Both the position numbers and the translations under genes were made by a program. DNA of 64,000 nucleotides. Source: Candidatus Magasanikiibacteriota bacterium. GTDB lineage: Bacteria > Patescibacteriota > Patescibacteriia > Magasanikbacterales > GWA2-37-8. Within the stretch, counting starts at the first letter, position 1; every line of letters begins with the position of its first letter. Below are positions 1-64,000 of the stretch, piece after piece. The notes under the pieces were generated by a model. That model worked only from the letters and a program-made list of their open reading frames with translations. It was not told where the DNA came from and ran no database searches. The stretch spans positions 10,417 through 74,416 of the forward strand of contig CALRIA010000002.1 of NCBI GenBank assembly GCA_943359595.1. Reading direction: 5' to 3'.

Positions 1-349
1 ATTAATTTTACCAAAAATAAAAGAAGTAAATGAGTTAAGAGGTCAGTGTGGTTATCTGGGTAAAGTAAAAGGCGAAGTGTGTGTAGTAAATAGCTCTAAA
101 GAAATGTCCAAATTCAAAGATGGGCAGATTTTGGTTTCCGTAGTTACCGATCCATCACTTTTGCCAATTATGAAAAAAGCTGCCGCCTTTGTCACCAATC
201 AAGGCGGTCTGACCTGCCATGCGGCCATAGTAGCTCGCGAATTAAAAATACCCTGCGTTATCGGTACAAAAATTGCCACTCAAGTATTTAAAGATGGCGA
301 TATGATTGAGGTGGATGCTGAGAATGGTATTGTGAAAAAAATTATTTGA
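1..349 (+). CDS. Partial (5'-truncated at window edge) paralog P0: protein ending in a PEP-utilizing-enzyme mobile (phosphohistidine swivel) domain
   Basis: The reading frame is open from position 2 to the stop at 349. The C-terminus reads ...GGLTCHAAIVARELKIPCVIGTKIATQVFKDGDMIEVD, matching the catalytic-His motif of PpsA/PPDK/Rph swivel domains. It is collinear with six downstream paralogs. Confidence 0.75.
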   Translation, partial: LILPKIKEVNELRGQCGYLGKVKGEVCVVNSSKEMSKFKDGQILVSVVTDPSLLPIMKKAAAFVTNQGGLTCHAAIVARELKIPCVIGTKIATQVFKDGDMIEVDAENGIVKKII

Positions 350-352
350 ACT

Positions 353-1885
353 ATGAAACTCCAAAATTTAAATAATGGCGATCCGTGGATGTTGGGAGAA
401 GATATACCCAACGCTGATCTTTTTTTCTCCACTATTTGGCTCAATGGCTTTGTGAGTTTTTTTGATCAAAATACCGGTCGAGCTTACAATAAAATTCTTT
501 GTAAATATGAAGGTTATCACCTTTGGTTTTATTTTGGTGATAAAGACGCTCGTGAAGTGGCTGAACATCTGGCTGACAAAATAATAAATGAAGAAGGCTA
601 TGCCAAAGAAGTAAATAAAAATATTATTTTGGAGGCTGATAAACTTCGATCTTTTGCCGAAAAAATTCCTCAAATTAATTTAGCTAAATTATCCAATGAG
701 AATTTGTGGCAAATTTATTCTGACCACAATGGAATTCATGGTAAATATTATACTTGGGCCTGGATTCCGGTGGCAGTTGATATGTTTGGTAATAATTTAA
801 CTAAACGAGTAAAAGATTATTTGTTTCAAAAAGGTGTAGGAAATGATAATATAAACGAATTTTTAGTCATTTTGACCCAGCCAACTAAAAAGTCGCTCAT
901 ATTTATCGAACAAGAAAATTTACTAAAGATTGCGACAACTATAGCAGAAAAATATGAGTCCCTGATAAATATTTTTGAAAATAAGGAATCGGCTTACATT
1001 AAAGATAATTTACCTTTAGATATATTATCTCTAATCACAGAGCATCATGCCAAATATTATTATACAAAACATCTTTGGGTGAGCGGAGAATATAGTATAG
1101 AAGATTATCTGATTCAACTTAAAGATATTTTTAAGACTAAACAATCACCGAAAGTAATATTAGATAAACAATCACAGAAATTGGAAAAATCCAAACAGAA
1201 AAAAGAAAAGTTATTAGAGCATTTACAGATAGATCAGAAGTGGAAAGTGATATTTGAACAGTACGGTGATTTTATGGTCACCAAGATCTACCGTCGTTAT
1301 GCTCAGCTTTTGGCGGTCCATCATATGTCGGCCATACTCAAAGAGATTGCGCGGAGATTTTTTATCACTGAAAAACAGGTTCGTTTTATGAGAGTAAAGG
1401 AAGTAGAGAAAATGCTTTTGGAAAATAAATATAACGAGAGTGAATTATTGGAACGTACAAAGTATTGTGTTTATTACGCGGAGCGTGATGATGAAAAAAT
1501 TTTTATTGGGAATGAAGCCAAAGAAATAATGAAATCAATTGAGAAAGAAGTGGACATAAATATTTCAGAATTAAAAGGAGAAAGCGGTTGTGTTGGTTAT
1601 GCTAAGGGACGAGTGAAGATTATAATTCGTGCCGAAGATATGGCTAAAATGGAAGAAGGGGATATATTGGTCTCAATTGCTACTGATCCAGATATTGTGC
1701 CAGCGATGAAGAAAGCGGCTGGTATTATCACGGAACAAGGTGGGGTAACGTCTCACGCCGCGATTGTTTCGCGTGAATTAGGAATTCCCTGCGTTATCGG
1801 TACAAAAATTGCCACTCAAGTATTTAAAGATGGGGATATGGTTGAAGTGGATGCTAATCGTGGTATTGTTAAGAAAATTTTTTAA
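353..1885 (+). CDS. Paralog P1: variable N-terminal domain + C-terminal PEP-utilizer swivel phosphohistidine domain (Rph/PpsA-like without ATP-grasp)
   Basis: 510 aa. C-terminus GGVTSHAAIVSRELGIPCVIGTKIATQVFKDGDMVEVD. It starts 3 nt after the P0 stop. The N-terminal region shares blocks with the other paralogs (FYFGDKDAREVAEHLADKII; ...TEKQVRFMRVKEV). Confidence 0.75.
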   Translation: MKLQNLNNGDPWMLGEDIPNADLFFSTIWLNGFVSFFDQNTGRAYNKILCKYEGYHLWFYFGDKDAREVAEHLADKIINEEGYAKEVNKNIILEADKLRSFAEKIPQINLAKLSNENLWQIYSDHNGIHGKYYTWAWIPVAVDMFGNNLTKRVKDYLFQKGVGNDNINEFLVILTQPTKKSLIFIEQENLLKIATTIAEKYESLINIFENKESAYIKDNLPLDILSLITEHHAKYYYTKHLWVSGEYSIEDYLIQLKDIFKTKQSPKVILDKQSQKLEKSKQKKEKLLEHLQIDQKWKVIFEQYGDFMVTKIYRRYAQLLAVHHMSAILKEIARRFFITEKQVRFMRVKEVEKMLLENKYNESELLERTKYCVYYAERDDEKIFIGNEAKEIMKSIEKEVDINISELKGESGCVGYAKGRVKIIIRAEDMAKMEEGDILVSIATDPDIVPAMKKAAGIITEQGGVTSHAAIVSRELGIPCVIGTKIATQVFKDGDMVEVDANRGIVKKIF

Positions 1886-1891
1886 TTTTTT

Positions 1892-3181
1892 ATGAAACAG
1901 TCACCAAAAGAAAAAATAATAAAACAATTTTCTGCAATGCCTTGGCAACCTTGGTTGCATCGACGTTTTGATCCGTTAGTGACTTATCTCATTATGGTAG
2001 GTGGCACAAGAGAAATATTTAAAACTCAGGGGATAGATGGTGAGTTTCCAATTTCACTTTACGATACCAACGATTGGTATAGTACCCAAGAAATGCTTAG
2101 TTTAGCAAGCAATGAAGCCAAAAGTTTTTTGCAACAAAAAAATATTATTAATTTGACTCATCAATGTGACAATCTTCTTGAATTTAGTCGTACTGCAGTA
2201 GAACAATTATTATCAAATCCAGGTGATCCAAAAAAGGATTATGAACAAGTAATTAAAATTATCACACCATTAAATGTCTATGTTTGGGTAGCACATAGTT
2301 CGGAAGTTTATTATCATGATCTGATTAGCTCAGCTACTTCCGCTTTTGTCACCCCAGAAAAATTAGAAACTTTTATTGGTGACATTAGTTTTCCGGTTAG
2401 AAAAAATTCTCTCGCCTTAATGGAGAATGATATTCGCGCCGGTGAAACTACAAAAGTGCTTTATAAAAAATATGCTTGGATAAAAGCGCGTGGTGGTTTT
2501 AGGCCAGGTTATACGTTGGCAGAAATTCGAGATATTCAAAAGGAAATTTTAAATAAACCGCAAGATAAACATCGTCATGTAGAAGTTCCGCCAGCTTTAG
2601 AACAGGCTGTTGGCGAATTGCAAGAATTGGTATATTTGCGTACATTGCGCACCGATGCGCTTTGGGAATTATATTATCTAGCCCAGCCTATTTTTGATCG
2701 GGCAGCCAAAGCTTTTGGCGTTAGTTCCGTAAAAGATTATATTCCCGAAGAATTATTGAAAGGTAATATAAAGCCAGTGCCAAATAATTACGCTATTTTA
2801 AAAAATTATGACACTATTGTTGTTACTGATCCAATTATCAAATTAAAAAATTCAGAAGTTGCAAATAGTGTACGGGGTGTTGTGGCTTATCGCGGTATTG
2901 TTAGTGGGCCAGTAAAAATTATATTTACTCCTCAAGAAATCAGCAAGGTGGTGACCGGAGATATTCTTGTCACAAATATGACCATACCTGCTTATGTTTC
3001 CGCGATGTACCGCGCTGCCGCATTTGTAACTAACGAGGGAGGTATTACTTGTCATGCCGCTATTCTCGCCCGCGAGCTAAAAAAACCTTGCATCATAGGA
3101 ACCAGAGTAGCTACACAGATTTTTAAAGATGGTGATCTGGTGGAAGTGGACGCTGAAAAAGGAATTGTAAGAAAAATATAA
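1892..3181 (+). CDS. Paralog P2: variable domain + C-terminal PEP-utilizer swivel domain
   Basis: 429 aa. C-terminus GGITCHAAILARELKKPCIIGTRVATQIFKDGDLVEVD. It starts 6 nt after P1. Confidence 0.75.
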   Translation: MKQSPKEKIIKQFSAMPWQPWLHRRFDPLVTYLIMVGGTREIFKTQGIDGEFPISLYDTNDWYSTQEMLSLASNEAKSFLQQKNIINLTHQCDNLLEFSRTAVEQLLSNPGDPKKDYEQVIKIITPLNVYVWVAHSSEVYYHDLISSATSAFVTPEKLETFIGDISFPVRKNSLALMENDIRAGETTKVLYKKYAWIKARGGFRPGYTLAEIRDIQKEILNKPQDKHRHVEVPPALEQAVGELQELVYLRTLRTDALWELYYLAQPIFDRAAKAFGVSSVKDYIPEELLKGNIKPVPNNYAILKNYDTIVVTDPIIKLKNSEVANSVRGVVAYRGIVSGPVKIIFTPQEISKVVTGDILVTNMTIPAYVSAMYRAAAFVTNEGGITCHAAILARELKKPCIIGTRVATQIFKDGDLVEVDAEKGIVRKI

Positions 3182-3204
3182 AAAATAATTCTCTAAAAAG
3201 CAAG

Positions 3205-3229
3205 CACCACCGGATATTAACCGGTGGTG
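3205..3229 (+). terminator. Hairpin downstream of P2 (caccaccgg-atattaa-ccggtggtg), possible intrinsic terminator
   Basis: A 9-bp perfect stem immediately after the P2 stop. The following T-tract is weak, so it may just mark the island boundary. Confidence 0.3.
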
Positions 3230-3305
3230 TATGCACTTTTATGATTTTTCAGAAGGCGGTATGCTCAGGCGGAATGAAAAAACGGTTCCGTTTGAACTTC
3301 TTCAC

Positions 3306-3803
3306 CTAGTTGGTGCCAGTCGCGATGAATTCAATCTTGATCTCGTCGCCATCAACCTTGATCGCGTAGACTGATCCACTTTTGGCTTCCGAAAGTGGAA
3401 TGCCTAGAGCAAGCAGGACTTCGCGACCCGCGCAGATGACGGTCTCATTAGGGAGTTTTTTCAGCTTCGCCCTTAGCGATGGCCCAGCGTCTTCGCCGCT
3501 AGTGCAGGTTTCAAACGCCACCTTGATTCCGCTCGCCAGTACCAGCATCTTTTCGCCGTCGATCAACTCCAGACTGCCACAAGCACCGAAAACAGACGAA
3601 ATCTGCAACCGGACACCAGTGTCGGAATAGCCGAGCTCTTCAGCCACAGCAAAGTGCCGGAGAGCTTCGCCAATACAGACGAGCGGTGGATCGATTACGA
3701 GATGAATCCGCAACGATCGAACGCAGGTTTTGCCGGCAACGGTCATGTCTGGATCAGCACCAGTTTCCTTTTCTCCGTGGGTAACCAGATATAAGGTTTT
3801 CAT
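3306..3803 (-). CDS. SixA/PGAM-like (histidine-phosphatase-superfamily-like) small protein encoded inside GC-rich island A
   Basis: 165 aa from the ATG at 3803; the ORF track starts at a GTG at 3833. N-terminus MKTLYLVTHGEKETGADPDMTVAGKT resembles the RHG-x-x...T-x-x-G signature of SixA-type histidine phosphatases, with Thr in place of Arg. The region is about 57% GC against about 33% for the flanks. Confidence 0.35.
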   Translation of the reverse strand: MKTLYLVTHGEKETGADPDMTVAGKTCVRSLRIHLVIDPPLVCIGEALRHFAVAEELGYSDTGVRLQISSVFGACGSLELIDGEKMLVLASGIKVAFETCTSGEDAGPSLRAKLKKLPNETVICAGREVLLALGIPLSEAKSGSVYAIKVDGDEIKIEFIATGTN

Positions 3804-3995
3804 TTTTGGGCCCTTCTGTTGTATCTTAGACACCCATCATTTTCAAGCCACTCGACTTAAGTTTTTGGGATCTGTTGTAAAAGTGCATTTATTCTGGAAA
3901 GTTGCCTTAGTTAAGGCTTTTTTCACCATAAATAAACATTTTACCTTACCAAAAAATAGTCATTTTGTCAATGTCTGTGTAAATTTATGGCTAAG

Positions 3996-4018
3996 ATATA
4001 GACAAATTTTGTCTATAT
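3996..4018. promoter_or_regulatory. 23-nt perfect palindrome atatagacaaa-t-tttgtctatat about 35 nt upstream of the P3 start
   Basis: Read directly: two 11-nt arms are exact reverse complements around one central nucleotide. It lies in the intergenic gap created by island A, in front of paralog P3. Confidence 0.3.
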
Positions 4019-4049
4019 GATACTATTAAAGTAGTTAAATAAATCATTC

Positions 4050-5402
4050 ATGTTCAAAGCCAGTAAAATTTTTAAATACAGTTGGGAACTTTATGTTTCT
4101 CGTAACGTGTCTGTTTGGCACGATACTTTGCATTTGATAAGAAGTGATTCTGGTTATCATCATTACAAATTAGGTAAAATGTATGTTCAATTTAGAATTC
4201 ATCGTAATTTAGAATCGGATTTTTATTATGCACTTACTGGTAGTCGATCGGCAGAAGATTTTATTGGTCGATTAGAGAAAAATTTAGAAAAAAAAGAATA
4301 TGTTGATTTTCTTAAAAAGGAGTATCGAAAAGATTGCATAAAGTTTTTAGCTCGGTCTAAAAATTTAAAATCTACTACCAAAAGCTTAAAGTCATTTTTA
4401 AATAATTATGGCTATTGTAATGTTCTTTTAGATATAACTTCTCGAGCAAGTAAGATTTTGACCGATAAATTAATGTTTGATTTAAAGGATAATCGAAAGC
4501 GCGATGCTATTATTAGTTATTATGCTGTTCCAAAACAATTAGCACCGATTCAAAAATTAGAAAAAGAAGTGGCGAAATTATATCATGATAAAAATCTAGA
4601 TAAAATAGCTGAAAGATTATGGAAAAAATATTGCTGGATTCCGGTGAGTTTTGTAGGTGAACCTTGGAGTAAAGAATATTTTTTAAATTTGTTAAAAACA
4701 GCTAATAAAAAAGTTTTGAGAATTTCACAAAAACCAAGGGTAAAATTATCCGTTAATTTAAAACATCTTTTATGGGCACTGTCGCAGATAACCTATCTAA
4801 ACGAATATCGTAAGAGCATTTTTTGTCAGGTTAATTTGAATATCCGACCAGTTTTGAATGAAATAGCCAAACGGAGTGGTTTAAAAGATTGGAAGGAAGT
4901 TTCGTTATTGACCCATGAGGAATTAATTTTGGCTTCTGATGGTAAAAATTTTTCTAAGTTGGTGGCGCGTCGTCAAAAAGAAATTTTTGCTGTTCATAAT
5001 ATTGATAGTAATCAACTTCAGGTAGTATATGGATTACCGGTTAAAAAATTTGAAGATAATTTTAAGATAAAAAATACCAACGTATCTGAATTTAGTGGTG
5101 TTGTTGGAAATAAAGGAAAGATTATTGGTGTAGTAAAGATAATTTTAAAACACAGTGATTTTGATAAATTTAAAGATGGCGATATCCTAGTTGCCAACAT
5201 GACATCAGTAGATTATTTACCAATCATGAAAAAGGCCGGCGCGTTTGTCACCGATGAGGGTGGTCTAGCGTGTCATGCGGCGGTGGTAGCGCGCGAATTT
5301 AATTTACCCTGTATTATCGGCACCAAAATTGCTACAGTGGTTTTAAAAGATGGTGATATAGTGGACGTGGACGCCAACAATGGTATAATTAGAAAAATAT
5401 GA
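4050..5402 (+). CDS. Paralog P3: variable domain + C-terminal PEP-utilizer swivel domain
   Basis: 450 aa. C-terminus GGLACHAAVVAREFNLPCIIGTKIATVVLKDGDIVDVD. Shared N-terminal-domain block KIAERLWKKYCWIPVSF. Confidence 0.75.
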   Translation: MFKASKIFKYSWELYVSRNVSVWHDTLHLIRSDSGYHHYKLGKMYVQFRIHRNLESDFYYALTGSRSAEDFIGRLEKNLEKKEYVDFLKKEYRKDCIKFLARSKNLKSTTKSLKSFLNNYGYCNVLLDITSRASKILTDKLMFDLKDNRKRDAIISYYAVPKQLAPIQKLEKEVAKLYHDKNLDKIAERLWKKYCWIPVSFVGEPWSKEYFLNLLKTANKKVLRISQKPRVKLSVNLKHLLWALSQITYLNEYRKSIFCQVNLNIRPVLNEIAKRSGLKDWKEVSLLTHEELILASDGKNFSKLVARRQKEIFAVHNIDSNQLQVVYGLPVKKFEDNFKIKNTNVSEFSGVVGNKGKIIGVVKIILKHSDFDKFKDGDILVANMTSVDYLPIMKKAGAFVTDEGGLACHAAVVAREFNLPCIIGTKIATVVLKDGDIVDVDANNGIIRKI

Positions 5403-6472
5403 AAAAAATTTATTTAGTTTTCACTAGGGATAATAATCAGTGGGTGAATGAAATGGTAGATTTTGTTTTTGTTAATGAATTACCAAAAATTTTTGGCGCC
5501 GGTCTAACAACCCAAATTACCCGTTTTACAGGACGTACTTTTGAATGGTATCGTTTTGTTGAAGAAATGAATAAATTAAAAACGACTGTTATCAGTAAAA
5601 AATCGGTAGATCCTATTTTTCAGAAAAAAAATCAAGTTAAATTTTTAAAAGAAGTTGTCGAATTAAGAAAATTAATTTCTATAAATCCTAAGCGAGTAAA
5701 AAATGATCTTGATTTATTGCAAGAAATAAAAACTAGATTTTTGGATGTGTATCCATTGTATGTTCTAGCGGTTTTTTTGCCTGGGCCTTGGCGCGATGAT
5801 TTTATTGCAGTTCATGGCGGTGGTTCAAAACAAATTTTAAATTTATTATTTAAAAGTCGCGAAGACAGCGAAGGTCTTTTAAAGGAAATAACCAATTTTA
5901 TGCGGTCCTGGCTTGGGCCACAGTTGCAAAAGGTTGGCTACCAGGCTGATTATTTAAAGTTACTTTCCGTATCGGAAGTAGAGGAGTTTGTGAGGCTGAA
6001 AAAAATGCCTCCACATAAGGAGTTAGATCAACGTTTCAAAGGTTTTGTGTATATGTACAGCAGGCTTGTTAAGACCAAAGATTTTAAAGTTTTTCTTAAA
6101 GATGAAAATATTTCTATTGAGACAGAAAATATAGTACTAAATAAAAATAGTTTCACTGGATCAATAGCTTATGCGAGTAAAATTGTGCGCGGCAAAGTTA
6201 AAGTAGTTTTGAATTCAACAGAGATGTTTGGTTTTAAAGAAGATATGATTTTGGTTACTCCTATGACTGCTCCGGAATATTTAGCGATTATGAAAAAGGC
6301 GAAGGCAATTATTACCAACGAAGGTGGAATTACTTGCCATGCCGCGATTGTGGCCCGAGAATTAAAAAAGGCTTGTATTATCGGTACAAAAATCGCCACT
6401 TTTGTTCTAAAAGACGGAGATTTGGTGGAGGTGGATTCTCACAAAGGAATAATTAGAAAAATAAATATTTAA
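5399..6472 (+). CDS. Paralog P4 (short): variable domain + C-terminal PEP-utilizer swivel domain
   Basis: 357 aa. C-terminus GGITCHAAIVARELKKACIIGTKIATFVLKDGDLVEVD. Its ATG overlaps the P3 stop (ATGA), which suggests translational coupling. Confidence 0.7.
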   Translation: MKKIYLVFTRDNNQWVNEMVDFVFVNELPKIFGAGLTTQITRFTGRTFEWYRFVEEMNKLKTTVISKKSVDPIFQKKNQVKFLKEVVELRKLISINPKRVKNDLDLLQEIKTRFLDVYPLYVLAVFLPGPWRDDFIAVHGGGSKQILNLLFKSREDSEGLLKEITNFMRSWLGPQLQKVGYQADYLKLLSVSEVEEFVRLKKMPPHKELDQRFKGFVYMYSRLVKTKDFKVFLKDENISIETENIVLNKNSFTGSIAYASKIVRGKVKVVLNSTEMFGFKEDMILVTPMTAPEYLAIMKKAKAIITNEGGITCHAAIVARELKKACIIGTKIATFVLKDGDLVEVDSHKGIIRKINI

Positions 6473-6473
6473 T

Positions 6474-7936
6474 ATGTTTGAATATATCAAGTCTCACGAA
6501 GAACACTCGGTTACACCTTTGACTATTTCGCCCAATCACAATGCTTGGCCATCAAAGATTTTAAAAAAATTATTGGACGGTCATGAGGTAGGAGAGCAGA
6601 CTTTTTGTATTCACAGAGATCAAGGCCTGGAATTTTATGCCGATCATAATGCTTGGGATAGAGGATCGGATTATTTTTTGGAGAAATTAAAACGAGATAA
6701 AAAAATAGTAAAAGAGGTCTCTTTTAATTCTCACAGGATTGCCGATCAAATTTTAAAGAAAATCAGAAATTTTGAACGTCAAAATATAAAAAAATGGTCC
6801 AACAAAGAAATCACAAAATTTTTATCCAGTAGCTATAAGCTAGGCAATGATCTGTGTGCCTATGGTTTTATCCCGGTAATCTCCGATCATTTTTTTCATA
6901 AATTTACCGATCTCCTCAAATCTATCGTGAAAAATAAAGAAAAAAATATTTCAGTAAAAATGACCGTTCCGGAAATAATTTTTCTTTTGTGTTCTCATTA
7001 TAAACCCGTACCTTCTAAATTGGCTAGAATAAAATTATTAAAACTTTTAAAAAAAATACCAATCAAGAAAAGATAAATAATTATTACTCTGATTGGCATT
7101 GGGTAGGCTTTGGGCAGCTTGGTCCAGGAATTGAACCTCAAGAGTTTTTAGCCGGCGCCGACAGTCTCTTTAAAAATAAACATCTTATAGACAAGGAATT
7201 AAAAGAGTTGATAAATTCTCCAAAAATTTTACAGAAAAAACAAAAAGAATTAATCAACAAATTGCGTTTGAACACTCAAGAGATTTTTTTATTTTCTACC
7301 GCGCGTGAGTTTACTTATCTTAAAGGTTTAAGAATGGAAGTTCTGTTTGGTCTTTGCGCCGCTTGGAGTAAAGCGCTGGACGAAATTTCAATTCGATTAA
7401 AGATGGATAAAAAATTACTTTATTACGCTTCCATGGCGGAATTAAATTCCGCTTTGTCGGGACAACATAGTTTAAATAAAGAAATTTTAAAAGATAGAAG
7501 TAAATTTTGTGTTTGGGTAGCTAATACCGAAAGTACTCAGAAAATTTTAGCTGGCAAAGAAGCCAGAGAATTTTTGAAGACAGTTAAATTTAAAGAAGCT
7601 AAAAAAATTGAAAAAGTTTTGGTTATTCACGGTACGGTCGCGTCGGTGGGATATGCCAAAGGTACAGTGAGAATTGTGAATAAAACTTCAGAAATAAATA
7701 AAGTAAAAGAAGGCGATGTGCTGGTTTCGGTTGCCACTCATCCTGGATTACTTCCCGCCATGAAAAAGGCCTGTGCTTTTGTGACTGATGCCGGTGGTAT
7801 CACTTCGCACGCCGCCATAGTCGCGCGTGAGATGGGTAAGCCGTGTATTATAGGCACTAAAATAGCGACTAAAATTTTAAAAGATGGTGATTTGGTAGAG
7901 CTGGATACTAAGAGAGGGGATATTAAAAAAATATAA
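6474..7936 (+). pseudogene. Paralog P5, disrupted by a frameshift in an A8 homopolymer (7049-7056): N-terminal half 6474-7076 in frame 0, C-terminal half with swivel domain continuing in frame 2 to 7936
   Basis: Frame 2 is open from 7028 through 7936 with no ATG/GTG before the TTG at 7208. The combined length of about 486 aa matches the intact paralogs. Adding one A to the A8 run yields a continuous ORF (...LLKKNTNQEKINNYYSDWHW...). C-terminus GGITSHAAIVAREMGKPCIIGTKIATKILKDGDLVELD. Confidence 0.6.
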
Positions 7937-7946
7937 AAATAATTTT

Positions 7947-9455
7947 TTGAACAATATGACTAAGCACACACAAGGTGATTGGATGATGATGTCTCAGCGT
8001 CAACGCATGAGCCCGTTTCCAAACTATATGTCTATGGAATCGGTTTGCAAAGAGATGAAAAAATTTGTTGGAGTAAATTTAAAAGACGTACTTCTATTTT
8101 TTAAAGGTAACATGATGTTTGCCTTTCAAGATAGTAAAGCCCACGAACAAGCCGGACAAAAAATTGCCAGTAGGATAGAAAAAAATCCACTTATGTATAG
8201 GCGTTTGGTCAAGCAGGAAGAAATTTTTGGAAATAAATTGGTAAAATTTACCAAGTTGGCCGGACAGCAAACGAATAGTAAAACCAGCAATCGTCGTCTG
8301 TATGAGTGGTATACTCAGTATGAAAAAATGTATAAAAATGTTTATGCCACTTATGGCTCGGTTTGGACAATGGAAGATCATCTGGTAGCCAAACTTTATG
8401 ATATTGTTCACAAACGTTGGCAAGATGGCTCTAAAATTAGCAATACTTTGAATAGTTTGACCAAACAACCGCTCGCCATGGTGGCTACTATTGAGCGTCA
8501 AGCGATATTGAAAATGGCGGTAAAAATTTTGTCTTCATCCGGTTTATTAAAATTAGTTCAATCCGGGTCTTTGGAAAATATTAAAAAGAACAAGATATTG
8601 CATAAATTAATATCCACTCACGAAAAGAACTTCTTCTGGATTACCAGAGATTATGAAGATCCAATTTTAACTTATGATGATATTGTCAAAAAATTACAAA
8701 TCATTTTAAAGGAAGATCCTGTCAAACAACAAAAAGAATTAAATGATAGATTAAGTGGCGATTTACGTGAAAGAAAAAAATTGGAAAAAGAATTAAAACT
8801 CAACAAAAAAGAGTTGGCTTTGTTTGCTTCCATGCGCGATGCTGCCAATTTAAAAGAACAGCGTAAAAAATTTGTTTCTCAGTCTTTATATTATTTTGAT
8901 CCGGTTTTAAATGAGATTAGTAAAAGATTATTTTTAACTGTGAAACAGGTAAGATTTTTCCGTACTAGTGATGTTTATGAGGCTTTGGTAAAAAATAAAG
9001 ATTTGACTAGCGAATTAAATGAGCGTTTTAATTTATCAGTGTGGCATTCCAGTACCAATGGTACAAAAGTCACAGTTGGTAAGGAAGCGCAAAAAATATT
9101 TGATGAGTTTTGCCAAGTGGATAAAAATGCAAGCGAATTTACAGGCATGCCGGTGTCGCCAGGGGTGGCACGCGGTCCAGCCAAAATCGTTTTAAATCCA
9201 AATGAATGTGATAAGGTAAATAAAGGGGACATAATTGTAAGTGTTCAGGTGGTGCCAAGTTTTTCGACAGCGATTATTAAGTCAGCTGGTATAGTTTGTG
9301 ATGGTGGCCACGGTATTACTTCCCATCCGGCGACTTTGTCGCGAGAAGCGGGAGTACCGTGCGTGATTCAAACTAGATTTGTGCGCGAAGTGGTAAAAGA
9401 TGGTGATGTACTGGAAGTGGATGGATATAAAGGCATCGTAAAAATAATAAAATAA
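7947..9455 (+). CDS. Paralog P6 (most divergent): variable domain + C-terminal PEP-utilizer swivel domain
   Basis: 502 aa. C-terminus GGHGITSHPATLSREAGVPCVIQTRFVREVVKDGDVLEVD. Shared block LTVKQVRFFRTSDV. Confidence 0.7.
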   Translation: MNNMTKHTQGDWMMMSQRQRMSPFPNYMSMESVCKEMKKFVGVNLKDVLLFFKGNMMFAFQDSKAHEQAGQKIASRIEKNPLMYRRLVKQEEIFGNKLVKFTKLAGQQTNSKTSNRRLYEWYTQYEKMYKNVYATYGSVWTMEDHLVAKLYDIVHKRWQDGSKISNTLNSLTKQPLAMVATIERQAILKMAVKILSSSGLLKLVQSGSLENIKKNKILHKLISTHEKNFFWITRDYEDPILTYDDIVKKLQIILKEDPVKQQKELNDRLSGDLRERKKLEKELKLNKKELALFASMRDAANLKEQRKKFVSQSLYYFDPVLNEISKRLFLTVKQVRFFRTSDVYEALVKNKDLTSELNERFNLSVWHSSTNGTKVTVGKEAQKIFDEFCQVDKNASEFTGMPVSPGVARGPAKIVLNPNECDKVNKGDIIVSVQVVPSFSTAIIKSAGIVCDGGHGITSHPATLSREAGVPCVIQTRFVREVVKDGDVLEVDGYKGIVKIIK

Positions 9456-9469
9456 TTTATAAAAATAAA

Positions 9470-9497
9470 AACAACCTGATTAGTCAGGTTGTTTTTT
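9470..9497 (+). terminator. Rho-independent terminator of the paralog operon
   Basis: A 10-bp perfect stem aacaacctga / tcaggttgtt with loop ttag, followed by TTTT, 15 nt after the P6 stop. Confidence 0.6.
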
Positions 9498-9586
9498 AAA
9501 GCTCAATATTCTTTCGAGAAAAATATTAAGCTCTTGGGGACGCGAATTGCTTCGCGTCCCGTCGAGTGGGTGTACCCCAAAGCCCG

Positions 9587-10219
9587 TCAGTCCAACGGAA
9601 TCTTGAGCGGCTTGGCGCTGATGAAGGTCGCCTTGCCGTCCTTCACCTGGAACGTGGCCAGAACGGACTCGCCCCGGTCGACCAAGTTGTTGGCGATGTC
9701 GAGGACTTCGGCGGCGCTGCGATGGCCATTGAGCCACTGCATTGCCACTTCCATCCGCGCCACGCCGTGGCTGGTGACCAGGACGAACTTGCCGGGGTTG
9801 GCCACGGCGATTTCGGTCAGGGCGGTGGCACCTTCTTCCGCGCGCATCAGCATCAGCTCGTGCAATTCCGGCATCTCGGGCAGACACTTCGCCAGGCTCG
9901 AGTCGTCGTCGTTGCCGAACTGGGACTTCGCCATCTCCTTGAGACGATTCAGGCTGTCGGGTGCCGCGCGCTTGTCGGTCTTGAAGTCGCCCAGGCGGGT
10001 CTCGTTCTCGATCAGCAGCGAGATGCCAGCACCTTCGAGCATGCGTTCGGCAGTGCTGACCGCACGCGGAAGTGGCGAAGAGACGGCCGCTTCAATCTGT
10101 GCGGTCTTGCCCAGGACTTGACCACGCCGCCTGGCGCGGTCTGCGCCTTCGGTCGTGAGGACGTTGTTCTCGTGTTCCTCGTGTCGTGTTAACACGAGAA
10201 TGGTGGTTTTTGTGGGCAT
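9587..10219 (-). CDS. Histidine phosphatase superfamily (phosphoglycerate-mutase-like) protein inside GC-rich island B
   Basis: 210 aa from the ATG at 10219, which is preceded by the strong SD AAGGAGGTG. Motifs LVLTRHEEHE (RHG-like His1 region) and LVTSHGVARM (SHG His2 region). About 60-62% GC against a host value of about 33%. The ORF track start at 10255 is an upstream in-frame ATG. Confidence 0.6.
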   Translation of the reverse strand: MPTKTTILVLTRHEEHENNVLTTEGADRARRRGQVLGKTAQIEAAVSSPLPRAVSTAERMLEGAGISLLIENETRLGDFKTDKRAAPDSLNRLKEMAKSQFGNDDDSSLAKCLPEMPELHELMLMRAEEGATALTEIAVANPGKFVLVTSHGVARMEVAMQWLNGHRSAAEVLDIANNLVDRGESVLATFQVKDGKATFISAKPLKIPLD

Positions 10220-10309
10220 GGCCCACCTCCTTGGTTTAGCTAGAGACGCTAACATCTTCGCCGAAACCCTCGGACGAGAGATCCGGCTTGCCCGGTGACT
10301 GGTTATTCC

Positions 10310-10362
10310 CAGCTTAGTCAGTAACTAGGGATAAAATTTATCTATAGTTACTGACTAAGCTG
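10310..10362. promoter_or_regulatory. 17-bp perfect inverted repeat (cagcttagtcagtaact ...19 nt... agttactgactaagctg) at the right edge of GC island B
   Basis: Read directly. It sits in the divergent region between the island phosphatase gene (minus strand) and the AT-rich leader of the 10621 phosphatase gene. It could be an operator or a mobile-element/insertion boundary. Confidence 0.3.
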
Positions 10363-10620
10363 TGGGGTATTTAATTTTTCAAAGTACACTCACTCATTAT
10401 TGCTGTAGAACACCTATATTTACTGTTAGTAGATACGGTATGCCCATTTTGCAATAACAGTTGAGTATAGCATAAAATAGGGATTTTGTCAATATATTAA
10501 CTGCTTTTTTGGCTAAAGTTAGCTATTTAATTATTAAGGATAGCAATAATATTGGTGACTAGTGGATGGGTATGTTAAAATCCAATCTAAGTATGCTATA
10601 CTTATTATAAGTAATTTTTT

Positions 10621-11436
10621 ATGAGAGAATTTTTTGCCAGCCAAGATAGAGAATTTAATTCAGATATTGAAACAGAAAATGTTCGCGACTTACCAGTCGT
10701 GACGGCTTATATTATTCGTCATGGTGAGACCACGGAAGATAAATTAAATCCGAATCGTAGTTTGACCACAGAAGGCGAGAGTCAAGCCGACGACGCAGCC
10801 GAACAGCTAATCACCGAATTAAATCCACAGACAGACGTTATCCAAATTTTGGATAGCGGTAATCATCGCGCCAATGTGACCGTGGTGAGAATCGCGGAAA
10901 AATTAAAAGCCGCCGGTTTTAATTTTTTTGTTCCTGTACCTAGTGATAAATCCGGAAATCTGCAAGCAGAAAATATTCCTACTACTCCTGAACCAAAATC
11001 ACGTAGCTACAATAAAATTGCGGCCGCTAATATTCCAGATCAATTTAAAAAATTACTGGCTGATCCGGTATTGCACGCTGAGCTTGGACTTGGAAATGAT
11101 ATTCCGGATAAAAGAGTTATGACTTGGTTTATGATTCAAAGAGATGGTATGGAAACTCCACAGCAGGTATTGGAGAGGGTGCGCCAGGGTATGAATGATA
11201 CTCAAAAAAAATTACCTCAGTTAAATAAAGTTTTGTCGCCGGATCAACGCATTGTAGTGGTGGCGGCCGGCAATGCTTCTATGGTTGATTCGGTAGTCAC
11301 TGAAGCTTCCAAAGTTCACCCTAAAGACAGAGGTGGAGAAATTAGTAATTGTGAAGGATTTAAAGTTGATTTCAATTTAGGCGCTGATCCAAAGATTAAT
11401 TTATGGGGAGAAAATATTGAACAATATTCTAAATAA
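10621..11436 (+). CDS. Histidine phosphatase superfamily protein (host-like GC)
   Basis: 271 aa. N-terminal motif AYIIRHGETTED...SLTTEGESQA (RHG signature). Its stop is 8 nt upstream of the ATP-grasp gene, so the two are probably co-transcribed. Confidence 0.6.
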   Translation: MREFFASQDREFNSDIETENVRDLPVVTAYIIRHGETTEDKLNPNRSLTTEGESQADDAAEQLITELNPQTDVIQILDSGNHRANVTVVRIAEKLKAAGFNFFVPVPSDKSGNLQAENIPTTPEPKSRSYNKIAAANIPDQFKKLLADPVLHAELGLGNDIPDKRVMTWFMIQRDGMETPQQVLERVRQGMNDTQKKLPQLNKVLSPDQRIVVVAAGNASMVDSVVTEASKVHPKDRGGEISNCEGFKVDFNLGADPKINLWGENIEQYSK

Positions 11437-11444
11437 ATAAAATT

Positions 11445-12428
11445 ATGTCTCACATCAAATTTTTTAAACAACTTTCAAAAAGCAACGTCGATATCGCCGG
11501 TGGCAAAGGCGCCAGTCTTGGTGAGATGACGCAAGCCAAAATTTCGGTACCGCCTGGTTTTGTAGTTTTATCGGCTGCTTTTGATAGATTTTTACAAGAG
11601 ACTGGTTTAAAGGAAGATATTGTGGCGCAATTAAAAAAAGTTAATCCACAAGATACTAATTCAGTAGATAAAGCGAGTGCTGTAATTCGTGATATGATTC
11701 ACGATAAGTCGATGCCCAAAGATTTGGAAAAAGAAATTTTGGTTGCTTTTAAGAAATTAGATGCTAAATTTGTCGCAGTTCGTAGTAGTGCTACGGCAGA
11801 AGATTCAGCAATAGCTAGTTGGGCTGGTGAGTTGGAAACTTATCTTAATACCGAAAAGAAAGATGTACTAGAAAGAGTAAAACTTTGTTGGTCTTCATTA
11901 TTTACTCCACGGGCTATTTTTTACCGTCATGAAAAAAAATTGATCGATCACTATGTTTCGGTGGCAGTGGTTATCCAAAAAATGATTCAGAGCGAAATAT
12001 CCGGTGTGGCTTTTACCGTTCATCCAGTGACAGAAGATTATGACCAGATGATTATTGAAGCTGGGTTTGGTTTGGGTGAGGCAATAGTTTCAGGACAGAT
12101 TACTCCAGATAGTTATATAATTAGTAAAAGTGAAATGAGTATATTGGATATTAATATTAGTGAACAAAATAGAAAATTAATACGTAAGGTTGGTAAGAAA
12201 AAAGGAGAAGAAGATGAAGAGAATAAATCTAACCATTGGGTTAAGCTTGGCAAGGAAGGTAGTAAACAAAAACTCACTGGTAAACAAATTATTGCAGCAG
12301 CCGAGTTATTTAAAAAAATTGAAAAACACTATAATTTTCCATGTGATATTGAGTGGGCAATGGAAAAAAATAAAGTGTATATCACTCAAAGCCGTCCGAT
12401 TACAACATTAAAAAATAGCCAAATATAG
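11445..12428 (+). CDS. Stand-alone PEP synthase / pyruvate phosphate dikinase N-terminal ATP-grasp (nucleotide-binding) domain protein
   Basis: 327 aa collinear with PpsA residues about 1-340. Motifs IAGGKGASLGEM (PpsA VGGKNASLGEM), VRSSATAEDS (PpsA VRSSATAEDM) and DIEWA...ITQSRP (PpsA DIEWA...VQARP). It ends where PpsA/Rph would continue into the phosphohistidine domain. Confidence 0.85.
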   Translation: MSHIKFFKQLSKSNVDIAGGKGASLGEMTQAKISVPPGFVVLSAAFDRFLQETGLKEDIVAQLKKVNPQDTNSVDKASAVIRDMIHDKSMPKDLEKEILVAFKKLDAKFVAVRSSATAEDSAIASWAGELETYLNTEKKDVLERVKLCWSSLFTPRAIFYRHEKKLIDHYVSVAVVIQKMIQSEISGVAFTVHPVTEDYDQMIIEAGFGLGEAIVSGQITPDSYIISKSEMSILDINISEQNRKLIRKVGKKKGEEDEENKSNHWVKLGKEGSKQKLTGKQIIAAAELFKKIEKHYNFPCDIEWAMEKNKVYITQSRPITTLKNSQI

Positions 12429-12445
12429 CCAAAACAAGTTTAGAT

Positions 12446-12474
12446 TGACAAAAAGATAAAAAGGTGCTATTATA
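12446..12474 (+). promoter_or_regulatory. Sigma-70-type promoter (TTGACA-17nt-TATTAT) for the zinc-ribbon gene
   Basis: Consensus -35 at 12446-12451, a 17-nt spacer, and the -10 at 12469-12474. It is followed by a leader of about 105 nt before the ATG at 12585. Confidence 0.5.
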
Positions 12475-12584
12475 TCGCTAATAACTTGGGCAACAAGAGT
12501 AGGTCAAAAGGCCAAAATATGTTCCCAACTAGGTCGTTTATTTATTTTCCAAACAACATTTTGGAATATATAAGGAATAATATT

Positions 12585-12908
12585 ATGGCTTTTGGATCTG
12601 ATAGACAAATGTACGATGTAGACTTGACTTGCGCAAAATGCGGAGCTCACATCTCACAGTTGCCTTTCCAACCTTCAGGTGATCGCCCAGTTTACTGCTC
12701 CGACTGTAACCGTGCTTTCCGCAAGGATCGTCCAGCTACAGATCGTGGTGGACGCGCTGGCGGTTTTTCCCAAGCTCCTCGCCAGATGTACAGTGTCAAC
12801 TTGAACTGCGCATCTTGTGGTCAGCAGATTTCTGAGTTGCCTTTCCAACCAACTGGTGACAAACCAGTATATTGCCGAGACTGCATGCAGGCTCGTCGCA
12901 ATGGTTAA
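12585..12908 (+). CDS. Small protein with two tandem CxxC-x17-CxxC zinc-ribbon repeats joined by an Arg/Gly-rich linker
   Basis: 107 aa. The repeats are MYDVDLTCAKCGAHISQLPFQPSGDRPVYCSDC and MYSVNLNCASCGQQISELPFQPTGDKPVYCRDC. Linker RKDRPATDRGGRAGGFSQAPRQ. The RBS aaggaataa precedes the ATG. The ORF-track start at 12486 is an upstream in-frame ATG with no RBS. Confidence 0.6.
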   Translation: MAFGSDRQMYDVDLTCAKCGAHISQLPFQPSGDRPVYCSDCNRAFRKDRPATDRGGRAGGFSQAPRQMYSVNLNCASCGQQISELPFQPTGDKPVYCRDCMQARRNG

Positions 12909-12925
12909 TTGACAATCAACTTGAA

Positions 12926-12951
12926 CCCCTCGAATTTTCGGGGGGTTTTTT
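12926..12951 (+). terminator. Rho-independent terminator (cccctcg-aatttt-cgggggg + T6)
   Basis: A 7-bp GC-rich stem, 6-nt loop and T-run immediately after the zinc-ribbon gene. Confidence 0.7.
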
Positions 12952-12958
12952 GTTTGCC

Positions 12959-12986
12959 TTGAATTTTTGCTAATAAATGGTATAAT
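12959..12986 (+). promoter_or_regulatory. Promoter with extended -10 (TTGAAT-16nt-TGgTATAAT) for the HD-domain gene
   Basis: Read directly: tggtataat at 12978-12986, about 32 nt upstream of the ATG at 13019. Confidence 0.4.
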
Positions 12987-13018
12987 CAATCAAGTAATTA
13001 AGGTTTCCAATTATTGTT

Positions 13019-13636
13019 ATGTATACAAAAATTCAGCGTGAGATAATTAGTTATACGCGTGCCAAGATAAAATCTTATATGGAAAATAACCCTGCTGCTG
13101 GGCATGGGTCTGACCATGCTATACGTGTCGCAATGTGGGCGTTTGAAATTGCCAAAAAAGAAAAAGCCAACATATTTTTATGTGAGCTTGGAGGACTACT
13201 TCATGATGTTGGTCGCTCGTGGGAAAATACTGATGTTCAAAAACGTCGTCATCATGAATTGTCTTATGAAATTTGTCGGGATTGGTTTAAAAATGATAAA
13301 ATTTTATTTACTCTCACAAATCAAGAAAAATTAATTTTGTTGTATAGTATCCGCTATCATTGGAATAATGCAGCTGATAAATATTTTGAGGCGGTAGTTT
13401 TACGTGATGCCGATAAACTTGATGCTTTTGGTAAAATTGGTATAAAGCGAACGGAAGAATTTTTCAATTTTGATCGTGAAAAAACCATGGATAATTTACG
13501 ATTACGTGAACATGACATGTTTTGGTTGAGGACTGGTGCCGCACGAAGTTATTTTGAAAAACACAAAATGTTTGATCCGATTTTAAAATATATGATCAAA
13601 AAATTAAAAGAAGATATTCGTCCGGTGGAATTATAG
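13019..13636 (+). CDS. HD-domain phosphohydrolase
   Basis: 205 aa. Motif GHGSDHAIRV ... LGGLLHDVGR is the H...HD...D metal-binding signature of the HD superfamily. Confidence 0.7.
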   Translation: MYTKIQREIISYTRAKIKSYMENNPAAGHGSDHAIRVAMWAFEIAKKEKANIFLCELGGLLHDVGRSWENTDVQKRRHHELSYEICRDWFKNDKILFTLTNQEKLILLYSIRYHWNNAADKYFEAVVLRDADKLDAFGKIGIKRTEEFFNFDREKTMDNLRLREHDMFWLRTGAARSYFEKHKMFDPILKYMIKKLKEDIRPVEL

Positions 13637-13639
13637 ATT

Positions 13640-14707
13640 ATGTTAAAAAGGAAAAGTAAAATTAAAGTTTTGGTTTGTTTGTCAGGTGGTGTGGATTCGT
13701 CTGTGTCCGCTGCCTTATTGGTTAAAGCCGGATATAATGTCACAGCGGCTTTTATGGTGAACTATGAGGACCAATCTAGTGACCAATCTTGTTGGCGTGA
13801 TGATTATCATGATGCGTTGCGGGTTGCGGCTAAATTGGGCATTCAACTGTTGCGTTTGGATTTTGTGAAGGAATATAGTCGCGATGTGCTTAATTATATG
13901 TATAAAGAATACGAAACAGGACGCACGCCAAATCCAGATGTGTTATGTAATAAATTTGTAAAGTTTGGTGCTTGGTTGAATAAGGCTCGCTCCCTTGGTT
14001 TTGATTACATTGCTACCGGACATTATGCTCGGATAAAAAAGAGCGGTCGTAAATTTTTGTTGCAGGAAGCCAAAGACAAAAATAAAGATCAGACTTATTT
14101 TTTGCATCAGCTCAACCAAGAACAGTTGAAAGGTGTTTTATTTCCAATTGGGAACTATAACAAGGATCAAGTGCGTAAACTGGCAACCAAATTTGATTTA
14201 CCGACTGCACAAAAAGAAGAAAGTATGGGAATTTGTTTTGTGGGTGAAGTGCCAATGCGTGATTTTTTAAAAAATAAAATCAAAGTTAGTCCAGGAAAAA
14301 TTGTTGATGAAAATAAAAATATTTTAGGTCAACACGATGGTTTGGCCTATTATACTATAGGCCAGCGTAATTTAGGGTTAAATAGTAAAGATGGTAAACC
14401 GATGTTTGTAGTGGACAAAAATTTACAAGACAATGAATTGATTGTTGGTGGTGAATTTAGCCAGTTGTTGTTTAAAAATGAGATCTCGGTGGGAGAAGAA
14501 AATTGGGTGGCTGGTTTGGTGCAAAAATTACCTTTGAAATGCTATGTTAGATTACGCCATCGTCAAGAACTTCAATCTGCCAAAGTTTTTGTCGATAAAA
14601 AACAATTAAAAATTAAATTTGCCAAGGCACAAAGAGCTATAACCCCAGGTCAGTTTGCAGTAATCTACAAAAATGGCCTATGTTTAGGTGGGGGAGTAAT
14701 TTTATAA
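13640..14707 (+). CDS. mnmA: tRNA-specific 2-thiouridylase MnmA
   Basis: PP-loop VLVCLSGGVDSSV, and NPDVLCNKFVKFGAWL...IATGHYAR, typical of MnmA/TrmU. Confidence 0.9.
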   Translation: MLKRKSKIKVLVCLSGGVDSSVSAALLVKAGYNVTAAFMVNYEDQSSDQSCWRDDYHDALRVAAKLGIQLLRLDFVKEYSRDVLNYMYKEYETGRTPNPDVLCNKFVKFGAWLNKARSLGFDYIATGHYARIKKSGRKFLLQEAKDKNKDQTYFLHQLNQEQLKGVLFPIGNYNKDQVRKLATKFDLPTAQKEESMGICFVGEVPMRDFLKNKIKVSPGKIVDENKNILGQHDGLAYYTIGQRNLGLNSKDGKPMFVVDKNLQDNELIVGGEFSQLLFKNEISVGEENWVAGLVQKLPLKCYVRLRHRQELQSAKVFVDKKQLKIKFAKAQRAITPGQFAVIYKNGLCLGGGVIL

Positions 14708-14768
14708 AATTCAGCTTTTAGCTTTACATAAGTATTTTTTTTAGATAAAATCATAACATAATCTTTTA

Positions 14769-16634
14769 ATGTCTATTATGATCACCTCAAGAGAACTCCG
14801 TCAAAAATATTTGGAATTTTTCGCCAGCAAGGATCACAAAATCTTGCCGAGCGCTTCTTTAATTCCGGAAAATGATCCGACGGTTTTATTCACTACCGCT
14901 GGCATGCATCCGTTGGTACCCTATTTGCTGGGAGAAAAACATCCAGAAGGAAAGCGTCTTACAAATATTCAAAAATGTATTCGTACTCAAGATATCGATG
15001 AAGTGGGTGATGCTCGCCATGATACTTTTTTTGAGATGATGGGAAATTGGTCTCTAGGGGATTATTTTAAAAAAGAAGCGATTGAATGGAGTTGGGAATT
15101 TTTGACTTCACCAAAGTATTTAGGTTTGGATGCTAGCAAATTGGCAGTGTCAGTCTTTGTCGGTGAAGATGAAAATGGTATCCCACGCGATGAAGAAGCA
15201 GCTGACATATGGAAGAGTTTAGGGATGGCTGAAGAAAAAATTGTTTATCTACCACGCAAAAATAATTGGTGGGGTCCAGCTGGACAGACGGGTCCATGCG
15301 GGCCGGACACCGAAATGTTTTTTTGGAAAGGGGAGAGTGAATTTCCTCCAGTCGGTAGTAACCCTGGTACTGATGAAGATAATTGGTTGGAAATTTGGAA
15401 TGATGTTTTCATGCAATATAACAAAAGTGAAGATGGTCAATACAAGCCGTTGGTTCAGAAAAATGTAGATACGGGCATGGGCTTAGAAAGAACTTTGGTT
15501 ACTCTCAATGGTTTTATTGATGTATTTCAGATTGATACTTTTTGGCCATTGATTCAAAAAATTGAAGAACTATCTGGTCGTGAATATATCGAAAATTCTG
15601 AAGTGACCAAATCAATGCGTATCATTGCCGATCATTTGCGCACAGCTACAATGATTATGGGTGACGACAAACAAATCGCTCCTAGTAATGTAGATCGGGG
15701 ATATATTGTTCGTCGTTTAGTTCGTCGCGCGATACGTCATGGGCGCTTGCTCGGAATTCATGAAAATTTTTGTGATAAAATCGCAGTCGAAGTGATTGAA
15801 ATCTTTAAAGATGTATATTCGGAATTAGAGCGAAATCAGGAATTCGTAATGCTTGAATTGGCAAAAGAAGAAAGCAAATTTAGAAATACTATCGAACAGG
15901 GGATGAAAGAATTTGAAAAATTATTAAATGGTTTTAGAATTGCTTTTGAAAAAACAGGGAAAAATGTTACTGAAATTTCCGGCAAACAAGCTTTTAAATT
16001 ATTTGAAAGTTATGGTTTTCCTTTGGAGATGACTTTGGAGATGGCTCAAGAAAACAGTTTGACTGTAGATGTAAATAATTTCGAAGAATCTTATAAAATA
16101 CATCAAGGTCTATCACGTGCTGGCGCCGAACAAAAATTTAAAGGTGGCTTGGCTGATCATGGTGAGATGTCGGTAAAATATCATACCGCTACTCATCTGT
16201 TGCATGCTACTTTACGCCAGGTGCTTGGGTCACATGTTGAACAGCGTGGTAGTAATATTACTGCTGAACGTTTGCGTTTTGATTTTTCTCATCCGGAAAA
16301 AATGTCTGATGATCAAAAAAAACAAGTTGAAGATCTAATCAATTATGCCATTCAACAAAATTATAAAGTATCGTTTGCTGAAATGACGGTGGACGAAGCC
16401 AAAAATAAAGGCGCGATTGGGTTGTTCGAAGATAAATATGAAAATAAAGTAAAAGTATATTCAGTCGGCGAACCGGATGTGATGCCGTCTGCCACTATAA
16501 ATTCCCAAACATTTAGCAAAGAAATTTGTGGTGGTCCACATGTGGAGCATACTAATATTATGGGGAAATTTAAAATCCTAAAAGAAGAAGCGGTGTCCTC
16601 CGGTATTCGTCGCATAAAAGCTGTTCTTCAATAA
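14769..16634 (+). CDS. alaS: Alanyl-tRNA synthetase, short form lacking the C-terminal C-Ala domain
   Basis: Class II AlaRS catalytic core (FTTAGMHPLVPYL, FFEMMGNWSLGDYFK) plus editing-domain motifs (HTATHLLH...CGGPHV). It is 621 aa against about 875 for E. coli. Confidence 0.9.
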   Translation: MSIMITSRELRQKYLEFFASKDHKILPSASLIPENDPTVLFTTAGMHPLVPYLLGEKHPEGKRLTNIQKCIRTQDIDEVGDARHDTFFEMMGNWSLGDYFKKEAIEWSWEFLTSPKYLGLDASKLAVSVFVGEDENGIPRDEEAADIWKSLGMAEEKIVYLPRKNNWWGPAGQTGPCGPDTEMFFWKGESEFPPVGSNPGTDEDNWLEIWNDVFMQYNKSEDGQYKPLVQKNVDTGMGLERTLVTLNGFIDVFQIDTFWPLIQKIEELSGREYIENSEVTKSMRIIADHLRTATMIMGDDKQIAPSNVDRGYIVRRLVRRAIRHGRLLGIHENFCDKIAVEVIEIFKDVYSELERNQEFVMLELAKEESKFRNTIEQGMKEFEKLLNGFRIAFEKTGKNVTEISGKQAFKLFESYGFPLEMTLEMAQENSLTVDVNNFEESYKIHQGLSRAGAEQKFKGGLADHGEMSVKYHTATHLLHATLRQVLGSHVEQRGSNITAERLRFDFSHPEKMSDDQKKQVEDLINYAIQQNYKVSFAEMTVDEAKNKGAIGLFEDKYENKVKVYSVGEPDVMPSATINSQTFSKEICGGPHVEHTNIMGKFKILKEEAVSSGIRRIKAVLQ

Positions 16635-16645
16635 ATAATAGTTTT

Positions 16646-17125
16646 ATGCTTAAAATTGTTGCTCAAAAATTGTGGTCTATGCGTTTACAGTTCGCCAAAT
16701 ATTTTATTATTGGCGTTGGGGCAGTAATTTTGGATATTTGGTCATTACGTTTTTTGGTTGGTTTAAATATTAGTCCGATTATCTCCATAGTAATTAATCA
16801 GCTGGTGATAGTGAATTTTGTATTTTTCTTGAATAAATACTGGGTGTTTGGAGCTAAAGGCATCACCCATGAACAAGTTTTAAAATTTTATTTAGTGGCT
16901 GGTTTTAATTATTTTTTTGCTATTGGTTGGATGTGGTTTTTTACAAATTTAATAAATTTACATCAGTATATTAGTTATTTAGGTGTTTCTCAGGTGAATT
17001 ATTATTTAGTGGTGAGATTAGTAAATGTGGCCTTAGCCGTGTCCTGGAACTTCTTACTCTACAAATTTTTTGTTTATCGTCTTAAAATGGGGGTTGTTGA
17101 TAAGTTAAATCCAAATCAATTATAG
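16646..17125 (+). CDS. GtrA-family small membrane protein (polysaccharide-synthesis associated)
   Basis: 159 aa with four predicted TM helices. N-terminus FAKYFIIGVGAVILDIWSLRFLV is typical of GtrA-like proteins. Confidence 0.5.
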   Translation: MLKIVAQKLWSMRLQFAKYFIIGVGAVILDIWSLRFLVGLNISPIISIVINQLVIVNFVFFLNKYWVFGAKGITHEQVLKFYLVAGFNYFFAIGWMWFFTNLINLHQYISYLGVSQVNYYLVVRLVNVALAVSWNFLLYKFFVYRLKMGVVDKLNPNQL

Positions 17126-17248
17126 CATTATTTTTTGGCTAAATTAAGGTATTTTTTATTAATTTTAGAGATAAATAACTTGGTTAGCCTAGCCCCTTGA
17201 CTAAATTCATTTTTTTAGCTAAACTAATAGTAATTAATATTTTTCCAA

Positions 17249-17467
17249 ATGGTTAGCAAACAAGACGTAATCGAACTAAAGGGAACAATCGAAGAATTGT
17301 TACCGGCTGGCACTTTCCGCCTTAAGCTCGAAAGTGGTCAGACTATCATCGCTCATTTGTCTGGTAAAATGCGTCTAAACAAAATTCGTTTGAGTTTAGG
17401 TGACCAGGTAAAAGTAGAGATGACACCTTACGATTTAAGTAAAGGAAGAATCACTTTTCGTTTCTAA
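17249..17467 (+). CDS. infA: Translation initiation factor IF-1
   Basis: 72 aa S1-like OB protein: [31 protein letters not shown]...ITFRF. Confidence 0.9.
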
Positions 17468-17587
17468 ACAATTCAATCTTAAGAATATCAACCATTGCGG
17501 TGTAGTTCCTCACTTTTAGAGGGGCGTCGATATCGCGGCAGTGGTTGGTATTTTTGCTTTACTTAATTATTTATTTTTCAATACCAT

Positions 17588-17701
17588 ATGAAAGTACGCG
17601 CTTCCGTAAAGAAGATCTGTATGAAGTGTCAAACCGTACGTCGTAAAGGCCGCGTGTTTGTTATCTGTGAAAACGCTAAACATAAACAACGTCAGGGTTA
17701 A
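17588..17701 (+). CDS. rpmJ: 50S ribosomal protein L36
   Basis: [37 protein letters not shown] (37 aa). It is not in the ORF track because it is short. It has the zinc-ribbon C..C...C..H pattern and the classic position between infA and rpsM. Confidence 0.9.
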
Positions 17702-17729
17702 TTTATTTTTTTATTCACTCCCAGAAATT

Positions 17730-18116
17730 ATGAGAATTGCTAGTACCAATATCCCCAATGATAAGAAGATTGCCTACGCTTTACCGTATGTTTACGGTAT
17801 TGGCCCAACTTTGGCAACCAAAATCTTAAAAGATGCGGGTATCGATGGAAACATTCGTGCCAAAGATCTGACCGAAGCTCAGCAAGATAAATTGCGTGCT
17901 ATCGTAGAAAAAGATTACAAAACTGAAGGTGATTTGCGTCGTGAAATCATGAGTAATATCAAGCGCTTGAAAGATGTTAAATGTTATCGTGGTATTCGTC
18001 ATATGAAACATTTACCAGTTCGTGGCCAACGCACCAAGACTAACTCTCGTACTGTGCGCGGCAATGTTCGCAAGACTGCAGTTAGTGGCAAGAAGTTGGC
18101 TGGTCAGAAGACTTAA
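17730..18116 (+). CDS. rpsM: 30S ribosomal protein S13
   Basis: MRIASTNIPNDKKIAYALPYVYGIGPTLATKIL... The ORF-track start at 17658 is a spurious upstream extension that overlaps rpmJ. Confidence 0.9.
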   Translation: MRIASTNIPNDKKIAYALPYVYGIGPTLATKILKDAGIDGNIRAKDLTEAQQDKLRAIVEKDYKTEGDLRREIMSNIKRLKDVKCYRGIRHMKHLPVRGQRTKTNSRTVRGNVRKTAVSGKKLAGQKT

Positions 18117-18158
18117 AGTAGACGCTTGTTAATTTTAACTACCAGAGATTTATAAAAT

Positions 18159-18608
18159 ATGACAGAAAAAACAACAAATAAAACTGAAGAAGTTTCTGCT
18201 AAAGCTACCAAAGCTAAAGTAGGTTCTTCTAAAGCCAAGAAAAAGAAAGCTGTTGATCGTCAGGTTCCTCGCGCTAACGCTTATATCCAAGCTACTTACA
18301 ACAACACTATTATTACTATCTCTGATCCAAACGGCAACGTTTTGGGTTGGTCTAGTGCTGGTGTGGTTGGTTTCAAAGGTCCAAAAAAAGCTACTCCTTA
18401 TGCTGCTTCTCTAGTAACTAAAGATTTGATGGATAAGATTGCCGCTTATGCGGTAAAAGAAGTTAGTGTATTTGTGAAAGGCATTGGCGGTGGTCGTGAA
18501 GGTGCTATTCGCGCTCTTCATATCAATGGTTTGAATGTAGTGTCAATCAATGATGTAACTCCGATTCCACATAACGGTTGTCGTCAACCAAAGAGACGTA
18601 GAGTGTAA
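18159..18608 (+). CDS. rpsK: 30S ribosomal protein S11
   Basis: ...[13 protein letters not shown]...[15 protein letters not shown]... Confidence 0.9.
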
Positions 18609-18633
18609 TTTACCCTATTGTAATTAAAATATT

Positions 18634-19242
18634 ATGGCAAGACAAATTGGACCAAAACATAAATTATGTCGTAAGTACGGTGAAAAATTGTGCGATTCTC
18701 CAAAATGCCCATTGACCAAAAGAGCTTATCCAGCTGGTCAACATGGCCCAAGTAAGAAACGCCCAAAGATTTCCGGTTACGGCAAACAGCTTTTAGAAAA
18801 ACAGAAAGTAAAAAGAATTTACGGTATTTTGGAACGTCAATTTTCCAACTATGTTGCTGAAGCTTCTAAAAAAGTTGGTGATACTAGTAAAATTCTTTTA
18901 AATTATTTAGAATCCCGTTTAGATAACACTGTTTATCGTGCTGGTTTGGCATCTTCTCGTGCCGCCGCTCGTCAGATGGTTAATCATGGACATATTACTG
19001 TAAATGGTGAAAAGGTGGATATTGCATCTTATCGTGTTAAAGTTGGCCAAGTTATTGCTGCAAACGCAATATCAAAGAGTAAAAAATTATTCGAAGGTAT
19101 TACCGAGAAATTACAGAAAGTTGAAGCTCCTTCTTGGTTGGGTGTGGATAGCAAAGCTGTGGGTGCCAAGGTATTAAATGCACCAACAGTAGAAAATCCA
19201 AATTTTAATCCAAAAGTTATTATCGAGTTTTATTCTCGCTAA
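18634..19242 (+). CDS. rpsD: 30S ribosomal protein S4
   Basis: MARQIGPKHKLCRKYGEKLCDSPKCPL... plus S4 RNA-binding domain motifs. Confidence 0.9.
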   Translation: MARQIGPKHKLCRKYGEKLCDSPKCPLTKRAYPAGQHGPSKKRPKISGYGKQLLEKQKVKRIYGILERQFSNYVAEASKKVGDTSKILLNYLESRLDNTVYRAGLASSRAAARQMVNHGHITVNGEKVDIASYRVKVGQVIAANAISKSKKLFEGITEKLQKVEAPSWLGVDSKAVGAKVLNAPTVENPNFNPKVIIEFYSR

Positions 19243-19259
19243 TTATAAATTATTATCTT

Positions 19260-20051
19260 ATGGAGAACTTTCTTTTACCATCAAAAGTAGAATTTCAACC
19301 AGGCGAAACAGCACTTACTGGTGCTTTGGTAATTACCCCATGTTTTCATGGATACGGCACAACACTTGGCAACGCTTTGCGTCGTGTTCTGTTGTCCTCT
19401 TTGTCAGGTGGAGCAGTTGAAGCTTTCAAAATCAAAGGTACTCAACATGAATTTACAGCTGTCGAAGGTGTTCAGGAAGACATTGTAGAAGTAATGTTGA
19501 ATTTAAAACAATTGGCAGTGAAAGTTTATGGTGACGAATCTGTTACTTTGACTCTAACCAAAAAAGGACCAGGTCCAGTGACTGGAGCAGACATTGATAA
19601 AAATGCCAACGCCGAAGTGGTTAGTAAAGATTTGGTGATTTGTAATCTTACCAGCAATAAAACTTTAGAAATGGAAATTATTGTTGGCAAAGGACGCGGT
19701 TTTGTGCCAGTAGAAGAAAAAGATAAGAAAAACTATCCATTAGGTACAATTGTTATTGATTCTGTTTATACACCAGTAAAAGACGTTGGTTATAAAGTTG
19801 AATATACTCGTGTTGGTGATATCACTAATTATGAAAAATTAACTGTTAATATTGAAACGAACGGAACTATTTCTCCTGAAGATGCAGTTAATCAATCAGT
19901 AAAGATTTTGATCGATCACTTTTCAATTATTTTATCTAGTGTCGCTTCTTCACAACCTGAACCTGTTGCACAGGAGCCCGAAGCTGCTTTAGATGAACCA
20001 GTTGAAAAAGGAGAAGAAAAACCAAAAAAGAAAGTTTCTAAGAAAAAGTAA
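19260..20051 (+). CDS. rpoA: DNA-directed RNA polymerase alpha subunit, N-terminal domain only (no alpha-CTD)
   Basis: The RpoA NTD dimerisation/assembly region (GYGTTLGNALRRVLLSSL...). At 263 aa it ends in a Lys/Glu-rich tail rather than the roughly 80-aa CTD. Confidence 0.85.
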   Translation: MENFLLPSKVEFQPGETALTGALVITPCFHGYGTTLGNALRRVLLSSLSGGAVEAFKIKGTQHEFTAVEGVQEDIVEVMLNLKQLAVKVYGDESVTLTLTKKGPGPVTGADIDKNANAEVVSKDLVICNLTSNKTLEMEIIVGKGRGFVPVEEKDKKNYPLGTIVIDSVYTPVKDVGYKVEYTRVGDITNYEKLTVNIETNGTISPEDAVNQSVKILIDHFSIILSSVASSQPEPVAQEPEAALDEPVEKGEEKPKKKVSKKK

Positions 20052-20073
20052 ATTATTAAGGATTTTTATTGAT

Positions 20074-20424
20074 ATGCGACATTTAGTAAAAAAAGCCACA
20101 TTAGATCGTAAAACTGCGGCGCGTCGCTCGCTTTTGGCCAATTTAGCAGAAAGTTTGATTATCTATGAAAAAATCAAAACTACTAAAGCTAAAGCCAAAG
20201 CTTTGCGTTCGCTTATTGAAAGACTAATTACAAAATCCAAACCAAATGATTTGGCTGCCCGTCGTCAATTGATGCGTGTTCTTTATACCAACAATGCCAT
20301 CAAAAAAATGTTGGAAGTAATTGGTCCACGTTATATCACAAGACCAGGTGGTTATACTCGCATTACTTTATTAGGTATTCGCAAAGGCGATGCTGGTGAA
20401 GAGGCGATGATTGAGTTTGTTTAA
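20074..20424 (+). CDS. rplQ: 50S ribosomal protein L17
   Basis: MRHLVKKATLDRKTAARRSLLANLAESLIIYEKIKTTKAKAK... The ORF-track start at 19993 overlaps the rpoA 3' end and was rejected. Confidence 0.9.
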   Translation: MRHLVKKATLDRKTAARRSLLANLAESLIIYEKIKTTKAKAKALRSLIERLITKSKPNDLAARRQLMRVLYTNNAIKKMLEVIGPRYITRPGGYTRITLLGIRKGDAGEEAMIEFV

Positions 20425-20439
20425 TAGTTAATTGAAATT

Positions 20440-20799
20440 ATGTCTACAAATAGAAAAACCATTGAAATTGATGCTACTGGGCAAGCCCCAGGTCGCTTGG
20501 CAACTAAAATTGCTACATTTTTGATGGGCAAACACAAAGTTAAATATACTCCTCATATTGATGCTGGAGACAAGGTGGTGATTACAAATTATGACAAGAT
20601 TGTTTTTACTGGTAAGAAAATGGAACAAAAACTTTATCGTCATCACACCAATCATCCAGGTGGTTTAAAAGAAAAGCAAGCCAAAACCGTGATGGCTGAA
20701 GGCCCAGAAGAAGTCATCAGATTTGCGGTCGCTAAGATGTTGCCAAAAAATAAATTACGCGATCAACGTATGATTCGCTTGCATTTTAAAAAATCATAA
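20440..20799 (+). CDS. rplM: 50S ribosomal protein L13
   Basis: ...IDATGQAPGRLATKIATFLMGKHK... Confidence 0.9.
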   Translation: MSTNRKTIEIDATGQAPGRLATKIATFLMGKHKVKYTPHIDAGDKVVITNYDKIVFTGKKMEQKLYRHHTNHPGGLKEKQAKTVMAEGPEEVIRFAVAKMLPKNKLRDQRMIRLHFKKS

Positions 20800-20801
20800 T
20801 T

Positions 20802-21206
20802 ATGACAAAACTCAGCACAACTGAATCAAATCGCGCTGTCGGACGTCGCAAACGTGCTTCTGCCCGTGTTCGTATTTCAAAAGGTACTGGCAAGATCACT
20901 ATCAATGGCATGGATTTCAAAGCATTTTTACCATATTTTGAATATCAAGATATCGTAATGGCTCCTCTGAAAGCCTTGGCTAAAGAAAAAGATTTAGATG
21001 TTTCTTGCTTAGTTCAAGGTGGCGGGAAAAAAGGTCAGGCAACTGCAGTGCAATTGGGTATTGCTCGCGCTTTAGTTCTTTGGAATGAAGAACTTAGAAA
21101 GACTTTAAAAACTCAAGGATACTTGACTCGAGATCCTCGCATCAAGGAAAGAAAGAAATTTGGTTTGAAAAAAGCTCGTCGTGCCGCTCAGTGGTCAAAA
21201 CGTTAA
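20802..21206 (+). CDS. rpsI: 30S ribosomal protein S9
   Basis: ...VGRRKRASARVRI...GGGKKGQATAVQLGIARAL...ARRAAQWSKR. Confidence 0.9.
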   Translation: MTKLSTTESNRAVGRRKRASARVRISKGTGKITINGMDFKAFLPYFEYQDIVMAPLKALAKEKDLDVSCLVQGGGKKGQATAVQLGIARALVLWNEELRKTLKTQGYLTRDPRIKERKKFGLKKARRAAQWSKR

Positions 21207-21221
21207 TTTGTTTATCAAAAT

Positions 21222-21249
21222 CCTCCAATTCAATTGGGGGATTTTTTTT
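21222..21249 (+). terminator. Rho-independent terminator after rpsI
   Basis: cctccaatt-c-aattggggg followed by T8. Confidence 0.6.
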
Positions 21250-21314
21250 AGTTGTTATTGGTAAATTTTTGTGGTACTATTAAATTCAACCTATCTAGTT
21301 GGAGGGGAGCTGCC

Positions 21315-21530
21315 ATGCCAGATGAATTGGAAACGCCGCTTGAGACTGATCATTTTTTTTGTGTCAAACGCAAAAAAAATGTTTTATTGGGTGAATGTTT
21401 GGAAGAATATATGAATGTCAATGCATTCGTCGATAAAAAATCACCTTGTTATGATTGCCCACAAGGAAAGTCAAATCGGTATTGTTTTGGACACGGGCAA
21501 CCCTTGGAAAAAACTGCGCCAAGCAAATGA
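21315..21530 (+). CDS. Small Cys-rich hypothetical protein (72 aa)
   Basis: GGAGG lies 8 nt before the ATG at 21315. Five Cys residues (C..C...CxxC...C) and an intrinsic terminator downstream. No recognisable family. Confidence 0.35.
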   Translation: MPDELETPLETDHFFCVKRKKNVLLGECLEEYMNVNAFVDKKSPCYDCPQGKSNRYCFGHGQPLEKTAPSK

Positions 21531-21606
21531 GTCTATTTTGGCTCTTAACATTGGTAAGAATGGTAAATGGGTGACCACCACAAGTGTCGCCCCAATAAAC
21601 AAAATT

Positions 21607-21627
21607 CCCGATTTATTCGGGTTTTTT
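21607..21627 (+). terminator. Rho-independent terminator (cccga-tttat-tcggg + T6)
   Basis: Read directly downstream of the small Cys-rich ORF. Confidence 0.45.
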
Positions 21628-21676
21628 GTTTATTTTTTTATTTGATTTATGAGACGTTTTAGGGTAAAATAATATA

Positions 21677-23125
21677 ATGAAATCTTTTACTATTACGCAA
21701 AATACTTCTTTTTTAACGGCCGCTTCTGTTTTACAAAAAGTGATTTCTTTTGTATATTTTACGATTATTGCCAGAATTATTGGTGTGGAAAACACTGGTG
21801 TTTATTTTTTTGCAATCACTTTTACCACTATTTTTACTGTGGTAGCGGATTTTGGAATGGGACCGGTACTAACGAGGGAAGTAGCTCGTTATCCAGATAA
21901 AAGTGAACAATATTTACATACGGCTTTTTGGGCAAAAGTAATGTTTGGCATGGTTAGCTATGGTTTGGTGATTTTCTTTATCAATATTTTAGACTATCCT
22001 TATTTAACAAAATTATTGGTTAGTATTTCCGGTGTTACAATGTTTTTTGATAATTTACATGCGGCTTTTTATTCTATTTTTCGGGCTCGTAAAAATTTGA
22101 TCTATGAGTCGATTGGTATTGTGGCTTCACAGGCAATTACGTTAGTAGTTGGTTCTGTCGCTTTGTTTAATGGTTGGCCGTTGTATTGGTTGATTTTGGC
22201 CTATACTATTCCAGCATTTTTAAATTTTATTTTTTCAGCATTTTTTTTAAAAAAAATATATGGTTTAGTATATCGTTGGTCGTTTAATTTTAATATTTTT
22301 AAAATGTTTTTGGGATTTGCGTTGCCATTTGCACTGGCTGGTATTATCGGACGCTTATATTCCTATAGTGATTCTTTGCTGATGTCTAAAATGCTGTCGG
22401 CTCAGGAACTGGGGTGGTGGAGTGTACCTTATAAAATTACTTTTGCTTTTCAATTTATACCGATGGCTTTATCGGCTAGTGTTTATCCAGTGATGAGTGG
22501 GTTATTTTTAACTCAAAAAGATAAAATCGGTGATTTATTTTTAAAATCTTGGCGTTATTTGTTTACTATTGTTTTTCCAATATCTTTTGGTTTGATGGCG
22601 TTGGCTACTCCAATTATTATTAAATTATACAAATCACAGTTTGCACCCGCTATTCCGGTTCTAAGAATCTTATTGATTAGCCTAATTTTTGGTTATTTAA
22701 GTTTTATTACTGGTGCTACTTTAAATGCTAGTAATAGGCAAAAAACTCAAACTTTCTTATTAGCGTTTGCTTTGGTGGTAAATATTTTTTTGAATCTATT
22801 GTTGTTACCTAAAATAGGTATTATTGGAGCGGCTTATGCGGCACTGTTAAGTAATATTATTTTAAGTATTGGTGGTTTTTGGTTTTGTCGCAACATTATT
22901 TTGATTGATTTTGCTATGTTGTTTAAATATTTTAATCAAACTTTTTGGCCAGCAGTTTTAATGGCTATTTTAGCGTTTTATTTATCCACTAAAATTAGTT
23001 TTTTGATTATTATTCCTCTTGCCGCCATCATTTATGGATTGTTGTTGTTTATTTTTGGTGGAATTGATAGAGAACTAATTTTAAGATTTTATAATAAAAT
23101 TCTTGATTCTAAAAAAGTTGTATGA
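21677..23125 (+). CDS. Oligosaccharide/polysaccharide flippase (Wzx-like, MOP superfamily)
   Basis: 482 aa with 12-14 predicted TM helices. N-terminal motif typical of the Polysacc_synt/Wzx family. Confidence 0.65.
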   Translation: MKSFTITQNTSFLTAASVLQKVISFVYFTIIARIIGVENTGVYFFAITFTTIFTVVADFGMGPVLTREVARYPDKSEQYLHTAFWAKVMFGMVSYGLVIFFINILDYPYLTKLLVSISGVTMFFDNLHAAFYSIFRARKNLIYESIGIVASQAITLVVGSVALFNGWPLYWLILAYTIPAFLNFIFSAFFLKKIYGLVYRWSFNFNIFKMFLGFALPFALAGIIGRLYSYSDSLLMSKMLSAQELGWWSVPYKITFAFQFIPMALSASVYPVMSGLFLTQKDKIGDLFLKSWRYLFTIVFPISFGLMALATPIIIKLYKSQFAPAIPVLRILLISLIFGYLSFITGATLNASNRQKTQTFLLAFALVVNIFLNLLLLPKIGIIGAAYAALLSNIILSIGGFWFCRNIILIDFAMLFKYFNQTFWPAVLMAILAFYLSTKISFLIIIPLAAIIYGLLLFIFGGIDRELILRFYNKILDSKKVV

Positions 23126-24240
23126 GAAGATTAATTATCACTCTAGAATACCCTCCAGTAATTGGAGGCATAGCTACTTATGTTTTTAACTTGGCCTCTC
23201 ATTTGCCAGTGCAAGACACTGTAGTGTATGCCCCAACAAACAAAAAACAAGCCGAGTTTGATTTTAAAAATCCATGGAAAACTTATCGTTTAGATCCGTA
23301 TTGGGGTTTTATTTGGCCAAAATGGTTACGGTTATTTTTTCAGATTATCACCTTGATAAATCAAGAAAAAATTGAGATGTTATACATCAATCATATTCTA
23401 CCAGTTGGATATGTGGCCTATTTGGTGAAGAAATTTAAAAAAATTCCTTTTACTTTATTTTTACACGGTACGGATATTACCGTTGCCGTTGGAAACAAAA
23501 GTAAACGTAATAAATTTATTAAGCTTTGCAAAGAAGCAAAGACTGTAGTTGTAAATAGCGAGTTTTTAAAAAATAAATTATTAGACATAGTAGATAGTTT
23601 GAATGATGTTCGAGTACTTTATCCATGTCCGAGTGATTTATTTTTAGAAGTCCAAGTCGATAAGTTGGAGATTGCAGCTTTACGCTCACGCCTGGCTCTT
23701 GGTGGTAAAAAAGTAATTTTAACCGTGGCTCGCATGGTGGAGGGTAAAGGTTTTCCTCATATGATCAGAATGTTGCCGGAGATTTTAAAAAAAGTTCCCA
23801 ATATGGTTTGGCTCGTTATTGGTGACGGTCCTAAAAATAAAGAAATTTTTGAAATGGTTAAAAAAAATTCATTACAAAATGTTGTACGTTTTTTGGGCAA
23901 TGTTGATCCGCAGGAATTGTACAAATATTATCATTTGGCTGATTTGTTTGTACTGCTGACGCACAAAGATGAGACTCACGAAGAGGGATGGGGAACAGTA
24001 TTTCTGGAAGCGGCTGCCTGTGGTCTGCCGGTGGTGGCGGGAAGAGTGGGCGGTGTCGAAGAAGCGGTGCTGGACGGTCAAACTGGGACGGTGGTAGATG
24101 TTTATAATGATCAGAGTGTTATACCTGGTATTATAAACATTCTAACTCATCAAGATATTGCTCAGAAAATGGGCCAAGCCGGCAAAGAACGCGTAGTTAA
24201 TTATTTTCGTTGGAAAAGTGAGGTTTCAAAATTATTATGA
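23122..24240 (+). CDS. Glycosyltransferase family 4 (GT-B)
   Basis: EGWGTVFLEAAACGLPVVAGRVGGVEEAV is the E-x7-E GT4 signature. Confidence 0.8.
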   Translation: MRRLIITLEYPPVIGGIATYVFNLASHLPVQDTVVYAPTNKKQAEFDFKNPWKTYRLDPYWGFIWPKWLRLFFQIITLINQEKIEMLYINHILPVGYVAYLVKKFKKIPFTLFLHGTDITVAVGNKSKRNKFIKLCKEAKTVVVNSEFLKNKLLDIVDSLNDVRVLYPCPSDLFLEVQVDKLEIAALRSRLALGGKKVILTVARMVEGKGFPHMIRMLPEILKKVPNMVWLVIGDGPKNKEIFEMVKKNSLQNVVRFLGNVDPQELYKYYHLADLFVLLTHKDETHEEGWGTVFLEAAACGLPVVAGRVGGVEEAVLDGQTGTVVDVYNDQSVIPGIINILTHQDIAQKMGQAGKERVVNYFRWKSEVSKLL

Positions 24241-24956
24241 ATGATTTAGTTAGTATCATAATCCCAGTTTTTAACCATGCTCATACGCTTGAGGCTTGCT
24301 TGGGAACGGTGGTGTGGCAGGCTTACAAACAGCCTATTGAAGTTATTATAGTAAATGATGGTAGTACTGATAATTTTCAAGAAACATTGGAAAATATTTT
24401 CGATAAATATCCAGATATTAAAGCTTTAAATCCAATAGTGATTAATCAAGCAAATTTGGGTGCCCCAGCCGCTCGCAATCATGGGTTTAAAGAATCTCAT
24501 GGAGATTATATTATTTTTGTGGATGCCGATACTATTTGTTCTCCACATATGATTGAAACTATGAAGTTGGCTTTAGACCAAAACGCAAAGGCGAGTTATG
24601 CTTATAGTCAATTTAGATTTGGATGGAAAAAAATAAAGAGTCATATTTTTGATTCCGCTCTTTTGAAACAGATCAATTATATCGATGTAACCTCATTAAT
24701 TCGCACCAAAGATTTTGTGCCATTTGATGAATCTATAAAACGCTTTCAAGATTGGGATTTGTGGTTAACAATGTTAGAACAAGATAAAACTGGTATTTTT
24801 ATACCAGAAATACTATATAAAAAAATTGTTCGAGGACGAAAAGGTATCAGTAATTGGTTGCCAAGTTGGTTTTATAAATTACCTTGGAAAACAAACACAG
24901 TGATTGATTATGAACAGGCAAAAAGAATAATATTTAAAAAACACGGTCTTGCATAA
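24237..24956 (+). CDS. Glycosyltransferase family 2 (GT-A)
   Basis: VSIIIPVFN...VIIVNDGSTD...FVDADT is the GT2 DxD architecture. Confidence 0.8.
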   Translation: MNDLVSIIIPVFNHAHTLEACLGTVVWQAYKQPIEVIIVNDGSTDNFQETLENIFDKYPDIKALNPIVINQANLGAPAARNHGFKESHGDYIIFVDADTICSPHMIETMKLALDQNAKASYAYSQFRFGWKKIKSHIFDSALLKQINYIDVTSLIRTKDFVPFDESIKRFQDWDLWLTMLEQDKTGIFIPEILYKKIVRGRKGISNWLPSWFYKLPWKTNTVIDYEQAKRIIFKKHGLA

Positions 24957-24981
24957 GATCGTGTTTTTTTAGACAATTTTT

Positions 24982-26394
24982 TTAAACAGAATAATTAATC
25001 AAATTATTTTTTATTGACGAAAAAAGTGTTATAAAAAGTAAAATACCAAAGACATGGAATAGTCCTGGGCTGGTAATATTAATGATTAAAAAACTATATA
25101 AAATAGCTAAAAATATCTGAGAGTTATCTAAATATTTTGTTTTATAAATTTTATAATTGATGTAAATTATAAAAAATATCCAAGCTGTCAAACCATATAA
25201 TCCCATCTCTGCTAAAATCTCCAAATAACCCCAATCAAAATTTGGTGTAATAATATTAGTTTTAAAAATTGGACTATAAACCGTAATACTATCACCTAAG
25301 CCGCTACCTAAGATTGGGTGTAATTTAATTTCTTCCAAAATTTTTGGCAATAAAAGTAATCTGCTCAGTGAACTTTCCTCCATTTGTGGGCTAGCGATGC
25401 TTTGTAAACGTAATCCAAATATTTCCAAACCAAAGCTTTGACCACGACTGGCCAAAGTGTGAATAATAACAAAAATTAGCATAAAGCCAATAGTTGTCAG
25501 AATTGAAACAGCCAGCCAACGCTTCCATTTTTTAAATGAAAATAATGCAAGTGTTCCAACAGCCAAGGCAACTATGTAAATACGGGTTAGATTATTGGCC
25601 AAAATAAACAATAAACTAAACAAAACAGAAATATTAATTTTATTAATTTTATTTTTTATGATATCACCAAGAAAATAAAGTGCTAGAGGTATAAGCAAAA
25701 GGTGTTCGTTTAAAACTAAACGATAAAAATGGAAATTTAAATCAGTAATTTTTCCAAGAGCCACATCTCGGTACCAATGATAATAATTGTCCTGCAAAAT
25801 AAACAATCCTGATGATAAGCCGGTCTGCGTTATTAAAATCATTAGTGCGTTGCCAAAAATCGCTGCCACAATAGCATGTTTGCCTAGTTCGCGAAACCGG
25901 TCTAATAGCCACAATTCACAAAGTGGAAAATAGTATAATAAAAACAGATAAGGGATAAAATCAGAAAAGATAGCTGAACGTCCATGGTTCATATATAAGC
26001 CTCGCAAAGCGGCTAAACACGCCGCGCCAATTAGCGCTAAAATCAAACTGTGTTCTATCTTGATTTGTTTTAAAAGAGTAATTTTTGTTAATAATATTTT
26101 TTGAATAAAAAATATGGTAGTCGATACTAGCAACAAGGCTGTGCGTAATGAAATAAAACCAAGTTTTAAATAGCCGCCCGATCCGCCTAAAATAATTTCG
26201 AGAGCCACTATATACCAGCCGCGTTCGTCTTTTTTAAAAATCCAGTAAGTGGCCAAAGCTAAAATTAAAAAAGACACCAAGGTGTTTAGTGGATTTTGTA
26301 TTAGCAGTGGTGTGGCGGGGGTAAAAAAAAAGGAAAATAAACGAACTGCAAAATACAAAGCAACAAATTTAGTTATGGTATTTTTGGAGTTCAT
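24982..26394 (-). CDS. Polytopic membrane protein, O-antigen ligase/polymerase (Wzy)-like
   Basis: 470 aa with more than 10 TM helices. It sits beside the flippase/GT genes. Family assignment is tentative. Confidence 0.4.
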   Translation of the reverse strand: MNSKNTITKFVALYFAVRLFSFFFTPATPLLIQNPLNTLVSFLILALATYWIFKKDERGWYIVALEIILGGSGGYLKLGFISLRTALLLVSTTIFFIQKILLTKITLLKQIKIEHSLILALIGAACLAALRGLYMNHGRSAIFSDFIPYLFLLYYFPLCELWLLDRFRELGKHAIVAAIFGNALMILITQTGLSSGLFILQDNYYHWYRDVALGKITDLNFHFYRLVLNEHLLLIPLALYFLGDIIKNKINKINISVLFSLLFILANNLTRIYIVALAVGTLALFSFKKWKRWLAVSILTTIGFMLIFVIIHTLASRGQSFGLEIFGLRLQSIASPQMEESSLSRLLLLPKILEEIKLHPILGSGLGDSITVYSPIFKTNIITPNFDWGYLEILAEMGLYGLTAWIFFIIYINYKIYKTKYLDNSQIFLAILYSFLIINITSPGLFHVFGILLFITLFSSIKNNLINYSV

Positions 26395-26411
26395 TGGTCT
26401 AAAATTATTGG

Positions 26412-27311
26412 CTATAAAATATTTTTAAATCCATTTATAAATTCTTTTGCCTGCATCGGATTTTTTCCTTCAAGTTGTATTTTGATAATTTCAATTGAGG
26501 TATTTTGTGCGCAACCAGCAAATAATTTATCCTGTTGGGAAATAAGTTTACCTTGTTTAACTTTTTCGTGAGCAGGTTTGACTTCTAATAATTTTAAACG
26601 TTGACCGTTGTATTCGGTCCAAATTCCAGGCCATGGAGTAAGTCCACGATAGAGATTATAAATTTGTTCGCTAGTTTTGTCCCAGTCAATTTTACCATCA
26701 TCACGAGTAAATTCTTTACAAAAGGTGGCTTCATCGTGCAATTGTGTTTGTGAGGTTATTTTCCCTTCCACATAGTCACTGGCGGTCTTTATTAGTAGGT
26801 CAGGGGCGATTGCCAATAATTTATTATTTAGTTCTACAAAAGTGTCGTCTGAATCAATTGTAATTTTTTGTTGTTTTAATATATCGCCGTGATCCATTTT
26901 TTCGTCCATCAGCATTACAGTAATACCTGTTTCCTTTTCACCGTTGATTAAAGCTGATTGAATAGGGGAGGCACCACGATATTTTGGTAGTAAAGAAGTG
27001 TGAACGTTAATTGACGCGTGCTTGGCCGTATCTAGGATAACTTTAGGGATGATTAGCCCGTACTGGCAAGTGATGTTTAAATCTGCCGCTGTTGGAAGAA
27101 TGTAATTTTTTAAAGTTTCTGGTTGTTCAATTTTTAAGTTATATTTTTGAGCAATAATTTTTACTGGTGACTTTTGAATCTCTTTTTTTCTGCCAGCTGG
27201 ACGATCTGGTTGAGTAACAACTAATTTTATATCAAAAAGTTTACTATCAATTAGTGACTCTAAAATATGAGCAGAAAAATGATGGGTACCAAAATAAACA
27301 ACAGAAATCAT
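26412..27311 (-). CDS. fmt: Methionyl-tRNA formyltransferase
   Basis: Formyltransferase N-domain (VVTQPDRPAGRK, HTSLLPKYRGASPIQ) with a C-terminal domain. Adjacent to def. Confidence 0.85.
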   Translation of the reverse strand: MISVVYFGTHHFSAHILESLIDSKLFDIKLVVTQPDRPAGRKKEIQKSPVKIIAQKYNLKIEQPETLKNYILPTAADLNITCQYGLIIPKVILDTAKHASINVHTSLLPKYRGASPIQSALINGEKETGITVMLMDEKMDHGDILKQQKITIDSDDTFVELNNKLLAIAPDLLIKTASDYVEGKITSQTQLHDEATFCKEFTRDDGKIDWDKTSEQIYNLYRGLTPWPGIWTEYNGQRLKLLEVKPAHEKVKQGKLISQQDKLFAGCAQNTSIEIIKIQLEGKNPMQAKEFINGFKNIL

Positions 27312-27313
27312 AT

Positions 27314-27814
27314 TTATAATTCTTGTTCAGAAGATTTTATTTTTTGTAATTTTCTAGCTTTTTCGATAAATAATATGCCGTTGAGGTGGTCAACTTCATG
27401 TTGAACTATGCGAGCCGAAAAATCTCTAGCTTCAAATTCAATTTTCTCCCCTAACTGGTTTAGGGCCTGTACCTTAATTTTGGTATAGCGTTTTACTTCT
27501 CCATATACTAAAGGTACAGATAAACAACCTTCAGTGTCCCACGCTTTTAAAATTGAAATCTTTTTCCAAATCGGATTTATTAATATCAAATCTTCGTTTT
27601 TATTGAGTGGAGAAAATTTTTTGGCGATTACACATAGTTGTAAAGATTCTCCAACCTGAGGAGCGGCGATGCCGACGCCGTCTTTAAAATACATAGTTTC
27701 TACCATGTTTTTAATCAATTTTTTAATTTCTAGTGTAGCCAATTCAGCTACGGTGAGATCGCGGCCCTTTTTATGTAATATTGGATTTGGCTCTAAAGTG
27801 ACTTCTAAAAGCAT
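27314..27814 (-). CDS. def: Peptide deformylase
   Basis: Motifs GIAAPQVG, EGCLSVP and QHEVDHLNG. The start was chosen at the internal Met (MLLEV...) to avoid overlapping priA; the ORF-track start at 27850 is also possible. Confidence 0.8.
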   Translation of the reverse strand: MLLEVTLEPNPILHKKGRDLTVAELATLEIKKLIKNMVETMYFKDGVGIAAPQVGESLQLCVIAKKFSPLNKNEDLILINPIWKKISILKAWDTEGCLSVPLVYGEVKRYTKIKVQALNQLGEKIEFEARDFSARIVQHEVDHLNGILFIEKARKLQKIKSSEQEL

Positions 27815-27815
27815 A

Positions 27816-29669
27816 TTAAAAAGATAATAGATTATTTGGATTAGGGTCAAACTTCCAATTTTCTGGTATATTTTGAGCTAAAAATTTGGTGAGTTGTTTA
27901 TATTTTTCAAAGCTGATTTTTACCACTATTCCGTGCCAGTGTAGCCCCCGAGCGTAGCTAGGAGAAAACGGCAAAGGATTGGATATTATAATCTCATGAC
28001 GGTCTTTAGTCAATGTCTGCAAGTATTTAAAAAGATTATTGGCTGCCAACTTGGATACTTCCATGGTTTTTTCGCCGTTATATAGTCGGATTAGGTAGTT
28101 AAAAGGCGGATAATTAAATAATTTGCGTTCTTGTAGTTCTTTATCATAGAACCGCTGTGGATATGCTAGATTAGAAAAAATATGATGTTCTACATGCCCA
28201 GTCTGTATCAACAAACGGGCGGTTGGTAATAGGTGATATTGGGCATTGCGCAATTGCCCCCATAAATTTTCAGCCATTTTGTATTCAGGTATAAATAAAG
28301 AGCTATCAGCATCAATAAAAGCCATTAATTTAATTTTGCTCCAATCTATTTTATTCCAGGCAATTTGAGTACCGATGATAATTTTATCACCAATAAATTC
28401 TTTGTCATAAATGTCGGAAGTATCGCTATCAATTCGAATAATTTTTTTATTAAGATTATTATTTTTGGTCAACTCTTTTTCTAGCGATTGTGTTCCTACG
28501 CCATACATTACCATATTAGATCCCTGACATTTTGGGCAGGTTAAAAACATTTTATTTTTCAAATTACAGAAATGGCAATCTAGGGTAGCAGTATTTTCAT
28601 GATAAACTAAGCCACGAGAGCATTGAGCACATTTGGCCACATAACCACAGTCACGACAGCCAACATAGGCACTACTACCTTTGCGGTTTAAAAATAAGAA
28701 AATATCACCAGAATTATTTTGACTGATTGCATCTTCTAACTCTAAGCTCAAAAATCCATAATTGCGACCGCGGCGTTCTTCTTTCATATCTACAATTTCT
28801 GCATTGGTCTCAAATGACGGAATTTCTTGTTGGTTGGCATAAACATTGTGTTGGGCAAAATACCAACTTTCTACACTAGGGGTATGGGTAGTTAAGATAC
28901 ATTGTGCGCCATGCGCGTGAGCGAGCATCATCGCCGCTTCACGAGCTTGAATACGGGGGGCCATCTCAGAGTTTTTATGGTTTGGATTAGATTCATCATC
29001 TATGATGATTACTTGTAGATCACTCCATGGCATAAAAAGAGATCGGCGTGTGCCAATCACTACTTTTATTTCTTCAGTACGAATTTTAAACCACAAATCA
29101 AAAATTTCTTTTTCTGATAATTCAGCGCTGATAATAGTTGGTTGAAATTCAGCTAATAAATTTAGGTCTGTGGTTGCGTTGACTTCTGGCACCAAAATTA
29201 AAGTTTGTCCTGTACTAGATATTAATTTTTTAAATATTTCTTGGCGTTCTTTTTGATCGTGATACAATTTTATTTCTGGTTTTTTTCTAAAAGCTGGTTT
29301 TAATCGGTCGGCGTTAGAAATTTTAATTTTTTTAATTTTTGTTTTTTTTAGTGGTGGTAAGCAAGTTTGTAATATAAAACCAAGTGGTGTGTTATAAAAT
29401 TCACTTATTTCGATAGCAAAACTAAGTTGCTTTAAAGTAAGTGCTGAATTTTTCCAGACGATATTTTCGATTAATTTTAATTTTCCTCGAGCCTCTTCGC
29501 TTTCGTTTTCTGTAAATTCTGTTATCAGACCATACACTAGGCGATTGCGAAAAGGAACATTCACTAGCTGTCCAATGGTAACTTCTTTTTTTAATTGTGG
29601 TGGCACCAAATAATCCAATTCGGAAATTTTTTTAGGCATGCGGCGAATCAGTGCAACTTTAGCAATCAT
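27816..29669 (-). CDS. priA: Primosomal protein N' (PriA helicase), compact form
   Basis: DEAD/DEAH-like helicase motifs plus the PriA Cys-rich zinc-binding insert (CRDCGYVAKCAQCSRGLVYH...CHFCN...CPKCQG). Confidence 0.75.
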   Translation of the reverse strand: MIAKVALIRRMPKKISELDYLVPPQLKKEVTIGQLVNVPFRNRLVYGLITEFTENESEEARGKLKLIENIVWKNSALTLKQLSFAIEISEFYNTPLGFILQTCLPPLKKTKIKKIKISNADRLKPAFRKKPEIKLYHDQKERQEIFKKLISSTGQTLILVPEVNATTDLNLLAEFQPTIISAELSEKEIFDLWFKIRTEEIKVVIGTRRSLFMPWSDLQVIIIDDESNPNHKNSEMAPRIQAREAAMMLAHAHGAQCILTTHTPSVESWYFAQHNVYANQQEIPSFETNAEIVDMKEERRGRNYGFLSLELEDAISQNNSGDIFLFLNRKGSSAYVGCRDCGYVAKCAQCSRGLVYHENTATLDCHFCNLKNKMFLTCPKCQGSNMVMYGVGTQSLEKELTKNNNLNKKIIRIDSDTSDIYDKEFIGDKIIIGTQIAWNKIDWSKIKLMAFIDADSSLFIPEYKMAENLWGQLRNAQYHLLPTARLLIQTGHVEHHIFSNLAYPQRFYDKELQERKLFNYPPFNYLIRLYNGEKTMEVSKLAANNLFKYLQTLTKDRHEIIISNPLPFSPSYARGLHWHGIVVKISFEKYKQLTKFLAQNIPENWKFDPNPNNLLSF

Positions 29670-29675
29670 AACTTG

Positions 29676-30467
29676 TTAAATAATAAAATTGGCCGTTAAA
29701 TACCCGACCCCAAATGGCGCTTCATAAGAATGTTGACGATAAGTATAATCTACATTTTTTAATATGCCCATTAAAATTAAAAATGTCCTAAAACCACACT
29801 CTGAAGCATTATTTACAAAATCAGTGTCCAATTGTAACATGCCAGAAACATTTTTATGTGCCAATAATTCTTGAATCTTTTCGTCAAATTTAATACCGGC
29901 CGGATTAAAACCAGCGGGGGAGTTGGTAGTTAATGCGTGGGATAAGTCTCCTGAAGCGATAACCGCGACACGTTTGTTGCTATCAAGAAGTTTTTCTTTG
30001 ATCAAATACCCAAAATCTACATGAGTTTTCCAATCTAAATCACAAAAACTAATCGGAAGTATCTTTATATCTGGTAAATGTTGAGTAAGATAAAATAGTG
30101 GTACGGCGCTACCATGATCCAAAGTTGATTCTGTGATCATAGTGGTAGGAATTTTTTCTTTTTTGGTCTTCTCTCTTATTGCTGAAGATAAGTTCATTTC
30201 ACCTTTAAAATTTAATTTGGTAACAAGATCGCCAAATTCTTTTAGATCTGTATGATATTCAGGAGAAACATTGATAGTAAAAGCGTCAGGGAAATAACAG
30301 CCATGCGCGGAAAGAATAATTACTACATCTGGTTTAGCCAGATATAATTCTTCTTCCATTCTTTCCATAGCAATTTTGGTCTTATCCATTTTTTTTAAAG
30401 TATCTTTTCCGATGCTTGGGATAAGTAGTGGTGGATGTGGAGTGATAGCCGCGTAGACTAGCGACAT
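29676..30467 (-). CDS. LigB-superfamily protein (MEMO1 / AmmeMemoRadiSam-system protein B-like)
   Basis: LSAHG, DHGSAVPLFYL and ASGDLSHAL match the Memo-family HAG / DHS / SDLSH signatures. Confidence 0.5.
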   Translation of the reverse strand: MSLVYAAITPHPPLLIPSIGKDTLKKMDKTKIAMERMEEELYLAKPDVVIILSAHGCYFPDAFTINVSPEYHTDLKEFGDLVTKLNFKGEMNLSSAIREKTKKEKIPTTMITESTLDHGSAVPLFYLTQHLPDIKILPISFCDLDWKTHVDFGYLIKEKLLDSNKRVAVIASGDLSHALTTNSPAGFNPAGIKFDEKIQELLAHKNVSGMLQLDTDFVNNASECGFRTFLILMGILKNVDYTYRQHSYEAPFGVGYLTANFII

Positions 30468-30483
30468 ATGGTTTAATTAATAG

Positions 30484-32700
30484 TTAAGGTTTAATAGCAA
30501 GTATTGTTTTAGTAGAAGCGATCCATTCAGCCACTTTGTTTGGTTCAACAAAACGGTTCACATAATCTGGATTACCCATGGTGATGAGCACATATTGTTT
30601 TTTATCTTTATTGTTTTTAAACAACATGATTAAGTTCGATCCAGCTTCTTCTATGTAGCCAGTTTTGCTAGCAATAATTTGATAATTTTTACCTGTTTTT
30701 TCAATTAATTTGTTGGTATTCTTAATAGTGTGATTTTTGATTTTGTCTTTATTTAGTATTTCTTTAAAAGTGTAAGAAGTTAGACCGACAGAGGTTTTTA
30801 TTTTTTCGTCTTTAAAGGCTTTAACAAATATTTTTAAGAGATCGCGTGGGGTAGATTTATTTTTTTCATCAAGGCCGGTGACATCGGTGACACTAGTATT
30901 ATCCATGCCCCAAGTATCTAGATTTTTATTCATAAGTTTTATAAAGCTTGTTTCGTCGAGCCCAGTGGCTTGAGCCAACATGCGAGTTGTGTTGTTGGCC
31001 GATCCTACCAACATGGCATTAAAGGCATCTTTGGCTTTTATTTTTTCTCCGTCTTTGATATTTAAATTGCCACCTTCTACTGCGTATTTTCTTTTGCTGT
31101 AGGTAATGATGGATTCTGGTTTATATTTTTCATTAATTACTGAAAGGGCGGTGACTAATTTTGTTAATGAAGCCATTGAGCGCTGAATGTCTATATTTTT
31201 TCCAGAAATAATACGTCCGCTTGGATATTCGGCTAGCAAATAAGCTGGTAATTTTGAACCATATAAATCGCTAACGGCCATTTCAGAATCACCCAAAAAT
31301 TTATTTTTAGAATTGATTAAATTAGAATTTAAAAATATTTTTTCACCATCAGGAATTGTCATCAAAGTTTTAAAATTTACCGCAATTACATTCTCTTTTT
31401 TGTATCCCATCGCAACAAAAGTATCCGTGTCAGCTAAAAGACGCTTTTTTTCTTGTTCTATAACATATATTTGATCGCTATCCTCATCTTTTAATAATAA
31501 ACCATCCTTGATAATTGGCGCAGCATATACAATCGGAAATTCTGCTAGTTCTTTTTTCTTGTGTTTTTCAATAGGAATATTTTTGTAATTGGCGGCAAGT
31601 AGATTTTTTTCGGAAATTGGATAAAAGGTATTATCTTTAAGGAAATACAATTTATTATCCAGATCAGTGATTTGATAAATTACACCAGCTGGGGCAGTGG
31701 AGGAGACAGTAATCATTGGCCCACTGGAATAGCCGAGTAAATCCGTCGAAGAAACATCGATAGTTTCGTCTGGATAATAACCCAGTTGATGCACAGTAGC
31801 TTCTGATTCAAATGGTCGTAAAGTATCGTAATCCAATAAGAAATATTTATTTTCTTCAGTTTTTAAAATGGAATAATTGGCCAAGGAAATATCAAGTCCA
31901 GCTTCATAGTTGCTAAGTTCAGATTCTGGCACAGCCACCACCATTTTTGGATCAGCGCGAGAAATCAAAATGGCAAGATTTTTAAATCTACGTTTTTTCC
32001 CGTCTTGAATTAACCACACATCTGTGGAGGTGGAGGTAGAGTCAGCTATTTTTACCAAAGTACCATTTGGATAATTTTGACTAAACCATGTTTGCCAAAT
32101 ACGCCAGAAATTTTTGTTGCCATGTAGGTGAGGAGTATAAGTATATAAAAAAGCCGTTGCCCAACTTTGCGGGATTACCTCGGTGTTGTCGATAGATAAA
32201 AGAGAATCCTTCTTTTTGATTATTGAGTTGATTTCCTTGTTGTTGAAATACCAGCGCATAATGCCACCAGCATCATCTACCTGTTTGGCAAAGCCTTTGT
32301 GTTTGGCGACTTTTGGATCATTACGGTCGCAACTGTCACAAACAGCATAGCCAGTAGCCCAATCCAATTGTTTTTGAGCGGGCGCATCATCGGTAATGAG
32401 ACTTTGTTCTTTTTGAAGGGTAACTAATAAATATTTTGGGTTTACTTGGTTAAGTTGTGAAGAGTCAAAAATAATACCCGCCGCGGTGCGCATATTACCA
32501 ACCAGATCTTCCGCTTGATAAGTAGCCAAGTAACTGCCACGCGCTTCTAGAAAACCTTGGATATCAGAAATTGTCCAACCTTGATAGTCAAACATTTCGC
32601 TGTCAGAAATGATAAATTGAGGATTGAAATCGGCTTGAGCGGCAGCTAATTGCGGTAATAGCAACGTTAAAGCCAATAAAAAAACCGTTATTTTTCGCAT
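30484..32700 (-). CDS. Secreted serine-type D-Ala-D-Ala carboxypeptidase (PBP5/6, S11 family) with a large N-terminal extension of about 450 aa
   Basis: Signal peptide MRKITVFLLALTLLLPQLAAAQA. The C-terminal domain has SLTK (SxxK), SAN (SxN) and KTG motifs. The N-terminal two-thirds has no recognisable family. Confidence 0.65.
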   Translation of the reverse strand: MRKITVFLLALTLLLPQLAAAQADFNPQFIISDSEMFDYQGWTISDIQGFLEARGSYLATYQAEDLVGNMRTAAGIIFDSSQLNQVNPKYLLVTLQKEQSLITDDAPAQKQLDWATGYAVCDSCDRNDPKVAKHKGFAKQVDDAGGIMRWYFNNKEINSIIKKKDSLLSIDNTEVIPQSWATAFLYTYTPHLHGNKNFWRIWQTWFSQNYPNGTLVKIADSTSTSTDVWLIQDGKKRRFKNLAILISRADPKMVVAVPESELSNYEAGLDISLANYSILKTEENKYFLLDYDTLRPFESEATVHQLGYYPDETIDVSSTDLLGYSSGPMITVSSTAPAGVIYQITDLDNKLYFLKDNTFYPISEKNLLAANYKNIPIEKHKKKELAEFPIVYAAPIIKDGLLLKDEDSDQIYVIEQEKKRLLADTDTFVAMGYKKENVIAVNFKTLMTIPDGEKIFLNSNLINSKNKFLGDSEMAVSDLYGSKLPAYLLAEYPSGRIISGKNIDIQRSMASLTKLVTALSVINEKYKPESIITYSKRKYAVEGGNLNIKDGEKIKAKDAFNAMLVGSANNTTRMLAQATGLDETSFIKLMNKNLDTWGMDNTSVTDVTGLDEKNKSTPRDLLKIFVKAFKDEKIKTSVGLTSYTFKEILNKDKIKNHTIKNTNKLIEKTGKNYQIIASKTGYIEEAGSNLIMLFKNNKDKKQYVLITMGNPDYVNRFVEPNKVAEWIASTKTILAIKP

Positions 32701-32877
32701 AAATATTTTTTTAGTGCCTACTATATATATTATACGTAATTATATCATGCTTTTGTTTCACTGGTAAAGGTTTTCTACTTACTTTATTACTTCCATTATT
32801 TCACCAAAAATTTCAACTTCTACAATGTTTTACTATCGTGTGCTATGCTGATACTTTTTGGGCAGAGTTTCCGTACT

Positions 32878-33354
32878 TTACTGGTTTATCCTCTGTAAAA
32901 GTACTTCAAGTTTATCAAACATACCGTTCCATCCTTTTTTCATTTCCTCTAACATAGAATCATCATAGGGGTTGTCTCCGACCATTTTCATTGTAGTAAC
33001 GCCATTATTTACTGTTAAGCTGAATTCTACTAATGACTCTATTATTTCTTCTCCAGACATCTCATAGTGTGATGATGGAACGGGATTTCCTTGTGAATCA
33101 GTGAATGTATCCAGAAAGGATAGAAATTTTGGTTGTTCAATTGTTTGATAAACTCCTCGGCCCCAAAACTCTTTGCCATCTGAAGCTCTGTGACAATATC
33201 TAAATACTCCGCCTTTTTTTAAATCAACAGAGATATGTGATGACTCCATGCCTGTTGGAGACCACCATTTTTTCAGTTTATCTACATTAGTTAATGCTTC
33301 CCAAACCTTTTCTATTGGGGCCGATAATAAACGTTCTAAAGTTAATTTCTTCAT
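32878..33354 (-). CDS. SRPBCC (Aha1/START-like) domain protein
   Basis: 158 aa. LERLLSAPIEKVWEALTNVDKLKKWW is typical of the AHSA1/polyketide_cyc2 family. Confidence 0.6.
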   Translation of the reverse strand: MKKLTLERLLSAPIEKVWEALTNVDKLKKWWSPTGMESSHISVDLKKGGVFRYCHRASDGKEFWGRGVYQTIEQPKFLSFLDTFTDSQGNPVPSSHYEMSGEEIIESLVEFSLTVNNGVTTMKMVGDNPYDDSMLEEMKKGWNGMFDKLEVLLQRINQ

Positions 33355-33393
33355 ATTGCCTTGGTTAAGTGTTAGTAATTTTTTATTTCCGCA

Positions 33394-36027
33394 TTATTTA
33401 AACACAATTTTTCCTTTTTCCATCTGCAAATTCACTGTCTGTCCGTCTTTTATTTTCCCATCAATTATTTGTAGTGAGAGTTCATCCAATATTTCATTTT
33501 GAATTACTCGCTTAATAGGACGAGCCCCATAAGTCGGTTCATAACCGACAGTAGCAATATGTTTTTTAACTGCTGGATCAATTTCAAGGATGATTTTCTT
33601 TTCTTGAAGACGGATTTGAATCTTAGCTAGCTGTAATTCTACAATTTGAGCGACCTGTTTTTCATTTAAAGAATGAAAAATAATTATTTCATCCAAACGA
33701 TTCAAAAATTCCGGTTTGAAATGTTCATGTAACGTGTTCATGATTTTTTCTCGCATGTTTTTTTCTTTGGTTTTAACGGTTTTGGCTGTACCGATATCAA
33801 AACCAAATTCACCATGTTTGTTGAGATTCAAAATCATCTGACTGCCGATATTGCTAGTTAAAATAATAACTGTATTTTTAAAGTTAACTAGGCGGCCTTT
33901 GGCATCTTTAATATGGCCTTCGTCTAGAATTTGTAATAAGATGTTAAAAACATCTGGATGAGCTTTTTCAATTTCATCAAATAATAATACCGCATACGGA
34001 CGACGACGAACAATTTCGGTGAGTTGGCCACCTTCTTCATAGCCCACATAGCCAGGAGGGGAGCCGATCATTTTTGAAGTACTGTGTTTTTCCATGTATT
34101 CGCTCATATCAATGCGCACTAGGGCATCATCAGTATCAAACATAAATTCAGCTAGAGCTTTGGCGAGTTCAGTCTTGCCGACCCCAGTTGGTCCAAGGAA
34201 AATAAAGGATCCAATCGGACGGTTTGGTTCGGCAATTCCAGCACGCGAACGACGAATAGCGTTTGATACCGCTTTAACTGCCTCTTCTTGGCCAATAACG
34301 CGTTTGCTAAGGACGTCCTCCATTTTGGATAATCTTTCACTTTCACCTTGCAACATTTTGGAAGCTGGAATACCCGTCCAGCGGGCGACAATCGCGGCGA
34401 TGTCTTGATCCGTCACTTCTTCCTTCAAAATGCCGTGAGTTTTTTGGATATCAGCTAGTTTGCGTTCTTCATTTTTAATATCACCCTCGAGGTTAGGAAT
34501 ACGACCATAGCGAATCTCGGCGACTTTTTGCAAATCACCACGACGTTCTTCGATTTCGGCTTGTTGTTTCAGTTTATCAATTTCTTTTTTAGTGCCGTGT
34601 ATTTTGGTAATAATTTCTTTTTCGTTATTCCACTTGGCTTCCAATTCACCACTTTTTTCTTTTAATTCTGCTAAATCTTTTTCCAATTTAGTGAGGCGTT
34701 CTTTGGATTCCAAATCAGTTTCTTTTTTTAAAGCTCTTTTTTCAATTTCAAATTTGATCATCTGACGTTTCATTTTGTCCAATTCATCTGGCATGGAATT
34801 TATTTCCAAACGCAAAGCGCTAGCGGCTTCATCCATCAAGTCGATAGCTTTATCTGGCAAAAATCTATCGGTAATATAACGATCAGATAATTTAGCGGCC
34901 GCAATAATGGCGGCATCGGTAATGCGCACACCGTGATGGACTTCATATTTTTCTTTGATTCCACGCAAAATTGCAATGGCGTCATCAAGTGACGGTTCTT
35001 TCACTAATACTGGTTGGAAACGACGTTCTAACGCCGCATCTTTTTCTATATATTTTTGAAATTCTTTTAAAGTGGTGGCACCAATGGCATGTAATTCACC
35101 GCGAGCCAACATTGGTTTTAACATGTTGGAGGCGTCCATTGAACCCTCGGAAGCGCCCGCACCGACAATCGTATGTAGTTCATCAATAAATAAAATAAAT
35201 TTACCAGCGGAGGCGTCGATTTCTTTTAAGACGGCCTTAAGACGTTCTTCAAACTCACCACGGAATTTTGTTCCCGCTAAAAGAGACCCAATATCTAGAG
35301 CAATTATTTCTTTATTTTTGAGTGATTCGGGAATATCACCATTCACAATACGTTGAGCTAATCCCTCTACTACTGCAGTCTTGCCAGTGCCAGGTTCACC
35401 GATTAACACTGGGTTGTTTTTAGTACGACGAGTTAAAATTTGCATTACGCGACGAATTTCGTCATCGCGACCTATAACCGGATCGATTTTTTCTTTACGG
35501 GCAAGATCAGTTAAATTTTTGCCATATTTTTCCAAAGCATTGTATCGAACTTCTGGTTCTGGAGAATCCACTTTTTGAGTGCCACGAATCGCCGCTAAAG
35601 CTTTGAGAGCAGACTCATAAGAAACACCTTCTTTTTGCAGGATGTCACTGATAGGATTATGGGAAGCCATTAGAGCTAAAAACAAATGTTCGACGCTAAT
35701 GTACTCGTCTCCCATTTTTTGAGCTTCGTTTCCGGCGGTCTGAAAAACATGCATCATCGCTTGACCGAGCATAATCTGTCCGGTAAAGCTTGGGGCGGCA
35801 TTGGCCTGCTTAGGAAGTTGGTCGATTGATAGCTGAGCTTGGGCGCGTAGATTGATCAACCTTGCGCCAATTTTAAGCAAAACCGAGGCGGCGATACCTT
35901 CCTCATCTTCCAGCATAGCAAAAAATAGGTGAGATGGTTCTACCTGTGGTTGGCCATTTTGAGAGGCAATTTGAGCGGATTTTTGAATTAATTCTTGTGA
36001 TTTATTAGTAAAATTTTGAGGTATCAT
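33394..36027 (-). CDS. clpB: ATP-dependent chaperone ClpB
   Basis: Two AAA+ modules ([19 protein letters not shown]; [19 protein letters not shown]) with a long coiled-coil middle domain. The N-terminus aligns to E. coli ClpB from the ATG at 36027; the ORF-track GTG at 36048 lies inside the CIRCE element. Confidence 0.9.
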
Positions 36028-36041
36028 AGGATAAAGTATAG

Positions 36042-36068
36042 TTAGCACTCTAATATAGAGAGTGCTAA
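36042..36068. promoter_or_regulatory. CIRCE element (HrcA operator) TTAGCACTC-N9-GAGTGCTAA upstream of clpB
   Basis: Exact match to the CIRCE consensus with a 9-nt spacer (taatataga). It is preceded on the minus strand by TTGACA-N16-TATTAT (plus strand 36097-36092 and 36075-36070). Confidence 0.8.
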
Positions 36069-36212
36069 TATAATAACATATTATATAGAACTGTCAAGCG
36101 TTATTTTTGATCACTTAATGGTTAATATTTTATCACAATTTTTGATTTTACTCTAGTTATTATTTTTTAAAAATGATATTATTATGGTGTAAGCTATAAA
36201 ATTTTAATTATT

Positions 36213-37427
36213 ATGTCGAAAAATAAATTTTTCTGGATATTAATTATTTTAGTTATAATCGGGGTAATATGGCTTAGTCATTTTTATATTTTAAATTTAC
36301 GCGGTGTCTGGACGGCTTTAAAAAAGCCTACTGCCAATATTACAAATTTGGTAGCAGAAGATAAAACTCCGTTGCAATTACCACCTGGATTTAGTTTGTC
36401 TATCTATGCTAGTGGTCTAAAAGGTCCACGTGTTATAGTGCGTGATTCTAGACGCAATTTATTGGTGAGTTTGCCAGCAGACGGTAAGGTAGTGGCCCTG
36501 GTAGATGCCGATTTGGATGGTAAAGCCGAAGAAATCAAAACAGTAATTGCTGGTCTAAAAAATCCTCATGGTTTAGCGTTTGCTTGTCTGGATAGCTCCG
36601 TGGATAAATTTCCTTGCAAACTATATATTGCCGAGGAAAACCAAGTGAAAGTATATGATTACGATGGTGGAAAACTACAAGCCATAAATGTACATAAAAT
36701 AATTGAGTTACCAACAGGTGGTTTTCATACTACCCGTAGTTTGTTGTTGGTGGGAGATTCACTATATATATCGGTAGGTTCTTCTTGTAACGTCTGTCAT
36801 GAAAAAGATAATGAACGGGCGAGTGTTCTGGTAGTTGATTTAAAAACAAATAAAGTTCGTCCATTTGTTAAAGGGTTACGTAACTCGGTATTTTTGTCTA
36901 CTAATCCAAGCGATGGAAAAATTTGGGCAACCGAAATGGGCCGAGATTTATTGGGTGATGATTTGCCACCGGACGAAATCAATATTTTAGAGGAAGGAAA
37001 AAATTATGGTTGGCCGATTTGTTATGGACAAAATATTCATGATACAGATTTTGATAAAAATATTTATTTTCGTAACCCTTGTCAAACGCCATTTGAAACA
37101 TCCGCTCATATAGATATTCCGGCTCATTCCGCACCTCTTGGCTTGGCTTTTATTCCAAGAGAAGGTTGGCCACAAAATTTTCAAGGAGACCTGTTTGTGG
37201 CTTATCATGGTTCGTGGAATCGCAGTGTGCCAACTGGTTATAAAATTGTGAAATACCATCTGAATAAAGATGGAAAAGTATCAGGGGTGGAAGATTTTTT
37301 GACTGGTTTCTTGGATAATCATGGCAATCTATATGGCCGGCCGGTAGATATATTGGTAGAACCAAGCGGTGTGATGTTTGTTTCTGACGATAAAGCTGGC
37401 GTAATATATAAAATTATGGGTAATTAA
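36213..37427 (+). CDS. Membrane-anchored soluble-quinoprotein glucose/sorbosone dehydrogenase family protein (beta-propeller)
   Basis: N-terminal TM helix, and GSDH-family motifs (NPHGLAF, YGWPICYG, HSAPLGLAF). Confidence 0.6.
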   Translation: MSKNKFFWILIILVIIGVIWLSHFYILNLRGVWTALKKPTANITNLVAEDKTPLQLPPGFSLSIYASGLKGPRVIVRDSRRNLLVSLPADGKVVALVDADLDGKAEEIKTVIAGLKNPHGLAFACLDSSVDKFPCKLYIAEENQVKVYDYDGGKLQAINVHKIIELPTGGFHTTRSLLLVGDSLYISVGSSCNVCHEKDNERASVLVVDLKTNKVRPFVKGLRNSVFLSTNPSDGKIWATEMGRDLLGDDLPPDEINILEEGKNYGWPICYGQNIHDTDFDKNIYFRNPCQTPFETSAHIDIPAHSAPLGLAFIPREGWPQNFQGDLFVAYHGSWNRSVPTGYKIVKYHLNKDGKVSGVEDFLTGFLDNHGNLYGRPVDILVEPSGVMFVSDDKAGVIYKIMGN

Positions 37428-37438
37428 TTTTTTTATTT

Positions 37439-39163
37439 ATGTTTTTGTTGTTTGCATCATTTGTCGCTGGCGTTTTGACAGTCCTTGCACCTTGCGTACT
37501 GCCTGTTTTACCGATAATTATCGGTGGCGCGGTTCAAAATCGTGAACGACGTAATCCGTATATTATTACAGGTTCATTGGCCGTGGCAGTGGTATTGTTT
37601 ACTTTACTATTAAAATTTAGCACTTTATTTGTAAATATTCCTTCCCAAGTATGGAGCATTACCTCCGGTGTTATTATTATATTTTTTGGTTTTATTACTA
37701 TTTTTCCAAATTTTTGGGATAGATTTAATTTTAAATTTGCTTTAAGCGCAAATTCGGATAAATTGCTTTTGCAATCTACGCGTCAAAGTGGACATTTAGG
37801 AGATATGCTCATCGGGTTGTCTTTGGGACCTGTATTTTCCAGCTGTTCACCAACATATTTTTTAATTTTAGCGACTGTTTTGCCACAAAGTTTGTCTAAA
37901 GGGATCTTAGATCTGGTTGCCTATGCTTTTGGGTTATCTTTAGTACTTTTATTAATTAGTCTTTTGGGGCAGAGGTTTGTCACATATGCTCGTTTTGCAG
38001 CTGATCCACGCGGTATTTTTAAACGTTCTTTGGGTGTTATGTTTGTTGTGATTGGCCTGATTATTTTTACCGGTACAGATAAACAGATTCAAGTATTTTT
38101 GGCGAATCATGGATGGTCAGGAGTATCTTCTGTTGAAGAAAAATTATTAAATAAATTACAACCGGTACAACCTAGTCCAAGTATAAAAATGGTAAAAAAT
38201 TTACCGCGTTATCGTGAAATTACCAACCCATCCGGTTTTATAAACGCCGATCCTTTTAAAATCGAAAATCTTATCGGCAAAAAAATAATTGTCGTAGATT
38301 TTATGACTTATAGTTGTATTAATTGTATTCGCACTTTTCCATATCTTAATGCTTGGTATAATAAATATCGTGATCAAGGTTTAGAAATTATTGGTATTCA
38401 TACACCAGAATTTTCTTTTGAAAAAAATATTGACAATGTGCGTAAAGCAATGCAAGGATTTGGAATTAAATTTCCAATAGTGTTGGATAATGATTATGGT
38501 ACGTGGAGTGCTTATGGTAATAGTTATTGGCCACGTAAATATATTATTGATATTGATGGGTATATCGCTTATGACCATATTGGTGAAGGTGGTGATGAAG
38601 AAACTGAACAAAAAATTCAGGAGCTTTTGGCCGAAAAAATGGCACGTGAAAATTTGGCAACTAGTAATGTCCCTGGTGGAGTGGTAAAAGTTACTAGCAC
38701 CCAACCAATTGAAGTGGGAAGCCCAGAAACATATTTTGGTGCTACTAGAAATGATTTTCTAGTTAATGGATTAACCGGAAAAATAGGACAACAAAAATTA
38801 ATTTTCCCTAGTAATATTAATTTGAATGAATTAAATCTAATGGGGGATTGGAATTTTGAAAAGGAATACGCTCAGACAATGACTAGTAACAATAAAGTGT
38901 TATATCGTTATAGTGCCAAAAGTGTTCACTTGGTTGCAAGTGCTGATAAGTTTAATAAAGTAGAAGTATTACGTGATGGCGCATCACTTACTAAAAACAT
39001 AGCTGGTAGCGATATTATTTTTGAAAATGGTAGAAGTTATTTGTTGGTTCGCGATAGTAAGCTGTATAATGTAATTAGTGATCAAGCTGGTGCCGGTGAA
39101 CATACTTTACAATTTATTATTGAATCTCCTGGAATCAAAGTTTTTACTTTTACTTTTGGTTAA
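37439..39163 (+). CDS. DipZ-like fusion: CcdA/DsbD transmembrane thiol-disulfide transporter + periplasmic thioredoxin (CxxC) + C-terminal beta-sandwich domain
   Basis: N-terminus LAPCVLPVLP (DsbD_2 family) with 6-8 TM helices. Thioredoxin fold with SCINC (CxxC). C-terminal domain of about 170 aa, as in mycobacterial DipZ. Confidence 0.65.
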   Translation: MFLLFASFVAGVLTVLAPCVLPVLPIIIGGAVQNRERRNPYIITGSLAVAVVLFTLLLKFSTLFVNIPSQVWSITSGVIIIFFGFITIFPNFWDRFNFKFALSANSDKLLLQSTRQSGHLGDMLIGLSLGPVFSSCSPTYFLILATVLPQSLSKGILDLVAYAFGLSLVLLLISLLGQRFVTYARFAADPRGIFKRSLGVMFVVIGLIIFTGTDKQIQVFLANHGWSGVSSVEEKLLNKLQPVQPSPSIKMVKNLPRYREITNPSGFINADPFKIENLIGKKIIVVDFMTYSCINCIRTFPYLNAWYNKYRDQGLEIIGIHTPEFSFEKNIDNVRKAMQGFGIKFPIVLDNDYGTWSAYGNSYWPRKYIIDIDGYIAYDHIGEGGDEETEQKIQELLAEKMARENLATSNVPGGVVKVTSTQPIEVGSPETYFGATRNDFLVNGLTGKIGQQKLIFPSNINLNELNLMGDWNFEKEYAQTMTSNNKVLYRYSAKSVHLVASADKFNKVEVLRDGASLTKNIAGSDIIFENGRSYLLVRDSKLYNVISDQAGAGEHTLQFIIESPGIKVFTFTFG

Positions 39164-39169
39164 AAATTT

Positions 39170-39532
39170 ATGCAATTAAACAAACTTTCGCCTGCAGAAG
39201 AACACATAATCGTAAATAAAGGGACAGAGATGCCGTTTAGTGGTGAATACAATGATTTTTTTGTGGAAGGCACCTATGTTTGCCGCCGTTGTAATACGCC
39301 GCTTTATACTTCAGATGCCAAATTTCATTCCGACTGTGGTTGGCCAAGTTTTGACCAAGAAATTCCAAGAGCAGTGAAACACACGCCTGATGCTGATGAT
39401 ATGCGCACGGAAATTACTTGTAATACTTGCGGAGCACATTTGGGGCATGTGTTTGTTGGTGAACATTTTACCCCTAAAGATACTCGTCATTGTGTAAATT
39501 CGTTGTCGTTAAAATTTATTCTCAAAAAATAA
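39170..39532 (+). CDS. msrB: Peptide methionine-R-sulfoxide reductase
   Basis: SelR domain: CRRCNTPLY...CGWPSF...[17 protein letters not shown]. Confidence 0.9.
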
Positions 39533-39533
39533 T

Positions 39534-40073
39534 ATGTCAAATTTTCAATCAGTGGTATTGGGTGGAGGTTGTTTCTGGTGCACAGAGACGGTATTCAAAC
39601 AATTGCGTGGGGTAGTATCTGTGGTGCCAGGTTATGCAGGTGGAGCAAAAATAAACCCGATCTATGAAGATGTTTGTACAGGTGACACAGGTCATGCCGA
39701 AGTAATAAAAATAGATTTTGATAGTGAACATATTTCTTTTGAAACACTGCTTGAAGTATTTTTTTCGGTGCATAATCCAACCACACTCAATGCTCAGGGT
39801 CATGATATTGGTACGCAATATCGCTCGGTTATATTTTTTAATAATCCAGAGCAGGAAAAAATTGCGCGGGCTAAAATAGCGCAACTCACTACTGAAGAGA
39901 TATATGCCGATCCAATAGTTACTCAAATTGTGCCGCTAATAAAATTTTATGAAGCTGAGGAATATCATCATGATTATTTTGCCAAAAATCCAGATCAAAC
40001 TTATTGCCAATTGGTCATCAATCCTAAATTAAAAAAGTTTAAAGAGAAATGGATGAAACTAATCAAAAATTAA
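39534..40073 (+). CDS. msrA: Peptide methionine-S-sulfoxide reductase
   Basis: GGGCFWCTE active-site motif. Confidence 0.9.
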   Translation: MSNFQSVVLGGGCFWCTETVFKQLRGVVSVVPGYAGGAKINPIYEDVCTGDTGHAEVIKIDFDSEHISFETLLEVFFSVHNPTTLNAQGHDIGTQYRSVIFFNNPEQEKIARAKIAQLTTEEIYADPIVTQIVPLIKFYEAEEYHHDYFAKNPDQTYCQLVINPKLKKFKEKWMKLIKN

Positions 40074-40085
40074 TATAATGTTTTT

Positions 40086-40559
40086 ATGTCTACTCTCAAA
40101 GTTGGCGATAATGCCCCAGAATTTAATTTACCAGATCAAGATGGGAAGATGCATGCTCTCAAAGATTGTGTCGGTAAATGGGTGTTGTTGTATTTCTATC
40201 CAAAGGATGATACTCCAGGTTGTACGACTGAAGCTTGTTCGTTGCGCGATAATTTTTCTAAATTAAAAAAGTTTAAAGTTCAAGTATTTGGCGTCAGTAC
40301 GGACTCAATAAAAAGCCATCGAAAATTTGTTGATAAATTCGATCTGCCGTTCACTTTGTTGTCTGATGAGAATAAAGAGTTGGTTAAAGCCTACGATGTG
40401 TATAAACCTAAAAAATTTATGGGGCGTGAATTTATGGGTACGATGCGGGATTCATTTTTGATTGACACAAATGGTAAAATTGCTAAAATATATGAAGGAG
40501 TAAAGCCAGCTGATCATATTGATGAAGTGTTAGCGGATTTATCTAGTTTGCAAAAATGA
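40086..40559 (+). CDS. bcp: Thiol peroxidase / peroxiredoxin Bcp
   Basis: YFYPKDDTPGCTTEAC (peroxidatic Cys) within an AhpC/TSA fold. Confidence 0.85.
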   Translation: MSTLKVGDNAPEFNLPDQDGKMHALKDCVGKWVLLYFYPKDDTPGCTTEACSLRDNFSKLKKFKVQVFGVSTDSIKSHRKFVDKFDLPFTLLSDENKELVKAYDVYKPKKFMGREFMGTMRDSFLIDTNGKIAKIYEGVKPADHIDEVLADLSSLQK

Positions 40560-40565
40560 TTATTT

Positions 40566-40979
40566 ATGAAAAGGTTTTGGTTTATTGTTTATCACACTTT
40601 TAATTTTACCATTTTTTTAAAAGCGATTAATGGTATCTTAGAAGTGTCTGGTGGTTTTGTATTATTAATGTTTGGTCATTCAGTGGAACGTTTGGTTTTG
40701 TCTTTTACTCAATATGAAATAATTGATTCTAGTCGTTATTTTATCTCTATTTACCTCCTGTTTCATGGTTTAATGAATCTTTTTTTGGTGGTTGCGCTTT
40801 GGAAGCGGCGTCAGTGGGCGTTTCCAGTGGCGATTGTCCTTTTTTTAATTTTCGTAACTTACCAATACTATCGTTTTTATCATAACCACTCCATAAATTT
40901 ACTTTTGGTCAGTATCTTGGATTCCTTTATTATCGTTTTGACACTATTGGAATATAAAAGATTACGACAAGTTAAGTAG
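40566..40979 (+). CDS. Hypothetical small membrane protein (4 TM)
   Basis: Hydrophobic segments only. No assignable family. Confidence 0.4.
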   Translation: MKRFWFIVYHTFNFTIFLKAINGILEVSGGFVLLMFGHSVERLVLSFTQYEIIDSSRYFISIYLLFHGLMNLFLVVALWKRRQWAFPVAIVLFLIFVTYQYYRFYHNHSINLLLVSILDSFIIVLTLLEYKRLRQVK

Positions 40980-41058
40980 TTTATTAAAGTCGCCAATTTG
41001 GCGATTTTTTGTTATAATAAATACTGAACAAAAGATTGGAAAATTTAAAAAATAATTT

Positions 41059-41481
41059 ATGTGGTTAATCTTTTCTTTGTTATCGGCTGTCACTGCCGCC
41101 GCTGTGGCAATTTTTGCCAAATTAGGCTTAAAAAATATTGATACGATTTTGTCCACTACTATTCGTTCTATCATTATGGCGTTATTTTTAGTTTTAACCA
41201 GTGTGTTGTTTGGAAAATTTAGGGGTTTTAATTTCCAAGCATTAAATAATCGGGATTGGTTGTTAATAGTTTTGGCTGGTGTATCTGGAGCTTTGTCCTG
41301 GTTATTTTATTTCTTTGCTTTAAAAGTTGGATTGGCCTCCAGGGTAGCCACAATTGATCGTCTTAGTCTGGTCTTTGTGATTATTTTAGCTAGCTTATTT
41401 TTGGGTGAAGCACTGACTTGGCGTACTATAATAGGAGCTTTAGTTATGGTATCTGGAGCCATAATAATCAATATTAAATAG
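41059..41481 (+). CDS. EamA/DMT-family small transporter (single EamA domain)
   Basis: 140 aa with four TM helices. AIFAKLGLKNID and GALSWLFYFFALKVG are typical EamA helices. Confidence 0.55.
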   Translation: MWLIFSLLSAVTAAAVAIFAKLGLKNIDTILSTTIRSIIMALFLVLTSVLFGKFRGFNFQALNNRDWLLIVLAGVSGALSWLFYFFALKVGLASRVATIDRLSLVFVIILASLFLGEALTWRTIIGALVMVSGAIIINIK

Positions 41482-41566
41482 TGAAGAAGTAACATAAGGT
41501 CCTTTTTTTCGTCTACATTAGTGAACATGCCCAAAAAAGCATGTATAATGAGTTTTATCAACAAAT

Positions 41567-43327
41567 ATGAAACAACTAACGAGAGAAACCATACAAATTT
41601 ATTGGCAGCATGCTAAACAATATAAAATGCTATTATTTTTGACGATTATTGGTACTGTTTTTACGGCTATTACCAATACAATCGGACCTCTTTATATTAA
41701 ACAGATTTTGGATTTAGTAGCGGAAAATAATGTAAATCGAGTAGTTAGTCCTGAAATATTAACAGCATTATCGATGTTTGCTTTGGTGAGTTTTGGTCAG
41801 TGGTTGAGTTGGCGAGTGGCGACTACGGCAGTGATTCAATACGAATCTAAAGTTTTAAGCGATTTGGCAAATACTTGTTTTCAATATCTACACAAACATT
41901 CTTTTGGTTTTTTTAATGATAATTTTGTTGGTTCATTGGTAAGAAGGGTCGGCAGATTTGTGCGCGCCTTTGAAGATATCAATGATAAAATTATATTCAA
42001 TGTTTTGACACTTGTTTTAAATACCGCAATCGTCGTGGTGATTTTAGCTTTGCGCAATATAATTTTAGGATTGGTGATGTTCTTGTGGGTGATAGTTTTT
42101 GTGGTGATCAACATAGTAGTTGCTAAATATAAATTAAAATATGATGTTGAACGCAGTGAAGCTGATACTAAAATTGGTGCGCACTTGGCGGACACGATTA
42201 CTAACAATGTAAATATTAAATTGTTTGTTGGTTTTGACAAGGAAGTTAAAACGCATAAGGAGTTGAACAAAGACCTGTTGAAGAAAAGATTAAAAACATG
42301 GAACTTGAATAACATCTTTGAAGCTATTCAAGGTATTTTGGGTATTATTTTGGAAGTAATGCTTTTTTATATTGCGATAAAATTATGGAATCAGGGACGT
42401 TTGACAGTCGGTGATTTTGTATTGATTCAATCATATATCGTGGTTATTTTAAATCGAGTTTGGGATTTTGGTAATGTGGTGCGTAGAATTTATGAAAGTT
42501 TGGCTGACGCACAGGAAATGACTGAAATATTAAAAAAACCTCATGAAGTACAGGATGTTCTTATGGCCAAGGATTTGCGAGTCACTGCTGGGGAGGTTGA
42601 ATTTAAAGATGTAGTATTTAACTATCGGGCAACTAGAACAATTTTAAAGAAGTTCAATCTGCAAATACACAGTGGAGAAAAGGTAGCTTTGGTAGGGCCG
42701 TCCGGTGCTGGAAAATCTACTTTGGTAAAGTTGCTTTTGCGCATGCACGATGTCTCGGGCGGAAAAATTTTTATTGATGGACAGAATATTTCTAAAGTGT
42801 CTCAAGAAAGTTTGTGGAAAAATATTTCACTTGTTCCTCAAGATCCGATTCTATTTCACCGTACTTTGCGTGAAAATATTCGCTATGGACGACTTGACGC
42901 GACTGACGAAGAAGTGGAAAAAGCAGCGAAGCTGGCACACTGTCATGAATTTATATCTGATCTGGAAAAAGGGTATAATACCTTTGTGGGGGAGCGTGGT
43001 GTCAAATTGTCTGGTGGCGAGCGTCAACGCGTAGCGATTGCACGAGCAATATTGAAAAATGCTCCAATCCTATTTTTGGATGAGGCGACTTCTAGTCTGG
43101 ATTCACAATCCGAACACTTTATTCAAGAAGCCCTCAAAATTCTGATGACGGGAAAAACTGTGATTATGATTGCTCATCGTTTATCTACTATTATGAGCGC
43201 GGATAGAATATTAGTGATAGATCACGGTGTAGTAGTAGAAAATGGAAGCCATAAAGAGTTACTCAGAAAGAAGAGTGGACTGTACAAGAAACTTTGGGAT
43301 TTGCAGGCAGGTGGTTTTATAAAGTAA
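41567..43327 (+). CDS. ABC exporter, fused permease + ATPase (MsbA-like)
   Basis: Six-TM N-terminal domain, Walker A GPSGAGKST, signature LSGGERQRVAIARA and Walker B ILFLDEATSSLD. Confidence 0.85.
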   Translation: MKQLTRETIQIYWQHAKQYKMLLFLTIIGTVFTAITNTIGPLYIKQILDLVAENNVNRVVSPEILTALSMFALVSFGQWLSWRVATTAVIQYESKVLSDLANTCFQYLHKHSFGFFNDNFVGSLVRRVGRFVRAFEDINDKIIFNVLTLVLNTAIVVVILALRNIILGLVMFLWVIVFVVINIVVAKYKLKYDVERSEADTKIGAHLADTITNNVNIKLFVGFDKEVKTHKELNKDLLKKRLKTWNLNNIFEAIQGILGIILEVMLFYIAIKLWNQGRLTVGDFVLIQSYIVVILNRVWDFGNVVRRIYESLADAQEMTEILKKPHEVQDVLMAKDLRVTAGEVEFKDVVFNYRATRTILKKFNLQIHSGEKVALVGPSGAGKSTLVKLLLRMHDVSGGKIFIDGQNISKVSQESLWKNISLVPQDPILFHRTLRENIRYGRLDATDEEVEKAAKLAHCHEFISDLEKGYNTFVGERGVKLSGGERQRVAIARAILKNAPILFLDEATSSLDSQSEHFIQEALKILMTGKTVIMIAHRLSTIMSADRILVIDHGVVVENGSHKELLRKKSGLYKKLWDLQAGGFIK

Positions 43328-43346
43328 ATAAAAAAATTTAATCCAA

Positions 43347-44141
43347 ATGTTTACATCCGAAATATTGGGAGTAAAAATTGATAATTTGACTGCAGATGAA
43401 GCGGTGTTAAAAGCGCGTAATTTGTTGTATAACAATAAACAAAATTTTATTTTTACACCAAATCCAGAAATGCTGGTTGATGCTCAAGCAGATGAATATT
43501 TTAGAACAGTTTTAAATTCTGGAGATTTGAATATAAACGATGGCTTTGGAGTTAGTTTGGTAACACTAGGTAAAATCAAACGAATTACAGGAATAGATTT
43601 TGTATATCGACTTTGTGAATTGGCCCAAAAAGAAAATAAAAGTGTATATTTGCTTGGCTCTGGTTCGAAAGAAGTTTTAAAAAAAACCGTAGATAATCTA
43701 AAACTACAATTTCCTCAATTAAAAATAGCCGGTTTTAATCCAGGGCCACAAATAGATTTTTTAAAGGTAGAAGATAAAAAAACCATCATCCCAGAACAAA
43801 ATGCGAATGATCAAGCAATACATGAGATTATTATGTCCGCTCCGGATATTTTATTAGTAGCCTTTGGCCATAATAAGCAGGAAAAGTGGATCTATGAAAA
43901 TATTAAAAACCTGCCCTCAGTAAATATTGCTATGGGTGTAGGAGGATCTTTTGATTTTATTGCTGGATTTAACAATCTTGGACAAACGGTGAAACGAGCC
44001 CCTTGTTTTGTGCGTAAGATTGGGTTAGAATGGCTTTATCGTCTATTTAGGCAGCCAGGTCGTTTTTTTAGAATTTGGAAGGCGATCGTGGTATTTGTTA
44101 ATCTGTATATTTATAAGAAGTATAAAAATAAAGCTTTATGA
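43347..44141 (+). CDS. WecB/TagA/CpsF-family glycosyltransferase
   Basis: ILGVKIDNLTADEAV...IFTPNPEMLV...GFGVSLV is typical of the Glyco_tran_WecB family. Confidence 0.7.
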   Translation: MFTSEILGVKIDNLTADEAVLKARNLLYNNKQNFIFTPNPEMLVDAQADEYFRTVLNSGDLNINDGFGVSLVTLGKIKRITGIDFVYRLCELAQKENKSVYLLGSGSKEVLKKTVDNLKLQFPQLKIAGFNPGPQIDFLKVEDKKTIIPEQNANDQAIHEIIMSAPDILLVAFGHNKQEKWIYENIKNLPSVNIAMGVGGSFDFIAGFNNLGQTVKRAPCFVRKIGLEWLYRLFRQPGRFFRIWKAIVVFVNLYIYKKYKNKAL

Positions 44142-45616
44142 TGGTACGTACTCGTTTTGCCCCAAGCCCAACCGGTCATTTGCATGTTGGTGGTTTGAGA
44201 ACAGCTCTATATGCCTATTTAATAGCCAAACAAAATGGCGGTAAATTTTTGTTACGCATTGAAGATACTGATCAAAAAAGATTTGTAGAAGGTAGTATTG
44301 AAAATATCATAAATTCCTTAAAATGGGCTGGTTTGGATGTGGACGAGGGTGTTCAGCTAAACGCTGATGGTAAAGTAATACAAGTGGGGGATAAGGGGCC
44401 ATATATTCAATCTCAACGGTTGGGTATCTATAAAAAATATTCTAAACAGCTTTTGGACGATGGTCATGCCTATCATTGTTTTTGTACAGCGGAGCGCTTG
44501 GAAGATCTCAAAAATTATCAGCAAGCAAATAAATTACCAACTGGCTATGATAAGCAATGTCGCAGTCTAGATCAAGGTGAAGCACAAAATCGTGTTGAAG
44601 CTGGTGAGGTACATGTTTTGCGTTTAAAAATGCCTATAGCTGGTGAAACAACATTTGTTGATCTAATCCGTGGAGAAGTAACCTTTAAAAATGAACTGAT
44701 TGATGATCAAGTAATTATCAAAGCCGATGGTTTTCCTACTTATCATTTTGCGGTAGTAGTTGATGATCATTTTATGGAGATTACCAACGTAATTCGTGGA
44801 GATGAGTGGTTGAGTAGTACTCCAAAACATTTACAAATTTATAAATATTTTAATTGGGAAGCACCACAAATGACGCATCTTCCACTATTATTAAATCCAG
44901 ATAAAAGTAAGTTGAGTAAGCGTCAAGGTGATGTAGCGGTAGAGGATTATATTAACAAAGGTTACCTTCCAGAAGCGATGATTAACTTTGTGGCTTTTTT
45001 GGGTTGGAATCCTGGTACTGAACAAGAGATTTTTTCTTTAGAAGAACTAGTAAAAGAGTTCAAAATGGAAAAAATAAATAAATCCGGTGCCGTGTTTAAT
45101 TTAGAAAAGTTGGATTGGTATAATCAGCAATATTTAAAGAATTTGAAAAATGAAGAGTTGGTGGAGGTGTGTTTGCCATGGCTGGTTAAAGCTGGGTTGG
45201 TTACGGGTAATGAAGACAAACAGTGGTTAGCGGCCGCTTTAGAATTGGAAAAGGAGAGAGTTAAAACTTTGGCTGAATTGCCAGAGGCTTTGAAATTCTT
45301 ATTTGTTATTCCAGAATATGACGGCCAAATTTTGATTTGGAAGAAAGGTTCTGTGGATGAAGTTAAGAAAGTTTTGCCAGCATTAGCTGAATTTATGGAT
45401 ACAATAAGTGTCCAAGACTGGAATAAGGATAAAATGCAAATCTTGGTAGGGGGGTGGACTACAAAAAATGAATTCTCCAATGGTAGTGTGTTGTGGCCTT
45501 TGAGAGTCTCATTATCTGGCCAACAAAATTCTCCTGGACCATTTGAAATTGCTGAAGTTTTGGGTAAAGATAAATCAATTAAAAGAATTAAACTGGCAAT
45601 CGGTAAATTGTCATAA
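44138..45616 (+). CDS. gltX: Glutamyl-tRNA synthetase
   Basis: HIGH (PSPTGHLHVGG) and KMSKS-like (KLSKR) motifs of class I GluRS. Confidence 0.9.
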   Translation: MMVRTRFAPSPTGHLHVGGLRTALYAYLIAKQNGGKFLLRIEDTDQKRFVEGSIENIINSLKWAGLDVDEGVQLNADGKVIQVGDKGPYIQSQRLGIYKKYSKQLLDDGHAYHCFCTAERLEDLKNYQQANKLPTGYDKQCRSLDQGEAQNRVEAGEVHVLRLKMPIAGETTFVDLIRGEVTFKNELIDDQVIIKADGFPTYHFAVVVDDHFMEITNVIRGDEWLSSTPKHLQIYKYFNWEAPQMTHLPLLLNPDKSKLSKRQGDVAVEDYINKGYLPEAMINFVAFLGWNPGTEQEIFSLEELVKEFKMEKINKSGAVFNLEKLDWYNQQYLKNLKNEELVEVCLPWLVKAGLVTGNEDKQWLAAALELEKERVKTLAELPEALKFLFVIPEYDGQILIWKKGSVDEVKKVLPALAEFMDTISVQDWNKDKMQILVGGWTTKNEFSNGSVLWPLRVSLSGQQNSPGPFEIAEVLGKDKSIKRIKLAIGKLS

Positions 45617-45657
45617 ATAGCTCCGATGTATTTATTTTTTGGCCAGATTGATCTAAG

Positions 45658-45684
45658 TTGAACAGCAGATGTTCAACTTTTTTC
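45658..45684 (+). terminator. Rho-independent terminator after gltX
   Basis: gttgaaca-gcaga-tgttcaac followed by T6. Confidence 0.6.
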
Positions 45685-45706
45685 ATTTATATGATATAAT
45701 TTTAGC

Positions 45707-46930
45707 ATGCTAAAAATTTCAAAACTATTAATTTTATTGGTTATCTTTGGGTGTATTTTCTCTACCCATATTTTTGTATTGGCCGCTGATGTTGCCACTG
45801 AAATTGATCAGCTCAACAAACAGATCGATACACGTAAAGACAAAATCAAAGAATTAGAGAATACAATTGCTAAATATAAAATTAATATTGATAAAAAAAG
45901 TACTGAAGCAGTTTCTTTAAAAAATCAGATGAGTATTATCGACAATCGGATTGCTCAGGCAGAGGCTGATGTTAGTTTGACTACTGAAAAACTTGGTAAA
46001 ACAAAATTAGAAATTGAAGCATTAAATATTTCTATTGCTCAGAAGCAAGCAACAATTAATAAACAAAAGAAAATAGTTTCTAAAATTATCCAAAATTTAC
46101 ATGCTAACGACCAAAAGAATTTTTTAGAAATCATGTTAACCAATGATAATTTTGCTGATTTTTATAATCAGGCAAAATATTTAGAAAATATTTATACTGA
46201 TCTAGGCCGTTCTGTAAAACAGGTGAGATTAATCAAAGAAGATTTGGATAAGAAAAAATCTCAAGCCGAGGAGCGCCGTAAAATTTACGATGATTTATTG
46301 GTACAATTAGAAAATAAGAAGAAAGATTTAAATGAGCAGATGGGTAGCAAACAAACTTTATTGGTAGAAACAAAATCTTCAGAATTAAAATTTAGAACTC
46401 TTCTCGATAGTTTACGCCAACAATACAAAGCGGTAGAAAATGAAGTTTCTTCTTATGAAGATCAGGTGCGCAAGAAATTGGCCGATCAAGATCGTTTCAA
46501 AAATATGCCAGCTAAATTGGGCGAGTTTGATTGGCCGGTTGTAAGCCGGTACGTTACCGCACGTTTTCATGATCCAGATTATCCGTTTAGACGAGTTTTT
46601 GAACATAGTGGTACCGATATTCGTGCTTCGCAAGGATCGCCAGTGAGAGCGGCTAATTCTGGCTATGTGGGACGTGCTAAACGGTGTACTCTCGCTAGTT
46701 GTTATAGCTATATCTTATTGATTCATAATGGTAATTTATCGACTGTTTATGGTCATTTGAGTAAAATTTTGATAACTGAGGACCAATATGTAAATAAAGG
46801 AGACCTTATCGGTTTATCAGGTGGTACACCAGGAATGGTTGGCTCTGGCCCGTTTGTAACTGGTGCTCATTTGCATTTTGAGGTACGATTAAATGGTATT
46901 CCGGTTGATGGTATGAATTATTTACCTTAA
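45707..46930 (+). CDS. Secreted M23-family peptidoglycan endopeptidase with N-terminal coiled-coil (EnvC-like)
   Basis: Signal/TM N-terminus, a long heptad-rich region, and M23 motifs HSGTDIRA ... HLHFEVRLNG. Confidence 0.8.
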   Translation: MLKISKLLILLVIFGCIFSTHIFVLAADVATEIDQLNKQIDTRKDKIKELENTIAKYKINIDKKSTEAVSLKNQMSIIDNRIAQAEADVSLTTEKLGKTKLEIEALNISIAQKQATINKQKKIVSKIIQNLHANDQKNFLEIMLTNDNFADFYNQAKYLENIYTDLGRSVKQVRLIKEDLDKKKSQAEERRKIYDDLLVQLENKKKDLNEQMGSKQTLLVETKSSELKFRTLLDSLRQQYKAVENEVSSYEDQVRKKLADQDRFKNMPAKLGEFDWPVVSRYVTARFHDPDYPFRRVFEHSGTDIRASQGSPVRAANSGYVGRAKRCTLASCYSYILLIHNGNLSTVYGHLSKILITEDQYVNKGDLIGLSGGTPGMVGSGPFVTGAHLHFEVRLNGIPVDGMNYLP

Positions 46931-46950
46931 AAAGAAATAATATTATTTTT

Positions 46951-47931
46951 ATGAAAAAGATTAAAATTGGAGTTTTGTATGGTGGACCATCATCGGAACG
47001 TGAGATTTCTTTACTGACTGGTAAGGCGGTTTTTGACAATCTTGATCGTTCCAAATATGTACCGACCTTGATCGAAATGACTAAAGATAATAAATTTGTT
47101 TTAATAAGTAAAAATAAAAAACGAGTAGTAGATTTTATAAATAAAGATCATAAATTATTTGATTTAATTTTTATTGCTTTACACGGTTCGCCCGGTGAAG
47201 ATGGGGCGGTGCAGGGAATGTTTGAAACATTGGGTATAAAATATACTGGACCAAATACTTTGAGTAGCGCGTTGTGTATGAATAAAATATATTCTGGCTT
47301 AATGTATCAAGTATGGAAATTACCACATCCAGAATTCATTGACATTAGTGCCAAATATTGGAAAAAATATAAAAAAGAAATTTTACGAGCCATTAGTGAT
47401 AAAGTTGGTTATCCGTGTGTTGTAAAACCAGTGGATCAGGGCTCAGCGGTTGGCGTGTCTATTATAAAAACCGAAAATAATTTGGTAAAAGCAATAAACA
47501 AAACTATTAAAAAATTTCCTTGGCTTTTGGCTCAAAGATTTGTTAAAGGCCAAGAAGCTACTTGTGGAGTTTTGGAGAAAAAAGGTGAGGCGTTTGCTTT
47601 GTCACCAACTCATATTTTGCCACAAAAGGGGAAATTTTATGATTATAAATCAAAGTATTCAATAGGTGGATCCAAACATATTTGTCCGGCAGATTTTCCA
47701 GAAGAAATAAATAAACAGATGCAAGATTATGCAGTAAAGGCTCACTTGGCTTTAAGCTGTAGTGGTATGAGTCGTACAGATTTATTTTATGGTGATGATG
47801 GTAAAGTATATATCATTGAAACCAATACTATACCTGGCATGACGGCTACCAGCTTGTTTCCAGAGGCGGCGGCTAAAGATGGAATTACCTTTGTTAAGAT
47901 GTTGGATTTGATAATTGAATCTGTAAAATAA
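46951..47931 (+). CDS. ddl: D-alanine--D-alanine ligase
   Basis: IGVLYGGPSSEREISLLTG, IALHGSPGEDGAVQGMFE and an ATP-grasp C-terminus. Confidence 0.85.
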   Translation: MKKIKIGVLYGGPSSEREISLLTGKAVFDNLDRSKYVPTLIEMTKDNKFVLISKNKKRVVDFINKDHKLFDLIFIALHGSPGEDGAVQGMFETLGIKYTGPNTLSSALCMNKIYSGLMYQVWKLPHPEFIDISAKYWKKYKKEILRAISDKVGYPCVVKPVDQGSAVGVSIIKTENNLVKAINKTIKKFPWLLAQRFVKGQEATCGVLEKKGEAFALSPTHILPQKGKFYDYKSKYSIGGSKHICPADFPEEINKQMQDYAVKAHLALSCSGMSRTDLFYGDDGKVYIIETNTIPGMTATSLFPEAAAKDGITFVKMLDLIIESVK

Positions 47932-48018
47932 GAGCTGTTTTTATTGACTTTTTGGACAATATAAGCTACCATTTTGGAGGTTGTTTTCTTGGGCAATTAT
48001 GCCATTTTTAAGGAAGTC

Positions 48019-48135
48019 ATGTCAAAAAATAATGATCTTAATGGTCCAATTGCGCCAAACGTGTGGAAACCGCAGTTGGTTCCGCTTAATGAACCACTGC
48101 CCAAACCGAAGAAGAAGAAAAATAAAAAACGCTAG
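48019..48135 (+). CDS. Possible small Lys-rich ORF (38 aa; 48 aa if started from the TTG at 47989)
   Basis: MSKNNDLNGPIAPNVWKPQLVPLNEPLPKPKKKKNKKR. GGAGG is 8 nt before the TTG, and aaggaag precedes the ATG. This is speculative. Confidence 0.2.
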   Translation: MSKNNDLNGPIAPNVWKPQLVPLNEPLPKPKKKKNKKR

Positions 48136-48253
48136 ATTTGCGTTTTAAAGATGGACGAAGGGTTTGCTGCGCGCAGACCTCATCGTTCACTAATATTTAT
48201 TGTTGGAAAGTAACTATTAGTGAAATGAGGTCTGTTAAACAATCAAAATGAAA

Positions 48254-48274
48254 TACCCCGATTTATGCGGGGTA
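48254..48274. terminator. Bidirectional-looking hairpin (taccccg-atttatg-cggggta) flanked by A/T runs, immediately 3' of the recombinase gene
   Basis: A 7-bp stem with a T7 run on the plus side and tttcattt on the minus side. Confidence 0.45.
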
Positions 48275-48279
48275 TTTTT

Positions 48280-49227
48280 TTATTTGTCAAAAAGGGGATG
48301 AAATTCATGGTGTGTTTTTTCAGCATATCGATCTGATGCATGGACATACCTAGTAGTCGTATCTAGGGATTCGTGGCCTAAAAGTATTTGAATAGCCGCT
48401 GGATTAGCACCATTTTCTGCCAAAAATGTGGCAAAACTATGGCGTAAAGTATGAGCACTAATCGGAAGATTTATATCAAGTAGTTCTCGATATCTTTTAA
48501 TTTTATATTGCAAATAATTGGTAGATAATTTTTTATTTTTATCGTTATTATTTCGGCCACGATATGGCACGAACAGCATGTCGGATGTGCTATTTCTTTT
48601 TTCTAGATAGCTTTTTAAGTGGGTGAGTGCCCGCGGTGTCAGATAAACAAAACGTTGTTTTTTTCCTTTTCCCATCACATATATTTTACCAGTTTGGTCG
48701 ATTTGTACCACCTTTAATGATAATAGTTCGGAGATACGCATACCGGTGGCAAATAGGGTCTCGAGCATCGCTCGGTTACGCAAAGCTACTTGAATTTTTT
48801 CTTCATATTTTGTCGGTGCTTCAATCAATTTAATCAACTGTTCAAATTCTGGCACGCGTGCGTATTTTTTTTCTGTTTTAATTAATTTTATAGAAGATGC
48901 AGAAATCGAAATATTATTATACTCAATTTCCTCAAGGAACTTTAGATATGAGCGTAGGGAAGACAGAATACGGTTTACTGAGTAACTGCTTAGGCTTTGT
49001 TTAACATCATTTTCGTTGGCAGTTTTTCTATCGTTGGAATGTAAAAATGCTTTGTAGCGTAAAATATCTTTTTTATCCAATGTATCAAAAGGTTTTTTTA
49101 TATCAGTACTTATAAAATATTCAAAGGTTCGTAAATCACGCTCATAATTATAACAAGTTTCAGGTGAAAAATTGTCCGCTTTTAAATGGAGTAAATAATC
49201 GTCCAAGTTTGGTAGCTGTATAGTCAT
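48280..49227 (-). CDS. Tyrosine site-specific recombinase (XerC/XerD-like integrase)
   Basis: N-terminal SAM-like core-binding domain. The C-terminal catalytic box is HTLRHSFATFLAENGANPAAIQILLGHESLDTTTRYVH (R...H-x-x-R...Y). Confidence 0.85.
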   Translation of the reverse strand: MTIQLPNLDDYLLHLKADNFSPETCYNYERDLRTFEYFISTDIKKPFDTLDKKDILRYKAFLHSNDRKTANENDVKQSLSSYSVNRILSSLRSYLKFLEEIEYNNISISASSIKLIKTEKKYARVPEFEQLIKLIEAPTKYEEKIQVALRNRAMLETLFATGMRISELLSLKVVQIDQTGKIYVMGKGKKQRFVYLTPRALTHLKSYLEKRNSTSDMLFVPYRGRNNNDKNKKLSTNYLQYKIKRYRELLDINLPISAHTLRHSFATFLAENGANPAAIQILLGHESLDTTTRYVHASDRYAEKTHHEFHPLFDK

Positions 49228-49233
49228 AAAGAT

Positions 49234-49455
49234 TACTTTGCTATTATGTTTCTTTCTTCTAATAACATTTTACCCTTATTGCACTCTGAACACAATGTTC
49301 TGAGATTTTTTATTTCATTTGTACCACCAGCAACCACCGGCTTAATATGGTCGACCTCTAAACGGTCGTTTAAGGCGTCCTGGCCGCAAAGAACACATCT
49401 ATAGCCATCTCTTTGTAAAACTTCGTACCTGAGCTTAGGATAGATACCTTTTATT
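49234..49455 (-). pseudogene. HNH endonuclease domain remnant without an in-frame start codon
   Basis: The minus-strand frame reads ...YRCVLCGQDALNDRLEVDHIKPVVAGGTNEIKNLRTLCSECNKGK, a canonical HNH C-x2-C...DH...N...C-x2-C pattern. The open frame is only 73 codons and has no ATG/GTG/TTG. An ATG at 49466 is in a different frame. Its stop is 6 nt before the recombinase start. Confidence 0.5.
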
Positions 49456-49575
49456 TAAGCGCATATTTATATATCTTATTGAGTGTAAGAGTTATTATAC
49501 TCAATTATATAACAAGATAAATAAACTGTAAAGTATACTTTGTCCACATCAGATTTTTGCACTCCTCCTCCACCT

Positions 49576-50523
49576 TTATTTCCAGTACACTCGTTCGCCA
49601 AATCTCAAATCGATATACTCACTAGGATGATTTGCGGCTAAAATTATTTTTAAATTTCGTAGTTGGACTTGCCAATCAGAATCGGTATTTATTAATATAT
49701 ACCAAGGTTGTTTTACAAATAACTTTAAATTAAAATCAGTATCACCTATTTTAAAATACTGCACTTCCGCTACATTTTGTTCTTTTAAAAATTTACTCCA
49801 TTCGACGGCTGATTTGATTACTTTTGATGATAACAACTCCTTGTATTTATCTGTGGTCAATTTGTCATTGAAAACAACCGGGAAATACCCGTATGCAGTT
49901 TGGATTTGTTGATAAGTGTTTAGATGAGTATTTGGTGCAGTTACACTACTAGTAGCGACAGTATTAGCATTTGTGATTGGAATGTTGATGAATTCATTAA
50001 GCTGTTTGATAGTTTTTCCATCAGCGTCTAACAAATAATAATTTGTATTATCATCATAGATTACACTAGCCGGTTTTTCGTTCACTACTATTTGAACAGT
50101 ATCTGGAAAAACTTTTTTAATCTGAACATTTTCATATAAAAATGTTTGTTTGATTTTTTCTGCTATAGATTTGTCTGGAAATAAAAAATAATTATTTTTT
50201 GAAAAATTAAACTCACGAACGTAATTTTCCACTTCGGTTGCTTTGGTTATTTTATTGCCAGTAATAATAATTTTGGTAATTTTAAAATAAGAAAGTGTTA
50301 AAATTAATACTATCCAAATTAAAATAAGTATTATTAAAAATATCCACACTAGTTTTGTTTTGCTCTTAGATGCTGGTATTTCCTTTTTAAAAGGATTTTT
50401 TAGGGCTGATTGTTGAATGTCCCCCGCTACTTCTTTTTTTTGACGTTTAGTTTTAATTTTTTGCCAAAAAGATTGATGTGGTTTGTATTGATTAAAACTT
50501 TTATTGGAATGAAAATATTGCAT
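49576..50523 (-). CDS. ftsQ: Cell division protein FtsQ/DivIB-like
   Basis: Cytoplasmic N-terminus, a single TM helix (LVWIFLIILILIWIVLILTL), and POTRA-like ITGNKITKATEVENYV. Confidence 0.6.
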   Translation of the reverse strand: MQYFHSNKSFNQYKPHQSFWQKIKTKRQKKEVAGDIQQSALKNPFKKEIPASKSKTKLVWIFLIILILIWIVLILTLSYFKITKIIITGNKITKATEVENYVREFNFSKNNYFLFPDKSIAEKIKQTFLYENVQIKKVFPDTVQIVVNEKPASVIYDDNTNYYLLDADGKTIKQLNEFINIPITNANTVATSSVTAPNTHLNTYQQIQTAYGYFPVVFNDKLTTDKYKELLSSKVIKSAVEWSKFLKEQNVAEVQYFKIGDTDFNLKLFVKQPWYILINTDSDWQVQLRNLKIILAANHPSEYIDLRFGERVYWK

Positions 50524-50525
50524 AA

Positions 50526-51638
50526 TTAAACAATAATTCTTGGAAGTAATGGGTTAATTCTGTCTATCACTTCATAGTTTATCGTGCCAATTTGTTTGGC
50601 TAAATCATCAGCACTGATAGCGCTGTTACCTTGCTTACCGATAATTATTACTTCGTCATTGATTTTAATTTTTTTAATTTTTGTTACATCAACCATCGTT
50701 AGATTCATACAAATACGACCACGAATTGGACATTTAACCCCTCTTATTATTACTTGGCCAATATTTGATAACTTTCGATCCAGCCCGTCCCAATAACCAA
50801 TTGGTAGTATGGCAATTTTTGATTTTGTTTTGGTAGTATAACTTCCACCATACCCTATTTTTGTATTTGGTTCAATATTTTTGAGTTGAATAATTTTTGT
50901 TTTCCAACTTAAAGCTGGCTGGAGTATTATATTTTTTTTACTTTTTTCATTTGGATATAATCCATACAAACTTAGGCCCAACCGAGTCGCGCTAAAGTGT
51001 GTGTCTTTATGAAAAATAGTAGCGGCCGAACAGGCAAAATGTTTGATTGGGATATAAATATTATTTTTTTCCAATTCGTCAATTACCTTTTTAAAAGTAT
51101 TTTTTTGTTTTTTGGTATATTCAAAATCATCTTCGCTGGACGCAAAATGGCTCCAGATACCCTCTAGCTGTAGATTTTTTAGTTCAGTGATATCTTTGGC
51201 AATTTTCAAAGCTTCATTTGGCATTACTCCAATTCTAGTGGTACCAGTATCTATTTTTAAATGAACCTTCACTCCCCCGTCCAAATTTTTTGCTAAATTA
51301 TTTAAAAAATAAATTTGTTCTGATAAATAAACAGGGAAAATGACCCCGTGTTTAATGGCGGTTTTAATTTTCTTGATATCTAGCTCATAGAAACTTAAAA
51401 TCATTATCGGTTTTTTGATACCGTTGTTTATCAAGCTGAGCGCTTCATCCAGATTTACCACACAAATACGGCTAACAAAAGAATTGAGGTCACAAATTTT
51501 TGCAACCTCAACCATTCCGTGTCCGTAGGCATTAGATTTTACTACTGGCATCAGCAATACATCTTTACCAACTAACTTTTTAAATTGTTTTAAGTTAAAT
51601 TCAATCGCTTTCTTATTGATTACGATTTGCGTAAACAT
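50526..51638 (-). CDS. alr: Alanine racemase
   Basis: PLP-Lys motif VVKSNAYGHG, and the C-terminal beta-domain. Confidence 0.85.
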   Translation of the reverse strand: MFTQIVINKKAIEFNLKQFKKLVGKDVLLMPVVKSNAYGHGMVEVAKICDLNSFVSRICVVNLDEALSLINNGIKKPIMILSFYELDIKKIKTAIKHGVIFPVYLSEQIYFLNNLAKNLDGGVKVHLKIDTGTTRIGVMPNEALKIAKDITELKNLQLEGIWSHFASSEDDFEYTKKQKNTFKKVIDELEKNNIYIPIKHFACSAATIFHKDTHFSATRLGLSLYGLYPNEKSKKNIILQPALSWKTKIIQLKNIEPNTKIGYGGSYTTKTKSKIAILPIGYWDGLDRKLSNIGQVIIRGVKCPIRGRICMNLTMVDVTKIKKIKINDEVIIIGKQGNSAISADDLAKQIGTINYEVIDRINPLLPRIIV

Positions 51639-51639
51639 A

Positions 51640-53451
51640 TTATTTGATGCCCATCATTTTTTTACGAGCTTCATTTTCATTCAATATTTGTTTACGGATG
51701 CGGATATTTTTTGGAGTGATTTCTACCAATTCATCATCACCGATATATTCCAAAGCATCTTCAAGATCCATAGTTTTTGGCGCGTTGAAATGTTCGGACA
51801 CACCATCACCTTTGGAGCGCATGTTAGAAAGTGCTTTTGTTTTGCAAACATTCACACGTAAATCCCCATTGCGAGCATGTTGTCCTACTACCTGACCAGC
51901 ATATACTTCTACAGCTGGGCCAAGAAACAACAAACCTCGATCTTGAGAATTTAATAAACCATATAAATTGGTAATGCCAGTTTCGTGGGCCACAAGTGAT
52001 CCCTGATCGCGTTCTTTCCAATCTCCTGGATCTGGGTAATAACCATTGAAAATAGTATTAACGATTCCCATACCTTTAGTATCGGTTAAGAACTCAGTAC
52101 GATATCCAAACAAACCACGAGTTGGAATCAAGAATTCAGCAAAGAAAATACCGTTTTCAATATTCATGTGTTGCATCAAGCCGTGGCGTGATCCCATTTT
52201 TTGAATAACAGAACCAGAAGCAAATTCAGGCGCTTCAACATAGATAGTTTCAAAAGGTACCATTCTTTTTCCATCAATTTCTTTTACGATTACTTGAGGG
52301 CGAGAAACTTGAATTTCATAACCTTCACGACGTAAGCGTTCAATCAAAATTGCTAAGTGTAACTCACCACGACCAGAAACAACCCAATCATTGTTTTGAC
52401 CATTTTCAACACGTAAGGCCATGTCGGTTTCAAGTTCTTTGTACAATCTTTCGTTGATTTGACGAGAAGTGGTAAATTGACCTTCTTTTCCAGCAAATGG
52501 AGAATCGTTAACCATAAAAGTCATCTTAACGGTCGGTTCTTCAATTTTCAAAACTGGTAAAGCGATTGGGTTAATTGGATCAGCAATAGTTTCACCAATC
52601 ATACCATCAAGTATGCCAGCTACAGCCACGATATCCCCGGCTTCAGCATCTTCAGTGGTACAGCGATCTAAACCTTCAAAGGTCATCAAAGCGACGATAC
52701 GATGTTTGGAGATTGTTCCGTCACGGCGAATGCGAGCAACTTCTTGGTTGGCTTTCATTCTACCATTTAACAACTTACCAGTAGCAATACGGCCTTTGTA
52801 GTTATCTGCAGACAAAGTTGTAATTAACATCTGTAAAGGCTGATCGGCATCACCACTTGGTTCTGGAATATAACTAATAACAGTATCAAACAATGGGCTG
52901 ACATCAGTCATTTTGGATAAATCTGGTTCAAGACCAGCTAAGCCTTGTTTGGCACTAGCATAAATAACTGGGAAATTGGCAGTTTCGTCGTCTGCCCCAA
53001 GTTCTAAGAATAGATCAAAAGTTTTGTCCAAAGCAAAAGCTGGACGAGCATCTGGTTTGTCAATTTTATTTACAACTACAATTACTTTTAATTTCATTTC
53101 TAAAGCTTTTTTCAATACAAAGCGAGTCTGAGGCATCGGACCTTCCTTAGCATCAACCAAAAGCAAACAACCGTCGGCCATGGTCAAAACGCGCTCCACT
53201 TCCCCACCAAAATCGGCATGGCCTGGAGTATCGATAATATTTACCTTATGGTCACCCCAACGCACTGAAGCGTTTTTGGAAAAAATAGTAATACCGCGTT
53301 CCTTTTCTAGATCGTTACTATCCATGACACAAATTTGATCAACGGTGTCTTTGCTAAATTTAGTTTTTGCCTGACGCAAAAGTGCATCCACGAGAGTAGT
53401 TTTTCCATGATCAACGTGAGCGATAATGGCAATATTTCGAATCTTCTGCAT
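51640..53451 (-). CDS. typA: Translational GTPase TypA/BipA
   Basis: RNIAIIAHVDHGKTTL, DTPGHADF, NKIDK, and the BipA-type domain order. Confidence 0.9.
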   Translation of the reverse strand: MQKIRNIAIIAHVDHGKTTLVDALLRQAKTKFSKDTVDQICVMDSNDLEKERGITIFSKNASVRWGDHKVNIIDTPGHADFGGEVERVLTMADGCLLLVDAKEGPMPQTRFVLKKALEMKLKVIVVVNKIDKPDARPAFALDKTFDLFLELGADDETANFPVIYASAKQGLAGLEPDLSKMTDVSPLFDTVISYIPEPSGDADQPLQMLITTLSADNYKGRIATGKLLNGRMKANQEVARIRRDGTISKHRIVALMTFEGLDRCTTEDAEAGDIVAVAGILDGMIGETIADPINPIALPVLKIEEPTVKMTFMVNDSPFAGKEGQFTTSRQINERLYKELETDMALRVENGQNNDWVVSGRGELHLAILIERLRREGYEIQVSRPQVIVKEIDGKRMVPFETIYVEAPEFASGSVIQKMGSRHGLMQHMNIENGIFFAEFLIPTRGLFGYRTEFLTDTKGMGIVNTIFNGYYPDPGDWKERDQGSLVAHETGITNLYGLLNSQDRGLLFLGPAVEVYAGQVVGQHARNGDLRVNVCKTKALSNMRSKGDGVSEHFNAPKTMDLEDALEYIGDDELVEITPKNIRIRKQILNENEARKKMMGIK

Positions 53452-53457
53452 ATTTAA

Positions 53458-54693
53458 TTATAGTTTTTCTAGACCGCAATAAGGCTGCAGTACTTTTGGA
53501 ATTAAAATCGATCCATCCGCTTGCTGATATTGTTCCACAATCGCTAGAGGAAAACGACTGAGCACTACGGCGGTACCATTGAGCGTGTGCAACAGCTCGG
53601 TCTCGCCATTTTCTTTGCGGTATTTAATGTTTAAACGTCTTGATTGATAATCAGTACAATTGCTACAGCTGGTAATCTCGCCATATCCGTTATTCATGGT
53701 CATCCAGGCCTCCAGATCGTATTTACGATAAGCCGGTCCACCCAAGTCTCCTGAAGGGATATCTATCACGCGGTAGTTTAATTTCAGCCCATCGATAATC
53801 TCTTTTTCGATAGTTAAAATTTCTTGGTGCAATTTTTCACTTTCTTCCGGTTTACAATAAACAAACATTTCTAGCTTGGTGAATTGATGCACGCGGTACA
53901 AACCTTTGTTGGTACGTCCGTATGCACCAGCTTCAGTGCGGAAACAGTGTGATATAGCTATATATTTTTTTGGGCCATTAGTCAAGTCTAAGACTTCATC
54001 GGAATGATAGCCACCCATCGTAATTTCAGCGGTTCCGATAAGGCTTAAGTCGGTATTTTCAATGGAATATGTTTGTGTTTCATTACCTCTTGGATTAAAA
54101 CCAATCCCAGTCAATATTTCATTTTTAGCGACATCTGGTGTTTCCATTAAAGTATAACCATGTTTGGTTACTACGTCGATGCCGTAATTAATTAATGCTT
54201 GATTTAAGCGTACTAGATTATTTTTGGTAAAATAGAATTTGGTTCCAGCTACTTTTGTTCCCCGCTCAAAATCTATTAAGTCATTTTGAATCATCAGTTC
54301 CTCATGATCTTTTGGAGAAAAATCTAGCTTAAATGTTTTAGGGCTCTGAAAAACTATTTTATAATCATCCTCTCCTCCAATTGGACTATTAGGGTGTGTC
54401 AGGTTTGGAACTTGCATTAGATAATTTTTGTATTCAACCTCAACACTTTCCAGTTTTGATTCCAGTTGTTTGATCTCTTCCCCAACATCGCGCATCTTGG
54501 CTATTTCTTCATCGGTTGGTTTTCCTTTGGACTTTTGATTGCGAGTAGCACGTAATTCTTCTACCTGTTTAAGTATAATACGGCGCTCTTCATCTAATTG
54601 TAGTAATTTATCTAAATCCAATTTAACATGGCGATCAATACAATTTTGTTTTATTAATTCAATGTTTTTACGAATAAATTTAATATCTATCAT
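53458..54693 (-). CDS. serS: Seryl-tRNA synthetase
   Basis: N-terminal coiled-coil arm and a class II core (motif 2/3 region ...FRTEAGAYGRTNKGLYRVHQF...). Confidence 0.9.
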   Translation of the reverse strand: MIDIKFIRKNIELIKQNCIDRHVKLDLDKLLQLDEERRIILKQVEELRATRNQKSKGKPTDEEIAKMRDVGEEIKQLESKLESVEVEYKNYLMQVPNLTHPNSPIGGEDDYKIVFQSPKTFKLDFSPKDHEELMIQNDLIDFERGTKVAGTKFYFTKNNLVRLNQALINYGIDVVTKHGYTLMETPDVAKNEILTGIGFNPRGNETQTYSIENTDLSLIGTAEITMGGYHSDEVLDLTNGPKKYIAISHCFRTEAGAYGRTNKGLYRVHQFTKLEMFVYCKPEESEKLHQEILTIEKEIIDGLKLNYRVIDIPSGDLGGPAYRKYDLEAWMTMNNGYGEITSCSNCTDYQSRRLNIKYRKENGETELLHTLNGTAVVLSRFPLAIVEQYQQADGSILIPKVLQPYCGLEKL

Positions 54694-54697
54694 ATAA

Positions 54698-55717
54698 TTA
54701 ATCTATATATTTTTTCAAAATATTTTTATTTTGTTGGATAATTTCTTTATTCAATGGTAAAAAATCTAGTTTCAAAGCTTTCTTCATAGTAAACCAGCCA
54801 TAGTCACACGTTTCATTATCAGCAATATTTATTTTACCGGATTTAATTTTACAAATGTAAATTATCAAAAATACTTGGTAGCTATATTTCTTTTCTGTTT
54901 TGGTTAAAATTTTTTGTAATAGTTCGATTGGTTCCACACTGAATCCAGTCTCTTCTTTTACTTCACGTTTTAAACTGGAAATGATTTCTTCGCCATTTTC
55001 CACTCCTCCACCTGGGAATTCCCATTTGTTGTTAAATTCCGAACGGGTGTCACGACGTAAAGTAAAAAACATTTTTCTATCTTTTACAATTATGGCCGCT
55101 GGCACTATAATTTGTTTGAAAGCAAATTGTTTGGATAAATAATGACCAACTTTTACAATTGCTTGTCCACGATGGCTGATAGTATTTTTCTCTGGAATAG
55201 TTAATTCGGAAAAATTCTTTTTTAGTGGTGGATAATAAAAAATACAATCGTAATTCATGCCATGACGAAAATCTGAGACGCTTTTTTCAGAAATAATTCC
55301 GTCTACTCGCCCTGGAAACATAGCAAATACATCGGTGTCAGGATGATACACGCAGGCATGGGTTTCAAAATAAGATTGACGTTTGGAAGCTGGTACTCCT
55401 TTTAAAAATTTGAGTATTTTTAAATTGCGCTGTTCGGCCGTTGAGGCAAACCGCTTGGCCTTTATCCCTGGCTGTCCCTTTAGATGGTTTACATAAAAAG
55501 CAGTATCTTCAGCCACGGTCAATAGTCCGCTTTTTTTGGCATAAAATTTGGCTTTGTTTAAAGCGTTTTCCCAGGTAGTTTCAAACGGTTCTTCAGCTTC
55601 TACTTTGTCTAGCCCGAGATCTTTTAAATTTACAAATTTAAAATTTAAATCACCAAAAAAATTAACGATTTCGTTAAATTTTCCTGGATTAGTAGTGGCA
55701 ATTAAAATTTTTTGCAT
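54698..55717 (-). CDS. Fusion of non-canonical purine NTP pyrophosphatase (RdgB/Ham1) and a NUDIX hydrolase
   Basis: N-terminal ILIATTNPGKFNEI (Ham1 signature). C-terminal NUDIX box GGGVENGEEIISSLKREVKEETG (G-x5-E-x7-REUxEExGU). Confidence 0.75.
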   Translation of the reverse strand: MQKILIATTNPGKFNEIVNFFGDLNFKFVNLKDLGLDKVEAEEPFETTWENALNKAKFYAKKSGLLTVAEDTAFYVNHLKGQPGIKAKRFASTAEQRNLKILKFLKGVPASKRQSYFETHACVYHPDTDVFAMFPGRVDGIISEKSVSDFRHGMNYDCIFYYPPLKKNFSELTIPEKNTISHRGQAIVKVGHYLSKQFAFKQIIVPAAIIVKDRKMFFTLRRDTRSEFNNKWEFPGGGVENGEEIISSLKREVKEETGFSVEPIELLQKILTKTEKKYSYQVFLIIYICKIKSGKINIADNETCDYGWFTMKKALKLDFLPLNKEIIQQNKNILKKYID

Positions 55718-55718
55718 T

Positions 55719-56114
55719 TTAATTTTTATCTCTAAATTTGGAGCTTTTATAAATATATTCTTTGTAAGGTGGCAAACGTACGATTTTTATATTAGGAAAA
55801 ACTTTTTCTAAATTATCAGTAAAAGCTGTCTGATCATATCCCAGAGCAATTGTATCTGGATTTTCTTCTCTAATGACTTGATATTTATCATCGATATTTC
55901 CCAAAATAACTTTATCAGCAATATTTAAATCAACTATATTTTTTAATCTTGTTTTTTCGTTATTTTGTATTTGAATATTTTTTACTGTTTGCACAGTTGT
56001 ATCACGAGCTACTATCACTACAAGGCTGTCTCCCAACTTCTTCGCTTCAGTAAAAAGAAACAAATGCCCGGGATGTAAAATATCAAAAGTTCCAAACACC
56101 ATTACCTTGGACAT
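55719..56114 (-). CDS. Cytidylyltransferase-family nucleotidyltransferase, archaeal RibL (FAD synthase)-like
   Basis: VMVFGTFDILHPGHLFLFTEAKKLGDSLVVIVARDTTV closely matches the RibL/CTP-transferase HxGH core. Confidence 0.55.
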   Translation of the reverse strand: MSKVMVFGTFDILHPGHLFLFTEAKKLGDSLVVIVARDTTVQTVKNIQIQNNEKTRLKNIVDLNIADKVILGNIDDKYQVIREENPDTIALGYDQTAFTDNLEKVFPNIKIVRLPPYKEYIYKSSKFRDKN

Positions 56115-56115
56115 A

Positions 56116-58023
56116 TTATTGCATCATTTCAAAATCTTTGGTGATATTTTCTACTTCTTTTTTCTTTCCAAAAATTAAAACACCAAGGAAATTAATTTGT
56201 TCGCTACTTTTACTCTCTTGTTTTTCTTTTACTTTTTTATAATTGGTGGAATCACGCATTTCTTCAGTGAAGCAAGTAACGATCATTTCACCTTTTTCAG
56301 CCGCTCTTTTTAATTTTAATAAATTTTCTTTTTTATCAGTCTGTTTCATCATGATGGCGTGTTGGATGTTCATTGGAATTTTTTCGCCATCGGTGGTGGT
56401 CGTACTGTCAATAAAAATAAGTTTTTTACCTTCACGAGCAGCAAGCGCCGCGGCTAAGTGAGCGGCGGCATTTAGTTTGCTCCACTGTGGAACTTCAGCA
56501 GTATTTAATAATACTGCGTGAGCCACCATAGTTTCTTTGCCTTTACCGACTTCACTTTGTCGGACGGATTCCGGTCGCATCGTTGGAAACAAGATTACTT
56601 CTTTGAGATTGTCGACATCTACCAATAATTTAATCAATCGATCTATTCCCATTCCTAGCCCGGCAGTCGGTGGCATGCCATGTTTTAATGCAGTAACAAA
56701 ATCTTCGTCATAAGGCATACTTTCTTCATCACCAGCTTCTTCAAGACGGGTTTGTTCTTTAAAACGTTCTTCCTGATCAAGCGGATCGTTTAGCTCAGAA
56801 AAGGCATTACAGAGTTCATTGCCGCCAACGCACAATAATTGAAAGCGTTCTACATAGCGTGGATCGGAAGTTTTTTTCTTGGCCAGAGGAGAAAGCTCGA
56901 CTGGGTGATCAATCATAAAAATAGGATTGATAATATGAGGTCGGGCGTATACTTTATAAATTTCATCGATCAATTTTCCACGACCGGTGCCCGGTTTGAT
57001 GTCATCAATTTTTAGTTCAATCGCTTTTTCGAACATGGCTTCATCCGTAGGAAGATCTTCAATATCAAATTTGGCATATTGTTTAATAAGATCACGCATA
57101 GAAACGCGTGGATATGGTGTAGTAAAATCAACTTCTTTACCACCAATATTTAATTTTAATTCTTTACCGGCAGCCTTGATTAATTTTGGTAATAGATCCT
57201 CCATCAAATCCATCAGCTTGGTATAATCAGCATAAGCCCAGTAAAACTCAATTTGGGTAAACTCCGGATTGTGGTTATGGTCAATCCCCTCGTTGCGAAA
57301 ACATTTGGCGATTTCATAAACTTTTTCAAAACCACCAACAATTAAACGTTTTAAATATAATTCAGGCGCAACACGTAAAAATAAAGGAATATCTAAAGCG
57401 TTGTGATGAGTGACAAAAGGTTTGGCCAAAGCACCGCCGTATAAAGTTTGTAAAACGGGAGTTTCCACTTCATAAAAACCAAGATCATCAAAATAATTGC
57501 GAATTTCTTTTACAACATTACTGCGAATTTTGGCGATTGCCATAGAATCGTCATTGGCTAATAGATCCAAATAACGTTTGCGGTAGCGTTGTTCAACATC
57601 CGTTAGGCCGTGAAATTTTTCTGGTAATGGTAAGAGTGTTTTGGAAAGTAAAGTATAATCTTTTACCAAAATTGAAGTTTCGCCGGCGTGAGTCACAAAA
57701 ATTGTGCCTTCAACCGAAATAAAATCACCTAAATCAAAATTTTTGACAAAAAATTTGTATTTTTCTTTTCCAAGTTCTTTTTCCGATACGGCTAACTGCA
57801 TCTTTCCAGAAGCGTCTTTAAGATGAGAAAAGCAAAGTCTACCCATTTCTCGAATAGCCACAAGACGGCCACTTGTTTGGATTGGTGTGTCTGTTGCCAT
57901 AGTTTTGGCCTGTTCAAGCGGAACCCCCTTTTCGCTTTTGGCTGGATATGGTTCAACGTCAGCGTCTTTGATAGTTTTTAAACGCCCTAAACGGGTTTCA
58001 AATTCGTTGATTTCTTCGGACAT
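56116..58023 (-). CDS. lysS: Lysyl-tRNA synthetase (class II) with a C-terminal extension of about 140 aa
   Basis: OB anticodon-binding domain plus the class II core (GGNELCNAFSELNDP; GLGMGIDRL). Residues after about 495 (MVAHAVLLNTAEVPQWSKLNAAAHLAAALAARE...) have no counterpart in canonical LysRS. Confidence 0.85.
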   Translation of the reverse strand: MSEEINEFETRLGRLKTIKDADVEPYPAKSEKGVPLEQAKTMATDTPIQTSGRLVAIREMGRLCFSHLKDASGKMQLAVSEKELGKEKYKFFVKNFDLGDFISVEGTIFVTHAGETSILVKDYTLLSKTLLPLPEKFHGLTDVEQRYRKRYLDLLANDDSMAIAKIRSNVVKEIRNYFDDLGFYEVETPVLQTLYGGALAKPFVTHHNALDIPLFLRVAPELYLKRLIVGGFEKVYEIAKCFRNEGIDHNHNPEFTQIEFYWAYADYTKLMDLMEDLLPKLIKAAGKELKLNIGGKEVDFTTPYPRVSMRDLIKQYAKFDIEDLPTDEAMFEKAIELKIDDIKPGTGRGKLIDEIYKVYARPHIINPIFMIDHPVELSPLAKKKTSDPRYVERFQLLCVGGNELCNAFSELNDPLDQEERFKEQTRLEEAGDEESMPYDEDFVTALKHGMPPTAGLGMGIDRLIKLLVDVDNLKEVILFPTMRPESVRQSEVGKGKETMVAHAVLLNTAEVPQWSKLNAAAHLAAALAAREGKKLIFIDSTTTTDGEKIPMNIQHAIMMKQTDKKENLLKLKRAAEKGEMIVTCFTEEMRDSTNYKKVKEKQESKSSEQINFLGVLIFGKKKEVENITKDFEMMQ

Positions 58024-58073
58024 AAAAATTGAATAATAATTGGATTATTATACCAGTTATTGCATAAAAAGTC

Positions 58074-58098
58074 AAAAAACCCCAGATGTTATCCGGGG
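58074..58098 (-). terminator. Rho-independent terminator after greA (minus strand)
   Basis: The minus strand reads ccccggat-aac-atctgggg + T6, and the stem pairs better on the minus strand (G-U wobble against A-C on plus). An extended -10 (tggtataat) for lysS follows on the minus strand. Confidence 0.5.
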
Positions 58099-58105
58099 TA
58101 ATATT

Positions 58106-58567
58106 TTATTTAATAGCGATGATCTCGTAGACCTGTTTTCCAGCTGGGGTTATAACCTCGACTTTGTCTTTTACCTCGTGTCTTAGAAAGGCTTGGCCTA
58201 GTGGTGATTCATTGGAAATAAAGCCTTTGACTGGGTCTATTTCTTGCGGCCCAACGATTGTATAATCTTTGGTTTTCCCATTGACAATTACCGTTACAGT
58301 ACAGCCGATAGTTACCACATCATTATTTGCGCTTTTATGAATAATTTCAGCATTTTGTAATAGTTGTTCTAGATCTTTGACTCGTCCTTGTGTCCAAGAC
58401 ATATCTTCTCTGGCTTGATGATATTCAGCATTTTCTGACAAATCCCCTTGTTGCTTGGCTTCATCAATACGTCTGGCGATATCTGGGATGGTTTTATCGC
58501 GAATAGTTGCCAATTCAATCTTTAGATTTTTTAAACTAGCTTCTGTTAAATATTGTATATTTTGCAT
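58106..58567 (-). CDS. greA: Transcription elongation factor GreA
   Basis: N-terminal coiled-coil finger and C-terminal FKBP-like domain (…DLSENAEYHQARE…). Confidence 0.9.
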   Translation of the reverse strand: MQNIQYLTEASLKNLKIELATIRDKTIPDIARRIDEAKQQGDLSENAEYHQAREDMSWTQGRVKDLEQLLQNAEIIHKSANNDVVTIGCTVTVIVNGKTKDYTIVGPQEIDPVKGFISNESPLGQAFLRHEVKDKVEVITPAGKQVYEIIAIK

Positions 58568-58625
58568 ATAAAAAAATAAAATAAACTCGGAAGGAGTTTG
58601 TAAAACAATGATACCAGATTTAATA

Positions 58626-60605
58626 TTAATGTGTCAAATATTGTTTTCCCCACCAGCTCAAAAAATCTCGTGCTATCGGCATACTTACCACCGACCCTTG
58701 TCCACCTTCTTCGATTAAAACTGTAATTACGATTTGTGGATTTTCATATGGAGCAAAGGCGGTAAACCAGGCATGTTCGGGTTTGGTACTATTCCATTGA
58801 GCGGTACCTGTTTTGCCGGCTGATGTAAATGGTAAAGTTTGGAGTAACTTACAACTTCCGGTCAAAACACATTCACGCATTCCTTGACGAACAATGTCGA
58901 TAGTTTTGGATGAGACGACATTGGTGCTATTAGGTGGAAAAGAAAATTGTTCAACGTCAGTACCTTTGGATGAAACTTTCATGGCGACATGTGGTTTTAC
59001 TATTGTTCCACCGTTGGCAAAAGCCGCTGTCCAGACAGCCGCTTGAAGTGGAGTCACTAGCAAATCTCCCTGTCCAATAGATAGGTTATAAGTGTCGCCA
59101 ACATACCACGATTCACCCTTGTTAGTTTTTTTCCATTCTTTGCTTGGCAAAAATCCAGCTGATTCACTTGGTAAATCAATTCCAGTTTTTTTAGCCAAAT
59201 TAAATTTACGCATATATTCCAAAATTTTGTCTACTCCTAATCCAGTAAAATTGTCGTACCCGCCACCGATATAGTAAAAAAAAGTATTGACTGACCAAGC
59301 CAATGCCTTGGTCACATTGGTCGTGCCGTGTCCTCCTGCTTTCCAATCTTTGAAATACCATTTGCCTACATGTAAACCACCATTACTTAAAAATGTTTTG
59401 TTGACGTCAATAATATTTTCTTCCAATGCCGCGGCGGCTATAATTGGTTTGACGATAGAACCAGATGGAATATTTCCACTAATTGCTCTATTAAATAATG
59501 GCTTGTCTGGATTGTTAATATAATTTTGGTAGGCCTCTTGGGTGATTCCACTAGAAAAAAGATTATTATCAAAACTTGGCCAGCTTACGAGTGCAATAAT
59601 TTCACCATTTCTAGGGTCAAGTGCAATCGCTGAGATGCGGTGGTCACCTTTAGTGGCAACAAAGTTTTTTATTAGTTGTTCCAGTTTTTTTTGTGCTTCT
59701 AAATCGATAGTTAACCATAGATTCTTACCAGGAGTTGGCGGTTCTTCAGCTACTACATTTTGTTCTCTACCGCTAGAATTCACCTCGATTTTTTTTCGTC
59801 CATATATGCCACGGAGATTATTTTCATAGATTTTTTCTATACCAGATTTTCCAATATTGTCAGAGACTAGATATCCTTTAGAATGATTTTCTTCCAGCTC
59901 ATCATCGTTTAGTTTGCCTAAATATCCTAAAACATGAGATAGGGACATGGTACTGCTAGCTAAATTTTGATTATTAGAAAATATATAATTACGTTTGGTC
60001 CCACCTTCTATTAGTACTCCTGGCATTTGAGAACTTTCGATATATATTTTTAGTGAAGTGTCATAATCCAAATTATCTTTTAAGACTAGAGATTCGTAGC
60101 TATAATTTTTATATTTTAAAAGTAGATGTTGAATATAATCTTCGGTTACGTCAGATATAGATGCGAGTTTAAAAATTACTTCTTGTCTTTTATTTTTATC
60201 TATTGGTAAATCTTGAGGTATGATAGACAGGGAAAAATTTGGAACATTTTGCACTAGTTGTTTTCCGAAGCGATCAAAAATAATTCCTCTTTCAGCGATG
60301 ATTGGTCTAATTCGTATACGATTATTCTCGGCTAAATTATGGTAATAATCCCCTTTTAAAATTTGAGCATAAAAACTTCTCAATAGTATTATTATTAATC
60401 CTATTGATAAGATTAATATAAAAAATATTAAGCGTTTATTTAATATACTTTTGCCCAAATATTTACGTGTTCCGGCAACCGTGGCATGTTTGGAAGATAA
60501 ATTTTCTATATGGAGATTGTCTTCTACCCAATTATGTTTAAATTTACCATCTAATTTTTGCCAGTCACGATTGTCAGACTGGATTTCAAATAATTCCTCA
60601 CTCAT
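58626..60605 (-). CDS. mrdA: Penicillin-binding protein 2 (elongasome transpeptidase)
   Basis: N-terminal TM helix and dimerisation domain. Transpeptidase motifs SIVKP (SxxK), SxN and KTGTA. Located directly downstream of mreBCD. Confidence 0.85.
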   Translation of the reverse strand: MSEELFEIQSDNRDWQKLDGKFKHNWVEDNLHIENLSSKHATVAGTRKYLGKSILNKRLIFFILILSIGLIIILLRSFYAQILKGDYYHNLAENNRIRIRPIIAERGIIFDRFGKQLVQNVPNFSLSIIPQDLPIDKNKRQEVIFKLASISDVTEDYIQHLLLKYKNYSYESLVLKDNLDYDTSLKIYIESSQMPGVLIEGGTKRNYIFSNNQNLASSTMSLSHVLGYLGKLNDDELEENHSKGYLVSDNIGKSGIEKIYENNLRGIYGRKKIEVNSSGREQNVVAEEPPTPGKNLWLTIDLEAQKKLEQLIKNFVATKGDHRISAIALDPRNGEIIALVSWPSFDNNLFSSGITQEAYQNYINNPDKPLFNRAISGNIPSGSIVKPIIAAAALEENIIDVNKTFLSNGGLHVGKWYFKDWKAGGHGTTNVTKALAWSVNTFFYYIGGGYDNFTGLGVDKILEYMRKFNLAKKTGIDLPSESAGFLPSKEWKKTNKGESWYVGDTYNLSIGQGDLLVTPLQAAVWTAAFANGGTIVKPHVAMKVSSKGTDVEQFSFPPNSTNVVSSKTIDIVRQGMRECVLTGSCKLLQTLPFTSAGKTGTAQWNSTKPEHAWFTAFAPYENPQIVITVLIEEGGQGSVVSMPIARDFLSWWGKQYLTH

Positions 60606-61177
60606 ATAATTCGTGAAGTTTCCAATATATATTCTGGACGTAAACGTTTTATAAACAAAGAGGAAATTAAATAAAATAATGATAAAGTAATAGCTGTAAT
60701 CAAAGCTTCATTTAAGAAAATTTTAATTAACGCCAGTGGTATCACGGAAGAATTTTTTTGAATTAATGAATTGCAGTATATTAATAATATAAATAATATA
60801 CGATAAATAATCATTGTTATTAAGCCGGTAAAAAAAATAATTATTAAAGATCGGTTTGTAAAAACATTGAGCAATAGCCAGTTGGCTAACAAAAGAGCAG
60901 ATATTTGAGAGAAACTTTCTAGACCAAATGGTGAGGTATAAAATAATTCACACACTAGCAAGGTATATGTGGCTATTAAAATATATTGTTGTCGAGGATT
61001 AAAAACAATCAACCAAAGAAAAACAGTCATGACAATGTTTAGCAGGTTGATTGGTTGATGAAAAATCATGCGCCAAGATAGATGCAATAATATTAATAAA
61101 TTAGCTAAACAGAAAGCGGATATTTTTTTAATAATATTATTAAAATGCATATTATTGGGTTGACAATATTCCGACAA
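60602..61177 (-). CDS. mreD: Rod shape-determining protein MreD
   Basis: Small polytopic membrane protein in the conserved position between mreC and pbp2. Confidence 0.6.
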   Translation of the reverse strand: MSEYCQPNNMHFNNIIKKISAFCLANLLILLHLSWRMIFHQPINLLNIVMTVFLWLIVFNPRQQYILIATYTLLVCELFYTSPFGLESFSQISALLLANWLLLNVFTNRSLIIIFFTGLITMIIYRILFILLIYCNSLIQKNSSVIPLALIKIFLNEALITAITLSLFYLISSLFIKRLRPEYILETSRII

Positions 61178-61919
61178 AATTTATCTTTTCATAATCTACG
61201 GCTGGAGTGATAACTGCTTGTTGAAAAGGTTGATACGATTCATTCTCGATAACGGCTACTTTTCCGATAATTAAACCACGTGGCATTCCAAATTCCAAAC
61301 CGGAGGTAATAATTTCATCACCGGTAATAATATTTTCATTACGTGGTATAAAACTCATTTTTATACTCAATCCAAAACCTCCCTCGACTATTCCTAGACT
61401 ATGATCGGTATTTAAAATTGTGCCGGCAATTTTACTTTGATTATCGCTTAATACTCTGGCAAATGAAATATTTTCTTCCACTTTAATAATTTTCCCTACC
61501 AATATTCCATCACCGTAGATAACCGGCTGATCAATTTTTATATTGTCATTTGTTCCACGATTTAAAACGATGACTTGATCGGCTGTATCTAAGTTTTTGG
61601 CGACAATCTCTGCCGTTGCTAGAGTGGATGTACTATGTTTTTTAAAATTTAATTGATTTTTTAGATCAAAATTTTCTTGTTCAAGAATTTTATTTTTGAT
61701 TGTTATTTGGTCAGAACTGGATAGAGTGGCTATGTTCTGGCAAAGATCAGAATTGGAGATTTTTTGGATTTTAGTAGTGATTGGTTTTAAAACAAAAATT
61801 AAAGTATTTCTTAATTTATTTTCAAGAAAATTTAAGGCGCCTAAGTAATGAACAAAAATTATTAAAAAAAACATCCCTATCACCATTAAATAGGTTTTTT
61901 TTAACGAGTAATACCTCAT
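61152..61919 (-). CDS. mreC: Rod shape-determining protein MreC
   Basis: N-terminal TM helix, coiled-coil, then beta-rich domains (…GDGILVGKII…GLIIGKV…). Conserved position after mreB. Confidence 0.75.
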   Translation of the reverse strand: MRYYSLKKTYLMVIGMFFLIIFVHYLGALNFLENKLRNTLIFVLKPITTKIQKISNSDLCQNIATLSSSDQITIKNKILEQENFDLKNQLNFKKHSTSTLATAEIVAKNLDTADQVIVLNRGTNDNIKIDQPVIYGDGILVGKIIKVEENISFARVLSDNQSKIAGTILNTDHSLGIVEGGFGLSIKMSFIPRNENIITGDEIITSGLEFGMPRGLIIGKVAVIENESYQPFQQAVITPAVDYEKINFVGILSTQ

Positions 61920-61922
61920 AGT

Positions 61923-62969
61923 TTATGGTCTATGAAGTGGCGAATAGATAGCCACTTCTTTTAATAATTCTAAATCATCCAGCAACATTCCATTGCCGCG
62001 TACAACTGAAGTAAGTGGATCATCGGCGATTCTGACTGGGATCTCAGCAGCTCTGGCAATGAGACGATCAATTCCGCGCAAAAGAGCCCCACCGCCAGAA
62101 ATCAAAATTCCACGCTCATGAATATCTGCTACTAATTCTGGAGGTGAAGTTTCTAAAGTGGCTTTGACATTGTCTACAATCATTCTCAATGATTTGATTA
62201 TGGCTTCACGCACTTGAGAGTCATTGATCATTATTTCTTTTGGTAATCCAGTCAGTAGATCGCGACCACGCATTGGATACTGAAGTGCTTCTGAGAGTTC
62301 TATGGCTGAACCAATTTTCATTTTTATATCTTCCGCTTGACGTTCGCCTAATAATAAATTGAATTCATCACGGGCATATTGGACAATATTTCGATTCAAT
62401 TCGTCGCCCGCAATTTTGATTGATTTCCAACTCACTACACCGCTAAGTGATATTAAAGCGATTTCAGAAGTACCACCGCCAATTTCAACAATAAGATTGC
62501 CGACCGGTTCACGCACTGGCATACGAGCGCCGATAGCCGCCGCCATAGGTTCTTCTACAACCCATACTTCTTTGGCTCCGGCATTGGTGGTAGCATCAGC
62601 CACTGCTTTTCTTTCTACCTCAGTAATTTCTAGAGGTACGCCGATTACAACTTTTGGGCGTGAAAGAAAATTCTTTTCATCTTCATTAATTTTATCCAAA
62701 AAATAGCGCAACATTTTTTCAGTCACTTCAAAATCAGAAATAATGCCACCAATTAGGGGGCGTGGAGTGATGATGTGAGGAGGGGTTTTACCAACCATTT
62801 CTTTGGCTTGGTTGCCGACAGCTAGAATTTGTTCTGTACGAGTATTTATAGCCACTACGCTTGGTTCGTTGATAACAATGCCGCGATTTTTTACATATAT
62901 CAAAGTATTGGCTGTTCCCAAGTCAATTCCAAGATCTTTCCTAAAACGATTGAATAGAGAATCAAACAT
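61923..62969 (-). CDS. mreB: Rod shape-determining actin homolog MreB
   Basis: MFDSLFNRFRKDLGIDLGTANTLIYVKNRGIVINEPSVVA aligns with the E. coli MreB N-terminus. The ORF-track start at 63002 is an upstream extension. Confidence 0.9.
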   Translation of the reverse strand: MFDSLFNRFRKDLGIDLGTANTLIYVKNRGIVINEPSVVAINTRTEQILAVGNQAKEMVGKTPPHIITPRPLIGGIISDFEVTEKMLRYFLDKINEDEKNFLSRPKVVIGVPLEITEVERKAVADATTNAGAKEVWVVEEPMAAAIGARMPVREPVGNLIVEIGGGTSEIALISLSGVVSWKSIKIAGDELNRNIVQYARDEFNLLLGERQAEDIKMKIGSAIELSEALQYPMRGRDLLTGLPKEIMINDSQVREAIIKSLRMIVDNVKATLETSPPELVADIHERGILISGGGALLRGIDRLIARAAEIPVRIADDPLTSVVRGNGMLLDDLELLKEVAIYSPLHRP

Positions 62970-63360
62970 AATCACGATTGTTGTATTTGCGTCCGGTAAC
63001 AATGGCTCCTTCTAACACTATGTAGAGCAAAGCCAATAAAATAGCGTTCCACCAAAATAACAGATTAAATTGCAAAAGCAGCAATGATAGAATCACGAAT
63101 GCTCCAAATAAAATCCCTTGCTTAAAAGTTCTTTTAACTTGACGAAAAATTATTTCATCTTTGTCGGTTTTTTGTTTTTTTAAAAGCAGTCCAATTACTG
63201 AGAAAATTCCTACTGTTCCCAAAAATAAACTGGTATAGAAAAATAAAAACCCAATCAAGCCAGCTTGCTCTGGGGAGATATTTAACAAAATGAATAACCA
63301 GGCTACCCAGCACATGATAGTGCCGGTGGCCATTAACAGTAGATATTGTTTGAGGGTCAT
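62962..63360 (-). CDS. Hypothetical membrane protein (3-4 TM)
   Basis: Hydrophobic profile only. Confidence 0.35.
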   Translation of the reverse strand: MTLKQYLLLMATGTIMCWVAWLFILLNISPEQAGLIGFLFFYTSLFLGTVGIFSVIGLLLKKQKTDKDEIIFRQVKRTFKQGILFGAFVILSLLLLQFNLLFWWNAILLALLYIVLEGAIVTGRKYNNRDYV

Positions 63361-63417
63361 AACTTATTAAGTATAAACTAAAAAAAAAGGTTTGACAAGC
63401 AATTTTTTTTGGCTAAT

Positions 63418-63711
63418 TTAAGATAAATACCTTATATTTTGTACCATCGAACTACCACATTTGGCGTTCACTTTAGCCAATAGCTCCGCTTCTCTCATTC
63501 TTAGCTCTTGAGCCATAATTGAGCTTAGACAAGCAATGACCAGATTTCCATTTTTAATATATACAGCTTTGGCTAGTTTTTTGCCATTTTCTCCCCAATA
63601 TTCTTCAATAAAAATATTGGCCATGTCCACCGCGGCCGCCGATAAGACACCTTGCATAAAAGCGGATTTTCTTCCTTTAGATTTTAGGATGTCACCCATT
63701 GATTTCATCAT
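63418..63711 (-). CDS. DUF721/DciA-like small protein
   Basis: 97 aa. LGDILKS...AAVDMANIFIEEYWGENGKKLAKAVYIKNGNLVIACLSSIMAQEL matches the DciA-family pattern. Confidence 0.5.
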   Translation of the reverse strand: MMKSMGDILKSKGRKSAFMQGVLSAAAVDMANIFIEEYWGENGKKLAKAVYIKNGNLVIACLSSIMAQELRMREAELLAKVNAKCGSSMVQNIRYLS

Positions 63712-64000
63712 ATGCGAAAGTCACAAATATCTCTAAAGTCACAATGTTTACAATTTTCAATACTTGGTTTTGGAGTAAAATTTTGTTTTTTTATTTCGGA
63801 GATTGTTTCGATCAATTTCTCTTTTTCCTTTTCAATCTCTTTGTCGCTACCTTTGAAAGCGATTGAGCTGTTATCGGTAAGGAAATAATAACGCAATTCC
63901 CCCACCTCGCCCAATTCACGTAATTCCATCACACTTTCATTGGCGATTTGGTAAATCAATAGTTGGCGTTTATCATCTGGTTTTAATTTATCTTTTGGTT
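63708..64000 (-). CDS. Partial (5'-truncated at window edge) protein with a C-terminal Cys cluster, possibly a PD-(D/E)xK Cas4/RecB-type nuclease domain
   Basis: The frame is open to position 64000. The C-terminus ...NCKHCDFRDICDFRI (C-x2-C-x5-C) resembles the Fe-S Cys cluster of Cas4/AddB-type nucleases. Confidence 0.3.
   Translation of the reverse strand, partial: PKDKLKPDDKRQLLIYQIANESVMELRELGEVGELRYYFLTDNSSIAFKGSDKEIEKEKEKLIETISEIKKQNFTPKPSIENCKHCDFRDICDFRI

Follow-up and report, generated by a model that had tools for sequence, protein, structure and literature searches.

A Histidine-Phosphatase-Fold Protein of Candidatus Magasanikbacteria and Their CPR Relatives Accompanies Dikinase-like Gene Clusters

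Organization of the Locus

The window analyzed here is the whole of a 64,000-nucleotide stretch of contig CALRIA010000002.1, from an assembly (GCA_943359595.1) assigned to a Candidatus Magasanikiibacteriota bacterium. The genes and sites with which we are concerned are the following, by position in the window:

353..1885, plus strand: swivel-His paralogue, with a variable, mostly helical N-terminal region and a C-terminal PEP-utilizers mobile domain
1892..3181, plus strand: swivel-His paralogue
3306..3803, minus strand: second GC-rich gene ('MKTLYLVTHGEKE'), 165 aa
4050..5402, plus strand: swivel-His paralogue
5399..6472, plus strand: swivel-His paralogue, short form, 357 aa
6474..7936, plus strand: swivel-His paralogue, split by a frameshift into 6474–7076 and 7208–7936
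7947..9455, plus strand: swivel-His paralogue, 502 aa
9587..10219, minus strand: GC-rich canonical His_Phos_1 gene (RHEEHENN...TSHG), 62% GC, GC3 0.81, Pfam E 2e-11
10220..10492, minus strand: promoter and leader of the GC-rich gene, with a near-consensus promoter at 10492..10464 and a conserved structured leader of ~240 nt
10575..10602, plus strand: promoter-like site TTAAAA-16-TATACT with TG (consensus match only)
10621–11436, plus strand: phosphatase-like gene, ATG start, 271 aa (from the open reading frame list and the sequence)
11437–11444, plus strand: intergenic spacer ATAAAATT, 8 nt
11445–12428, plus strand: gene of a stand-alone ATP-grasp (PPDK_N) subunit, ATG at 11445, 327 aa
12486..12908, plus strand: gene of a double treble-clef zinc ribbon (zf_Tbcl_2)
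13019..13636, plus strand: gene of an HD-domain phosphohydrolase fold

The phosphatase-like gene, whose product carries the motif IIRHGETTED (residues 29–42 are 'AYIIRHGETTEDKL'), terminates with a TAA codon at 11434–11436; the open reading frame list and the sequence both bear out the initial annotation, which had placed the end of this RHG-motif frame 8 nt before the ATP-grasp start. The gene had also been called native, and its composition agrees with that description: its GC content is 0.40 and its GC3 0.31, as against a GC3 of 0.24–0.33 in five of six compared host genes (0.42 in the zinc-ribbon gene) and 0.81 in the nearby GC-rich gene. A terminator-like site was looked for in the spacer and none was found; the spacer is also devoid of a Shine–Dalgarno sequence, as is the case for almost all the host genes checked. 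Since no terminator separates the two genes, a promoter-like site lies 18 nt 5′ of the first start codon, and the first terminator-like hairpin beyond the pair is situated at 12923–12948, their co-transcription appears plausible from the sequence.

Likeness to the Two-Component Dikinases

The ATP-grasp protein consists of PPDK_N alone (Pfam E 3e-96, profile positions 2–315 of 328, with no other domain). At least 120 distinct clusters of the Magasanikbacteria type are 67–90% identical to it, and in the PDB it matches PEP synthase and Listeria RPH, each at the N-terminal domain (PMC4844700). The swivel-His paralogues of the window comprise six full-length genes (one of them split) and a 115-aa C-terminal fragment at the left edge. 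The split gene is intact, with 490 aa, in the ENA assembly, which contains 10 nt that are absent from the window after position 7034. In 39 paralogues the swivel His and its flanking GG..H...RE motif are invariant; the N-terminal domains are divergent, most pairs being only 24–30% identical. NCBIfam models of the RPH/PEP-synthase type align with ~130–170 residues N-terminal of the swivel domain, and a comparison of the N-terminal domains with PDB sequences detected no match, the alignments stopping at the swivel domain. An AlphaFold model of the 353–1885 product, intended to reveal any likeness to the rifampin-binding domain of RPH and made with only five window paralogues as alignment, had a pLDDT of 49 and was unusable. 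In most relatives the zinc-ribbon gene closely follows the ATP-grasp gene, and the HD-domain gene, which is syntenic in several of them, is an uncertain member of the dikinase system.

We found no description of this CPR cluster in the literature, and its identification as a known anti-phage system was rejected because the PADLOC models gave only a weak HD/Cas10 match on the cluster proteins. As far as the sequences indicate, the ATP-grasp gene and its cluster correspond to the two-component small-molecule dikinases, in a many-subunit version. To our knowledge, such dikinases are a recent discovery, and all the examples described to date are one-to-one pairs that serve in the catabolism of aromatic compounds. 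In HpeHI, CreHI, and PpsAB (phenylphosphate synthase), as here, an ATP-grasp-only subunit is combined with a separate subunit that ends in the swivel His domain (PMC12167813, PMC4844700); the single-chain rifampin phosphotransferase RPH provides a related comparison for the partner gene. The known systems have one acceptor and belong to degraders of aromatic compounds, whereas here a single ATP-grasp gene is accompanied by two to at least seven paralogues in an ultra-small CPR bacterium.

A Branch 1 Histidine-Phosphatase-Fold Protein with an Altered Active Site

The initial annotation had considered either branch of the histidine-phosphatase superfamily for the 271-aa protein. It belongs to branch 1, the PGAM/SixA type, by three lines of evidence: a Pfam His_Phos_1 (PF00300) match of 27.8 bits (cut-off 21.7) that covers residues 30–96 only, although in a sister-clade member (P0033) the C-terminal half of the profile is matched as well; an AlphaFold model (pLDDT 88.5, pTM 0.86) with a PGAM-like alpha/beta fold; and a Foldseek comparison of this model with the PDB, in which branch 1 enzymes account for 49 of the 50 top matches (E ~1e-8 to 3e-6). 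The family is small (17 clusters in a set of 5.8 billion proteins, with 33 representatives at E ≤ 1e-10), and it is restricted to Candidatus Magasanikbacteria and related CPR bacteria.

The nucleophile is His34, within R33-H34-G35, and among 22 diverse members neither R33 nor H34 varies. The second active-site arginine, R83, lies at the start of helix 2 in SGNHRA (an SGNxRA motif), is invariant or nearly so, and aligns with the 's..RA' of PDB PGAM-family chains and SixA-type proteins. The second catalytic histidine, normally found in an 'sHG' motif beyond the fourth core strand, is replaced by N218 in AAGN(218)AS; this column corresponds to the histidine of 'ANSHAS' in the sister clade (hhalign probability 100%). 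Because the asparagine is invariant throughout a clade of 17 members, while the sister clade retains histidine, the change was selected and is not a matter of decay; with asparagine at this position, the activity may be low or altered. Asparagine also occurs there in a second clade (P0026, P0029, P0035, P0048). Conservation extends family-wide to W169 and E178 and, in the close clade, to N243 and E245; H152, D163-K164-R165, E178, N243, and E245 are further invariant residues of the protein. Compared with SixA-type sequences, there is an insertion of ~100 residues, at roughly residues 104–200.

An identity as cofactor-dependent phosphoglycerate mutase, which the initial annotation had named as fatal to its proposal, is rejected: no curated NCBIfam dPGM model matches it at E ≤ 0.01, and its sequence matches to PGAM in the PDB are N-terminal and weak only (E 0.2). 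The one NCBIfam model that does match is TIGR00249 (sixA), with 30.6 bits over residues 29–101 only, as against an equivalog cut-off of 74.5 bits and scores of 80–108 bits for SixA-type proteins in the same test. The family profile nonetheless aligns with proteins passing the SixA cut-off over residues 29–99 (hhalign probability 98.6%), and the two groups share the N-terminal half with RHG-x10-R-x-LT..G and SG.xRA. The relationship to SixA to which attention had been drawn is thus upheld in that this is the only curated family matched, but orthology is rejected: besides its low score, the protein has its large insertion, where SixA has ~155 aa and no cap insertion, it carries N218, and it is tied genomically to dikinase clusters and not to PTS-Ntr or two-component systems.

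The best structural matches are the mycobacterial GpgP Rv2419c (4pza), the Hydrogenobacter PspA (4ij6), RosC (9emu), and PGAM (Foldseek E 1e-8 to 1e-6, TM 0.5–0.63), all of which have the same core sheet and an insertion at the corresponding place. Their identity to the 271-aa protein is only 11–18%, and all retain the full Arg-His-Arg-His quartet in which it has asparagine. We know of no link between any of them and a dikinase.

Conservation of the Genomic Context

A survey of loci with the close family alignment found two GTDB genomes and five metagenome loci. All 12 family loci with usable context lie within clusters of swivel phospho-His genes, usually with the orphan ATP-grasp gene, and each cluster has 2–8 swivel paralogues and one family gene. 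In four lineages, namely the window, L004, L017, and the more distantly related L024, the phosphatase gene is directly 5′ of the ATP-grasp gene; the spacing is 3–9 nt in three of these, and in L024, whose family member is ~28% identical, the stop and start codons overlap as ATGA. That the pair might lack conservation in related genomes had been considered a decisive objection, and on this point the initial proposal holds. The pairing itself is looser than the association with the cluster, however: adjacency is absent from 8 of the 12 loci, and in L008, L014, and L019 the phosphatase gene is on the opposite strand. The L021 cluster, which was chosen through its ATP-grasp gene, has no member of the phosphatase family, so the protein is accessory and not essential.

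A functional link between the phosphatase-like protein and the split dikinase is therefore well supported by the survey, and the protein is very probably a dedicated accessory of the cluster. The idea that a housekeeping phosphatase or phosphoglycerate mutase merely adjoins the ATP-grasp gene could draw on the partial Pfam coverage and on the location of the cluster in a conserved housekeeping region, near MnmA, AlaRS, and ribosomal protein genes. But the housekeeping neighbors differ in L006, L023, and L024, and the dikinase clusters are there too; together with the other loci of the survey, the small size and restricted distribution of the family, and the failure of the dPGM models, this effectively refutes a coincidental neighborhood, which we regard as scarcely credible.

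Possible Roles of the Protein

The targets of E. coli SixA are NPr, the HPt domain of ArcB, and Ndk. SixA removes the phospho-His of NPr via a transient phospho-His on SixA itself (PMC7948535), and the phospho-His intermediate of Ndk is another of its substrates (PMC12934123). By analogy, we favor a role in phospho-His removal, to which we assign a probability of about 40%. The single ATP-grasp subunit would charge the invariant His of several paralogues, each composed of a variable domain and a swivel domain; the presumed donor, the swivel phospho-His, would pass its phosphoryl group to His34 of the phosphatase, from which it would be released as phosphate in a two-step reaction of the SixA type. 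All the paralogues could then be reset or throttled through the swivel phospho-His, the one feature that they have in common. We prefer this target because a single family gene faces two to at least seven paralogues whose common element is the swivel motif. Moreover, relatives possess separate HAD hydrolases, and since it is an enzyme of this type that takes the phosphate off the product in the Hpe pathway (PMC9618137), the 271-aa protein would be left with another task. Against this reading are the nearest structures, which are small-molecule phosphatases (GpgP, PspA, RosC, PGAM) and not SixA, the large insertion, the asparagine in place of the second catalytic His, the loci in which the gene is inverted or not adjacent to the ATP-grasp gene, and the absence of the family from the L021 cluster.

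In other branch 1 enzymes, insertions shape small-molecule pockets, and the same structural features would suit an enzyme that, like HpeD, hydrolyzes a phosphate ester on the small-molecule product of the dikinase or on an intermediate further along the pathway. A dedicated phosphatase for a phosphorylated intermediate is part of known two-component dikinase pathways, HpeD in the case of the Hpe pathway (PMC9618137, PMC12167813), and genes of the HAD, HD, and Lactamase_B phosphohydrolase types also occur in the clusters studied here. HpeD, however, is of the HAD type and not of the histidine-phosphatase type, the HAD hydrolases of the relatives could fill its role, and one gene serving two to at least seven paralogues with divergent N-terminal domains would need a very broad specificity; we consider a product phosphatase somewhat less probable than phospho-His removal. 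Still less probable, in our opinion, is an impaired phospho-acceptor, sensor, or regulator that binds a phosphorylated ligand or the phospho-swivel, or holds a phosphoryl group on His34, and so regulates the ATP-grasp subunit or passes the phosphate on without efficient hydrolysis. The fixation of N218 in one clade, its recurrence in a second, and the translational coupling or close spacing to the ATP-grasp gene, which is typical of interacting subunits, speak for such a protein; the conservation of the nucleophile His, both arginines, W169, E178, N243, and E245 fits an active enzyme, and Asn could presumably still form a hydrogen bond with the phosphate.

If the swivel phospho-His is indeed the target, enzymatic phospho-His removal would extend from the signaling carriers NPr, HPt, and Ndk to the PEP-utilizing enzymes, and there would be a handle on the control of a shared kinase module. 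Should it prove to be a product phosphatase, the cluster would still be a useful entry to CPR metabolism. In a streamlined CPR bacterium, ~12 kb are given over to a single ATP-grasp subunit, at least six acceptor paralogues, and several proteins of phosphatase fold. The replacement of His by Asn under selection, at a site that is catalytic in the canonical enzymes, is in addition a natural experiment on the histidine-phosphatase fold.

The GC-Rich Genes and Their Leader

The initial annotation counted three phosphatase-fold proteins, two of them encoded by GC-rich islands. The 9587–10219 gene is indeed a His_Phos_1 member; its translation probably starts from the ATG at 10219, with the Shine–Dalgarno sequence AAGGAGGTG ahead of it. 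For the 3306–3803 protein this fold could not be demonstrated: there is no Pfam match even at E ≤ 1, and a weak profile match is confined to 31 N-terminal residues (hhalign 61%).

An origin of the islands as foreign imports did not survive comparison with relatives. The 9587–10219 protein has relatives in only 16 metagenomic clusters, and its L021 orthologue, 70% identical and in the same place, differs to about the same degree as the genes on either side, evidence on which we reject a recent horizontal transfer from a high-GC donor. An assembly chimera is likewise rejected, since one contig from ENA and another from Logan contain the same sequence, although the two may come from related samples. 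The GC-rich genes are thus conserved, vertically retained components of the cluster behind a structured leader RNA, and not one-off imports. The leader includes an invariant box (10398..10381) and a hairpin of ~26 bp (10362..10310), and an Rfam search of 3000–13200, leader included, gave no family above threshold.

It is an attractive but unlikely proposition that the whole system combines the first phosphohistidine phosphatase or phospho-acceptor for swivel domains of PEP-utilizing-type dikinases, resetting a combinatorial system of many substrate-specific acceptors charged by one ATP-grasp subunit, with a second, exchangeable set of GC-rich phosphatase-like genes (GC3 >0.8, genome ~0.3) expressed from an undescribed leader RNA. 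The promoter-like site at 10575..10602 and the promoter of the GC-rich gene are divergently oriented.

The Phosphatase-Fold Gene and the ATP-Grasp Gene

As the initial annotation had described, a 271-aa phosphatase-like ORF ends 8 nt before an ATP-grasp ORF, and the ORF list and the sequence both bear this out:

10575-10602, promoter-like site upstream of the gene pair
10621-11436, + strand, 271-aa ORF containing AYIIRHGETTEDKL, with a TAA stop at 11434-11436
11445-12428, + strand, 327-aa ATP-grasp ORF, starting after the 8-nt spacer
12923-12948, terminator-like hairpin downstream of the gene pair

No terminator-like site was found between the two genes, and their co-transcription is plausible from this arrangement. 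PPDK_N is the sole Pfam domain of the 327-aa protein (E 3e-96, almost the entire profile). The GC3 of the 271-aa gene is 0.31, and that of the compared host genes is 0.24-0.33 in five of six (0.42 in the zinc-ribbon gene); this host-like composition means that the phosphatase gene was correctly called native.

Twelve independent loci of the phosphatase family had usable context: the window and the related loci L001, L004, L006, L008, L012, L014, L017, L019, L020, L023, and L024. In all 12 the family gene stands beside swivel-domain paralogues, an orphan PPDK_N gene, or both, so that the proposed functional link to the ATP-grasp system is well supported. The pair itself is conserved in part, in that four lineages have the phosphatase gene directly upstream of a co-oriented PPDK_N:

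window, 8-nt spacing
L004, 9-nt spacing
L017, 3-nt spacing
L024 (a His-type member, ~28% identical), overlapping ATGA

Elsewhere the distance is one to three genes (L001, L006, and L020), or the two genes are on opposite strands (L008, L014, and L019). Two fusions also adjoin swivel paralogues: in one, the domain occurs twice in tandem (P0018, 670 aa, L014 8765-10777), the N-terminal half also having an FTRHEKPG motif, and in the other it is joined to a Peptidase_M29 aminopeptidase domain (P0048, 743 aa, L023 10001-12232). When three further clusters were chosen by their ATP-grasp protein alone, each had some His_Phos_1 gene, but the 271-aa family was present in only one: this is L020, with a His-type member, while L021 has just the GC-rich type and L022 a different, 309-aa type. 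The orphan ATP-grasp gene is far commoner (at least 120 clusters at ≥67% identity vs. 17 for the phosphatase); this makes the phosphatase-fold protein an accessory that recurs with the dikinase system rather than one of its core parts.

Identity of the 271-aa Protein

The protein scores 27.8 bits (cut-off 21.7) with Pfam His_Phos_1, over residues 30-96 only. Its AlphaFold model, built from 17 homologues, is confident (pLDDT 88.5, pTM 0.86), and 49 of its top 50 Foldseek matches in the PDB are branch-1 histidine phosphatases, including GpgP, PspA, RosC, PGAMs, and mycobacterial hydrolases (E ~1e-8 to 3e-6, TM 0.5-0.63). The choice between branches 1 and 2 thus falls on branch 1. Identity as a cofactor-dependent phosphoglycerate mutase would contradict the initial annotation's reading; it was rejected, since no model of that enzyme matched in an NCBIfam search. 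The sole NCBIfam match was SixA, scoring 30.6 bits where the cut-off is 74.5, and a SixA orthologue was likewise rejected. Searching 1.84 billion representatives with the family profile returned only 100 proteins at E≤1e-3; among the weakest are proteins that pass the SixA cut-off, with which the family's N-terminal half aligns at an hhalign probability of 98.6%. The protein has a branch-1 fold with a SixA-like N-terminal signature.

Two features set it apart. One is an insertion of ~100 residues (roughly 104-200). The other is the loss of the second catalytic His, replaced in the motif AAGN218AS by an invariant Asn; N218 aligns with the His of ANSHAS, ITHGG, and like motifs in the sister clade (hhalign probability 100%). 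R33, H34, and R83 are invariant in the family. We conclude that the fold is known but the subfamily new, and catalytically atypical.

A Many-Acceptor Dikinase System

The window genome has ~36% GC, and its relatives carry the label Candidatus Magasanikbacteria. Upstream of the gene pair are six + strand swivel genes and, at the left window edge, a 115-aa C-terminal fragment. Each swivel gene encodes a divergent, mostly helical N-terminal region followed by a terminal PEP-utilizers mobile (swivel phospho-His) domain; across 39 aligned paralogues the catalytic His never varies, nor do the GG...RE residues that flank it. A class of two-component dikinases acting on small molecules has recently been defined (HpeHI, CreHI, and PpsAB); its members are related to rifampin phosphotransferase, but split into subunits (PMC12167813, PMC4844700). 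Like them, this system has an ATP-grasp-only protein and separate proteins with a variable region plus a swivel domain; unlike them, it pairs a single ATP-grasp gene with acceptor genes that number from two to at least seven. The cluster is a new many-acceptor variant of this kinase type.

The paralogue at 6474-7936 is broken into two ORFs in the window because 10 nt are missing after 7034; these are present in the ENA assembly of the same genome (L009), where the paralogue is intact (490 aa), the two being otherwise identical over the 1.6 kb compared base by base (6411-8000). A two-treble-clef zinc ribbon gene (zf_Tbcl_2, 12486-12908) with its own strong promoter-like site (12445-12473) follows the ATP-grasp gene, as also in L004, L008, L014, L020, L021, and L022; in L017 a GC-rich gene intervenes. 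In four relatives (the window itself begins inside the paralogue array) a TraG/VirD4-type type IV secretion coupling protein lies directly upstream of the array:

L001, 1-872
L004, 1-100
L020, 3857-5734
L021, 1-1807

Genes of bAvd/23S_rRNA_IVP type, accessory proteins of diversity-generating retroelements, flank the cluster in L006 (11988-12347 and 14279-14581).

Possible Targets of the Phosphatase-Fold Protein

Enzymes of this class work via the swivel-domain phospho-His, and HpeH alone can move phosphate back and forth from product to substrate (PMC12167813). Removal of phosphate from either the swivel phospho-His or the product would be expected to drain the other. We favor the swivel phospho-His as the direct target, with a probability of about 0.4, because there is one family gene per cluster against two to at least seven paralogues that have nothing in common but the invariant swivel motif, and because the tight, sometimes translationally coupled link is with the shared ATP-grasp subunit. 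SixA, which removes phospho-His via a transient enzyme phospho-His (PMC7948535, PMC12934123), provides a precedent. A phospho-His-reset mechanism is plausible.

The insertion, the small-molecule structural neighbors, and the His-to-Asn change speak against a phospho-His target. That the protein is instead a product phosphatase seems somewhat less likely: relatives have separate HAD hydrolases, which again favors the phospho-His, and in the Hpe pathway it is a HAD-type hydrolase that takes off the product phosphate (PMC9618137). A role as a slow-turnover acceptor or regulator, to be weighed beside the lost His, strikes us as improbable. Direct action on the swivel phospho-His would remain our preferred reading.

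GC-Rich Genes and Their Leader

Arguably more surprising than the phosphatase/ATP-grasp pairing are the GC-rich genes, which the initial annotation had described as islands encoding two homologs. The gene at 9587-10219 (-) is indeed a canonical His_Phos_1 (E 2e-11), whereas profile support was sought for that at 3306-3803 (-) and none found.

9451-10375, GC-rich stretch in the window
3251-3825, GC-rich stretch in the window
GC-rich genes in relatives: L001 5023-5739; L004 8915-9571; L006 9630-10418; L008 4932-5651; L014 ~7085-7749; L017 2080-2535; L020 7354-7851; L021 9054-9683

The only other GC-rich patch within the 64 kb (12601-12925) is in the zinc ribbon gene.

A reading of these genes as one-off imports did not hold up. 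Genes with GC3 of 0.80-0.94 recur in 9 of 14 clusters examined, where host genes have 0.24-0.67 (0.24-0.51 in low-GC hosts); they are mostly on the opposite strand and often carry RH...SHG phosphatase motifs. The L021 orthologue of the 9587-10219 gene is 70% identical and at the same site; synonymous divergence affects 50 of 146 codons (somewhat higher, 128 of 271, in PPDK_N), and protein identity is neither above nor below the values seen for the flanking genes. The entire family consists of 16 clusters, none pointing to a high-GC donor lineage. One-off import is thus ruled out, and the shared site and near-flank divergence indicate that the high GC is, to judge from these comparisons, maintained.

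Among 32 gene starts checked window-wide, a Shine-Dalgarno sequence is nearly absent in host genes (weak 4-nt matches at 3 of 30), and a perfect one, AAGGAGGTG, belongs to the GC-rich gene at 10219, with similar sites at the counterparts of this gene in relatives. Different GC-rich ORFs occupy the same flanks (83-90% nucleotide identity) in close relatives (window 9400-10460 against L004 8750-9850, L017 2000-2760, and L020 7250-8100). The ORF types are unrelated, canonical His_Phos_1 versus an IPNDAVRCVV...VAYGHE type that has no Pfam match, which suggests cassette-like replacement.

The GC-rich genes have in common a near-consensus promoter (TTGACA-17-TATACT) and a ~240-nt leader with an invariant box, AATGAGTGAGTGTACTTT, and a long hairpin:

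10220-10492, - strand, promoter and leader
3804-3971, - strand, promoter and leader
10310-10362, leader hairpin of ~26 bp

No Rfam family matches the leader. Compensatory changes occur at 14 of 44 predicted pairs in only five sequences/lineages, and we regard the leader as a candidate new cis-regulatory RNA. Its transcription is predicted to diverge from that of the phosphatase/ATP-grasp pair.
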